Assembly: GCF_963853765.1 (NCBI RefSeq)
Contig: NC_088860.1
Span: 3,596,001 to 3,660,000 of the forward strand
Length of the DNA stretch: 64,000 nt
Origin: Magallana gigas
Taxonomy: Eukaryota
Direction: 5' to 3'
Under the pieces are notes generated by a model that did no database searches, was not told the DNA's origin, and saw only the letters and a list, made by a program, of their open reading frames with translations. Numbering within the stretch: the stretch's first letter is position 1; every line of letters begins with the position of its first letter. The translations under genes and the position numbers were made by a program. Positions 1-64,000 of the stretch are shown here, one piece after another.

Positions 1-1953
1 TATAAAGATGGGACCTAAAATGTTCTTTTATCTTTTATCCGACCCATGTCACAAGCCATTTTTTGGAAATATAGGGCCCAAAACAGAAATGATAATTTTC
101 CTGAAATCTTTGCTAAAATTTGACATGGAAATTGATAATTTGAAGAAATCAAACAAATATTTATAGTTTAAGATAATATTTAGTTATGATTTTGATACAG
201 TATGAAGTTGAACACACGTAGTGACTATTAAAGTAAAATCTATGTCAAAGTTTAAAAATTCTTGCTTTACTAGTGGCTTCAAAGGCCAGTATATAATGAA
301 TACAATAACAGATGTTACAAAATTTTGGAGTAATCAAATGATAACGCAAATCAAAAAAATTATAGTAATGTCTTCTTTCCAAAACTTTGCATACAAATAG
401 ACATATATTGAATGTCTCATTTAAAAGTGTAACAAGTAGGGGGTCACATTACAAAAATTTGAGATAAAGCAAAGTTTAGGCCAAATTTTTTTTTTTAGCT
501 TCTATGAAATATAATTAAATATGCCAAAATATATCAATGGAAACAAACAAGAACCAAGCAGTATTTTTACTGTCCCGAAACAACACATTGTAACTTTGAA
601 CAGGGTGAGTACTAACTTGATCTATGCTATATATCAAATAAATATATACATAGAAATATCTTTTAAAGTATATTTCCTATTTAAAACTAAAAAGTTATTA
701 AGTAAGAATTAAACCTGTTATTTTTCAGTTTTAGCTGTTTGTCTCAAAAAATGTTTTATTTTTAACAGAAGGTAAAGTTGTAGACGTCTTTACTGTGCCT
801 ATAAAAATGACGTACGTAAAATCCCAATAAATTTGTACAAACTTTCCAATATAATGAATAAAAATGCTTATATTGATATGCAATAAATTCGATGAATGAA
901 AATGCTGATATAAAATGGATATGAAAATATTCTTGATGATGTTAAACAATAATTAGTTTTAAAAAATGCGCTTTAAATCAAAGATATCAGAAACTGAATG
1001 GCAAAATTAAAAACAGACAAAATTATCTTAGAAGTTATGAAAACAAATATTAAAGCAACTGCACATTTCATTGAAACTTTATGGATCTTGAGATCCAGAA
1101 ATATATTATAAAGGAAGATTTACTAAAAAAAAAATATTCAGGAACGCACCAGTATGCTATACAACTCACCCTTGGGTCATTCTACCCAAACTGAAGAAGG
1201 TCATTGAATAAGGACGACAGAAAAAAATATCAAAATTTGTACTGTTGCATAGACACACTAAAGGAAGGAGGAAACTAGACCAACCAAAATCAACGTATAG
1301 AAAAACAAAAGAGGAACTAATATATACAGACATCAGCAAAAGCAAGAACCATAGACAGAAAATAGGGGGAACATCGGAAAGGGAGTTGTGTGCAGCTGAA
1401 GAGATCAGGAATGGTGAAGTTGAATAAGAAGTCATTTATAGTTGGCTTAACAAATTATTTTGGGAATCTTTTTTTTTCTAAAAAGTTATTTATATTAGAA
1501 TATATACTAGTATATAGTTTGCGTTGTATATTCAGTAAACCATACAATTAAGCTTGCATATGAACATTTTTTCTGTATATAAAAATTTTCGAAAATCATT
1601 TAATTTTTTTTGAAGAAGCAGGTTTTTAAATATAAATATTGAAGAATTGACATAACTCTATGTCTAATTATAATTATTCGATTGTTACAATTTAAAATCA
1701 AAGCAAGGACAGACTTCATTGTAATATATTGAATACAAAATCTTGAGAAACGACAACACTAAAAGAATGTGTTATGATTTATTTCTCTCGAGAGTAGATA
1801 ACAATTAAGCATTGAATCCTTATTTTTTGAAAGATATAGTCTCATAACTGCAACGGTATGAGCATACAAATTATCACCGTTGCAGTTATGAGACTATATC
1901 TTTCAAAAAATAAGGATTTAATGCTTATATTTACATTTTTTTTACCTTCTTGC

Positions 1954-2981
1954 CACAGGGGCCAAGCCCGTTTTAACATTAATTTCAATGTAACCATAAA
2001 TAAAGAAAGGGGTCGAACTCTGACCCAAATAAAAAACTACCAGCTCGCTTCAAACGCCTAATAAATCAATTAATTTTTTAAACACTCGCAATATGCATGT
2101 ATTTTTCGGAAAAGTAATGTCTGAGATACACTCATGTCGGATTTCAAGTTGATGGGTCTTAAAATAGCGGAGATATACGTCATTATTCTCTCGAAGTCCC
2201 CAGTTTATTTTTACTAGGACATTTACCGGTCCAGGGCTCACAATGGGATTTTGCCTCTGACAACAGCAGTATTGCAACAAGTCGAGAAACATTTGCACTA
2301 ATCTTTTAAAATCTCACATCAAACGCATGCTACTTACATAATTAAATTCCGATAAAATTCCTTAAATACTCTCCAAACTGAACTTTTATTCTCCACCCAC
2401 ATCAACTTCTGACCAGACCGGCCATTGTGATAGCTAATGTTAAACTCAATTTCATTGGTTAATATTCCTGATGGTCCAATCAGAATCAGTCGTTCTCGAA
2501 AACGTCAAAATGGCTGGCCATGTCAGAAGTCAATGTGGTTGCAGGATAAAACTTCTGTATGGAGAGTATATAAGGAATTTTATCGGAGTTTTTGTATGTA
2601 AGTAGCGTGCATTTTATGTAAGATTTTAAAAGATTAGTGCAAATGTTTCTCGACTTGTTGCAACACTGCTGTTGTCTGAGGCAAAATCCCATCGTGAGCC
2701 CTGGACCGGTAAATATCCTAGTAAAAATAAACTGGGGACTTCGAGAGAATAATGACGTATATCTCCGCTATTTTAAGACCCATCAACTTGAAATTCGACA
2801 TGAGTGTATCTCAGACATTACTTTTCCGAAAAATACATGCATATTGCGAGTGTTTAAAAAATTAATTGATTTATTAGGCTTTTGAAGCGAGCTGGTAGTT
2901 TTTTATTTGGGTCAGAGTTCGATCCCTTTCTTTATTTATGGTTACATTGAAATTAATGTTAAAACGGGCTTGGCCCCTGTG
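1954..2981. mobile_element. Non-autonomous foldback DNA transposon (~1.03 kb, very long TIRs, 8-bp TSD; P/hAT-type ends)
   Basis: Starts CACAGGGGCCAAGCCCG (1954) and ends CGGGCTTGGCCCCTGTG (2981). Arms of ~470 bp are inverted copies, which explains the twin ORFs 2050-2298(-) and 2637-2885(+). The 8-mer CTTCTTGC lies on both sides (1946-1953, 2982-2989). Confidence 0.9.
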
Positions 2982-4629
2982 CTTCTTGCCTTGGACGCAA
3001 ATGCGAATTATACCTCAAATTACTGTATTATCCTATGGGTAAGTTCAAATTAATGAAAGAGCCACAGTAACAGCCACAAGTGTGATCTTTGATTTTCGCT
3101 TGTGACGTTGTATTTATCAGCGTTCAACGTTTGTGACGTCACAATTAAAACTCGTGTTTTTACCTTTTAGTACCCTGTTTGTGTTATGGTGCTATATCTG
3201 CAGTAGCTTTACATGCAAAATATATGGGATATGTAAATATGGTACAATAACAAAAGGATGCTTACAACTCTGATTATATCCTGGTGTTGACTTTTTAAAT
3301 TTCTTAATTATTCCTCAGCGTCAACAACTGTTTTTTACGTTAAATAATGAAACAAAATGCGTTTCAAGATGAAAGAAAACGTTTTAAAATCACATATTTT
3401 TAATAATAAAAATGTTTAACCCTTCGCTGTTTCTACTATTAAGGACAATATCTTGCTTTTTATCACAAGTAACGCGATGATTCATCGTATTGTGCGTGTA
3501 GTAAACGTGCCTGTAATGTTAATGATATCGAGTCTACCTTAAAGCAATTAATGAATAGTCGATATCAATATAAAATTTCAAGACACGTAATTACAAAGTC
3601 AAGCCTTTATATCTTTATTCTTCATTTACTTACTCTCCAGTGTAGGTAGAAATCGCACTAGACTTTCTTCCCATATCTGTCTACCTTTGCAGAAGATATT
3701 ACATAGATGCATGTATGTTGAAATTAAATTATAGGTACATTATTTTTCAAGCATTAAACTAGACATCCAAGCGTGACTCCGTTTGAATCTAAAAACTTAA
3801 ATAAAAACTATATAGCAAATAAAAAATAGTCAATAATGCTTTACAACTATAATTTTTCATCAATATATTAAACCTTATCGTCATCAAAATTGTTTTTAAA
3901 CCCACATGTTGCAGCAGTCTTTTGGAAATGTTATTATTTTTTATTATGAAAACTATTTTCTCTAGAATTATGACACACAATTTCTTAGTTTCTTCATAAA
4001 TACAATTAAGGCCATGTTAAAATATCGGTTGAGGAGTCATGCTTAATATTTGATCAGTTTTTCAGAAAATCATCATACCTACGCAACTCATAATTCTAAA
4101 AATATCCAATTTACAATAAGATTTAAATTAAATTTTCGTTTAATTAGAAATTAAGCTTTAACATAATTCTAATATGTTCTCGTCAAAGGGACTTTCATTT
4201 CTGACGGACCTTTTGTAGTTTTACCAGATAAAATTTGTGTTCTTGAAAGATTTTACTTTTAACATTTGTAAACTTTGTACATCAAAGCATCCATAATAAC
4301 CTTATCATTTATTCTGCCTGGTGCAGGCAGATAGCTTAGCACGCAAAACAAAAGTCGCGCAGTTTCAGATTTTATTGTGTAGAAAACGATGCCGTCATGC
4401 TATTAAAACAAATGAAATAACAATTTACAAAACACTACATAACTTAATATCTTTAAAAAACTATGTAAATTCCTTAAAGCTGAACATGGTTCTTAAATAG
4501 GCATAAATTGCCTTTTTGATATATTTCTTGCCATATTTTCTTTTATCACCGTTTTCCCTAGAACCCCTATATAAGCTGCACACCTTTTAACAGTTGAAGA
4601 GGTCTCACATGTGTGGAAGTACATACATT

Positions 4630-4735
4630 AAATCCAAAGACAACCAAAGGAATACAACAGGTCGGCCACGAGTTTCAGGTGTGCAATCGGGTGTAACGAA
4701 ATCAGGTACCTGTGTGATGGTGCCTATTTATGAGC
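4630..4735 (+). repeat. Direct repeat copy 1 (~105 bp), upstream of the Mab-21 pseudogene
   Basis: Shares the identical core CCACGAGTTTCAGGTGTGCAATCGGGTGTAACGAAATCA and the downstream GGTGCCTATTTATGAGC with 8675-8781. Confidence 0.85.
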
Positions 4736-4957
4736 GGTGTTCAGCTTTAAAATATAACATAAATAGCTTTAGACTTAAACAGTTGATAAGAAATAAACCT
4801 TTGCTAAAGATTTACAGTTTTTTTGCTTATTTAAATGACTCATATTTTTGCATTTAAATAATATTTAAAAAAGAAAAAGAAACAACAAGTATGAAAAAAC
4901 CCAGCACCTATATATAGTACAAAAATTTCCACAGTTGTTACACTACTTTATCGAAAA

Positions 4958-4985
4958 ATGGAGTCCTTTACTCACGAAATGTAAG

Positions 4986-5074
<89 letters not shown>

Positions 5075-7430
5075 CAAATCTAGACATAATTAATGTAGAT
5101 ATTGAGATAAAAGAGTCTGTTACCCTCGTTACACATGTTACTCTGTTTTACAGAAGACACGGGTTTTATACAGAATTTGAAGCATTGTTAAAGTTTAAAT
5201 TTAAAAGTCCGATTATTACATTGGTCGTATTTTATTTGTACATGGGTTACAGATATGCCGTACTGGGAACATCTATTGCATTTTTGCCATATATGGATTA
5301 ATGAGTAGCCTACATGTATAAAATATGATAAAGAAACAACATTATAGGGAGTTTTCAGTATACTATTATTCAAAATTGACAGATGTGAGGGAATGCAGCA
5401 CATGTCGGAGACGGTGTTTGTGGCATTGTGTGAGATAGTGGGGACCTCACAACAAGTTGCCTTAAGGAGGGAGGCAATGGACATCAGGGATATGGCAATG
5501 AGACGAGTGACACCTAAAGATGGGTTCAATATAATTCAGATGTTTAGTGGAAGTCGGAGAGAGGGATTCAAACTGAATGGATCAGATACGGACTGGATGT
5601 TTTGGCCAAACAACCACCGGTTGATCATGGACATGTCTCAGTCTGAGTATTACAACACAGCCAATACAGCCTTGATTCTCTCTGACAGTTCTGAGAGTCC
5701 ACCAGGATTCACTTTACTTAAGTTTCTGACACCATATATAAGCAGAGTCATGTGCTTAGCATTTGTCAGAATGAATAAGAGTCTCTACATATCTAGTTCT
5801 AAATACAGACAGTTAACTTTTTTATCGATATTTTCTGATTCTACTGACATGGACCCTGTAGTAGTGAAGTAATAGGAGCAACAGAATATGACCATGCCCA
5901 CTGTTTTGTTTGTGACTTTTGGCCTCCCTCTGTCTCTTCATGGGTAGATAGATGTCAAACATGGCCTGGTCCTGAGGTTGTTAATGATATTGTTAGAAAC
6001 GGATGCCACTTTGTAGCAATAGGACACCCACTAGGTATCCATGAAAATGAAGAGTGGAGAATATCTTTTTCTCAGGCTGAATACAAACTTGTGCACTCAA
6101 TGAACCACTGTCAGTTTTTGACATATGGATTGTTAAAACTAATTTTAAAAAAAGTTATAGATCAATAATCAGAAGAAACCAGTAAACTATTGTGTTCCTA
6201 TCACATGAAGACAACAGTTTTCTGGGCAATACAACAAAACACACTACATCCTTGGTGTCCACAAAATCTCCTGGCCGGTTTCTGGGTCTGCTTTAAACTC
6301 CTCCTTAAATGGGTGCATTGTGGAGTTTGCCCAAACTTTTTCATCCCACAAAACAACCTGTTTCTAACAAAGATTTATGGCTCAGCACAAAACAGATTGT
6401 TTTTACAGTTACATGAATTGTACAGCAAAGGTCTGGCTTGTCTGTTACAGAGTTCCTCTATCAGGTCTCACATCATTGATGTCTTATATAATCAGAGACG
6501 TTTTGTTCATACAAATGAAAGACTCATTTTGACCGAAGTTGACCTTGATCTAGAACTTTTTGATGAAACTTTTATACCTTTTTTTTCCCAAAACACCTTT
6601 TTGAAGTTACCAAAGCCATACACACATTGGAACAACTATTAGAGTCACCCCTGACACAATGTCAAATTATAACATTACAAAGACTTGCAGTCATTATTCT
6701 TCAGAGCACTGCCTTTATAATTCCAAACATGTTCACTTACACAGGTGTCAATAAACAGATGTATATTGCAGACAAGATGTCATGTCGCTTGCTGAAATTA
6801 GCAGTTAAGTTCGGGTATGTTTCTGACATGTTGTACATTGCTATATATTATTACAAGACACTCAGATACAGGGAAGCTTTATTTGTTTTAGAGATGACAA
6901 AGGTCATGTTAGCTCGGCCATATCTGATGTGTAATGATAATGTAGACAAAGAGAGGTACACCGAGGCTTTAGGAGGACAGTCCTGGTCTACAAAAATGAG
7001 ACATGCATGCTGTAGCAAGGGATATCAGTTTTTACAACAGAATCTGTTATATCAGTGAACTAATACCAGAACAACAATCTGCTCTAGAGAATACAGTGTG
7101 TTTATTATTCATTCCAGTGTTTTTATGTTACCCTTCCTAGAGTTCTTGTGTTACAGACACATTGATACAACATTATCACAAGCAGCTCTAAATGAGTTAC
7201 AGGTCCTAGTCCACAATGATCAGGGACTGAATGTTTCTTTACTAGACAGAGACATCTCCTGGGAGATCCTGGGTCTCTGTCAACAGATCACAGGGAACCT
7301 CCAGGCTGCTCTATACTCATACCAACAGTCACTTAACACACAGTATCCTTTACACAGAATACAAGCCGCTACACAAAGGAGAATGAGGAGAATACAAGAT
7401 ATTGTAGGTGAAACAAACATCCATAATTGA
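4958..7430 (+). pseudogene. Mab-21/cGAS-like receptor (cGLR) family nucleotidyltransferase pseudogene
   Basis: Catalytic motif GS-x-D-x-D (FSGSRREGFKLNGSDTDWMFW), followed by WPGPEVVNDIVRNGCHFVAIG, EWRISFSQAE, SYHMKTTVFW and CPNFFIPQNNLF, then a helical C-terminus. Short first exon 4958-4980 (GT donor at 4981, AG acceptor at 5153). Lesions: stops near 5298-5303 and 5345, frameshift ~5845, in-frame TAA 6166-6168, frameshifts ~6610, ~7008 (GCAT duplication) and ~7122. Confidence 0.9.
4991..5072. repeat. (TA)n microsatellite in intron 1 of the Mab-21 pseudogene
   Basis: About 40 perfect TA units. Confidence 0.97.
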
Positions 7431-8674
7431 TCTAGAAAGTTTAAAATGTTAATGCGTATTTACCTTGTTTTGCTACCTTAATTCATAGGAGGCATTTCAT
7501 TTGATTTATGAACTAAAAACCACATTTAATTACTGTTCTATTTTTTTAGTTTCTTATTTGATTTTGTCTAAAAATTGTTACATTCTTAGCCACTCTTATG
7601 ATCTTTTCAATTGTATATATCAATATAAATTGTGTATATAATCACTGGAAGTTGAACAAACTTTTTTTCAATGTATCACAATATACTACTATCCTATTAT
7701 TCATCCTATTCTTCATATTTATGATTTGAAATGTTTTTCTTATTGTATGTACCTATGTGAACGGTTACTTATTGGTAATATAAGACATGTCATGACCATC
7801 CAAAAATTGAATCTACAGTTAGTGTATTATATGTGATGGTTGTGATATCAGCGAGAGAGGACTACATTAAGAGCCAGTATCTCTGTGCATAAACAACCTA
7901 TCAAAGAGCCGGAGTACCGCTAACAAGCCATTTAAATACGGACAGTTCAAAGTGTGTCATTTTTAAAAGTGTTATGAGACAGTGCAACAGAAAAAAATTA
8001 TTCAAATTTTACAACCCTTTCCTCAACAGGCTACTAGAATTTAATCGTTATTTGTAAAACGTTTGAAGATAAGTAAGACTCTATACCATTCTTTACTCTG
8101 TTTAGAAATTGTTCATCCTATGGTTGGAGAGAGAAAGAACTTCAACAGTGTAAAAACAATTGACAGTAGTGCATCTATCTAATAAGTCCAGTTTATTGTT
8201 TAGTGTGTGTATCATTGTATTAAAAACCAAAATTGTTTAAAACCAAATTATTGTTGTTAAAAAAGTTAAAAGAAAGCAGTTTTTGCAATTGAATAAAGAT
8301 TTGAACAATCAATACATGTATATCAATAAAAGAGGGAAAACTCACAGGCTTCTTGTCTTTGATGGGTGTTACTACTAGTATTTTTAAGGTATCCGATCAG
8401 AGTTAGGATCTAATATCCTATTATATCCGTAACGTATTAAATACTTTGTTTTTATTTCGAAGCATTTTAAAGTAGAAAAGGATTTACTAAGAAAAATTTT
8501 CCAAAATGTTATTATCTAAGCAGTAACTTATAGGCCTTCGGACTAATAAACATTCGGACTAGTGGACCTTCTGACTTATGAACCTTCGGATTACTGGGCC
8601 GTGATCTAAATAAATTGGTGAATGCATTATTTACAAACAGAATATGCATATAGAATAAGAAATAAATGCAAAAT

Positions 8675-8781
8675 AAATCCAAAGACCACTAAAGAAATTC
8701 AACGTCCGCCACGAGTTTCAGGTGTGCAATCGGGTGTAACGAAATCACTAGGTGCCTGTGTGACGGTGCCTATTTATGAGC
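8675..8781 (+). repeat. Direct repeat copy 2 (~105 bp)
   Basis: Paralogous to 4630-4735. Immediately followed by TTAA and the TE island. Confidence 0.85.
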
Positions 8782-8915
8782 TTAAAGGCCATTATCGCGT
8801 GTAAATCTTTATAGAATGGTCTTTCCGTATAATAAATTTCAATCTGTAAGTATGCTTCAAACAAATGATTCAACACTGAAAAATTACAGCAATTATAACA
8901 ATAAGGAAGACTTAA

Positions 8916-9231
8916 GGTGGTATGGGACATCTTTCGATATTATTGTGGATTAAAGAGCAATAAAATTAAAATACTTTTACCAGTTTAGAATTTCACATTT
9001 TACAATATTTAATAACAAATGCGATTTGAAAACTTTTGGAAAGGTAAAAATTTTAAAATCCCCAACGGGATTCAAACTCATGAGCCGTATTGAACCCCCT
9101 AACCCACTGTACTACGTTGTTTGGGGTCAAAACTGGTAAAGAAAATATTCATTTATAAATAAAATTATTTATGAAATTAAACTGAATTCTATTGTTTATT
9201 TCGATAAATCATGGAAGTGTCCCATAGCACC
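8916..9231. mobile_element. TTAA-flanked MITE (Kolobok/piggyBac-type target site), 316 bp
   Basis: TTAA|GGTGGTATGGGACA ... TGTCCCATAGCACC|TTAA. Contains an internal tRNA-B-box-like GGGATTCAAACTC. Confidence 0.8.
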
Positions 9232-9235
9232 TTAA

Positions 9236-10514
9236 GTAGTATATTGAGGCTGTCATCAAATAGGAAAAGGATTGACAAATGTGTGACCATACTTATGCTG
9301 CCTCAACTACACAGGTAACTTTAAAGGGACATGGTCACGATTTTGCTAAAAAAAAACAACCCTGTTTTTATTATTTACAATGCTTTATAAATGCGTTTCT
9401 AATGATCAAATGAAATTTGTGTGTCATTTGTTGAGTTATATGCGAGTTACAGAGCTTTCAATTCTTCATCATGTAAACAAGGCACGTGTCCTGTTTTTTG
9501 TTACATAGGTTTAATATACCAGTAAAAGGTTTTTTTCAAAATGATTTGTCTATCCTCTTATTCATTTTAAGCATTAATGAACAGTTTCTAACGGTCAACA
9601 CATTCATTTCGTGTTTAAAACTAGAATTTTCACTTCAACATTCAAAATGTAAACAAAAGCTTTGTTTACATAGCGAAGAATTGTAAGCTCTGTAACTCGA
9701 TTATAACTCAACAAATAACACTCAAATTTTGGTTGCCTTACTAAAGCATTGTAAACATTTAAATCGAAAAAATAATTTTAGACCAAAATCGTGACCATGT
9801 CTCTTTAAGGTAACAAATAGCTGTAATGGAAAGCTCAGAGGCATCGCAGTAGATCAACAGTTCTCAAGATTTGGCGTCATTGAGATGAGGTACCATGACC
9901 TGTGATATCTACAATTTTTTCAATGATTGGAGTGTTGATTTCCAAGTTGTCCATTCTCTTACTATTTGTGTGTGTAGCTGGTCGTCCTAGTCCACACTAG
10001 ACGCAACAATTGTCCTGATGATAATTTTTTCAGCAATGGTTACAAGAGATGAGAGCCCCAATGGGTCGTAGAAGCTTTTGACTGTGGAGAGAGTTCTCGT
10101 ATCACAGGTTTGATTTCATCAGAGATGCTGAATCTTAAGTTGTCTGTTTTCTAGTCCCACAAAAGGCCTAGGATACGCATGGTAGGTGTGTTCTGATCAA
10201 AATCTAACTCACTAAATTACTGGTTAGGTCTTGATGGTCTAATGCATTCGTTACTGCTCTGCTGTTTGATGCAAGGTCTTAGATTCCCATTTATTTTCAG
10301 CGCAACTTGTGTTTAGAAATGAACTCAATAGCTTCTTGTTCTGTAGGGCATGACTTCAGACCACCATCCATGTAAAAGTCATTGACAATAAACTCCATCA
10401 CTTCTCGTCCATGATCATGTGTTTCTGCAGCGAACCCTCTAATGTGTGGAAGTCCATACATAGTTGTAGATGGTGATGGACGATATCCGAATACTGACGT
10501 GCACAGAGCGAGGC
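9236..10514 (-). mobile_element. Degenerate BEL/Pao LTR-retrotransposon RT-RNase H fragment
   Basis: Minus-strand translation, with stops and frameshifts, gives EFIVNDFYMDGGLKS (YVDD-like), LGLLWD.KTDNLRFS, a YDPLG-like segment, IYCDASE and AICYLKVT. The last motif reads through once the MITE at 9325-9804 is removed. Confidence 0.85.
9325..9804. mobile_element. TTAA-flanked MITE, family A copy 1 (480 bp), inserted into the BEL/Pao fragment
   Basis: TTAA|AGGGACATGGTCACGATTTT ... AAAATCGTGACCATGTCTCT|TTAA. Confidence 0.9.
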
Positions 10515-11899
10515 TTAGATAAAGACAACGTGGATTTTGACTTTGACGTTTATTGTTAACGACACGAGCGATGAAACCAATGAGAACGTAAAGGACGAGT
10601 TTTGTACCTCTACCACCCGGTCTCCACTGTGTACGACCAACTGGACAACGCTGAGAGATCGCTCGGTAACTTTAAAGTGAGTATTTAGTATAATCTTGGC
10701 CGTATAGGCCGGTTTAACGTAGAATAATGACCCCCGTAGAATAATGGTCATTTTTCGACGTAGAATAATGACCCCTCGGTTATCCTTTTGCCTGAAGAAT
10801 AAGTGTCATTTTCATAAAAATGAGCACACTCTACATGAAGAAAAGTGACCCCTGTAGAATAATGACCCACCTATAGATTAAAGTTTTTCAGTATATTTTT
10901 TTATTTTACTATTTGTGAAATAGTCTCTATAATATTGTAATATTTACTGTTGTTTACAGTTTACGCCTTCGTCTGTTTTGATTGCATTCAGCAAGTCTCG
11001 GTCGATCGATGTTTGTAACTTTAATGTTTTTCATTACAATACAGTTGCCTCTCTTTGTTTATGATAGTTACAATTTAAAAAAAAGGGTGTTCTAACAAAA
11101 CATTACACTTGTATGTAATTTGATTTAAAAATAAAAATGAAGTTAATGAATAACCATACAAATTTTTTTCGATTTGATAAGCCTTTATCGTCATTCTACA
11201 GAAAAGTGGTATCATTTTTATCACGAAACGTTTAGAACAGCCATCCTTTTAATAGAGTTTTCCCAATTTTTCACTTTTTATATACAAGTTGAAATTCATT
11301 GATGATTTGAACCCACTTTGAAGGGCACAAACAACAAGAGCAAACATCATGGAATACATATAAAAATGATAACATTGTTAAATTAAATTGTACAACGAGG
11401 CTAAAACCAATTAAAAATGATCACAGATTATTTTAAAAGCTTGTTAATGAAAACAGAGACATATAAAATAACATTTATTGAATTATTTGTAATTGCTAAC
11501 TTTGATGCGGTAACATTATAGAAATTTAATATTTCATTATAAAAAAAAATATTTCACAGCATCTTAAATATCACGAATTTTGTTTTATATTGCTTAAACA
11601 CTTTTGGTGTTTCTCCTAAATGGATTATTCTTTTCCATTTAAAAGCGTTTGAAAACAGGTAAACGTTTCCTTGTAGAAATATGGAACCAAGGTGGCGAAA
11701 GTGGTTTTAAATAGCACGGGAACCAGCCAAGAGAGATGGTTTGTTTCCACTCAGATTTTGTCAAGTACCTTGTTCGATGTAACCTTTACTCAAACTACTA
11801 AATACCCTAAATAGCCTTGAAGGGGATGTTGCGAAGGATATTTGTTACAGTAACTCCTCCTTGTATGATGAAGTTCGAGATATGTTTTTCGCGAAGTTT

Positions 11900-12780
11900 C
11901 TTTTTTAATAGTTTGTTTTATTACTTTGTATATTTTGCCTCCCCAAAGATAAAAGTATGATTATCTTTTAAAGTTCTTTACTTAGATTTGATAACGTGAG
12001 TTTTGGAATGATAAGTGATTTTATGACTATTAACCACCATCTTAGTCTTAGCAAAGTTTATATTTAGTCCTGATGTATCAGCAAAAAAAAGAATCTAGTT
12101 CTTTTAGAATCTAATTTTTCTGGTGATCAATTTTTAGATAAAGATGTGTCATCTGCGTTTTGTGAAATTTCTATCTTTAGTATATCCAATTTTTATGCCT
12201 TTAATGTTTTTATTGTTTCTAATTATTGTTCCTAATATTTCTGCACAGAGCAAGAATAAGTAGGGTGATATTTGATCAACCTGTCTGTCTGTACCTTCTT
12301 TGTAGGTAAAAAAAATAATCTGATATTATTCCATTCTAAATACTAGTAATGCCCTTTTATATATTATAAAAGATTTGTATCAAATCGTTTATTAAATTTC
12401 CGAAATAAGGTCGAGTGTATGAAAGAAAAGATTCCATGGTATACAGTTAAAGGCCTTTACAAAAAGTATAACTGAAATATATGCATTCTTCATTTTAGTA
12501 TAGTTCATAAGATCATATACTAATCTGATGATTTTCACCTATGAATCTTTCAATAAGGAGCCAAGTTTGATCTCTGCTAATTACTTTATCATTATATAAC
12601 TTTAACTTATTAGCAATCCAGCATGACGCAAATTTGTAAATAACATTTAAAAAGGCGTATCTCCCGAATGATTAGGTTTATTCAACTCGCATGTTATTCA
12701 TCGATTGTAAACTAAGCAAGCTTCAGAATTATTAGTCAACAAAATGCAAACATGTTTTTTTTAATTTGCCAATCATTATG
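11900..12780 (-). mobile_element. Degenerate Tx1/L1-clade LINE reverse-transcriptase fragment
   Basis: Minus-strand remnants: RFIGEN, LFVKAFNCIPW (DFEKAFD-like), RQVDQISPYLFLLCAEILG, ISQNADDTSL (YADD-like), SGLNINFAKTK. Many stops and frameshifts. Confidence 0.85.
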
Positions 12781-13278
12781 ACCCTTATTTATAGCCAAAG
12801 TAGTAATACAACCATAGCTGCCTCTACGTCAGGGGCAAATTATAATATGAGGCGAAATAACGCGGTACTCTCCTGTGTGGTTTGTTTTTAAAACAAATTT
12901 TGTACATCATTCTTTTCATTGAAATATGGCTTAAGGAAAACTACTGCAATAGTTTTATTATACACATACTTAGCATAACCATCTCGTTTAAAAGCGTTTA
13001 CAGAATTTGATATAAAATCGAACCAAGCAGCTTAAAAAAATAACAATACAAAAACAGTGCATAATATAAGAAAATTTATGTACGGAACATTATTATAAAC
13101 AGCCTTTAAATATAGCACACAAATCTGACGTAAACCTTGTAACCGTGTGGTTGCATAATGGTTGGTTCAATGAGCTACACATTATTACTTTTGTAACAAG
13201 TTGAAGAGAATTGATGAGTATTTAGATAGAAGTAAGCGAGAATATACTATCATATTAAATTTTTTAAGCCATTGCCAT

Positions 13279-16200
13279 TTACATGTTTGCTGCCATTGCA
13301 AACATGACTATCGATATCAGTGAGTTTGTGATGGAGAAAAACCAGAATGCGAAGAAATCAATGGAAGATGCAACCTGGTTCCAACCAAACGTTTCAGCAG
13401 GAGCAACGTAATTATTACGCACGGCTTCTTTACCTTCTTTCTCGTCATTGTTGTTTAGATTTTCGACTTGACTGTACTTTTTACACCGTAGCCTTTGCTG
13501 TAACTTTATAGCTTTTACCCAGAATGCATGAACTTCCTCAGTCTCGTCTCTGTGACGTAAGCGGAGCTGAAAAGCTGATATTATAAGGGCCAATACTCCA
13601 TATACAAGTTGAATTACCAGATAAATAGCTAAAATTGGTATGCTGGTAGAACTAGTTGGTAACAATGCAGATATGATAGTCAGAAATACTGCAAAAGACA
13701 GAAATACTGTCACAGAGAACGACATTTTTTCTCCAGCATCTACTGGGATTACAAACACCAGAATGTTCAGATAACCCAGAAAAATAACGGGTAGAATGAT
13801 ATTCATCACGTAATACAAAGGCTTCCGCTGTAGTTTGATCGTAAAATCGATTTCAGATTCTGATTGGTCTTTTTTTATCATCGAAGATGTATCTACAATT
13901 TTCCATACTCCGTTTTCTTCATAATTATAGAACTGGATCCCATTTGTAGATTTTGAGATTTCAATTTGGTCCACGGTGTGACTCCACGTGATAAACTTGA
14001 TGTCACATGATTGGGTGTCGAAAGGGAATTTGGTGATGTCCATGGAGCAGCGAGTTTCGAACACGTCAAAGGGCAGCCATATAACACCGCCTACATGGAC
14101 GATAGACAGGTAGTAGAACTTGCCGCCAAGCTCTTCAAATTTTTTAAACCCGTTCTTTAAAACGAGATCGGGCTTCCAAATGTCATTCTACAAATAAACT
14201 ACAATATTGTATTACAAACTCTTTAGTTTTATTTCATATGATATTGCTCAGTTCAAACCTTTATAAATGCAATTGCTCTTTTAGAAAAGACGGAATCAAA
14301 AAGCTGCCAAGGTTGAAATGCACATAAAATCAAAAAGGCTTATAACAAATTCTATAACCATAACATTATTAACTAAGGTTGTTTAATCTGAATTTTAAAA
14401 CAAAATATTTGGTATACATCCACAGGCTATTTCAGTTTACAATGCTATGTAAACGAGAACATTTTAAATCTAATATTAACTATCTATAAAGTTTACCTAT
14501 ATTTATAGTTAACTTATATGTAATTAAAGTATATATATAACATTTAAGCTTTCATATTAAAAGTAATTCCTTTTTATTAACCTTGCATGGGACAATGCGT
14601 TCTTGTGTCGAGTCACTATGCAGAGAATTCGAAGCCTTGTTTCCGAATGGAAATTAGCACATAGATTTAAAAACATAATACAAACGGCCTTTAGATTAAG
14701 AAAAAGGAATCATTTTCAAATGTCTTATGCGTGTATCTCCATTGGTATCGTTGGCCTGTAATTGACTTACTGGACTTTCAAGGGGCATGGTCACGATTTT
14801 GGTCAAAAATTATTTTTCCGATTTTATTTACAATGCTTCAGCAAGGCATTTTTAAAAGGCAGCCGAAATTTGAGTTTCATTTGTTGAGTTATATGCGAGT
14901 TACAGAGCCTGAAATTCTTCGCTATGCAAACATAGAGTTTGTTTATATTTTAAACGTTAAAGTAAAAATTTCAGTTTTAAACCTAAAACGAATGAGTTAA
15001 ACGTTAGAAACTGTTTATCTATGCTTAAAATAAATGAAAAGATAGACAAATAAGCTAGAAAAATATTTTTTACTTGTATATTGACTCTATTTAAAGAAAA
15101 ACAGGGCACGAGCCTTGTTTACATGACAAAGAATTTGAGCCCTGTATTTTGCCTTTAACTCTAAGAATGACTCTCAAATTTTATATGATCATTAGAAATG
15201 CATTTCTAAAGCATTGTAAATAATAAAAACATAAAAAAGAATTCGACCAAAATCGTGACCATGTCCCTTTAAGAACTGGCATTATAGGATCATCGTCGCA
15301 TTGTCTACCATTCACACTTACGTTTTATATATCTTTTATTGTAGTTTAAGCACGGGATATTACAAATATAATGAAATTGCACTTTAACGATTAAAGGAAT
15401 TGTTCTCGTATGAATTTTATCAAAACAAAAAGCATGTAGACGATATGGGGATGTCTTCTCAACAATACGACTTTAATCCAAAATGTAATCAATACGGAGA
15501 TTCCCAAACCTGTCCAAAAGGGACTAAATTCTTTCAATGTAGAACCCTATTTGCAATGCCTTGCCTTTTCTGTAATGGTGCTAGTATAAATCAAAGTACT
15601 GAAGTACTGACGGGAGTTGATTTTATCGATTATCATTTATTCAAAATCAACGATATGTGATTTTGCATGGCAAGTAGTATCAGTAATTCGTTTATCTCCG
15701 ACAAGCAAGAGAGACTCTGTTTTGTCGGATATTAAAGGAGACCGCCAAGAGTCTGGTTGAACGAGATTACATTGAACTCTAGCGTAGGAATACATACGAC
15801 TTTAAAAAATATCTTAACTGTTTGTAAAATTTAAAATCTTACTATTTTCATGGTATTAATAAATAAGTTTTCTTGAAAAACAATGCTTCAGTATACATAG
15901 CATCGAATTTATCGATTATTTTTCATGAACTAAGTGTTGTCAGTGGTTTTGATTTCTGCTTAGGTCCAAACACTGTTTCACTTTCGCTTTGCCCGAGTAA
16001 GTGCATAGGAGAGTTGATTAAAATCAACTCCCAAAAACTAAATTAAAGCAACACAAGTTACTTTGGACTTGGTCTGAGAGTCATCATTACGATATGGCAA
16101 ACAACGTAAAAATCTAACAAACCATCTAGGTTTTATATACTCTGTAGATGCTCTAAAGAACCATGCTTTTATCACTCAAAATAATGTTACTTTGATTGCA

Positions 16201-17074
16201 ATTCTTCTCTTTTTTGAAGCACTAGAAACATTTTCCTTTTAATTTGGCAGATATGAACATAGTGTTGTAAGGAGCTACTAGATGGAGCGCGATTCCAGTA
16301 GGCATACTGTCTAAACAAAAACGATATGAACTTGACATCAGTGGAAAAGAACACTTTTAAATTTAAATCTAATCATCAGAGCCATGAAAAATCTAAATCT
16401 ACTCCTAATAAATATCTAAGTGTTAGTATTTTTAACCTCACATTTTGAAAAAAACAAACAGGTTCACTGGTAACATATGTTAAACATACGTTGCAGTTTT
16501 ACCTGTGATATAACATCATAATTTTTTTTAAGCATTTCAATTCTATTTTTTCGCCATTGCATCGAGAGAGTTAATAATGATATATCTATGGGCATCGAAA
16601 TTAATTGACGGTTGTTAATTGGAAAACAAAATTGGATATGATTATATAGATGAATGAATCATAAAAAAAACTTTTAACTACATGACTGAAGATTATAACT
16701 ATATTCTCTGATATGATATAAGTTTCGTTTTATACTTGTACCTGCGGAACAAATATTGTGTCGGTGTTGTTATAGTCGGCGGGCGTCCATTTCAACAGTT
16801 CGTCCGTCCATGACAACTCCAGGTAACCCGTGGTAACCATTTTTTCATCGACCTCGTTGACCTCATTAACGCTACTGACGTAGAAGCTGACGTCAAGCTG
16901 GAGAGGATGTTGCTGATTTACCACAGGGCGAACTTTTGAGGAATAAGAGTCAAACAGAGTGTCGACCAGATTCTTCAAATCATCACTGGTTTGTGACGTC
17001 ACGGAATCAATCAAAAAACATGCAAAACACACAGTTATTCCTAATTTCAACCACAAATGATTTTTAGTCTTCAT
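13279..17074 (-). CDS. Cys-loop ligand-gated ion channel subunit A (nAChR-like, non-alpha), 2 exons, ~413 aa
   Basis: Exon 1 17074-16742 (signal peptide MKTKNHLWLKLGITVCFACFLID...VPQ|GT). Exon 2 14187-13279 (AG|NDIWKPDLVLKN, Cys-loop CSMDITKFPFDTQSC, M1-M3, GEK before M2, M4). Phase-0 intron, frame intact, no vicinal CC in loop C. Confidence 0.93.
14781..15268. mobile_element. MITE family A copy 2, in the intron of channel gene A
   Basis: TTCA|AGGGGCATGGTCACGATTTTGGTC ... CCAAAATCGTGACCATGTCCCT|TTAA. Internal similarity to 9325-9804. Confidence 0.9.
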
Positions 17075-19393
17075 GATGACGGTCAGTACGAAACTGCACA
17101 AACGAGGTTTATCTTATTATTCACACCAATACACCAAAACGTGTTTATAAAAAAAATGTCCAAATATATTGAAACGTCCTCATATAGTCTAGTACATCAA
17201 GCATGAGCACTGAAGTCGAATAGTGAATGTTTAAGGTAGTTATGTGAAAAGATTTCACTTTTCGAAATCCTGTCTAATTGACATGTTTACAAAAGTTTAA
17301 TGCACAGGGACAATAGATCCGGTAAGAAAATCTTCTTTGTTAATACATATCAATAAAATGTTTGTACTATGTATATTCGTTAACAGAAGGGTGTATCTTT
17401 GTAATTAGGAAAGGGAACTATAAGCTTTCCCATATTCAAACCTTTGTGTCAATAAGACTGGAAAGCTTCTTAAAATCATTGTTTGGTGTTTAGAAGTTTT
17501 GACCTTACTGTGTCTTTTTTGCTATGGCCGATATTTCTATAGTCATTTCGTTTTTATCTGAAGATATCTAAGGTATATCCAATTTTTAAAAGACATTTTA
17601 ACGGCATAAGTTTGTTTTTACATTGGTTTTGCATTAGTTAACTTCCCCGCACAAGAGTTCAGGGAAATGATAAAATATTCATACTCCAAGTACTACGGTA
17701 CATAAATGGTATATTTACACCATGTCCTCTAAACATGTTATGATAATGCTCTCATGTATTATGATGACAAGATTAGAATAAAATATATTGAATTCCGAGG
17801 TAAACATTATTGAGACAAAAATCAAAACATCCGGCCACAAGTTCTAAAACATAGCGCTAAAAAGTGTACATATAAAGTTTCTATTTCCAATTAAATCAAA
17901 ATTTCTCACCTGTCATAAAATATACGGGTTCAACAGAAGAGCGATGCACGCTGCATTCTGACCCACATATTTTCAATCAAATGAATTTTTTAAAATTAGA
18001 TGTGGAGAAATGTAAACAATATAATGAACAATAGTAAGGTAATCGGGATCATGGCGGTCATAAATCGAGAGTAACCACGTGGTCATATTTCGTATTTTGA
18101 TTTGATGCCATCCAGATCTCTCTATAAATACCGGATAAGAATATCGCCAAGTGGTTCCTATTAATTAATGGCCGATATAGACCACAAAACCAATTGTTTA
18201 TAGATAATATAAACCCTTGTTTAGACGTACATGTATGTAAACGATATAAACCGGAAGACAGTTTTGGTTATATCTGACATCAGACCCCAATGTATATTAA
18301 TTTCAGTTAAAATAAAAAAGCCAAGAGTTTTTTTAGATGAAAAAAATGTACATCGTTTTTTACCATTGACTTCTATTTACACATTGATAAAAAGCTCTAT
18401 AGATGATCATGAGTGATTCAATTTACGGAATTCATTATGCAGGCCTTTAAGTCTACCGTCCATTGGTCGGATATCCGGGAAGGATGAGTGGGCTGACAAT
18501 CATAGTAAGTGGATCAGTCAATCTACTCTCTGCCAAACCTTAAATAACAACATTGCAAGACCTACATGTAAGGGCCTAATAATTTAATGAAGCTGCAAAA
18601 AACAAGAAATTTGTGTTAAAACCTTCGTTTTTAGTGAAAAATATTAGCAAACTGGAAATTTTATTTTTTTTAATCTTTTCTACTTAAACGGGACATTCAA
18701 CATGCTGATTATAAGTTCAATATTATGATATTTAAAATATAATTTACCAATTTATAATAACCAGTCACGTTTTTTTTAACAATTTTGCTCAATTAATAAA
18801 CAATACAGCATAGTGTCTTTTCTTCAAAATGGATGAGACCCCTAAAACATGCGCATTGCAGTTGGTTAAAAAATCATTTCAACATAAAAATGTGCATACA
18901 CTGTATACTGATTTTTCTTACATATTAAACAACTAACAATCTTTTAAATCAGAATTTACAAACCCAGTTCAAAGTTCGAACACTTCACTGTTACTGTAAA
19001 TGAACATGTGATGAAAAATCAATGCCCGTTCAGAAAGATATTATTATATAAAAGACGTTTTTTTTTCTGGTGACTGACAATTGTTTTATGTACATGCTTG
19101 ATTTTGAAAAAAGGTTCTTAAATCTTCATATATTTTTGTTAGTCTATACAAATCTTGTTTGTCTACATGTATGATTTATAAATCATGTGCATACCGTAGT
19201 GACTGTTTTCCATTTTAGATCAGTTCAAGGATCTTAATAGCTAAGTTAAATAACCAAACAATTTTAAAATGGATTTTGGGGGATATTTTTACTTTTTCTT
19301 TTAAAGGGGATAGCATGACATCATGATAATAGTTTTAAAAGTATTTTTTAGAATTACGTTTGGTGACAAAACTGAGATAATACAAAAATTTGG

Positions 19394-22387
19394 TTACGAT
19401 GCCGCCACACTGAACATTGCAATAGTGATGATGATGTTTGTAATGAGAAAAGACCAGAAAGCAAAGAAATCAATGGTTGATGCCACGTGATTCCAACCAA
19501 ACGTCAAATCCGGATTTTCATCTGTTTTAGGTTTGGATTTAAGATCATCAATGTTTGAATTTGAATCGAAGGGTTTTACTATAACGGTATTCATCTTTTT
19601 GCACCTCAGTTTTTGTTGAAACCGAATGGCCTTCACCCATATACCCGAAACCTCTTCACTGTCGTCTCTATGACGTAAGCGAAGTTGAAATGCGGTGATG
19701 ACAAGGGCAAAGACTCCATTTACCAGCTGTATCACAAGGTACATAGCAAGGACGGGAATATTTTCAGAACTGGTCGGCAACAAGGTAGAGATGATGGTCA
19801 GGAAGACGGCGAAAGACAGAAACACGGTCACAGAGAAGGACATCTTCTCTCCTGCGTCGGCCGGGATTACAAACACCAGTATATTCAGATAACCCAGGAA
19901 AATGACGGGTAGAATGATATTCATCACGTAATACTGCGACTTTCGACGCAGTTTAAAAGTAAACTTTACTTCCGATTCTCTCCCTTCCTTTTTGATCTCG
20001 GACGTTGTGTCCAAAATATCCCAGACGGCGTTCTCCTCATATTCATAGAAGTTTATCCCTTTTGACGATTTCGTTATCTCGATCTGTTCAGCAAAATGGC
20101 TCCAAGTAACGAACTTGATGTCACATGACTGGATGTCAAACGGAAAATTAAAAATATTCATGGAACATCGAGATTCGAAAACACTAAAAGGCATCCAAAT
20201 AACCGAGCCTTCGTAATCGATATAAAGATAGTAGAAACTACCGCCAAGCTCTTCAAACTTCTTGAACCCGTTCTTTAAAACGAGATCGGGCTTCCAAACA
20301 TCATTCTACAAAATAAAAATCTAATAAAATGGAAGTTTGCAAAATATCTACATAATAAATAAAAGATTAGATTATACCACCACCACCCAAAGACTACAAC
20401 GAGCCAATTAAAGTAACTACTCTAAGCGCCGCGTTAACTATATTTAATGCATAATTGTAGCTTTCTAGACAATAAAATAGAGAAAGGACTAGAAGATTTA
20501 AGTTTTGCTCAAAATAAAGAATGAGTATCTATGGTACACAATTGTTCTTCTCAACCAGTTGAATTTATTACCCGCATTAAATCGCTGTATCAAAGCAAAA
20601 TATCTGCAGGTGAGCCAATGCTCACTAGGTATACCCTCGCCCTAATGTGAGCACACAAAATAAGCTAAGTTAAAATTTAACAGGAAGTTGACATCGAATT
20701 TGTCAAAAAAATTGAAACAACCATATTACACGAGAAACAGTGTGTAATAGAGAACGCCTCAACTGCCTTATGTAGATAATCTTCATAATATGATGATACT
20801 TCAACATTACATGCTGATACTTTAACATTACTGCTCAAATCAGATTCAACAGCAATGCAATGCTTTATCCTTTGCATGATCTTATAAGTTGCATGTATGG
20901 TTGTCGTTTGCCTAAATACATTGCACCAAAACAAATCGTATGTTTCGACAATATTAATATTTTTATTCAGTAGAGATCCTCTCTCGTGAGCTGTAGTTTA
21001 TTGTGTACTTCTTCAGTTCCAGCTTTTTTTTTTATTTTTTATTTATTTATTTTTTTGTTTACACATAAATCCACATACACACATATTTCAGACATATTTC
21101 ATACATTTCAAGATTCTACATATTGTAATATCTTATTAATCTAAAGGAAATAGATTATCCGTGTAGTGTGAAAACGTGTTTTATTGCAAAAAATATATAT
21201 AGATAAAAAAAATAGTAGTAAATGAAAAGAGAAAAGGGGAGATATAGAAGATAAAAAAAATACAATAGAAAAGGGGGTAAATGTATCAAAATATTTGTTC
21301 ACAAGTCAAAATAATTTTAAAAAAAAAGTATCTACAGTTTTTCAATAACATATATTTTCAAGCAGAATCCTGTTTTTTATTATTTGTAGTTCCAGCTTTT
21401 TGTCATGATCCAAACTAGTCTCAGTGGATCTTAGTCCTATCTCTGAAACAGAGAAACAGCCCAATGTTAAAACTTCCCTATTTTAAGAACCACCGCATAG
21501 TGAAGTATCATCATATAATGAAGTATCAGCATGTAATGTTGAACTATCAGCACGTAATGTTAAAGTACCATCATGTAATGTTAAAGTATCAGCATGTAAT
21601 GTTAAAGTACCATCATGTAATGTTGAACTATCAGCACGTAATGTTAAAGTACCATCATGTAATGTTAAAGTATCAGCATGTAATGTTAAAGTATCAGCAC
21701 GTAATGTTAAAGTACCATCAGGTAATGTTGAAATATCAGTATGTAATGTTAAAGTATCAGCACGTAATGTTAAAGTACCATCAGGTAATGTTGAAATATC
21801 AGTATGTAATGTTGAAGTACCATCATGTAATGTTGAAGTATCATCATATTATGAAGATTACCTAATGAGGCAGTTGAGGCGTTCCATAGTGTAACCTTGT
21901 TTAATACCATAGCTTGGCAAGTTTTCTATTGTTAAAAGTGTGGGTTATATGTACATATCACGTTACAGACGGACAAACAAGAGCTTGTCACGAAAATACG
22001 GCAATATTCAGTGGAATATACCTTTGAATTAGGCGAACATATTTTGTCATCAAGACGATAAATTGTACCAATTCTTTTATCGCTTTAAAGATTAAGATAC
22101 TATCTGACAGTTATACAGGGTTAGATTTTCTATTATTCTGATGCGTCTTTGTAATGTATTCCTTTTAAATTCTATATATCTCTTTCACTTGTTATTGGTA
22201 TTTAAATTTTTTTAGCCTGGGTTTAGATTTGTTAACGGATTAGGAAGATAAGTAATCTAAATATGTGAAGGGGATTTAATCAAATAGAAAAGAAATTATT
22301 GAGAACTACCAACTCATTAACACACGAAGGATCTTTATATAATCCAATGCTTCAGTACATTCATATCTTAAAAAGTTGCTATATTAT

Positions 22388-22448
<61 letters not shown>

Positions 22449-22894
22449 CTAAACAACTGAATTTTCTTATGATTCCGAAAGAAGTTCTAACACATTAAAG
22501 ATTTCAAAGGCGGAGATGTCTGTTGCAAAAAATGTCTTTAAATTAGAGAATAAATCTTTACCTGCGGAACAAATATTACTTCGGTGTTGTTATAGTCGGC
22601 GGGCGTCCATTTCAACAGTTCGTCCGTCCATGACAACTCCAGGTAACCCGTGGTAACCATTTTCTCCTTGACCTCGTTGACCTCATTAACGCTGCTGAGG
22701 TAGAAGCTGACGTCTAACTGGAGAGGTTCTAGCTGGTTAATCACAGGGCGAATCTTGGAAGAGTAGGAGGCGAAAAGATCGCCTTGGAGTGTCTTAAGAT
22801 TCTCGTTAGTTTGTGAATTCACAGAACAGATCCAAATACTGAAACAAGTAACTAAAAATTTCATTGTCGGATAAGTTACGCACGGAACATTCAT
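19394..22894 (-). CDS. Cys-loop ligand-gated ion channel subunit B (nAChR-like, non-alpha), 2 exons, ~404-414 aa
   Basis: Exon 1 from ATG 22894 (or 22864) to 22562 (VPQ|GT). Exon 2 20305-19394 (NDVWKPDLVLKN, Cys-loop CSMNIFNFPFDIQSC, PADAGEKMSFSVTVFLSFAVF). Same intron position and phase as gene A, frame intact. Confidence 0.93.
21497..21860 (+). repeat. 21-bp minisatellite (~17 units, ATGTAATGTTAAAGTATCAGC) in the intron of channel gene B
   Basis: Direct reading. Produces the spurious MLKYQHV-repeat ORF 21464-21865. Confidence 0.95.
22392..22445. repeat. (GA)n microsatellite
   Basis: About 27 GA units. Confidence 0.97.
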
Positions 22895-23672
22895 CACGTT
22901 AACATGGTTAAAGTTGTATGGTTGTTCCGTTTAAGTCCACTGTTTTGTCTTCTCCAGTACCCTCATTCCTCTATAGCAGAGACATGTCCTATGTTTCTTG
23001 ATTACAAATATTATTATTATCAAGTCACTACCTTTTAAGCTTATTAATACCGAGCGAAAACAGTGGGCATTTATATTAAGTTTTAAGAGCCGTGATAAAC
23101 AACCATTTACCCTAACTTAAAGGCAGGTGTCGTAGAATTTGTGAACCATAAAACAAACATTTATAGAAATCAATCTCGAGTGAACTACGCCCCCTGTCTG
23201 AGGGCAGTATCGGATACGGGCAGTAAGCTCATCCAATGAACTCTAAAGCCAAGAATGGAACAGTTAATAACATTTGGAAATCCATTACAATATCCAAATA
23301 CAGCGAGCAACCCCCACTGGAGTAATTGTTAGGAAGGTCTATACATCTCGATATTTCCCACATAATCATACTTTTTAAATGTTAACAATGAAGTTTTCCA
23401 ACTCATTGATGGTGATAACTTGATATGGGTAGAATTCAAATTAGACAATTAAATAACTTCTCGCAGACCTGTCAGGTTAGGGTAAGGTCGAGTTGTTTAT
23501 AAATCCGTACTGTTTCATTTAACACACAAAAGCACATAGATTTCAATCTCATGAATTGGCTAGGTTCTAAATAACAAGTCCTAAACCATATAGTCTATTC
23601 GCCCCTGCTTTCAAGATTATAATTTATGATATAAATGAAACCAAAAAAAACCAAACACTTTTGCAGTTAAAA

Positions 23673-23678
23673 TTTATT
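23673..23678 (-). terminator. Probable polyadenylation signal of the SLC9A gene
   Basis: Minus-strand AATAAA followed ~20 nt later by the GU/U-rich element GTGTTTGGTTTTTTTT. Lies ~2.5 kb downstream of the best candidate last coding exon. Confidence 0.55.
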
Positions 23679-24873
23679 AACAAAAAATCTTATAATATGC
23701 CCAGGTGCATTTATGAATGCGCCTGGTGTATCTAATTGATACACTTGTTTAAACAATGCATCCATAACATTCACACACAATTAAAATGGGACATAAACAT
23801 GTATACGAATATTTTCTAATAAATAAAAATAATAACTCGAACACACATATTTGTAACCATAAAATCACATCAAGAAATCCTTAAAAGCACTTTTATCGAA
23901 AAAATGTTATGTATATATCTTTGGGAAACTGTTAGGTCAGTCAGAATAAATATATCTCCGTTGGGAGGAGAAATCTCTCTATCTTAATTATTAAACATAT
24001 TTGCCGACTTGTAACAACGGCAAATATTGTTCATGATATTGCATACAATGAGAGATTTCCCTTTGTTTGTTGTGTCGTTTTGCAATACCTGTTTATCTAA
24101 TCAATTAAAGGTTTAGACTGAGATGTTTGTAATTTGAATGAGAGTATTTTTTCCTGTCAATGAGTAAATATATTTGAAAGTTTAACAATCTCCAGACTTT
24201 GTCCTTGTTTACAAAGCAAAGGGATAGAAAAAAATCTATCACATAATGAATGGTGTGTTTCATTTGTGTCTTTTATCCTTGACAAATATCGAAGAAAAAA
24301 TATTTAATGGGACATGAGCAATAGAAAACATCAACATCCAAGTTTGATTCAGTATTTGTAAATTAAAACTTCTTTCTCTCAGATCTTTCTTGAATAAAAC
24401 AATCAACAAATAAAAAAGGAGATTGCTAAATGATTATGAATTATGAAAAAGATTCACAGTAATAACAGCTTTAAACACCTAACATACATAATTAATCAAA
24501 GTTCTAGTGTACTATAATGCATGGTCTAGAAAATATTAATGGATGTTTATCAAATTGATACAATTCCATTTATATCATTTGATATTGATTCTAATCTGAC
24601 AGCTATATCGGGCAGTCCTTCCATCAATGAATAAATTACAAGGAGTCCCCAAATGAATACTAGTAGGACTATAACATAATTAAAGCAGGTAACAAAGGTA
24701 CTCACAATACCACCAATCAGGTAACAACGGTACTCACAATACCACCAATCAAAACTGGAGGTTTATACATTGAAGTAAGTTTGGCATATTTTGACAGAAA
24801 TGCTACAATTGATATTAGCTGACATGTAAGTAACTCGCACTGTATAATGTCTAACATTCTCAACAAATCATGA

Positions 24874-25516
24874 AAATAAAAGGCCCATGAGACACATCGC
24901 TCACACGAAAACAGTTCCTTGCATCATTCTTTTTCAGCATTTTAATACATTTCCTCAAATATTTCAATGCTAAACTTTAAACCCCTCTTGGGGCCCATTA
25001 TTAGTCTAGGAGTCATGATTTTAACAATTAGAATCCTCATTATTTGAGAATGCTTGCGCAGTAATCTCACAAATTGTAGTTCTTGAGAAGTGTTTTTAAA
25101 GCATTTCACTATATGTTTCAATTTAATCTTTGAACTCCATTTGGGGCCCCAGAATTAATCTGGGTGTCACAATTTTAACAATTTGAAATGTTCACAAGCT
25201 TTGGTTTAAATATTGAAGATTCTGGTGAAATGGTTCTTGAGAAGAAAATTTTTTATTGAGGACATACAACCTGTTTTCTCTGTTTTGAACCTATCTTCCT
25301 TTGAAAAATGGTTTTACCCTTTATTTAAACAATTTAGAATTCCCTTCCCATAAGGATGATTCACACCAACTTTGATTAAATTTGGCCAAGTGGTTCTAGA
25401 GGATATTATAAATGTGAAAAGTTTACCGATAGACGCACAGACAGAAAGACAGACAGACTATGGACAACAGATAATCAGAAAAGCTTGCTTTAACCTTCAG
25501 TTCAGGTGAGCTAGAA
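24874..25516 (+). mobile_element. Non-autonomous Helentron-associated (HINE-like) element
   Basis: 5' AGGCCCATGAGACACATCGCTCAC. Two ~160-bp internal repeats (...TTGGGGCCCC...TTTTAACAATT). (GACA)n-like tract, then 3' AAAAGCTTGCTTTAACCTTCAGTTCAGGTGAGCTA with a subterminal inverted match CTCAC/GTGAG. Family assignment is from recognition of this architecture. Confidence 0.65.
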
Positions 25517-26155
25517 ATAAAATCTCAAATGTTTCCCAACAATGGCTCCCAGAAAATAGTTGATCCCTGAGAGTCATTGCCAGATGTATTAAACACATTG
25601 TTGTAACCACAAGAGAAAGTAACCTGTATATATTAAGCAAAACTAAATAGATTAATCAAAATTATGCATGTACACAGACTTCACTAACAACATTCAATCT
25701 TTCAGATTATATCCCATTCTCTCAGATTATCACAATCCTAAATTATGCCTCTCAATCTCTCAGATTATCACAATCAAGTACATTTAAATGACACAGGTGG
25801 GTATTTAGTGAGAGTGGATATTGGAGAGGGTGTGTTTGTGTACGTAAGGTTATCAATCTATCCTTTGATTATAGTCACCTCCTATCAATCTGAGCATAAT
25901 GGCAGTGCATGACAATTCATCACAAAAACAATATGGAATGGACAAATTCAAACGAATTCGCTTTGCACATCAATAGCTGCTTTTGTTCTTAAATGTATGT
26001 GGGTTTTTTTTTAGATATTTTGTTAATTACTCTACATATAGTATGGCTCTCACTAATTCATAACACAACATTATGAACATATATCTTCTAAATGTACACA
26101 GATGGCGGTCCACTAGGTGCATAGCGATTCCAAACAAAGGTTCTTTCCTTTAGTA

Positions 26156-29100
26156 TCACACGCGGTCACCAGGGGGCCCAGGGATATTAATACACATGTT
26201 CCTGGGTTGGAGGGCTCCTCCAGAGTCAAAGTTTACTTCAAGTTGAAATGTCTAATATGAAACAAAAAAAAGTGCAAGACTATATGAATCTAAAGTAAAG
26301 ATTGTCTGATAATTAAGATTCCTTTAATGAATTGTAACCTGATTACCAAAATAAATTTAAATGTTGAATGGTCACTATATCTACATCTTTTCATTGCACA
26401 GAAGAAGTAAATTTAATTAAGAATGAAAAAATCAGATTGCTGTTCTGAGAAAACTCATGGCAGTTCATGTTAGTGTTATTTTACATGTAACAACTGCACA
26501 CAGTCAAAATATAAACCTTTTCCTTGTGGTAAACAACTCTAGCTAAGTGAGTGTCAAATCTGGTTCTAATGCATTTATTTAGTTAATTTTACATCATATA
26601 ACCCTATTTTACTTCAGTGAAAATTTAATTTCTTGGATCTACAGTGTTACTGAACTAAGTAAATGAATTGTTTCTCCAAGATATCACACACCAAGATACA
26701 TTTTCAAACAACCCTGTTCTTATAAAATATATACAGACCAAGGTAATAGTACAGTTGCTGTTTTGCTATTGTTTGCATTGTAAGTAAATAGGTGTGAATT
26801 AAAATACTGAAGGATACATTAAGTCATTGATAAAAAGTTTGGTGTCAGGGTTTTTTTTTATCTAGTTTGATCCAAACATAATCAGAGAAATTACAGAAAT
26901 AAATCACATGGGAAATAAAAGCTTCTGCCATATAGATTTGATGATCACAACTTTCATTGTGGGCTAAAAGCCCAGAAACTTTTTTATAGTGTATGTTGTT
27001 TAGATGCACTGGCAGGTTTACTTGCTCTCTTTCTATATAGAATAAAAACAGTGTTTTAATTTCTATGCGAATGCATCAGTAGAAATCAATTTCTAGGAAT
27101 GAATTCAATAGCTATCCATCTAGAGTAATAAAAAACCAGATGGTTTCCATATACTATATGGATTCCTTAATTGCAGTGACAACCTATTTGAGATGTCTGT
27201 CATTAAATGACTTTTACTCCAATGGTGCATGGTGGAAGTGTATTGTAATTAAATGGCAGTGCATGGAGATAGTTTCTAAAAACCATTTATTGTCCTGAGG
27301 ACCTCAATTGAAACAGGACAGAAAATTGTCTACACAAGAGATCCCTTATTGCTCATAACCATATCATCAAAGAGAGTTCTTCATGACGTGTTAACCTTCC
27401 CCATCTCAGTAACAGTAAATATTTTCCCTATGATGAAAAACTTAATCATAGATATATCAGCCGATTCCTAAATGTCACGATGCCTTGCTGGCAGTACTTG
27501 TAATATTCATATACAGGATGCATCAAAAGCCACTTCTTTCTGGAAATGTTTTTGTTTGTGCATTTCTGCATTAGCTCTATATATTATATTACTTCATATA
27601 ATTAACAACAATTTTATTGACATAGCTTTTATAATGAGCAAAATGATTTGTGTATTAACCTGTAGTAGAAATATGTGTAAAGTGTTTGAGTGATATCAGA
27701 GAGGAGAAATGTTAACAGCCAACTGATTTAATGTGACACAAGGTGTTGTGTGAACAGGGCTGTGTTCTATATGCTTACTTCAGTGTGTTATTTTTGTTGT
27801 CTACTGTTTAATGCCCTGGCTGTATAATGTTGTCCTTATTGTGTGATCCTTTTTACCTTGTGTTAGTAGTGGTCACCAGTGTATATAGAGCAGCTTATAG
27901 GCATCACACCAGTAATCGACCAATCAAAATGAACTTATCACACCGGTAATCGACCAATCAAAGTTACCGGTAATCGACCAATCAAAATGAACTTAGAAAA
28001 TTTGTTTTACCACTGAGTAGGATATTTCATGTATTTTGTTAGGTGGTGATCTTTTTCCACAGGGACTACTTCTTTCAGGGCACATGCAGCAGCTTCCTGG
28101 GGAGTGGGCAGTCTGTTTACATACAAATGGAAAACACGTGGTTTTGAGGGTAGACCTGATTGGAGTTAGATATTTTGAGAAAATGCCGTATCGCTTGCCC
28201 TTTTTATGGTGTTAGCTGATGAGATAGGTCACAAATAACATTTCCTCCGAATATTTTGTCATGAGAAATACAAACTGATTTTTAAGAATTTTTTTCCCTT
28301 CTATAGTGCTATATAGTGAAAACAATTACCGGTGTGATACCTTGATATATTTGTTGGAGCAAAGTTGTATTAAAATTGTTGTCTGCAAGAAATTATGTTG
28401 TTTAAAATGAGTTGTATTTGCCATTTGTGATTTTTCATGTTGTAATAGCGATCAATTCATTATGATGAATTGGTAAATACTAGATAAAGAATTGCATTTG
28501 CCATTTTGTGGTGGTGTAGAGTTGTTTGTACAGTTTTACTGTGTATGCCACAGGTATAAGGTATTTTTATGTACAAGTTTTATTTGTTGTGTTCAAGGAG
28601 TTTACTTGTAATTGTTTGAATAGATTTTAATTTTTTGCTTGCAGTGAGCTTGATTTTTTCCCTAAACCTAGGTGTATTTTTGCTTGTTATGTTTTTGTAT
28701 AGAGTTGTATTATACTTTTTGGGGTTGTTAAGTGCAAGGAAACATTGAGTTATTATTTCTTGCATTTGTGCAAAGCTTAGATGCTATCATGGTAGAAAAA
28801 AGATTGCTCAGTATTGTCTGTATCATCAATTTTTGTTTGTCAGCAGTTTTTACGTTAAGTCTTAGACTACTGGTTTTTCTTTTTGTTTCTTACTACATTG
28901 TATTTAAGGATAATTTTGATAGATCAAATTAAACTATTTGAGTAATAACCATAACAACAATGAATGGATTCTTGGATCAGAAAAGGTTAAGTGTGTAATG
29001 TGAGTGTCTGAACTAAATACCTTTTGTTAGACTCTTTCTTGGAACTGAAAATAAGTTAAATAAATCAAATATTACAAGCAAGCATTAAAGTGTTACAATG

Positions 29101-32100
29101 CATTATCAATTCCCTACAACTAATAACATAACAGGTTAATGATGGAATTAATACACAAGTATATGACAGCTAACACATGTTTTTATAAGATAATTAATCT
29201 ATGTACAAGATTACAAGAATGTGACAACATGCTAGATATGATAGAGTGAGAAAGGCATACAAGAATGTGCATAACAATCACTGAAACAAAGAAATGCAGG
29301 CAAAGGAGGACTTTTTTCTCAATACAATATATGTGTACCTAATCAGCTAAATAAAAAGCAGCCAACTTTACCTCAAATGAAGAAGGATCATCTATGCCCC
29401 ATTACTTGACCTGCGATTTGAACTTTGACCTAAATCAGGATTTTTGTTATTTTTTCTATTCTTACACCACTAGTTCCACAACAAACTACCAGCCTGAGGG
29501 TACTTTCTAATGAGAACCAACTTATCTCCTCCCTAAAGACCTACAAGTTTTGCTTAGATGCCTCAGTAAAGTCAAATCAAACATTCAATCAAAATTCTGG
29601 GAGACTTGATAAAATTTCAATTCTACAAAAAAAATTAATAAAATTGAATGACAAGAAAACTGCAAACTCAGGAGAAGGGAACAACTTGTACTTTATTGAT
29701 TGCTTTCATGGAAATAACTATATAAAATGATATGAGTCAAATTTGGCCTCTATAAATCACAATTTTTTAAAGTACATTAAATTGTTATATCATTTTTTAG
29801 AATAGTTGATATAATATGTTTTACACCTATTTGTTTGCACTCACTGGCAGTATATGATGTCAGAAGTGACATTATTTTTGTAATTTAGTCAATATCAGTC
29901 AAAAATAGACAATTTTTTTTACTTTTTGAATGGGAAAAATAGAGCGACACTTTGAACAAGAAAAACTTTTTGTCACTTTTAAGTCTTTGATGGATAATGT
30001 GGAATCATTTATATTTGTGGGGGCCAATTTTCATGGATTGTGGGTTTTTCGCTTGTATGTGAGAATGTAATTTTGTGGATGTCTGTTTTCAGTAGCAGTA
30101 CGAAACCGAACTCAAAGTTTGTTTTTTGTCGAGGATGTAAATTCGTGGGGGAGGGCTACCCATGAATTCCACAAAAATTATGCCAACATGAATTCTAATG
30201 ATTCCACAGTTCATCTTTGATTAAAATATTTTGTTTGTTCAAGGAATGGCTCAATGTTTTCTGAAAGAAAATCCATTTCAAAACAAGCAGTTTTATGCAA
30301 AAAAAAAGAAAGAACGCCGAGAAAAGATTAACTTTTTGATGTCATATTTCAAAATTAGGCCATTTGAATCAAAACGATAATTATAAAAGAACTTTACAAA
30401 GGAAACAAAGAGTTACAGTAAATTGATGATGTTCATTTTAGAGGGCCAAATTAGGTCCGTATCACATATAGTCCTTTGTTTATTAAGATAAATAAAATCC
30501 AAATAATTTTAATTCAAATTCAAAGTTAGAGACATCATTGGACACCAGCCCACAGCAATTGTTCCTTAACCCAAAGCTAGGTCAATTTTAAATCTGAGCA
30601 AGTTCCCTTTCAAAGCCAGGTAGATAAAACTCAACTGGGCCCCTTTCAAATCCAGGTAAATAATGAATTGATTATAAAACAGGACCCCATTCATATCCAG
30701 TTACATGAAAAAGAGCAAGGACCCTCAAAAATCAGGTTTGACAATACGAATCATTTGTTCACAGACACAACAAGCAACATAACCAGGCAACAACCCATTT
30801 CAAGCATTAACATGATTCCTGATCACACCACAGGACAAGCTTGGGAGGTTACTTTGGTTCTGTCAACCTGGCTATAAGCTAGTAATCTTTTGTTAGTGCG
30901 TCTGAAACTACCTTATCTTGAATTGATGCACACAATTCCTTCAGAGATTCTTACTTGCAATGCATTTTTGTAGTTTTTCAGAGAAGATATTGAAGCGGGT
31001 CAAGGTCATGGGGTTAAAGGTCGGTCATCACTTGAGGGCGAGGATTTATTATTGTGAAGGTCTATTGGAGAAATATCCACCTCCAAAAAAAGAAAGAATG
31101 TGAGTACATTATCATATCAACTGAAATCCAATAAAAGAATACCAGAACTTTCCTTTTGATTCTCATCTGTTTCTGGTTTCCAAGGGTGCCAAAGCTGCTA
31201 ACACTGATGTTTTTGTATCTAGACACCAAGTTTTTCAAAAAAGATACTAAGATCAATCCTAAATACGGTATATGTATTACTACAGCTGTAGTGTGCCGGA
31301 CAGGTTTTTAGGGGTTTTTGAAAAATGTTTGAAGAAGCTTTGAAAAATAATTGGAATACAATAAAACTCTTCCAAATAAAAATTGCTTATAACCTTATTA
31401 TAGTATCTTTGCAATTTATGTTAATACATTTTCTTAATTGTAGTAAAATGGTCTTTAATCTAAATAAATGGTAGCTATAGAAGGATTATCCAAGATCTGT
31501 GTTTTCAGCACTGCGCCAAAAAAACTCAGATAAATTCAACACTGTAATCATTGTATTATTCTTTTAAATAAAGTATCATTCATTTTATACAGATTGTGTA
31601 GTGCTTCATCCCCACTTCTTCACAATTTAATCCAGTGAAACAAATATTGTCACAAATGTTTCAACAATTATGGCATTTATCATGGTATGTTGTAAGATCA
31701 GAGGTCACAGCCTTACAATGCTTGGAAACCAGAGACAGGGTGCAGCATTCAACACCTCCAGCTGATCTGGCATGCTTTTAAATGCAGCATTGGTGAGGCA
31801 TGAACAGCATTAGTTGCAAAGAGGTGTGCACAAGCATGCTTCCTTGCTAAGCTTTAAAATAAGTCCCCAACAATAAACTGTCAGACTGAAAAATTCTAAT
31901 TAATACAAAAAATTAAATTAAAAATCATGATACTGAATTCCATGCAGTCTGTTTTGTGCTCAAACTTAAAGACAAGAACTGGACATACACGGGGATGTTC
32001 AATCTCTAGTTCATTTAATCAGCTGGTTGTGTTTGTGGGGTTATCTACAAAATTGGTAGTACACGACAACAACATTTAATATTGTTAAGATATAAAACAC

Positions 32101-35100
32101 CTTCCATTATTTGTGATCATATAATTATTGCGATCGATTTACATAGAGTTTTCTGATGGGGTGGGCAATAAACTGTCATTTTCTTAATACATGTATTTCG
32201 TGAGCATTCAAATTTGATAATAATTTGTGGATCTCATAAATTTCAAAGTTTCAAGATTGTTGATTTGTGGCAAATTGTCCTTTAAGCAAAAGCTTTTTCA
32301 ATTTTAAAATCTGTTAACTTCAATAGTGAAAACCTTGAAAATTTATGTCCTCTAAAAATTGATAAAAGCTTAGTAACACACAATCAGTTCATATGCAACA
32401 TGTGTAATAGGCTGAATATTAAGTTATTTAACATCTATTTTTTGTTGTTGTTGAAAAGTTATAGTCCAATTCAAATGTGGGACATGCAACAGACAGATTG
32501 ACAGACAATCAAGTATATTAATTTTTAAATGTCACATCCCCCCCCCCTTCCAAAAAAAAAAGAATTAAACATCAAACATCAAACACAAATGATGGAAGAT
32601 TCTTTTCATCACATGTTTTTCCTCTTTCTTAAGAAATCAATTTATGCAGGGGCTACACAAAATATCACTTTTTTAATAATATGTTGTACCCACTGGTATA
32701 TCAAACATGTGATAAAAAACAACATGCATTTGAAACATAGTAACAACAATAATTTAACAAGTAACATACAATGTCTAATAAAGCATACAATGCTACTGGA
32801 AAAGTAGGTCTAAACCAGGTAATCAAATCATAAAAGCTGACAAAAAAAGGATAAACATGCTTAAAGAAAACACAGTTCCACTTATTTACATATTTGAAAT
32901 GTCTAGAGATATTTGATTTCAGATTCGAAGCAAAACAATTTGATTTCACCTGATTGATTTAACAAAGCTTTAAGTTTTAAATCTACTGCTTTCTCTACTT
33001 AAGTTTGTTAAAATACATTGTACAAATGTTTATGCAGTAATTACCAATTGAATTGTTTATCTATTTGTTAGAATTGGATGAGTCATGTTTTCTAAATTTT
33101 CATTTAACTGTTAATACAGTTAATTTATTGGTTCATTTGGTTGACCTACTTTAATCTGATTGGGTGATTTGAATGTGAGGCTTTACCTGATTGGTTGGAT
33201 TGTGAATCTCGACTTGCTGAAAGCCTGGTTGTGGGGTGGAGGCAGCACTGGTATTGTTACTGGTCCCCTCCCCAATGGACAGCTCTCTATGGTCAATAAT
33301 CATGTCTGTGTCGGAGTCCTCCTCAATGTGGGACCTACCCTGTGTACCAACACATCATCACTTAATTTAGTGCATTTCTATTAAACTTTCCCAAGTATAT
33401 TGCATTAATTTTATGTAGTAAATGAACAATGGGAATTACATAGGAATAGAATTGAATGCAACAGAGAATAAAAAATTAAGATAGCAAATAGGAATACTGT
33501 TATGATAAAAATGGTGATGCCTCAGACCTTTGGTCGGTAACCACTTTTTGTTTTAGATATTTTCTCTGCTAAAGAGGATACAGAAAGTGAACTGTTATCT
33601 TGTAATTTTATCAAAGTGCATTGCCACATGGCTCTATATAAACAAAGTATATGGCAATTTAATAAACTCTGAAATCAAACTATGTGTATTAAAATAAAAA
33701 CCGTTGTAACTTCTTGCCAATTTTTTAAGAATGAATGAAAAATCTTTTTACCAAAGATTCAATGATAACACTCCAAAGAGACGCACAATAAATAAAGATA
33801 ATTATAATGATATCTCGAGTATCTTAGGAATCTTTTTATCAAGGTGGAATAGATAAAAGTTGATCCCACTTCCCCAGCTTGTGAGGACCTCTATGAGTAG
33901 ACTGTAGACCGAGTAAAGTACCTCCAGGAGCTGTTCCTCAGTGGTCAGTAACCTGGTGATGGGTAGACAGCACGCTGGCAGGGTCTCCATCAGTGTGGGA
34001 CGACTGTGGGTCAATAACGGCTTCAGTATCCTGAAATCAAGAAATAACACATCTACTGTTCACCTATTCATAGTATTTACCTGCCTACTATAAAGTATTT
34101 ACATAACATGAAAACTGTCCTCTATAAAATGGTTAACTTTCATCAAACATGCCGTCAATAAAGTTTTAACTTGACAAAGACCTTGTGTTTTACAAAGTGA
34201 TTAATTTGACATCAAACTTGCTTCCTATAAAGTGATTAACTTGACATCAAACCTGCTTCCTATAAAGTGATTAACCTGACATCAAACTTGCCTTTATAAA
34301 GTGATTAACCTGACATCAAACTTGCCTTTATAAAGTGATTAACCTAACATCAAACTTGTCTTTATAAAGTGATTAACTTGACATCAAACTTGCCTTTATA
34401 AAGTGATTAACCTGACATCAAACTTGCCTTTATAAAGTGATTAACCTGACATCAAACTTGCCTTCTATATAATGTCAACTTGACATCAGAACTGACTTTT
34501 ATAAATGTTTACCTGTCATCAAAGTTGACTTTTATAAACATTTACCCGACATCAAAGTTGACTTTTATAAACATTTACCTGACATCAAAGTTGACTTTTA
34601 TAAATATTTACCTGACATCAAAGTTGTGCCACTTGCCCACCAGGTAGGCTTTGTCTCTCTTTCTCTGTTCCGATTCCTGACCACTTCCCTATTCAAGATT
34701 GAAATTGACCCATATAAACACATTTCTTGTATTTTTTTGTTTGTTTATATAGTACATTTTTCACCAACAAGACTGGTGCAAAGACATTTCAAATATTCAT
34801 CAGTCTACTGTTACGTGGTTTTTAGGATTTGAATGAAAGCTTGTAAGATATATTTTGATAATGTACTGGTATATCTGAACGGTAAATAGCTATTGCACAA
34901 CTTAACAGATTAAACACTTGTAGGGATCAAATATGGCTACACCATGGCTGGATATTACTAAACCATAAACATATCATAAAAATGGATATTTTTCATAGAC
35001 GGGTCATTATTTTTAATTTCTCCTCAATTTTTTTTATATCATCTTAGTTCTACATTAATAACTTTTACTTTTTACATGAAAATATCTCTTGAAATCAAAA

Positions 35101-35531
35101 TTGAAACAATGAAAATGTACAGATTGACAAACAGAAAAAAATTAGAAAACACCCTAGTACAACAGTCAAAGAATTGAACAAACAAATGAAACTTAATAGC
35201 AAACTTAACACTCATTTCAATATATAGATATGTCTCGAAATACCAGTACCTCAAAACCTAAATGACATCATCATTATATTTACTAATACAGCTTTCAGTT
35301 GCTTTTTTTATAGAATAATAAGAGTAGATTGACTAAATTTTAGTTTTTAGTGTCAAAGAGATTAACAGATATTCACTACTTTCATACACAATCATCTGTA
35401 AAAGTACCAGAAGCATTGAATACACACCACAACCAGAAGCTTTATCTATTCAGGGTGTGACAGGGGTGACCGAGTCTCACATTAATATACGTAACCGACA
35501 ATTGACTCTGTTAGTATTAGGTTGGATGTAT

Positions 35532-35585
<54 letters not shown>

Positions 35586-38500
35586 GGGGAAGGGGGTGTT
35601 AGGGTTAGATATCGTTAGTTGTTGGTGGTTAGTAGAAAACTATTCAGTTAAAATGGAATATTGATGCAGTGAAAACATCTCAGAAAAAAATTCTTTATAA
35701 TCATCATCAGAAAACAGTGTAGAAAATTCCTGCAAATATTTGTGTTGTTGTAATTCTGGCTTGGGTTATCAAATTACTGCAAAAAAATGGTGAAATAAGG
35801 TGGGGGAGGGAAAGTGTGCTGATACTGGGGTGTCAACAATATTCATGGACATTGAATTTCATAATTTCATTTTATATGTTGATGTTCTGTTGATTTCAAA
35901 TTCATAAATTAAATCAACAACAAAATCCACGAAAATCAGTGTTTACTGAATACTGATGAAACCACAGTAGTTAGTATGATAAATGTACTTACAGGTATAG
36001 AGGAATAAAAACCAGCATGCCTATAGTGTAGCTAAAAATTAGTCAAATTAGTCTGTGATCTGAGTAATAGTGTGACAATACTTTGTAAAGAAAAGGAGAA
36101 GCAAACCAAAGATATTCTACCGCTGATTAAAGTAAAAAGTTTCATATTAAAATATAAAAAAATTAACAAAATATCATTGTTCGTAACCATTAATCTGGTC
36201 AGTGTTTATATCTACTGGATAAATTTTGATGACCTTGTGAAATCAAGACAAAAAACTTAAAGACAAGATCATCAAGATCAAATCAAAAATCTTCACCATT
36301 CCATAGTAAGACTTCCTGTGGCATAATTGTTTAGTTTTTTGTTTGCATTTTCCTCAAATTAAGATAATGTATTATTCACAGGAACATAAAATTCACTCAA
36401 ATGTAGATTTGTTTTCTGAGATTTTGCTATGAGAGAGATAACCAGGAGTTATCTAAGCATGGAGCATAAGGCCAGCTTTCTGGCATCATTTATTGTTCAG
36501 ATATAGACTAAACACTGTACATATTGTCCAAAAGTTTTGTTATAGTTTCTATTTTGTCTCCCTTGTTTTATTTTTTGGCAACTCTTTCCTAACATAATGA
36601 ATAATCAAAATGACACAAATATGCATGTCTGTTAAATCAAGTCAGAATAAGCTATTAGGCAAGATTTTTAGTGATGAAAAAATAAAATTGATGAAATTAG
36701 ACAATAAAACTCCAATGACAAACAAAAGAAAACTACACAGTACAGAACATTGCCCACTGATTATCAATCAACCTGGGTTAAGGTCAGACAGTTGGATAAA
36801 TTATAGTTCATGAACTTGACCTTAATCAGCTGACCTTGATTGACATCTGACCATACAAAAAAATTGTTTAAAATTAAGAGAAAATTGTGTGGTTTTTTTT
36901 CAATATGCCTCTTAACTAGATAATGACACTTGGTATGATAGAAAACTGGATCAGATATTTAAATAAAACTGAAAACTGGTATCTATAAATAAAAGCAAAA
37001 TTAGATAAAGGATTAACTGCCAAAAAAAAAAAAAGAGACAAGATGTTACTGACAGTGGGTTAGGGGAGGCTACATACATCAAAACTGAGACCAGTGCTGA
37101 GAGACAGAGATGTCACCCACAAGTCGTCCAGTCAGTTGACCAGACCCACAAAAGAAAACCCCCAGGGTCAGTGTGTACAGAGTCTAGTTGGATTCAAAGA
37201 ATACCTTTAACAAAGGTACAACTTGATGTGAAGTGCTCTCTTCTTGCTAGAAAAACAAAACAGTAAGTGATGACAAGAGCTGGAGGGTTTGTTACATGCA
37301 TGAACAGAGCAAGTTCAATCAAATCTAGGCGAGCTTGTCAACTGTCTTTTCAAATATGTGTGTTTGTTAAATAATGATCTGAATAACTATAAAAATAATA
37401 TATAATTGGCATTACAGTAGAGTCTGTTAGTGCTTTATAGAACCCAATCTACAGGCAGCAGACATCCAGAGCACACCAGGAGATATTTATTCACTGGTTG
37501 CTTAGCATCAACTATCAAATGGTTACCAAGGAGATCATCAAAGAATAATAGAATAATTAATCAGAAGGAAATCTTTATAAATTCATTCACTTTAAGTTTG
37601 GATTATATTCAAAACAAGCTAAAGTGTAATATTTTAAATGTTACTCATTTGACAGAACAATCAATAGACTCTGTTGTTTACAAAAGGTTTAAATTTGATT
37701 CACTGGTGATCGACTAAAAACTCCAGTCAAAAACTAAGAGTTTGAAAGAAGAACAAAAAATCCCGCCATGGAATGGCTGATAACAGCTAAAAACTTAATG
37801 TATGTATTATTTAATAGATATAAACACATGACCAGATAATATAGGGGAATCTCTTCTACTTAACAAGCACATCCTCAACCAGGAAGCTAAGTCATGCTGA
37901 ATAATTCTAGGTCATACAGCTATAAATATCATGCTTCTTAAACATATAGGTCATAATGTACATGTACATGCTAAATATCAATCATGGATTTGGTTTCAAA
38001 AATGAATATGTCTCATGGGTTTAATATCAACCATCATATTAAAAATTTGGAGATTGCTTTAGAATGAAATATTCTTCAGTTTTAGATCATATTGGATCAA
38101 TGAGATTTATCTATCTGAAAACAAATCCACCTTTCTTCATCAAACAGAAACAAAAGAGGATAAAAACAAGTATCAGAGAGCAGAGTGACACAAGACGTCG
38201 ATAAGGCGAGCGAACAAACCATCTGTGGCTGAGCGTCGTCGCGCATGTTCTCCATCGTGCTGTACTGTCGCTGCCATTTTCCTTTCTACATCCCAGCAAA
38301 AAATAACGCACATCAGTCCATATGCATTACTTACATATTTAATGCATAGAAGTCTGAGAGAGATTAACCAAGGGTTTACCCCACAGAGTACAAGATTTAT
38401 ATACATATGACTAATGGCTTACCAAGGAAATATATGAACTAGATATTTACTGATTGTAAAAGAGGTATTGTAGAGAACTGAAAATAAGAGCAATAGATGA

Positions 38501-41500
38501 CCTCTATAGCTAAGCTCTGCCAAATGATATGTGCTTGATCAAGATATGGATGAAAATGAAAGCTTTGGGATCATTTTAAAATCTAAAGTACAAAAAAGGG
38601 GAAAGGAAGATCCATTTAAGGTTTTAATTAAATTGTGATTTGAAATTTTCTGTATCAGATTAGGTATAAAATAAAATGGTGAATTCTGTGTTTTCTTGTA
38701 CGACAATAAAATTGTATACTAACTTTGTCATTATCCTGCTGTTTGATGTGCATTAATAAATAAAAGACCAATTTGATAAGAATCAGAATCATCAATGAAG
38801 ATGTATCATCTGTGATTCACACATGTACAGACACATGTAGAGAATTAAAAATAGCATATTGGTGTAACAAAGTCAGAAATAAGATGACAGGGTAAAGAAC
38901 TTACCCCCGCGGGACCAGCAAAGCTTGTCATCTCTTTCTCTTCCTCAACCCCAACTCTGTAACACAGACATAAGGACTAAATACAACATAAATTATCAAA
39001 CAATTAAAATCTATATCAGACCAGTCTCTCTTTGATGATTGCAATTTACAAACTAAGACCTGACCTGTAGCCATCCAAGCATTGGGGTTGTGAGACCCCC
39101 CCCCCCCCCCCCCCCCCCGTATTACCTTGATGATCTCAATTTACATAAATTCTAAATCTGACCTGATTTGTAACCATCCAAGCATTGGGATTGTGAGACC
39201 ACCTCCCCCCCCCCCCCACCGAGAATTTCCTTGATGATCCCAATATATAAGTTCTATGATAAGTTCTAAATCTGACCTAATCTGTAGCCATCCCAGCATT
39301 GGGGTTGTGAGACCACCCCCTAGTATCACAGTGATAATCACAATCATCATGGTGGCGGACACCATCAGCTGGCGAGACTCTGTAGATGTGTTCCGGATGG
39401 CCAGAGCGAAAGCTATGGCTCCTCTAAGTCCTAAGTAAATAAAGCATCTATATTATGTGTGTACTGAATACATGGTGTATAATAGAGGCATGACAAGAAC
39501 TGAAAGTGTGACATGCTGTACAAATACAGGTGTCAACACACCTATGGTCAATACTAAAGCACTTGGAAAGAATTTTTTTGACTTAATCACAAATTTACTG
39601 TAAATGCTTTTAAATTAAATTTTAAAGAGCATTTATATATGTTTACTCTGGCATGAAATTATTCAATTACATAGAATGTGAGTTTAAGACTACTCACCCG
39701 AGAACATCATCATATGCATGAATGGGCGGGTGATTTTGTTTTTCCTTCCCAAATTCAATAACAATGACAAAGGATAAATGTTGAAAAATCTTGCAATGAA
39801 AATAGATATCTTCATAAAGTTAAGGGCAATTTTTCGGCTGATTTTAATGATCCCTTGACATATATTTACATATATTGACAAATGACCTAATCTGTATACA
39901 TAAAGAACTGTACAAGGGTATACTCTACATATTACTTTAAAAAAAAATACTGTGAAAGCAGAATTATTTGTTGATTAAATCCAATTGTTTAATTCATTGT
40001 TAACAATTAACAAAAAAATTAATCTCAAATAAAATGTACATCTGGTACATGTATTGTCTTATAAAATACGGCTATTTCAAAACAAGATTTTAACTCTATA
40101 AGGAACCATCTCAGATCAAAGATGAACAAAATTTCACCCCCATGAAAATGTCTGCTTTTTCATTATGGCTACGATACAGGAAGTGACACGTACAACAGGA
40201 ATTATACAGCTGGGCTGCGTTCAAGATCGTAGCTGCTACATAGGGCTATACGTAGACATTCATAGCCTAAATATTTTATGCTAAGTATGAAATCCAAGAT
40301 GGCCACTTTAGTTACCAATTTGTAAAAAACCTTAAAATCAACTTAATTAATGATATTTTGTTCGTCCCTTAAGTTATAATGAATTTTAACATGTATATTT
40401 CCGCTTGAGATTATCAAATTATGTCGATGTAATTAGTCTTTAGTTGAATATTTCCAAATTCAAATCTGAGACCTAGCAGCTAACCTAGCAGTCCGTTCAA
40501 TAGACCTAGATATCTACAACCTAGCGGCTAGGATAGCTGCTACGATCTTGAACGCAGCCCTGGTGTATGCAGTGAAGGGAGACTATTCACAGTGATACTT
40601 TTCTGTTATTTACCCACTTAAAAGACATTAGTTTTCCTTTGATGCGATAGAGAGTGTTTAAAATTAGATTTTTTTTCTCTACTTACAGAAAACAGAATAC
40701 TGAAATTGTTCCGTTATTCACTATTATTACAGGGTTTGTACGGTAACAGCAATCCTTTATAAATGATTTGATAAACCTATGATAACTGGAATAATTTATT
40801 GGAGTATGATCAAAACCCAGGCAAAAAACATTTATGACTTGTGTGGCAAAAGGATACGAGAGCTGCTAATATGAAAAGAGGGTTCCACTTCTGCGAATGA
40901 AATGTGAAGACAGCTACTCCAATGTAAAGGAACACAAAGTTTTCTGCCAGGAAATTCATCAGCTCAAACAACTGTAAGATAAAAACCAACTTAGGGACTA
41001 ATAAGGCTTCTCATTAATAATACATTAAGCTCATGTCAATCTAATGAAACACAAATCTAATTAAAATCAGAACTTCCATCCGCTCGAGCCTCCCTGATCT
41101 TCCACATGACGTATCAGAACTGGGGAGCAGATGGAAGTTCTAATTTTAATTTATAGATTAATTAAACACAAAAGGACAAACATTGTACAGCAAACACATC
41201 TTTTCGTTTGGCTGCTCAAAAATTGAATCACTATATATATCTGAAGATCTCATAAACCCTGCATTGTTTTTACATTAATACAAAAGAAAATACATCTTTT
41301 GTAATTATGTACCTTAGTTTTCAAAAGTTTCAAAAATCTTTAATTATCATAAATTTTGCCATTGTCTTCTCTGACAATCCCTCCACTTACGAATTAAACT
41401 TCCTACCCCAAAAAACATCAATTTTGAAAGGTTTCACAAAGTCTATCTATAATTAACGATGCTACAGTTACTGTTATTTTTTTTCTTTTATCAGAAATCA

Positions 41501-44500
41501 AATGGGTGTATTGTTTTTGCTGTATCAGTAGAGTAACACACCCACCTGCTTCGTCCTGAGTTTGGATTCCACAGACAGGTTATTATACGTGTAGTGAGCT
41601 TGTGTAATCCCACAGAACAGCACCGCTACAATGCCTGCAAACAAAAGAAAATTTTATTTAGCAGAGGCAGACAATACAAAAAGGCACATGATTAATACAT
41701 GTTTCATAAAAACTAGGTAAATTCAGAACTGAAATGTTCAACTTATTTTAATAACTGAAATCATTTTAAAATATAACATAACTATTTAAAAATCCTGAAA
41801 GCTGGTAGACTTTTCATAAGTATAATGTTTTTAAGGTTTAAAAGTACAAAGCCCAATATTTCTGCTGATCTGAAATTTCCCCATATACAGTACATTACAT
41901 ATAATTTTAAATGGTATTGTACTGAAACTTTTAGAGAGACGTTGGCTAGTGCTGTTTTACAAACTGATCTGATCCTTTCTTAGTTTTACAGCTGTATTAC
42001 ACTGCTTTCTTGGTCAAGGTGATTCTTTTTACCTGTGAGTCCTGCTGCTTCACATGCTTGGAAAGACATGTAGGACATCAGGAAAAACATGGCTGTCTCC
42101 AGCAGAGGGAAATCCCGGATCTTGGTGAATTTAGTCAAGTAGGAAAGTCAAGGATCAACAAGACTACAACAACACTGGTAAATACTTGTTGCTTGAACAA
42201 GCACACAACAAATTACAATTGTTGGCTCTACTGAGGACCATCAATCTTACTGGAGCTTGAGCTAAACTTCACCAGGTAACAAACTTAGCTCATAGTTATC
42301 AAAATCAATATCATTAAAGTGAGCCAAAATTAAAAGCTATGGCATGAGTTCATGATAACCAACATTAAATATATTTCTCAAATTTCTAAAATATCAGTTT
42401 AATTTATAAAATTGATATCATTATTTCTTTTCAGATAATATATTTCTGAATATATTATTATATAATATTAATATTAATTTCTTTAACTTAATCATTCTTT
42501 AACTGCTGCCTGAAGGATATGATAGCTGTAGCACATCCAATCAGAGACCCAATGGCGAATGCCCCAGCAAATATTCCAACAAAGTTTCCAAGCGACGAGA
42601 AAAAGGCATGAACACTGAAACCCTGGGATTCACCAGATTGGGATGCCGAGGACCCGTAAGTTTCTACAGCTCTAAATTAAAGACAACATCCATATAAGTT
42701 GTTGAGAAGATAGCTAGGTACATGTATGGTCATTGTGAAAGCCATGGTTGTTTCATTTACAAATATAAGCCATATCATACACACACACTTTATACCCAAT
42801 GTCATGTATATTATGTCTTTGTAACTTTTAATCTTACTGACTTTTTTTCTGCGTTTTAGTTTACTCACCCTGAAAGAACTATGGCTACAGCATCATTCAA
42901 CACACTCTCCCCAAAAATGAAAGCAAACAAATCTACATCCACTTTTAAATCACTAAAAATGGCCAGTACAGTAACTGAAACAAAACAATTCAGAAAAAAA
43001 TTATTATCCTTAAATAATTTGTATAAAAATACATTGTATAAATATGCATTAAAACATGGATATTTCAATAACTTGTTTATTACTTGAATCTAGAGTGAAA
43101 TATACTAGAATATGCTTTTGGACTAATTTAAAGACTCATAGGATTCAATCTTTCTATGTTTTAACAAAGGTTTCTTTGAATCCTAAAAACCAAATAATTT
43201 AAAAGAAAACAAAAAAAATTTCCCACATTAAGGCATGGATGAGAAAAGATTTGTGTAATCAGCAAACCAGCAACTTTCTTTTCCATGTTTTTATTTCAAA
43301 TAGAAACATCTTTTGGATAATTACTAAGCTATTTGTTTGAGTTTCTTCTCTTAGTTACCTGGATCTGTGGCTGAGATTATAGCTCCAAAAAAGAAACAAT
43401 CATTCAACGAGAAAGAGGTCAGATTCATCAGACGTGTAACACCAAACATGAATCCTCTACAAAAGAAGTTGTGAAAATTACCATAAACACGTATGATATT
43501 ACAGAAAAGTTGTGAAACTTACTTCACATGATACCTCTTAATAGAAAATCATTTATAAATGAGATCCCCCTATGAATTTCAAAAAAGTTGTAAAATCTAT
43601 TCAAAATGATCTTCTTAAATATTAAAACTAACAACTAACATGCACGAATATACAATGTATTGTATGGGAAAATACACAATCTTTTTTACTGACAATGTAC
43701 AGTCAAAAATGAATGAAATCCTTCTCTTCTGTAAGTTCAAGATTGTTTATAAGTGGATATACTCAGTTGTTCAGTAACTCACCCCACCACAACACAGGAA
43801 ATCGTTGTACCAATGAATGCGAAGGCCATGATGGATCCTAGATTTCTGAAGAAATGTCTCTGCAAAGGGAGAACAGCTTGTTTTTTATGTACTTGTATTG
43901 CAAAGATAGTCTGTGAATGACACTCGTCATAAACATCATATTTTAAACCCAATGTGAAAATTTCAGTCCAATATTCTTTTTTATAAAAATATCTGCAAAA
44001 TTATTTACAGCCCAATCAAAAGAATTTAATATCTATAAATCTAAAAAAAAAAAATGATCTATCCTTACTTGTGTCTCAACAGAAGAAATGTGTTAGAGAT
44101 AAATGACTTGAATATAAAGTATTCTTTACTGTTGATTCATGTCTGTTCTCATTATCTGGAGTAAAATGAATTACCAAATTATTGGCTCTCTTAAACAAGT
44201 TTTGAGGGGGTTCTTTTTTCAAAGAAAATGCTGAAACTTGTTTCGTGTGGTGAAGAAGTTGGCTGGCTTTTCAGATTTAATTCATTGCTAAATAAAAGTG
44301 CTCAGCATGAAGAAGCATCCCTGTATTTTACAGGAAACTTACACATTAAGATGCATCAAAATAAATTAAATGAATAACTTACCCTCTTCATGCTATAGCC
44401 AGCTTCAAATATAATGAATGGGAGTAGAACATTGAAAAATAGCTCTGGATCAAATGTCACCTGAAAGAGAAAAAAAGTTTTAAATAATTTTAGCCCTGTA

Positions 44501-45533
44501 GGACCCTATGTTACTGTTTTTGTATGTAACATCCAGTGCGACTTCAAGATTCTGAAGCATTATTGGTGACTTACAGCCATTACAAGTTGTGACAGGGCCT
44601 TGTTCTCTTCTGTCACTTCACCCCAGATGTTGTACTTGATAGTCATCGACTTGTTCCTCACTGACAGCAGCACGGACTCCGGGGCCTGATCATCTGGGTA
44701 CGTATTATTCCCTGTGTTGATGATCTCCACATGGGGAGGTTTTGTGCTTGGTTGAAAACTGCCATATTTAATTATAACCCCAACTATCATTCCTGGAAAA
44801 ATATATATTTTAATTTATAGCGAGCTCAGAGAGCGGCTATAAATGCCACTTGCATACCAAGCTCCATAGACAATGTGTACAATGAGCAGAAATTTGATTG
44901 GGAAATCTGCACAATGTTCAAAGAAGTTTTTATCAGGCCAGGTGAATTCATCTGCCTTGTTTCCCCTCCATTGTTAAGTTAGCAAAGTTACCAGGTTACA
45001 TGGGGATTTTGCTTTCATGTCGATCAAATAAAATATACCAATATTTGTAAGATGCAGCTAACAGTGTCTAAGTGAATGATACCCAATACTCAGTCTAGAT
45101 TTAAAATCTCATGATTAAACATGGAATATGTCTTTTCATAGCGTTTCGCAATATTTATAAACACAGTCATATGACCATGAATACAGTATTGATCAATGCC
45201 CATAAACTTAGCTAGACGTTCGCCAGGAACAAAGCAACAATTCACATTCTTCCAAATATTAATATTACCGTAAATCATCGATAGTCCTGACTCGTGTACA
45301 AATCGGAAACGGCGAAACTTGAAGAACCATATCGTCAGGATAGTGAGCAGAAGCAGCCCGAGTAACATCAAAATGGTGGAACTGTCAATTTTATGCGTTT
45401 GTATCACCTGTTTCTCTTCTTCTTTTTCGATAGCTGGCTCTAAATGTGCAGGAGCATTCGCCATAGTAAAGGGCTGTATTAAAACGCAACATAAAAATGA
45501 TATCCAACACAACAACTTTGCTTTGACAGCCAT
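26156..45533 (-). CDS. SLC9A6/7/9: Endosomal/organellar Na+/H+ exchanger (NHE6/7/9-like), ~17-18 exons, ~685-705 aa
   Basis: Phase-consistent exons: 45533-45269, 44792-44575, 44460-44383, 43859-43783, 43456-43359, 42974-42869, 42671-42521, 42138-42033, 41634-41546, 40971-40858, 39809-39698, 39430-39277, 38956-38905, [38285-38220 candidate], 34688-34612, 34030-33922, 33339-33187, [26251-26156 candidate last exon]. Motifs: [76 protein letters not shown]. The terminal exon is less certain. Confidence 0.92.
29996..30210. mobile_element. Short MITE with (AC)TGTGGAATCATT TIRs
   Basis: TGTGGAATCATT ... AATGATTCCACAGT, ~215 bp. Confidence 0.65.
34195..34625 (-). repeat. 33-35-bp minisatellite (13 units) made of the 3' end and splice donor of an SLC9A exon
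   Basis: Unit contains CAACTTTGATGTCAG|GTAAAT (minus strand). The unit at 34612 is the real exon end (NFDVR|GT). Confidence 0.92.
35532..35595. repeat. (GT)n plus poly-G tract in an SLC9A intron
   Basis: Direct reading. Confidence 0.95.
39060..39320 (-). repeat. Three tandem copies of the SLC9A exon-12 3' end and donor, with G-run expansions
   Basis: GGTCTCACAA(C/T)CCCAATGCT(G/T)GGATGG(C/T)TACA..AG|GTCAG occurs at ~39277-39320 (real), ~39163-39210 and ~39062-39110. Confidence 0.92.
39810..40857 (-). other. U12-type (minor spliceosome) GT-AG intron of SLC9A
   Basis: 5'ss GTATCCTTT at 40857. Branch CCCTTAAC at 39826-39819, 9 nt before the AG. Flanking exons join in phase 0 (ILAAL|ISIFIAR). 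Confidence 0.88.
40213..40559. mobile_element. PIF/Harbinger-like MITE (347 bp) inside the U12 intron
   Basis: CTG|GGCTGCGTTCAAGATCGTAGC ... GCTACGATCTTGAACGCAGCC|CTG, i.e. a 3-bp CTG TSD. Confidence 0.8.
42139..42520 (-). other. U12-type AT-AC intron of SLC9A (382 nt)
   Basis: 5'ss ATATCCTTC at 42520. Branch TCCTTGAC at 42154-42147. 3'ss ...TTTCCTAC at 42139. Exons join in phase 0 (GCATAI|[16 protein letters not shown]), matching the NHE6-type sequence. Confidence 0.93.
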
Positions 45534-45767
45534 TTTTGCGGATCTGCCCCTTTTTGTATTTGTTAGGTCGTTCATGGAATCGCCGCCGGTTTGTAGTTCA
45601 ATCGTACGTTGTATGCATTGGGCAATAAGAATATACTGGCACAATTTTATTCTTACATCGTATTTTTTTTAGAACAAAATGTGTCTTTTTTATAATGAGA
45701 TATAACGTTCTTATTGACTGAAACATGACATCCTATAGAGGGAGTCAAAATGAAATTGTAATATTAT

Positions 45768-45913
45768 ACAAATATTGACTGGGGTTGAGGGCAGCATTGA
45801 TTATATTAGCCCCCGAGGGACGAAATATTGCCCGACGCGAAGCGGAGGGCAATATTTTCGTCCCAAGGGGGCTAATATAATCAATGTTGCCCGAAAACAC
45901 AGTCAACATTTGT
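45768..45913. repeat. ~146-bp near-perfect palindrome centred on GCGAAGC, probably part of a non-autonomous element, upstream of the SLC9A ATG
   Basis: Arms ...ATTGATTATATTAGCCCCCGAGGGACGAAATATTGCCC / GGGCAATATTTTCGTCCCAAGGGGGCTAATATAATCAAT.... Centre at 45840. Confidence 0.9.
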
Positions 45914-46629
45914 TTTGTTATATGAAGAAACAAACCAAAATTTAAGAAATTAATTGAAAACAGATCGCCGTAATTTTCTCAGCTCAACAAAGAATTCACG
46001 AATTCAATTTTGTGCAAAGTTCATTTTCAAAATATCCTCCGCATTAAACGGTGACTGGTGATATTCCGCCAACCGTAACGGTAAGAATTAACATACATGT
46101 ACAAATGTTCTACCTCATGTTCTTTCACAGTAATTCGCAAATCCTTATATCCGTTATGATAGCAATCCGTCGCAATTGCGCGTTCGTTGTTTTCTTGCCT
46201 TGACTGACTGTCTATTATGATGTCATCTTGTTTTGGAGTCGCGAAAGGTTATTTACGTCATCGTTTACGAATCAACAAATCAGAGGCGATTATATGAAAT
46301 AGAGGGAATGTTCTCTAGATATTATTCCTAACCGGTCAATACCAAAAAAATATTGACCGGTCAATATTTTTCGGACGAGCTAATATCACAATTATTGACT
46401 ATTCGTTTATATAGAGTTATATAGTGAGAATATACTACTGAATATAACAATGGACGTTATTGTCCTAATATATCCGAACACGGATTTGTGTGCTTGCTTA
46501 CACAGTGGGTTTATTTTATTTTACAATAATGAACTCGATTTTGAAAAAAACAAGCCAAACTTAACCATTTCAACAGATTAATCATTATATTAAGTAAAAA
46601 CTAGAGATGTCAACGATTGCTTGATTATC

Positions 46630-46797
46630 TATGGCAAGCCAAATTCACAAAATTAGCTAAACATAGTTTCACAGTCGATAAACTAGGTTTATCGACTGTT
46701 AACTATAGTTTACAGATCGTAAACTATAGTTCTGTAAACTATAGTTAACACTGAAAGCAATCATCTGCGGTTGTTAAACATAGTTTATCTGATAAAT
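46630..46797. repeat. Left part of an AACTATAGTT-array repeat element (host of the KDZ insertion)
   Basis: CATAGTTTCACAGTCGATAAACTAGGTTTATC plus AACTATAGTT subunits. The same family continues at 55972-56881. Confidence 0.75.
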
Positions 46798-46819
46798 GAG
46801 GTATGTCCAATGCACGATG

Positions 46820-47500
46820 TTTTATCAATATTGTCGACATCGCAATGCTGACCAATATCGTCTATCGACTGTCTACATCATGTTCCTTCTTTTCTGTTTG
46901 CATCGTCGACATCGCAATGTTGATCAGCATCGAGTCGACATCGTGTCTACATCGTGTTCCTTCTTTTCTGTTTACATCGTCGACATCGTCGATATCGCAA
47001 TGTTGACCAACATCGAGTCGACATCGTGTCTACATCGTGTTCCTTCTTTTCTGTTTACATCGTCGACATCGTCGATATCGCAATGTTGACCAACATCGAG
47101 TCGACATCGTGTCTACATCGTGTTCCTTCTTTTCTGTTTACATCGTCGACACTGTAGATGTTGCAATGTTGACCAACATCGAGTCGACATCGTGTCTACA
47201 TCGTGTTCCTTCTTTCCTGTTTACATCGTCGACATTGTATATATCGCAATGTTGACCAACATCGAGTCGACATCGTGTCTACATCGTGTTCCTTCTTTTC
47301 TGTTTACATCGTCGACATCGTCGATATCGCAATGTTGACCAACATCGAGTCGACATCGTGTCTACATCGTGTTCCTCCTTTCCTGTTTACATCGTCGACA
47401 TTGTCGACATCGCAATGTTGACCAACATCGAGTCAACATTGCAATGTTGATCGGCATCAAGTAAACATTGTGTGTACATCGTCGACGTTGTCAATATCGC
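46820..47500 (+). repeat. Left subterminal minisatellite, 83-bp unit, ~7 units
   Basis: Unit ACATCGTCGACATCGTCGATATCGCAATGTTGACCAACATCGAGTCGACATCGTGTCTACATCGTGTTCCTTCTTTTCTGTTT. The spurious ORFs recur every 83 bp (46954, 47037, 47120, 47203). Confidence 0.95.
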
Positions 47501-48344
47501 AATTATGGCCAACATGTTTTATATTCTATCTGTATTACATTTGTCATTTTTACCCTATTGTAATTATTGAACAAACATCGTATAATGTTAGTGATGATAA
47601 ATAAAAGAATTATCCAATCTGTAGGTAAGTGTTCTGCTTAACTGACTACAAGTTATCATTTTGTCATTGACAAAAGTATCTTATGCTCTGCTTTACTTGC
47701 ATTGTTTGTAACCACCAGCGGAGTGATAAACATAAAGTAGGGCAGAGTTCAGTCCTAGACCGTTAATCTTGTCCCGTCGGTGGAATTTCACTATCGCACC
47801 ATTGAAATTATGAATGATTCTACATTTATTAGTCTTGTTAGCATGGTTTACATCGTTAAGATTACAATAGTAGTTGATATAAAGTTTTAATGATGTTTAC
47901 AGAGCATATCAACTATCTTATTCACAAGCTGACGACATTGTCCACTTTGCATTATTAGTGTTGATATCTATATGTATGTAATTAACTTTCATATTTTACC
48001 CCTTCAATATAGATAGCATCGTCAACCCTTTTATTTTACCCCTTTTATGACAAATTTAGTTGACGACATTGATTGTTTTATCTCATTTCTGCAAATTTGC
48101 ATTACTAAATATGTGGGCACGAACGTTGAATTTATGAAACTATATTCAAGAAACATTTATGATCCAATGCTTGAATAAAAACAACACTTAACACTTACTA
48201 TGAGGTAGGAGAGATATATTTTTAATCTATTATGTAAACTCGACATTTAGGAACTAGATCGAGTTATCAATAATATTAATACTTGAAAGTTAATCATGAA
48301 AGGTCGTGTACAATAAACATCATAAATAAAGAAACATGTTCACT

Positions 48345-51300
48345 TTACAAGTCTGCGATCTGGTTCGGAATGCTATTGACAACTTGAAGTTTCATCTTCT
48401 TAGTTGGGGGGACATTTTCTGAGTTGCTGATGAATGACTCCTCGTAGTCTTTAATATCTATACCCAACCTACTGAGGGAATTTGTCATCTGAACAATGTT
48501 TTCGAGAGGCATATCTTTAGTCGATTGCTTGATGAATGTAAAGATCAATCGCCCCCCTCCCTGTGGTTTTTCATGTTTGGTTTCTCTTAGGCCGAGAAGG
48601 CACAATGATCTCATTTCATCTTTGACCTGCTCCGCAGTATTGCGCGTGCTTTTAGTAATTGCATTGCAAGGGACAATAGGACCCGGGTATAAAAGGATTT
48701 TCTTTGAAATTTGCGGGATTTGAAGACTGGTATGTTGAAGAACACCCCCTGGTGTGTATCCGGATAGGTATTTCTTATGCTGCATAAGGTAGTTTGCAAG
48801 GCAGATTGATTTCTCTGTGCTGTGCAAGTTCACATAGCATTTGGTCTCATCATCTTCGGATTTGGTTAAAGCGTTTTTAACTTTACTTTGGAACTCCTGA
48901 GATAATGGAAGAGACAAACATTCTCCAATCAATTCTAAAAATTTTGTCGCATTAAAGGCCGCTTGCATTATCATGGCCAGGCGCTGGGTGTGTCCCTTTA
49001 ATTTCCCTAGTATTCCTGAAAGATAGTGTTTGTTTATGTAAGATAAAATATGAATTGATTATAAAAAATGTAATGGAAATCAAATTTAGTCTCAGATTAA
49101 TCAGTATTGTTTATTTGCATGATCAATAAAAGCCAGATAATGTGAAAAATATAATTATTTTTCCATTGGTTGAATTTTATAAACCAAATTATTTTTTTTA
49201 ATATTCATGTACTATAAATGTGGCAACCAAGTGGAAAGAACAAAGTTATATATATAATTTAAATTACAACGTTGTACAAAAATCAGTGTAGTATTTTATT
49301 TAAAAAAATAATATTTGTAAGAACAAGGAATAAATTTAAAATTGGTTACAAAGACAAATGTGGTAGATTCCACGCTTTTTAAAAGGACAGTTTTCATTAT
49401 AGTGGAAAACTGCGTCCTTGAAACAAAATGTGTTTAAAATGTTAACATTTTATTTATAGTAAGACTATTTGTTGAAAACAGTCATTTCATATTGTTGTAT
49501 GAATAACCATAAATAACCTCGAAATATAAGAACGCTGTGTTAAATTTTCTCAACATTCTTCAGGACCAGAATATTAGAGTGATAGTCGATTAAGTATTTA
49601 GAACTAATACTGACCGAGACTGTTTATTTATTTATTAACGCTTGCAATTGTTGTAATTTATTTCGTTTAATTGCAAGAAAATTTTATGTATATCGACATT
49701 TATGAAAGTGTCATAAAAAGTTTTGTAATTGAAGGCTTCTCAATATGTAATAACGTATAAGGGGATATTTACGTGCTGCTAATTTTTACTAATTTTTACG
49801 AGTTTTATAAATCCGTAAAAATTAAACACGTAAATTTCCACAGAAGTTAAAAAAAACTGCACTTAAAGTTTCTACATCGTATGTATGAGAGTAATGTTCA
49901 TGAGCTTCAGCTCAGTACCTGACGGCTGTACATGTAGGTATATTTGAGCGTTTTTAGTCATGTGGTGATAACAGTTCAGATCTTTCTATTCAGTCTTGAG
50001 TATTTTTTAAAACTACGTATAATGCCAGGTTAGTAGCTCTAGATGTCTTTTTTGGTTGGGAGAGAAAGATAAAGAGAGAGAGAAAAAATTTGAAATGGAG
50101 TTATCTTTCTTTTTTTCCCGGTAAATCGAACTGAGACGAGCACATGGTGTACATCAATGATGATACCCAGATAAATATGAATAAGTAAAGTGTATATCAC
50201 ATATGAAATAAAGGTAAATGTATAAACACATATACGGAATCGTTAACAGAAAAACGATTTTCTGATTTGTATGTGTGTTAACTGTAACAAAATCACGGTT
50301 GAATGTCCCCCTTTTACCACAGATGATTTTAATTTTTACAGGCATGTCTAATTCGTAAACAAATTACGCGTAAAAATTCAAATCACCCTATTTTATGACA
50401 AAAATCACGGCAGTAAAAATTACCCTTTATACGGTATTTTGCATATGTGCTTTAAGGATATTTAATCATCTTTTTCACGATAAGGTAATAATTCAGATTT
50501 TCGGCAACATCTTCTTAAAGAAATCGATTAATAATACCCATGGCTTACCTGATATATAGGTGTCAGTACTGTGGTTTTCTCGGAGGAATTCCTGTTGTTC
50601 ATTGTAAAACTTGACCGCCACTTTCTGAGCATCGTCATCGTAGATATAGACCCTTTTGGTTTTATGCATCTGGTCAATCACATAGAAAACTCTAGAAAGA
50701 AATAGAATGAAGATCAATAATATGAATAAATACTAAAAGTTGTGTTTATACATGTATGTACATGTAGTCTAAATTCTTAAATTTTCAAGAATAAATTTTA
50801 AAATAAATATTAAAATATTCATATAAAAATAATGGTATACCTTGCTAGGTTAGGTGTGTTTGGCAAAATTTCACTATTCACATCTGCATCCCTAAACTCT
50901 GGCTTTGGCATGCAAATAAGGAATCTGCTGTAAAGTCCATCATTGGAGTTTGCGTTTTTTCTTTCTTCGTCGAGACATCTGCATATTTCGCCGGGATGTG
51001 CCATACCACAGATATTCAGACCGGTTTTTGAACGGAGATGTTACCTTTAAATATAGATATTAAAGTTAATGTATAATGAAATAGGTCACATTTCAATAAA
51101 GGTAATAATTATAACACAATTATTCAAAATATATGAATAACATACTGCTACATGTCTGTCTCTTTAATGTTCCTCCATTATAGGCTGTTAAATAAATGGT
51201 GGTATCGTAATCAGAAGCAGATCCTGTTTTGTACAGCCCCAGGCTGCTCTGCCATGTCTTAAGTTCATCCCATAGCTGAATTTGTCTGCTATCGTTGTTA

Positions 51301-51375
51301 AGCTGCTTTAATAGCGATTCTACTGTAGCTGCTACAATTTAAAAAAGAAAATCTTTTTGCTTATTATTAATGATT

Positions 51376-51428
<53 letters not shown>

Positions 51429-52206
51429 TACAATTAATCTATTAAAAGTCGGTGTTTGATAAATACATATAATACTATATATTCTAATGAGTACTGGAAT
51501 GTTAAATACTGTTTAATATTGAGAACTTCTATATGTCTTTGCTACGTTAGAAAATAATTATTTTTGTTTTACACTAATCGGTCATTAATGAATGCGAAAT
51601 GCACCGTATATCAGTGCGGTATTATTGAAGTATGTGTGAAATACATCTAGAGTGTGATGGGTTTTTAAAATACATAACCGTATATATTTAGTGATTGCCT
51701 TTTTTTAAATTCTTATCCGTTGTATTACAAATTTGTACAGGTTTCTATTTTTACTATTTTCAAATGACTCCGATCAATTTTCAGGATAGACAGATTTGTA
51801 AGAAAATATATATATATAACAGTGTGGGGAAAAAAAATCTTTAAATTGGTTGTTGACACTTACATTGATTGACTCTAGACTGTAAGTCGCATATACCATT
51901 AGCACTCTCCACGTCCGATATTGCGTTACGGATGGCATCTATAGCTGCAGTTTTGTTGGTACCTGTAAATCCTACCGTAGCTGAGTAGATAATCGATGGC
52001 TGTGTCCAACTTCCCCAGGGACAGATTTCTGACTTGTTTAAAAAATGCGCGATTGCAGTCAAAAAGGGCGGAATTAAAAATTCCATTGGAACACTGTTTG
52101 ATAGAGCAGTATTTTCAAGCATTCGGTTGGTAAGATCATCGAATGGCTCCTGTATAGTTTCATTATAACAATATTCTATACGGTCCCGGTGCAGAAAGGC
52201 AGACAT
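48345..52206 (-). CDS. DUF3987/YfjI-like P-loop ATPase/helicase, 5 exons, ~515 aa, one 1-nt frameshift in exon 3
   Basis: Exons 52206-51864, 51331-51146, 51044-50841, 50691-50549, 49015-48345, all GT-AG. Walker A GFTGTNKTAA, SATVESLLKQL, Walker B QLWDE, LNICGMAHPG, arginine-finger-like NDGLYSRFLI, KLKGHTQRLAM, and a probable C-terminal winged helix. Exon phases only close if one base is added near 51021. Confidence 0.8.
51379..51423. repeat. (CT)n microsatellite in intron 1 of the ATPase gene
   Basis: Direct reading. Confidence 0.95.
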
Positions 52207-52384
52207 CGTCCAAAGTTGTTGGCGGTTTTTCTAACAATAACGTTAACGTTTGTATTGTATTGTTTACGTTACTATTGAAACGTGGTAAACGTGACGTCAA
52301 AATAATATTATTTTGCCAACGTCAGGGAAAAGTCACGTCGTTTATATATATAACGATGCCGTTAGGAAATATCTGTTATTAGTC
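52207..52384. promoter_or_regulatory. Putative compact bidirectional promoter of the transposon
   Basis: 178 bp between divergent ATGs (52206 minus, 52385 plus). Palindromic CRE TGACGTCA at 52292-52299, further ACGT cores, and TATATATAA near 52342. Confidence 0.6.
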
Positions 52385-55279
52385 ATGGATTTAAACAATT
52401 TATTAAAACCGCTTCTTAAAATCGAAGACGTCATCAAGATCATAGAGTATACCAAAATCGTACCACAAGGAGTTCCTGATAGGTATGAACATATAAGAAA
52501 TGTGTTTAATTTGAACATCAAAGAACAGTGAGTTGTCCATTGCTGACGTTGCGCGACTAGTACAAACATTGGAGACTTTACTACCACGATTTGGTGATAA
52601 TCCGGCGGATATTAATCGTGATTCAGTGGAAAAAGATTTGCAAAACTATATTTCAAAGGGGATTTCTGAAATTGGAACGGTGAATATTATTCCACCTATA
52701 ACTACATGCTGTGGATCCTTAAGGAAATCAGGACAGAAAGCGTGTATTGTTTACAGATCTAGATTTAGACCCGTGGTAAGAGTTATGTATGAATTGAAGT
52801 GTAGCAAGTGCAACACTGTATACAAATGCAGTACATATAAGAGGAAAGGATTGGAACTTTATTACAACGATGTTTTAGAGCAGGAGTATTTCATGTCAAC
52901 ATGCGACTCTGTGTTTTCCATGGAATTTATGAGGAGGATTGATATAGATATGTAAGTGTAATTAGAAATGTAAATACGGCTTGATAAAGACTGATGATGT
53001 TCTGAATCAAAATAACAGTAATTTTATATATTATTACGTTAAAAGTAGGAGCAAATATTTATTTGAATCATAATTCATACAATGTACATTTCAAACGAAG
53101 GACCCCCCCCCCCCTTTTTTTCCCCATTTCCCCGCATGAAATCTTGGTCAGGCTGTCGGCGCATTATTCACAAATGTATGATCATTATGTAGAATTAAAA
53201 AAATCTATTCCAATGAATATTCATCACATACGAATATCAAACATTGAGATCTGTGTTAACGTGATAATAAAACGAGTATATGTTAATATAATGATGGTCC
53301 AGAGTTTTTTTCCTTGTGGGTATGGTTCATGGGATAATATGAATAAGTTTGAATAAGATCCGATTCATATTTTCATTATTAAATTTAATTTTTCAAAAGG
53401 GGGGGGGGGGGTACCAGACCGCCTATCCCCAATTAAACAAACTCTAGATGCGCGCGTGAAATATAATAGAAAAATTCACAAACACAAATTTTACTCGAGA
53501 AAAATATTTTGTGGAGAAAGTTATAGCTGGTCCGATCATCAATGAGATTTTTAATATGATTTATACCGAGATTCAATATTATTTTTGTATTAACGGATAG
53601 GAAAGAAATTAAAGTATTGTTCATATTCATATTGATTAGCGAATTTGAACTAATTAAAAAGAGAAATGAACTTTCATCAATGAACTGTCAAAAATAAATT
53701 AGAAGATGGTTTTTACAATATGAGAAGGAAGATAACTGAAGTAAAATTAATGGCAGAGAGCTAATATTTGATTTAAAATGTTATAGATTCAGGAAATCGG
53801 CATCATTTGAAGGAATTGCGTATGCATACAATGACGAACACTTGGGGATAGAGTGGATGAATTCGCTGAACAATACACAGATATTGGACAGACGACGTCT
53901 AAGTGAGGCATGGTACAAAAAAACATTAATTGAAATGAAGAAAAATTATAACCTACAAACCGATATAGAATATATTCTTTCGGATAAGCTGGAAGGTATA
54001 CTGGAATGTGAAAAGGATGTCTTATGGGAGAAATTTTCAATAAAATGGTCTTCATCACTACATACTGACAACTGTAACCACGAAGGTACGAATTTTAATG
54101 ACATAATTCAAACGAGATAATATAATTAAAAAAACCATTGAATTAATGTTTTAATGACATGTATATGTATGTATTTATTAAGAGTGCTGTAAAGCAATAG
54201 TCATTGACGGGCATATGAAGGGAACACGTTCAGTTTGTGGTGCAACGGAAGTGAAAACAATTGACTCCGAAGAACTAGGTAGCATCCATTTGGGCTGTTG
54301 GAAAATGCCAATGAAGGGATCTCTTTATTGTACTGAACATAAACATGTGAAGGAAGAACATAAAAAGGTTATTACCAATACATGTATTTGCAATATTACA
54401 TTTATATATATATATAAAGTAATTAAGAAATTATATATTTTTATATATATATATATAAAGTAATTAAGAAATAATTGTGTATTTAAGAAAGTAATTAAAT
54501 ACAAGAGATTTCTATACTAACTAATAGTATCTGTATGCGTTCTGTAATTTTGTTCATTGCATTTTTTTTCTACAAATGCATAACCTGTTATGTAGTACAA
54601 ACACATTTGCAAGTATTCGCTGAGCAGGCAATTTTAAATTTAATATGATAATAAATTTGTGCTTGAAAGATAAATTTTCAACATAAAGTTAAAAACTTTT
54701 TGACAGAAACCAACTGAAGGAGCGAAGACAGAGGAAGATTCTGAATGTAACACCCTTAAAGAAAATGGTCATCTCCAAAAGTTCAAAAGTGCAGGAGTGT
54801 GTGCATCTGTATATAACTGCGGTATTATTAACGGCATGAGAGAGTTGTACGGATGTGAGTCTTTGACCCAAGTCTACATCTTTTTGATTTGGCTGGCAAA
54901 GGTGTTGGAAATTTTTCCACATTTACTTGCCTATGACGATGCTTGTCATCTAAAAAAATTCATAATGAATCCGATCAGGGCAGAGAAAAGTGAATACTCC
55001 AAATTTTTGACAACACTACGCATCGTTGTTGACAAAATGCATTTTGCAAATCATGTTGATAAATGGTGTAGAAGAAATGTCAACCCATACACTGATGATT
55101 TGTTCAAACACATTAACACGGAAGCATGTGAACAAACTTTTCAGTTTGTGGCTAAGTTTAAGTTTGCAACGAAACACATGTCCTGTGGGAAGTACAACTT
55201 GTTTATGTTGAAAATTTCAGAAATGTATAATAATGATAGGTTGGTAAGAAACAGGAAAAGAATCAAAGAAGATAAGTAA
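52385..55279 (+). CDS. KDZ (Kyakuja-like) transposase with CxC5- and CxC6-like cysteine clusters, 4 exons, ~540 aa, one frameshift near 52527
   Basis: Exons 52385-52951, 53787-54085, 54183-54367, 54707-55279, GT-AG and phase-consistent. CxC5-like PPITTCC...KCSKCNTVYKCSTY...FEGIAYAYN. CxC6-like CCKAIVIDGHMK...C...GCWKMPMKGSLYCTEH. Catalytic core AGVCASVYNCG..RELYGCES, AYDDACHL, VDKMHFANH, NTEACEQTF. Confidence 0.88.
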
Positions 55280-55519
55280 GTGAAATTAAACATTATTGGT
55301 TGTAATAATCATTATGAATTAATTGACAGATGTATTGTAGATCGATGTATTTAATTTTAAATGTAAATGATATATTTGCTTTCAAGTTGTGTAATACTCG
55401 TTAATAAAATGGAAATGGATGTATGCATTTGTAATTTGTATTTGTAAACAAAAAGCAATAACAAATTTAAAACGACAATGTTAACAATGTAAACGTGAAA
55501 GAAATATCCATAATGTAGA

Positions 55520-55960
55520 CAATGTAAATTTGATATTGGTTCAACATCGTCGACATTGCGATGTCGACAATGTTGACGATGTTAACAGAAAAAAAATATC
55601 GGCAATGTTGACGATGTAAACTCGATATCGGTTCAACATCGTCGACGTTGCGATGTCGACAATGTCGACGATGTTAACGGCAAAGAAATGTCGGCAATGT
55701 TGACGATGTAAACTCGATATCGGTTCAACATCGTCTACATTGCGATGTCGACAATGTTGACGATGTTAACAGAAAAAAAATATCGGCAATGTTGACGATG
55801 TAAACTCGATATCGGTTCAACATTGTCGACGTTGCGATGTCGACAATGTCGACGATGTTAAGGGCAAAGAAATGTCGGCAATGTTGACAATGTAAAATCG
55901 ATATCGTATCAATATTGTATACATCGCGATGTTGACGATATCGAAAAAGAAATATGCATT
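55520..55960 (-). repeat. Right subterminal minisatellite, 92-bp unit (~4.5 units, A/B alternation), inverted relative to the left array
   Basis: GATAT(C/T)GGTTCAAC recurs at 55532, 55624, 55716, 55808 (and diverged at 55900). The reverse complement shares TTTTCTGTT.ACATCGTC.ACAT.GTCGA.ATCGCAATGT.GA with the left unit. Confidence 0.93.
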
Positions 55961-55971
55961 GGACATGAATG

Positions 55972-56881
55972 TGATAAATAGGGGTTTATGGTCAGTAAAC
56001 TACGGTTTACAAATCTAAAGCACGCCAAATTCCCATGAATTAGCAAAACATAGTTTCACAGTCGATACACTAGGTTTATCGGCTTTTAACTATAGTTTAC
56101 GGATCCTAAACTATAGTTACCGACGTTAATCTATATTTCACATCTGTAAATCTGTCTGGAAATACACGTTTACAATAGATTTTGCTGATAAATATAGATT
56201 CACATCTGTAAACTATAGTTTACATTCGTAAACTAAAGTTTAGAGTTGATAAATATAGTTTCACGATTGTGAAACTATATTTATCAGATATAATTTGCAT
56301 TCGTGAACTATAGTTTGGAGTTGTTAATCATAGTTTCACAATGGTGAAACTATATTTATCAGATAAACTATGTTTAACAATCGCAAATGATTGTTTTCAA
56401 TGTTAACTATAGTTAACAGATGTGAAACATAGATTATCGCGTTAACTATAGTTTACAGACGTGAAATATAGATTAACGTCGTTAACTATAGTTTTTGATC
56501 CGCTAACTATAGTTAACAGTCGATAAACCTAGTTTATCGACTGTGAAACTACCTGTATGTTTAGCTCAATTTTGTGAATTTGTCTGATAAATGTAGTTTC
56601 ACGATTTGTGAAACTATAATTAACAACTCTTAACTATATTTTACGACTGTAAATTATATTTAACAAATGTGAATCTCTATTTATCAGCAAAATCTATTGT
56701 TAACGTTTTTTACAGATAGATAAACTATGATTATCATTCGTAAACTATAGTTTACATTCGTGAAATATAGTTTCACAGATGTAAACTATAGTTAACGAAT
56801 CGTTAACTTTAGTTTAGGATCCGTAAACTTTAGTTAACAGCTGATAAACCTAGTTTATCGACTGTGAAACTATGTGCCATA
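55972..56881. repeat. Right part of the AACTATAGTT-array element, with internally inverted sub-blocks
   Basis: Many (A/T)AACTATAGTT(T/A)AC subunits. GATAAACCTAGTTTATCGACTGTGAAACTA at ~56522 and ~56843, and the inverse orientation at ~56050. Confidence 0.8.
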
Positions 56882-58352
56882 ACTATCACTCGATCACACC
56901 GTTCATCGACTAACATTTTCCTAGTGGGTCACTCGTAATGAAGTAAAAAGTTTTTCTTTTCTCGACACGTTTGATCCGTAAATTACACTCTATTAAATCG
57001 GTGTCCCTGGTGTATTTTTGAAACGGCTAATAATTGATCCTTGATACCTGTAAATAAACTACATAATTATGTTTAACCTTGTCCAGTCAGGTCAACAATT
57101 TACCATTAAGAACTCGTGAGGTCTGTGCTCTCCTGATAGGACATAAACTGTTTCGCTTGGAAAATATTCTTTTCTTTCCTCTTTTTACCTTTGGAATATG
57201 TATACAGCAAATTTACTTCTACGTGAAGGATCTCTAGTATTAGGCTATGTCAGAAAGGGAAATGAATTATATCATGGAGATCATTGTATACGTAACATAA
57301 ATTGCAAATGCTTACAAACACGATGTAAAAACTATACATGTACGTTGGTTATGTTTGCCAAACAAGGTATGATTTTTAAGAATGTCAGCGCAAAAAATAC
57401 CCTAATGTTTATTTTTTAGATGATAATATTCTTAAACTATTACTTCAGTTCCAACTTCCGCATTCAATGTTTTGTTAGGGTTCAGCGCCTTTAACAGACA
57501 CCATCATTTTGTTTTGTTTTGGGTAGAGTGGAGTGGGGGGGGGGGGGGGGGGGGTTACATATTACATATTTTATGTGTTATTGAATCTGTTCCTTGGTGG
57601 ATTTTCACAAATGAACAGAGCACCATCTACAATATTTTGTTGATGAAATATTTACACATGTATACGAATTTAAAATTTTGTATACTTATATCTTGTTTTA
57701 ATGATATGGGAAATTACAGTGAACAATTTACTTCAAATTCAAAAACAATACAAATTAAATTGATACAATGCAAATGGAAATTATAGAATGCAATTGGAAA
57801 ATTATACAAAACAAATAAGAAATTAAATAAAAAACGAATATTTATCTAATACAAACGGAAAAGATCGAATATTGCAACGTTTGACATGCTATAATATAAA
57901 GCTCTATTTTGCTGTGTATTTCAAGTAGAATTTTGGAGGAAAGTCGCAAGTTTACGCGTACGCTAAATCGAGAGAACCGCAAAACACCATTCAAACTGTA
58001 TGTTATTGACTTTGATTTGAAATGTTCTTTAAAAGATGTAAATGCATATACTTAATGTATTTCACAGAAATCTACTGCCTAAATTTTTGCTTTCTTGTTC
58101 GTTTTTGTTGGATTTGTTGTTGTTGTTGTTGTTTAATGTTTTAAAAAACAATTGAAAACTTATTTTTATAAACTGGCTTTTGATTAATTTTTAAGATATA
58201 TATTTATGTATGCGCAAACTTTTTTAACATAGATGATTGTAATCTGTCGTCCTATTAGTATATTATTTACTTCTTGCATTCTATGTTTTGTAATGTCCAT
58301 TTTATGTAAAGCGCCTTAGAGTGATAATTTTATTTTATAGGGCGCTATAGAA

Positions 58353-58386
<34 letters not shown>

Positions 58387-58807
58387 TGTTGTTTGGGTTT
58401 GTTAGTTATTTGTTCATTCTGTGCAAAGTTAAATCCAAGAGGAAAGAGAGACATATTATGACAGGAATACAAATAGTTAATAAATAGCATGTTTCACAGT
58501 TTCACATTCTACATCTGAGTCTAGTGTCCACTGCCTAAACAAACCCTTGATTTGTAGTACGGACTTCCTGGTTAAAGATGACCAGACAATGAACCAGGGA
58601 ACAGCCTGGTAGGCGACAGTTTCAAATGTAATTACTTGTTTATGTTCTTAATGGGAAATCACGGATGAACGCACTTTGTTTTCCCTGAATTTTAAAAACA
58701 GGCCGTAAAGAATGGCTGGCCGGGTCAGAGGTCTGCGGACACCAGTCACCTTCCGTTTACACTTGTCAGATTGAACATGTCTATAGTACGATGTCCACCG
58801 AGCAGCC

Positions 58808-58865
58808 ATGGAAAAAGAAGTGATTGTTTTACTGAGCTTGGTAGCGAGGCTCTGTAGTTGGGGTG

Positions 58866-58917
<52 letters not shown>

Positions 58918-61900
58918 GATAAAAATCGGTAAATATCTGTACCGTTTATTGATATAACGGCTATATCACAAAAAAAAATTTCAAATTTCATTCAGCAGTA
59001 GATAAGAATTACATGTAATCTATATTTAATAGTTTTTATATATCTGAATTCCATGCATATAGTGTGATTTTGTAAACAACCGTAGACGTAAATGACATGA
59101 ACATTTTAGCTAGAACAAAGCATACTACATCACTGGCATAGGAGAACGAAGTTTAAGTCATAATATACATACAAAAACATTTCCGATTCTTATTAGACGT
59201 TTTCTATTCTCAAATACTAAATTAAATGGTCGATATCGAGTTTTGAAAACCACTCAAGCAGACAGACATATTGGTTATGTACAAGTAAGTAGATATTCTA
59301 TGAGTTCGGACGTTGTAGTTGCATGTGAGGGGGCGGACACCGAGGTCATTATACTGGACCAGAGCCAGTCCTGGGGGGATGGACTCAGAGAGTGTCACGA
59401 CAGAAACGGTTCACTGCTCAGCCAGGAGGAAGCCGAGTCCGTGGACTGGAACACGATGTTTAACGGCAACCAATCAGAACAGGGGGTGTGGACCGGGATG
59501 CATCAGTACCAGTCTGACTGGTTGGGCGCCATTGGTATTTAAGGATACATCTCAGTAGAACTTGTTTAACTCCAAAGACATGTATAGTATATAAATAAAT
59601 GTAATAAAAATGTGTATACTAAAAGTTATACAGAATTGAAGTCAAAAGCTACCAAATAAGTAAGAAAAACAATTGGATTTGGTCACCTTACGCTTCAAGT
59701 TTAAATAAAGTCTATTAGCTGATTAATTGTGTGTTTCAAACTTATACTGAAGCATTGTGGTAAAACCAAAAGCGAGACAAAGAAGCGGAAAACGCCTCCT
59801 CATAATTGCTGAAATTCTTTGAATTTGCTTTATGTACACTAAAGAGCGATATCGATACTTCTAATTAACGAATGACAGTCTCTATAGTGTCTCATTAGAG
59901 GTATATAGTTGTATATCTTCGTTCTTGTGCTGTACTATTTTACACAGAAGTTACGGTTACTTGGTATATATTTTTTATAAGGATGGGTTTTCGATAGCAG
60001 TATAAGGAATGTCGCTGGAGTTACTTTTGAGATGGATATTTCGTCTCCAGGCGCTTGCCAAGAGTTATGTCGAACGTCATTGTATGCAATAACAGTACGT
60101 GGTTAACTAAATTTTACCTACACATTCAACAAGCGAGTCTATTTTTAAAAAATATTCATCGAGTTATTAACCACATTGTTCTTCTTCTTTTTTCTTCTTT
60201 TTTTTTTCTCAGAATGGTTCGACTTGTCTCTGTATACCTAACAGCGACGGTTATCCAGGCTTCACTATATACACGACTAGAGCATCAAGTTGGAAGCGGT
60301 GTGATGATTCAGAGACACCAAATATATGCGGGGGAAAACAAAATGACCTTGACATTGCAAGTCTGTACGGGGATGTAAACTACCTATTACAAGGTTAGGA
60401 ACACACTACTGTGCCATAATTTTAATTATATTGCGAACATTCACGACGATTGATATAAATAACAGTAAGGCAAATAAATTGGTTTTTTATGGAATCCGTA
60501 GCTATGGTAACCAAAGGTGCATAACCTTTATTTAAAGAAGATGGGGGAACAAGATAGTGCAAATGCCCATTTGGTTTAGTCGTAAAATACAATTTCACTT
60601 TTTTTCAACTAAATATACTTGATAATGTTATAATAAAAGTTTACAAAAGCACAATATCTAACTATATTCAGTTTTGAATATTTTAACAAGCGATAAGAAA
60701 AAAAAAAATAAATTCTTAAGTTTAAGTGGTATCGAACCCACAACCTAAAAAACCTGGCTCTATAAAGTTACCGAATGTCTGATCCCCTAACCACTGAGCC
60801 ATTTTAGTCAAAACAAAAATCCAATGTTAAAGGGGCATTGTAACGATTTTAGTCAAATTCTATTTTTAAGTTTTTATTATTCATAATGCTTTAGAAATGC
60901 ATTTCTAATGATCAAATAAAATTTGAAAGTCATTCGTAGAGTTATAAGCAAGATACAGGGGCTCAACGTTCAAAATGTAAACAAACGCTTTGTTTACATA
61001 GCGAAGAATTTCAAGCTCTGTAACTCGCTTATAACTCAACAAATGATACTCAAATTTCGGTTGCCTATTAAAAATGCCTTTCTGAAGCATTGTAAATATT
61101 GAAATTGGAAAAATAATTTTTGACCAAAATCGTGACCATGCTCCTTTAAATGCTATATGTGACTTCAACCACAAAATTACGGACTTGTATTATTTTTCTA
61201 AAACGTTCAATTGTTGCAATACAAAATGACATATTTAAAGTATAGTGGGTCATCTCTCCACGTTTATGTTGAATGAAATCGGTTTGATTTCCTTTAAACC
61301 TTATATATAGACTATGACAAAAATATGGAGCTCAGACCCACACAATAAAAAAAAATGCAAAAAATGACAGTATTTGGAGGTTTTGACAAGCATACGCCGG
61401 ATAAAATCAACCTATTCCAAATATTTCAGATATTTAAAAGTTATAAATCGGTATGGTAAATATACATTGTTTTCAATAACTTAGAAAAAAATTATGAGAT
61501 TTGTTGATATTTTAATTTTATAGTATCTTATCTAGTATCCTCATTTAGGCAGTTTACACGCCTTATTCACCCATCATCTTCTTTATAAAGGTATATGTAA
61601 GCTATCAAAGGTAAAATTAAAAATTGGATTTATTGTCTATAGATGTGTAAATTTTTAAAATCTATTATTAAAGAAATAAAATTCAAAGGATGTTGCCTTG
61701 GAAACTGCTTAATTACACCAAATTATGAATCAGATTGCTGCGTTTTTAAACATATAATTTGGTTAATTTGGAGAGTTTTATAACGTTATCATTAAATCAA
61801 CAACTTATGATAAAAACACACATTTCTGTGCTTATGAAAAAAAAAATAAAAATAATTGAAAAAAAAAAATATGGTGATTTTGAAGGATTGACATTCTTGT

Positions 61901-62135
61901 TTTGAACACATTCTTTTATTTCTTGAATATTTAAATCTGCTTAGATTTTTCTTCTGCAACAACATGGAGGTCTGAAGCAAAATAATAACTACCCACCTTA
62001 TTTTTTAAGGTGTGACCGTCAGCGAAACAAACGGGCACTGTGCCACGGCAAGGTGCAGTTCTACGTCAGGTTTTCCGACGGTCCAGGGCTTTGACTGTCA
62101 GACAAACCTCCCATATAATTGTGAACAATCATCTA
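58808..62135 (+). CDS. Secreted/membrane C-type-lectin-like plus WSC-like domain protein (5' part; continues beyond the identified exons or the window)
   Basis: Phase-consistent exons 58808-58862 (signal peptide MEKEVIVLLSLVARLCSW), 59319-59534 (SWGDGLRECHDRNGSL...VWTG, CTL-like), 59982-60094 (GACQELC), 60213-60393 (TCLC...C...ICGG, WSC-like), 62010-62135 (C..A.C...DC...LPYNCE). Confidence 0.7.
58868..58915. repeat. (CT)n microsatellite directly after the exon-1 donor
   Basis: Direct reading. Confidence 0.95.
60831..61145. mobile_element. MITE family A copy 3 (internally deleted, 315 bp)
   Basis: TTAA|AGGGGCATTGTAACGATTTT ... AAAATCGTGACCATGCTCCT|TTAA. Confidence 0.85.
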
Positions 62136-62689
62136 GTAAGTTTCCTTCATTTGTAGGAATTCAATCTTACTTCAACATGTCTTAATTAGTACTACTGGAT
62201 ATTCCAGTTATAACTTATTAAGAGGAGATCACTGCATGTGGTGAGTTTTTTTTTAATTGAAGTACTCACTGTGTCCGGACCCCCCTCCCCTGCAAAATTC
62301 AAATTTCATTAAATTACATTATTATAAAAATATCAAAAATATGCCATATGCCTCGGACCCCTCCCCCTCCGGCAAATATAAATAACCGTTGTATCCCCCC
62401 CCCCCCGTCTCTCTCTCTCTCTGGAAAAAAAAATTCTTGATCTGCGCATGCTGGCTGTTCCTAATGTGATACGTTCAAATTGACATAAAAATTATTTACT
62501 TGTACTTGTCTTTACTCTCTTTTTAATGAATAATTGATTAAATGATTAAAAGATAGATGTACAGTAAATATAGCAAACACGCTTATAATGAAATGACGCT
62601 TACAGCGAAGTGAATTTCATTCCCCAAGACTCTATTATATGGAACGCCATAGCTGCCTTAAGATCAATTTCATATTATATGAACTGGTA

Positions 62690-63310
62690 TCTTATTTATA
62701 TGCAATAGTAATATCATTATATGCAGTGGTAACGTCATTATATGCAGTGGTAACATCATTACATGCAGTGGTAACATCATTATATGCAGTGCTAACATCA
62801 TTATATACTATTATATCACCATTATATTCAGGGGTAAAATCTTTATATGAAGTGGTAACATTATTACGTTATGTCGTAAGATCATTATGTGCAGTAGTTT
62901 ATTCATTATATGCTATGAATAAATCTTTATATGATATGATAAACTCATTTCATACAGAGCTAAACTCATAATGAACTCTTGTTCAATCGTTATGTTATAT
63001 GGTACACTCTTCATGTGCAGTTGCAAAATCCTTTTATGCAGTGCAACTTCTTGACATTAGGTGATAAGTTCATATATGCAGTACTAACATCATGTTATGG
63101 TGTATTAAAACCATTATGTATGGTGGTAAAACCTTTATGTATTGTGGTGAAAGCTTTACATGCAATTGTAAATCCTTTATATGATGTGACAATTTTATAA
63201 TATGCCGTTGTTGAGTCATTATATTATGAGGTCAGTTCTTTACATGATGTGATCATTTCATTATATGGAGTGGTAACTTCTTTTTATGCAGTCGTAACTC
63301 TTTATGATGA
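62690..63310 (+). repeat. Degenerate 21-bp tandem repeat (TATATGCAGTGGTAACATCAT)
   Basis: Clear units at 62715-62800, decaying towards 63310. Gives the LYAVVTS-repeat ORF. Confidence 0.85.
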
Positions 63311-63429
63311 GGTTGTAAACTGGTTCTCGCTGAAAAGTTTTAATGGGGAAGAGGTCCAGTTTTATTTTTAAAAAGATGCCGCGCTCGTTGTGGCGATGCA
63401 CATTTCCTGGTCAACTTGTCGTTTGTTTT

Positions 63430-63431
<2 letters not shown>

Positions 63432-63497
<66 letters not shown>
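63432..63497. repeat. (GA)n microsatellite
   Basis: Direct reading. Confidence 0.95.
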
Positions 63498-63498
<1 letters not shown>

Positions 63499-64000
63499 GT
63501 GTGGGAGGAGGTGGGTCCGGGGCTAATTTTTGGTAATTTCATGGAAATTTTAAGAAATTTTAATTTTTCTGGGGCGGGGTCCTCCCCACGACCCACCCCC
63601 GTTCAAGACCCCCATGCATTAAACAAATTGTAAAATTGTTTCACTGAAAAATGTGTTTCATGGCATATCCGATTTTTGTTTCAAAGAGGCATATTTTTAA
63701 AGATTAAACTTCGAAAAAAAAAATCCGAAGTTAAAAAACGGTGTTTTAAATCTTAGCAAACTTTATCGTGTCTAGTATAGCCGAGTGGTTATGCAGGATG
63801 TCCGAATAATCACCGAGACTAACTGCTTGGTATTTTTTAAATTAATTTTGAAAAGGTAATACCCCTATTCCGATGGTTTTGAAAATAAATGATGTCGGGA
63901 TAAATAAGTTTCAAAACGCTTGTCATTGTAATATTTTACATGTGTGCTGATTTTTTCAACGTTACCGACTTTGTTCACATTATAAACATTTGTAGCTGCA

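Follow-up and report, generated by a model that had tools for sequence, protein, structure and literature searches.

We identified a 9.17-kb DNA transposon at positions 46798-55971 of the window, the 64,000-nt stretch of Magallana gigas DNA analysed here. Inside it are two divergent spliced genes, one for a KDZ transposase and one for a DUF3987 ATPase. With a probability of about 0.6, the unit is a two-gene KDZ transposon of the Zisupton-like type with 8-bp target site duplications (TSDs), and the partner of the transposase is a ring helicase that unwinds or replicates the element. The pair looks like an undescribed lineage of animal transposons with its own DNA motor, and a search of papers, as opposed to Repbase or Dfam entries, found none that connects DUF3987 to KDZ, Zisupton or Kyakuja. 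In the usual description, a eukaryotic cut-and-paste transposon requires no protein but its transposase. Dedicated ATPase partners are a hallmark of the bacterial Tn7, Mu and IS21. In eukaryotes, transposon-borne helicases are known from Helitrons, whose chemistry is different.

Boundaries, mobility and classification

The octamer TGATAAAT lies directly outside both termini (46790-46797 and 55972-55979), and a TSD-bounded unit with two genes, as proposed by an earlier sequence-only reading, is recovered. The left terminus (46798-46819) includes a 12-bp inverted-repeat core, ATGTCCAATGCA (46803-46814), and the right terminus (55955-55971) the core TGCATTGGACAT (55955-55966), both as read on the forward strand. 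The terminal inverted repeats (TIRs) are short and imperfect: the perfect inverted match is only 12 bases, and five unmatched bases lie outside the core on each side. The first 63 nt of the left terminus share 97-100% identity with the left ends of the other copies in loci L011/L015 and L012/L014, and the left end of the C9 copy matches at 97% starting at base 6. The last 120 nt of the right terminus are 87-98% identical to the right ends of the C7, C9, C1 and C10 copies. A 1.2-kb derivative with an internal deletion, located on a different chromosome (L015; C1, 34.2 Mb), shares these termini and has another 8-bp duplication, AAAATTGA, so the unit is mobile and its boundaries are correct.

It is highly improbable that the two genes are a host gene pair, or two domesticated genes lying between repeats, with no transposon involved. 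Both genes have introns, are expressed and evolve under purifying selection, all of which would suit host genes. However, the two copies with different 8-bp duplications are joined by deletion derivatives and truncated copies dispersed over at least six chromosomes, and disabling mutations are present in both full-length genomic copies (that of the window and a second one). Moreover, four divergent families of the pair occur in the single genome of M. gigas, and overall the pair occurs patchily, in bivalves, in bdelloid rotifers and in marine metagenomes.

Long tandem arrays lie just inside both termini. The left array (46822-47515, forward strand) comprises ~8 units of 83 bp and is dense in the hexamer ACATCG (by TRF, 46901-47439, period 83, 6.5 copies, 95% match). 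The left 800 bp contain 32 instances of ACATCG, versus six in the other 54.8 kb of the window. The right array (55473-55936, forward strand; TRF period 92, five copies) is inverted relative to the left one, to which inverted-repeat pairs I16-I25 connect it, and the right 570 bp of the element contain 12 instances of CGATGT. Saccostrea and Mytilus have equivalent arrays on either side of the gene pair, and the ACATCG-bearing arrays are kept in oyster, Saccostrea and Mytilus despite saturated synonymous sites. Rotifer copies have inverted arrays too, but with a motif other than ACATCG.

The element had been called Kyakuja-like. Kyakuja elements have 7-bp duplications and no TIRs, and Zisupton and Dileera have 8-bp duplications (PMC12730594), as does Cryptococcus KDZ1, which moves in the laboratory (PMC12810828). 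The 8-bp duplications in two copies and the 12-bp inverted core make the Kyakuja label unsuitable; they fit Zisupton, Dileera and KDZ1 instead. The element fits a Zisupton-type KDZ transposon, an assignment based on duplication length rather than on a transposase tree that includes named reference elements. Features shared with Zisupton, Dileera and KDZ1 are the KDZ domain with a probable N-terminal CxC zinc cluster, the 8-bp TSD, a multi-exon transposase gene, the large size (9-11 kb) and a tendency to hold extra genes. Unlike the oyster element, no member described in the searched literature has a P-loop or helicase gene, and the cargo of fungal KDZ elements is a TET/JBP dioxygenase rather than a DUF3987 ATPase. 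The oyster TIRs are also very short (12 bp) by comparison, with the long subterminal tandem arrays in their place, and the transposase has about 545-575 aa here versus up to 1400 aa reported for fish and nematode Zisupton.

The two genes and their products

The transposase gene (52385-55279, forward strand) encodes a 543-aa protein with a KDZ domain and a probable CxC5 cluster in four exons (52385-52951, 53787-54085, 54183-54367 and 54707-55279). Two of its three introns were seen in RNA, as joints 52951>53787 and 54082>54180; the last was placed from reading frame and homology only. Exon 4 alone matched the KDZ domain (PF18758) with 34.4 bits (E 2.3e-8, cutoff 26.6), and exon 1 scored 24 bits against CxC5 (PF18718), slightly below the cutoff of 26.9. 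In collinear KDZ homologs, CxC5 scored 45.6, 33.7 and 28 bits. Two rotifer homologs matched PF18758 with 33.4 and 37.5 bits, and the 33.4-bit one is that with the CxC5 match of 45.6 bits. CxC6 was absent from the Pfam matches of the window up to E = 1. The sequence-only reading had predicted a CxC5/CxC6-KDZ transposase; KDZ stands, CxC5 is below the cutoff in the window copy and above it in homologs, and CxC6 gave no match.

A model of a rotifer KDZ homolog (pLDDT 78.9) best matched ISCth4 (Z 11.0) and Tn5 (Z 9.6), followed by integrases, IstA, TnsB and MuA (Z about 7-9). The predicted fold is the RNase H-like DDE fold. DG, YDDACHL and NTExCEQ form the consensus of the KDZ alignment, are all present in the window and probably provide the catalytic triad.

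The ATPase gene (48345-52206, reverse strand) encodes a DUF3987/MCM-like AAA+ protein of 515 aa in five exons (52206-51864, 51331-51146, 51044-50841, 50691-50549 and 49015-48345). All four introns are GT..AG and are confirmed by splice joints in RNA contigs from X3 and X4 (one also in X6), and one contig of 1555 nt is spliced through all five exons. Nested in intron 4 is an unrelated interspersed repeat of ~690 bp (49750-50437), which is present at least 30 times across the genome (82-92% identity) and has very high depth in the RNA runs. Exon by exon, the Pfam matches of the window ATPase to DUF3987 are weak but collinear. The spliced protein (with X at the break) scored 107 bits against a profile made from seven prokaryotic DUF3987 proteins alone, and its Saccostrea ortholog (80.5% identical) scored 88.5 bits against PF13148 (cutoff 27).

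The model of an ATPase ortholog (pLDDT 83) matched the MCM AAA+ domain of Mcm5 (3ja8) with Z 16.5 and an rmsd of 3.9 over 276 residues. Ten further MCM entries followed at Z 13-16, and 49 of the best 50 Foldseek matches were MCM chains; the model also resembles MCM8/9, ComM and SCCmec Cch (Z 10.3). Residues 388-472 matched MarR-type winged helices (Z ~9). As modelled, the ATPase is an MCM-clade AAA+ core followed by a C-terminal winged helix. Earlier proposals of four canonical introns, a DUF3987-like AAA+/helicase and a C-terminal wHTH-like region are borne out by these results. The modelled fold belongs with the MCM clade rather than with IstB, TnsC and MuB, which are not among its 50 best structural matches.

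The ATPase motifs include Walker A, Walker B, a sensor-1-like AHP and an arginine-finger-like SRFL. GxxxxNK[ST], DE and DGLxxRFL are conserved over 28 homologs, the first being the Walker A of the animal clade, with N in place of the consensus G. Across the alignment of these 28 sequences, at least 90% keep K94, all have D145 and nearly all have E146. Helicase activity is not proven by an MCM-like fold, and the ATPase is here a predicted helicase: RavA, BchI and BrxL, from the same clade, are not replicative helicases.

The genes are head-to-head, with 178 bp between their ATGs (52207-52384), a region that is a candidate bidirectional promoter. One ATPase RNA contig extends to 52306 and one KDZ contig starts at 52394.

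As assembled, the window copy can make neither protein, with one frameshift in each gene. The first is a 1-nt gap in ATPase exon 3 (51018/51019, reverse strand), which shifts the frame and leads to a TGA after ~185 codons, with the translation ending in SVQKPV. The C9 genomic copy and RNA contigs from X3 and X6 have one more base here; in the X4 contig, the extra base sits in a 23-letter stretch between two aligned pieces. The second is an 8-nt gap in KDZ exon 1 (52525/52526, forward strand) that splits the start-codon frame from the CxC5 frame. RNA contigs from X4 and X6 have eight extra letters behind 52525, and once eight unknown letters are inserted there, the reading frame runs unbroken from the ATG at 52385. 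Two studies supplied the runs that gave spliced RNA contigs for the two genes; these contigs are ~99% identical to the window and free of both frameshifts.

Linkage, co-inheritance and selection

A KDZ gene was found beside the ATPase at every locus with several ATPase exons and enough upstream flank. The divergent pair occurs at 11 loci, namely four in M. gigas, one each in Saccostrea cucullata, Mytilus coruscus and M. edulis, and four in rotifers or rotifer-like sequences (Adineta steineri, Rotaria socialis and two rotifer-like metagenome contigs). On a 12th contig, ATPase and KDZ genes are in tandem. Maximum-likelihood trees of the two genes have identical topology, with three well-supported branches in the ATPase tree and six in the KDZ tree. 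Head-to-head co-occurrence and co-phylogeny, both of which the sequence-only reading had named as checks, were found from bivalves to rotifers, and ATPase homologs separated from KDZ genes are not the pattern. Between the window and Saccostrea copies, pN is 0.117 and pS 0.819 for the ATPase, and pN is 0.124 and pS 0.688 for KDZ. These values indicate strong purifying selection on both genes. Judged by these comparisons, the pairing is not due to chance, and the linkage seems to be one ancient association.

The same evidence bears on the idea that the ATPase is a long-term passenger acting outside the transposition reaction, helping indirectly through donor-gap repair, anti-silencing or competition with other elements or viruses. 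Fungal KDZ elements have repeatedly acquired TET/JBP dioxygenase genes, accessories that act indirectly (PMC12730594), and rotifer copies have a ~780-aa ORF, so the lineage tolerates cargo. Yet linkage, orientation and a short common intergenic region are conserved from bivalves to rotifers, and the trees are congruent. TET/JBP cargo was gained independently many times, whereas the ATPase seemingly entered a single ancient association. We regard a passenger role as quite unlikely.

Possible role of the ATPase

If the ATPase is a ring helicase, the KDZ transposase would cut and join the ends, giving the 8-bp duplication, and the ATPase would assemble on the iteron-like subterminal arrays, either via its winged helix or via the transposase. 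There it may unwind the ends or drive replication of the nicked or excised element. The consequence would be replicative (copy-out) transposition, or an excised copy guarded against loss, similar to what has been proposed for Cch, the MCM-like helicase of staphylococcal SCCmec. No primase or polymerase gene is encoded by the element, and therefore any replication would need host enzymes.

The main rival to a ring helicase is a regulator or target selector like TnsC, MuB or IstB, that is, an ATP-dependent DNA-bound oligomer that recruits and activates the KDZ transposase, perhaps with target immunity, and has no processive helicase activity. An AAA+ partner encoded apart from, and co-inherited with, a DDE transposase is what the oyster element shares with these bacterial systems, and theirs is the only such arrangement with a worked-out mechanism (Tn7, Mu, IS21). 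The transposase model resembles IstA, TnsB and MuA (Z 7.4-8.6), and co-inheritance and selection fit a regulator as well as they fit a helicase. However, there was no IstB, TnsC or MuB chain among the 50 best structural matches of the ATPase model, whose core belongs to the MCM/ComM/Cch clade (Z 10-16.5). TnsC, MuB and IstB belong to another AAA+ clade and serve in target capture and activation, not unwinding. In addition, the only characterised DUF3987 protein, AgaPH, is a true helicase, oligomeric, 5′-to-3′ and dependent on Walker A and B (PMC11724360). A regulator thus seems unlikely, less so than a passenger.

Prokaryotic DUF3987 proteins (AgaPH, PriCT-DUF3987 and primase fusions) share with the animal ones the Pfam family, Walker A and B, an AAA+ core followed by a small C-terminal domain, and invariable carriage on mobile elements. 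They are encoded on plasmids, phages and integrative elements, in replication modules together with or fused to a primase-polymerase; unlike them, the animal proteins lack primase and PriCT domains, are partnered by a DDE transposase and come from genes with spliceosomal introns. Cch (SCCmec, 5dgk) is likewise an MCM-clade helicase on an element moved by a recombinase and not by its own replication, but it is bacterial, belongs to the DUF927 family and has serine recombinases rather than a DDE transposase as partners. Cch is the precedent for replication of an excised element, an idea reportedly put forward in the literature on 5dgk. Helitrons are also eukaryotic DNA transposons with their own helicase; their HUH nuclease is fused with a helicase of the Pif1-type SF1 kind and no duplication arises, whereas the oyster element has a DDE enzyme and an SF6-type AAA+ protein in separate genes and an 8-bp duplication.

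More tentatively, and with the odds against it, these could be partly plasmid-like animal DDE transposons in which the MCM-like helicase is loaded on the iteron-like arrays and replication of the element accompanies or follows excision (by copy-out/paste-in or as an episomal circle). The helicase gene would trace back to a single acquisition from a replication module of prokaryotic or viral origin, with introns gained later. In eukaryotes, such elements would parallel IS256-type copy-out or SCCmec-type post-excision replication.

That a KDZ lineage has retained an MCM-type helicase gene in its mobile unit in two animal phyla suggests a need for unwinding or replication in the reaction. The helicase gene has a candidate promoter region in common with the transposase gene, and selection is equally strong on both. 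We know of no biochemical study of how KDZ enzymes work, and a need for unwinding or replication would bear on this question, as well as on the passage of replication modules of prokaryotic or viral elements to animal genomes. Annotation is affected as well, as many "uncharacterized DUF3987" proteins in molluscs and rotifers are transposon genes. The helicase question is directly testable, because the pair is compact, intronless rotifer versions exist and frameshift-free oyster transcripts are expressed.

Besides the further conserved ORF of ~780 aa, to which no function is assigned, rotifers have intronless versions of the pair with lengths of about 570 aa and 400-700 aa.

Structure, expression and copies of the oyster element

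The KDZ-superfamily element on chromosome C8 of Magallana gigas spans window positions 46798-55971 and is bounded on either side by the octamer TGATAAAT, a target-site duplication (46790-46797 and 55972-55979). Its ends read GAGGTATGTCCAATGCA... on the left and ...TGCATTGGACATGAATG on the right, and the perfect inverted repeat at the termini is confined to a 12-bp core. Just inside the left end is a subterminal tandem array of 6.5 copies of an 83-bp unit (46901-47439). The right end carries five copies of a 92-bp unit (55473-55936), inverted relative to the left array. In the left 800 bp of the element there are 32 copies of the motif ACATCG, and the right 570 bp hold 12 of its complement; each occurs six times in the other 54.8 kb of the window. 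The element is inserted in a repeat block (46650-46790 and 55990-56880) that consists of TAAACTATAGTTTAC-like palindromes of 20-21 bp and is rich in long inverted repeats. An 81-bp segment lies on both flanks, 93% identical and in each case 67 bp beyond the element end. From these flanks we infer a target made of satellite-like or MITE-like repeats.

A DNA search of the 564-Mb genome from which the window comes detected a ~1.2-kb derivative at C1:34.2 Mb that has the element's termini and a different 8-bp duplication, AAAATTGA. As identical termini are flanked by another duplication, the element makes 8-bp duplications, and the boundaries proposed in the sequence-only reading are right. The unit is mobile. 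The same search recovered a second two-gene copy at C9:38.24 Mb, degraded (90-95% identity, both genes with indels), as well as truncated copies on C7, C1 and C2 and internally deleted derivatives that retain the ends alone. The octamers flanking the C9 copy mismatch (4 of 8 positions shared), and no duplication can be read from that old copy. One internally deleted derivative with a truncated right end (C1:68.155-68.165 Mb) is present in at least two tandem reiterations ~6.5 kb apart, and its left subterminal array is greatly expanded.

The duplication length is the same as in Zisupton and Dileera (8 bp; PMC12730594) and in KDZ1 of Cryptococcus, which is experimentally mobile (PMC12810828). 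Kyakuja, to which the element had been likened, has a 7-bp duplication and lacks TIRs (PMC12730594), whereas the window element has 8 bp and a 12-bp inverted core.

The two genes are divergent, with 178 bp between their start codons. The ATPase gene is on the minus strand and has five exons (52206-51864, 51331-51146, 51044-50841, 50691-50549 and 49015-48345), all with GT..AG boundaries. The KDZ gene is on the plus strand and has four (52385-52951, 53787-54085, 54183-54367 and 54707-55279). In RNA-seq contigs from three runs of two studies, all four ATPase introns were seen as joints, and one 1555-nt contig is spliced over all five exons. KDZ introns 1 and 2 were likewise seen as joints. This agrees with the prediction of two spliced head-to-head genes. 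KDZ intron 3, outside the stretch compared with RNA, was placed by reading frame and homology alone. In a ~1-in-100 sample of raw poly(A) run X21, the exons are nearly without reads.

As assembled, the window copy is broken in both genes. Relative to the C9 copy, ATPase exon 3 is one base short at 51018/51019, and a TGA comes into frame; the RNA contigs have the extra base. They are also eight letters longer than the window behind 52525, in KDZ exon 1, and the KDZ reading frame is continuous from the ATG at 52385 once eight unknown letters are placed there. Because these contigs, which carry the missing letters, are ~99% identical to the window (much closer than the C9 copy), a copy or allele without either frameshift must be expressed in other oysters. 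Assembly error is a possible source of the 1-nt gap and a less likely one of the 8-nt gap.

Several repeats lie within the introns. ATPase intron 4 contains a nested interspersed repeat of ~690 bp (49750-50437), which has at least 30 genome copies at 82-92% identity and shows by far the highest RNA-run depth (up to ~740). Its depth and copy number mark it as a short element, abundant and transcribed, that has no relation to the KDZ unit. ATPase intron 1 includes a perfect (TC)23 microsatellite (51379-51424), where the RNA contigs appear cut. In KDZ intron 1, C12T4 (53102-53119) and A4G12 (53395-53412) runs form inverted arms 275 nt apart, as they do in the C9 copy. Raw RNA reads have strand-switch joints exactly at these arms, which probably arose from a hairpin during library preparation.

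The transposase and its partner

The last KDZ exon alone scored 34.4 bits on the Pfam KDZ model (cutoff 26.6). The first exon matched CxC5 at 24 bits, slightly below that model's cutoff, and CxC6 was absent among the Pfam matches of the window. Thus, of the CxC5/CxC6-KDZ architecture read from the sequence, the KDZ domain stands, CxC5 falls just short and CxC6 was not recovered. Rotifer homologs, which are collinear and intronless, are above cutoff on both the KDZ and CxC5 models. The structure model of one of them (pLDDT 78.9) was closest to ISCth4 (Z 11.0 over 281 residues) and Tn5 (Z 9.6), followed by retroviral integrases, IstA, TnsB, MuA and Hermes; as modelled, its greatest similarity is to DDE transposases and integrases. 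The motifs DG, YDDACHL and NTEACEQ, the latter two already noted from the sequence alone, were recovered as alignment consensus. Within the core, the first two fall on strands and the third on a helix, like a DDE triad, and they would be its likely counterparts.

The spliced 515-aa partner (with X at the break) scored 107 bits against a profile of prokaryotic DUF3987 proteins only. It is 80.5% identical to the annotated Saccostrea cucullata ortholog P0088, which scored 88.5 bits on PF13148; the DUF3987 assignment is thereby confirmed. The P0088 structure model (pLDDT 83.4, pTM 0.78) matched MCM AAA+ domains at Z 13-16.5 over 250-278 residues, with further matches to MCM8/9, BrxL, RavA, BchI, ComM and the SCCmec helicase Cch (Z 10.3). 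Residues 388-472 form a MarR-type winged helix (Z ~9). The model therefore bears out the proposed AAA+/helicase-type core and C-terminal wHTH-like region. Of 28 homologs, at least 90% retain the Walker A lysine (the animal clade has GxxxxNK[ST]), and all have the Walker B aspartate. Conservation is as high for an "AHP" stretch and for the "DGLxxRFL" glycine; we take these two stretches to resemble the MCM sensor-1 "AAANP" and the arginine-finger "SRFD", respectively. One bacterial DUF3987 protein is an oligomeric, Walker-dependent 5'-to-3' helicase (PMC11724360), and in primase fusions DUF3987 takes the place of MCM, DnaB or RepA domains (PMC5862659).

Linkage and co-divergence of the gene pair

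We searched exon 1 against 1.84 billion representative proteins, added a profile search, and then read the DNA around the homologs. Besides marine and other metagenomes, the sources of homologs were Saccostrea cucullata, two mussels (Mytilus edulis and M. coruscus) and bdelloid rotifers (five species). The head-to-head arrangement recurs across taxa, with eleven divergent loci and one tandem locus. The divergent loci comprise four in M. gigas (the window, C4:24.88-24.90 Mb at ~50% protein identity, and degraded copies at C9:38.24 Mb and C1:25.26 Mb), one each in S. cucullata (L030, both genes annotated), M. coruscus (L028), M. edulis (L033), Adineta steineri (L031) and Rotaria socialis (L032), and two rotifer-like metagenome contigs (L027 and a contig of ERZ25069412). 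Among loci with several ATPase exons and enough flank, none lacked the KDZ gene. The Tara Oceans contig L029 is outside this count, as it begins at the ATPase start codon and its KDZ-side flank is missing. So are three contigs with P0076, on which the neighbouring genes had no Pfam match. Chance capture of the ATPase in this single oyster copy is rejected by these comparative data.

The tandem locus, a 5.2-kb JGI metagenome contig (L026), has the ATPase first, and both genes are intronless; its 793-aa ATPase carries a long extension at the C-terminus. Downstream of the KDZ gene and co-oriented with it, the rotifer copies have a third conserved ORF of ~780 aa (minus strand; L027 2045-4393, L031 4468-6162, L032 4299-6213), which is 37-51% identical between species and lies inside the inverted arrays in L027. 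It had no Pfam match and no counterpart in the bivalve elements.

Some oyster fragments are uninformative on linkage: KDZ-only truncated copies on C2, C7 and C1:6.0 Mb, an exon-1 fragment alone at C1:64.25 Mb, and three copies (C1:55.34, 60.01 and 62.50 Mb) of the last ATPase exon and its flanks only (window 48035-49442, ~83% DNA identity). The latter three contain stop codons, with neither a further exon nor a KDZ gene within 4 kb; they could be what is left of a sister family, or a fragment that a different element dispersed.

Maximum-likelihood trees of both proteins from ten loci have identical topology, with three well-supported branches for the ATPase and six for KDZ. Rotifers form two pairs; among bivalves the C4 copy is outermost, then M. 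coruscus, M. edulis, and finally Saccostrea with the window. Between the window and Saccostrea copies, pS is 0.82 and pN 0.117 for the ATPase, and 0.69 and 0.124 for KDZ (reported in place of a dN/dS ratio, as between-species dS is saturated). Since synonymous sites are saturated and replacement sites are not, both proteins were evidently under strong selection while the lineage spread.

Arrays of 82-92-bp units with an ACATCG-type motif lie beyond the KDZ 3' end in the Saccostrea, M. coruscus and M. edulis loci, and also beyond the ATPase 3' end in Saccostrea and M. edulis. The rotifer-like contig L027 has inverted arrays with a different motif. A search for the 12-bp terminal core in the Saccostrea, Mytilus and C4 loci was negative, and the termini thus appear family-specific.

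Possible role of the partner ATPase

In combination, a DDE transposon is inherited as a unit with a complete MCM-clade ring-ATPase gene and arrays of short sites at both ends. For Zisupton of nematodes and for KDZ of Cryptococcus and other fungi (PMC12730594, PMC12810828), a transposase has been described, sometimes with TET/JBP cargo. Full-text literature searches found no paper that brings DUF3987 together with KDZ, Zisupton or Kyakuja, or links these transposons to a protein of the AAA+, P-loop or MCM-like kind. Repbase or Dfam may hold the sequences already, with no analysis of this sort; what would be new is a KDZ DNA transposon with a dedicated, putative MCM-like helicase.

We propose that the KDZ transposase would cut and integrate the element, and that the partner would be loaded onto the subterminal arrays and unwind DNA there, either for replicating the nicked or excised element or for opening its ends. 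The main rival is a regulator like TnsC, MuB or IstB, which the comparative data fit as well as they do a helicase. A structure-based binding test of a rotifer transposase (573 aa) against a rotifer ATPase (405 aa, without the winged helix) scored 0.00 and counts neither way. We favour the helicase role in element replication or end opening on several grounds. A weak lead is that the transposase's best structural match is an enzyme of the IS256 family, which moves by copy-out/paste-in; its Z of 11.0 is close to the 9.6 of Tn5. Beyond this, the arrays are iteron-like, the partner's fold relatives are replicative helicases, and the sole characterised member of the DUF3987 family is a helicase.
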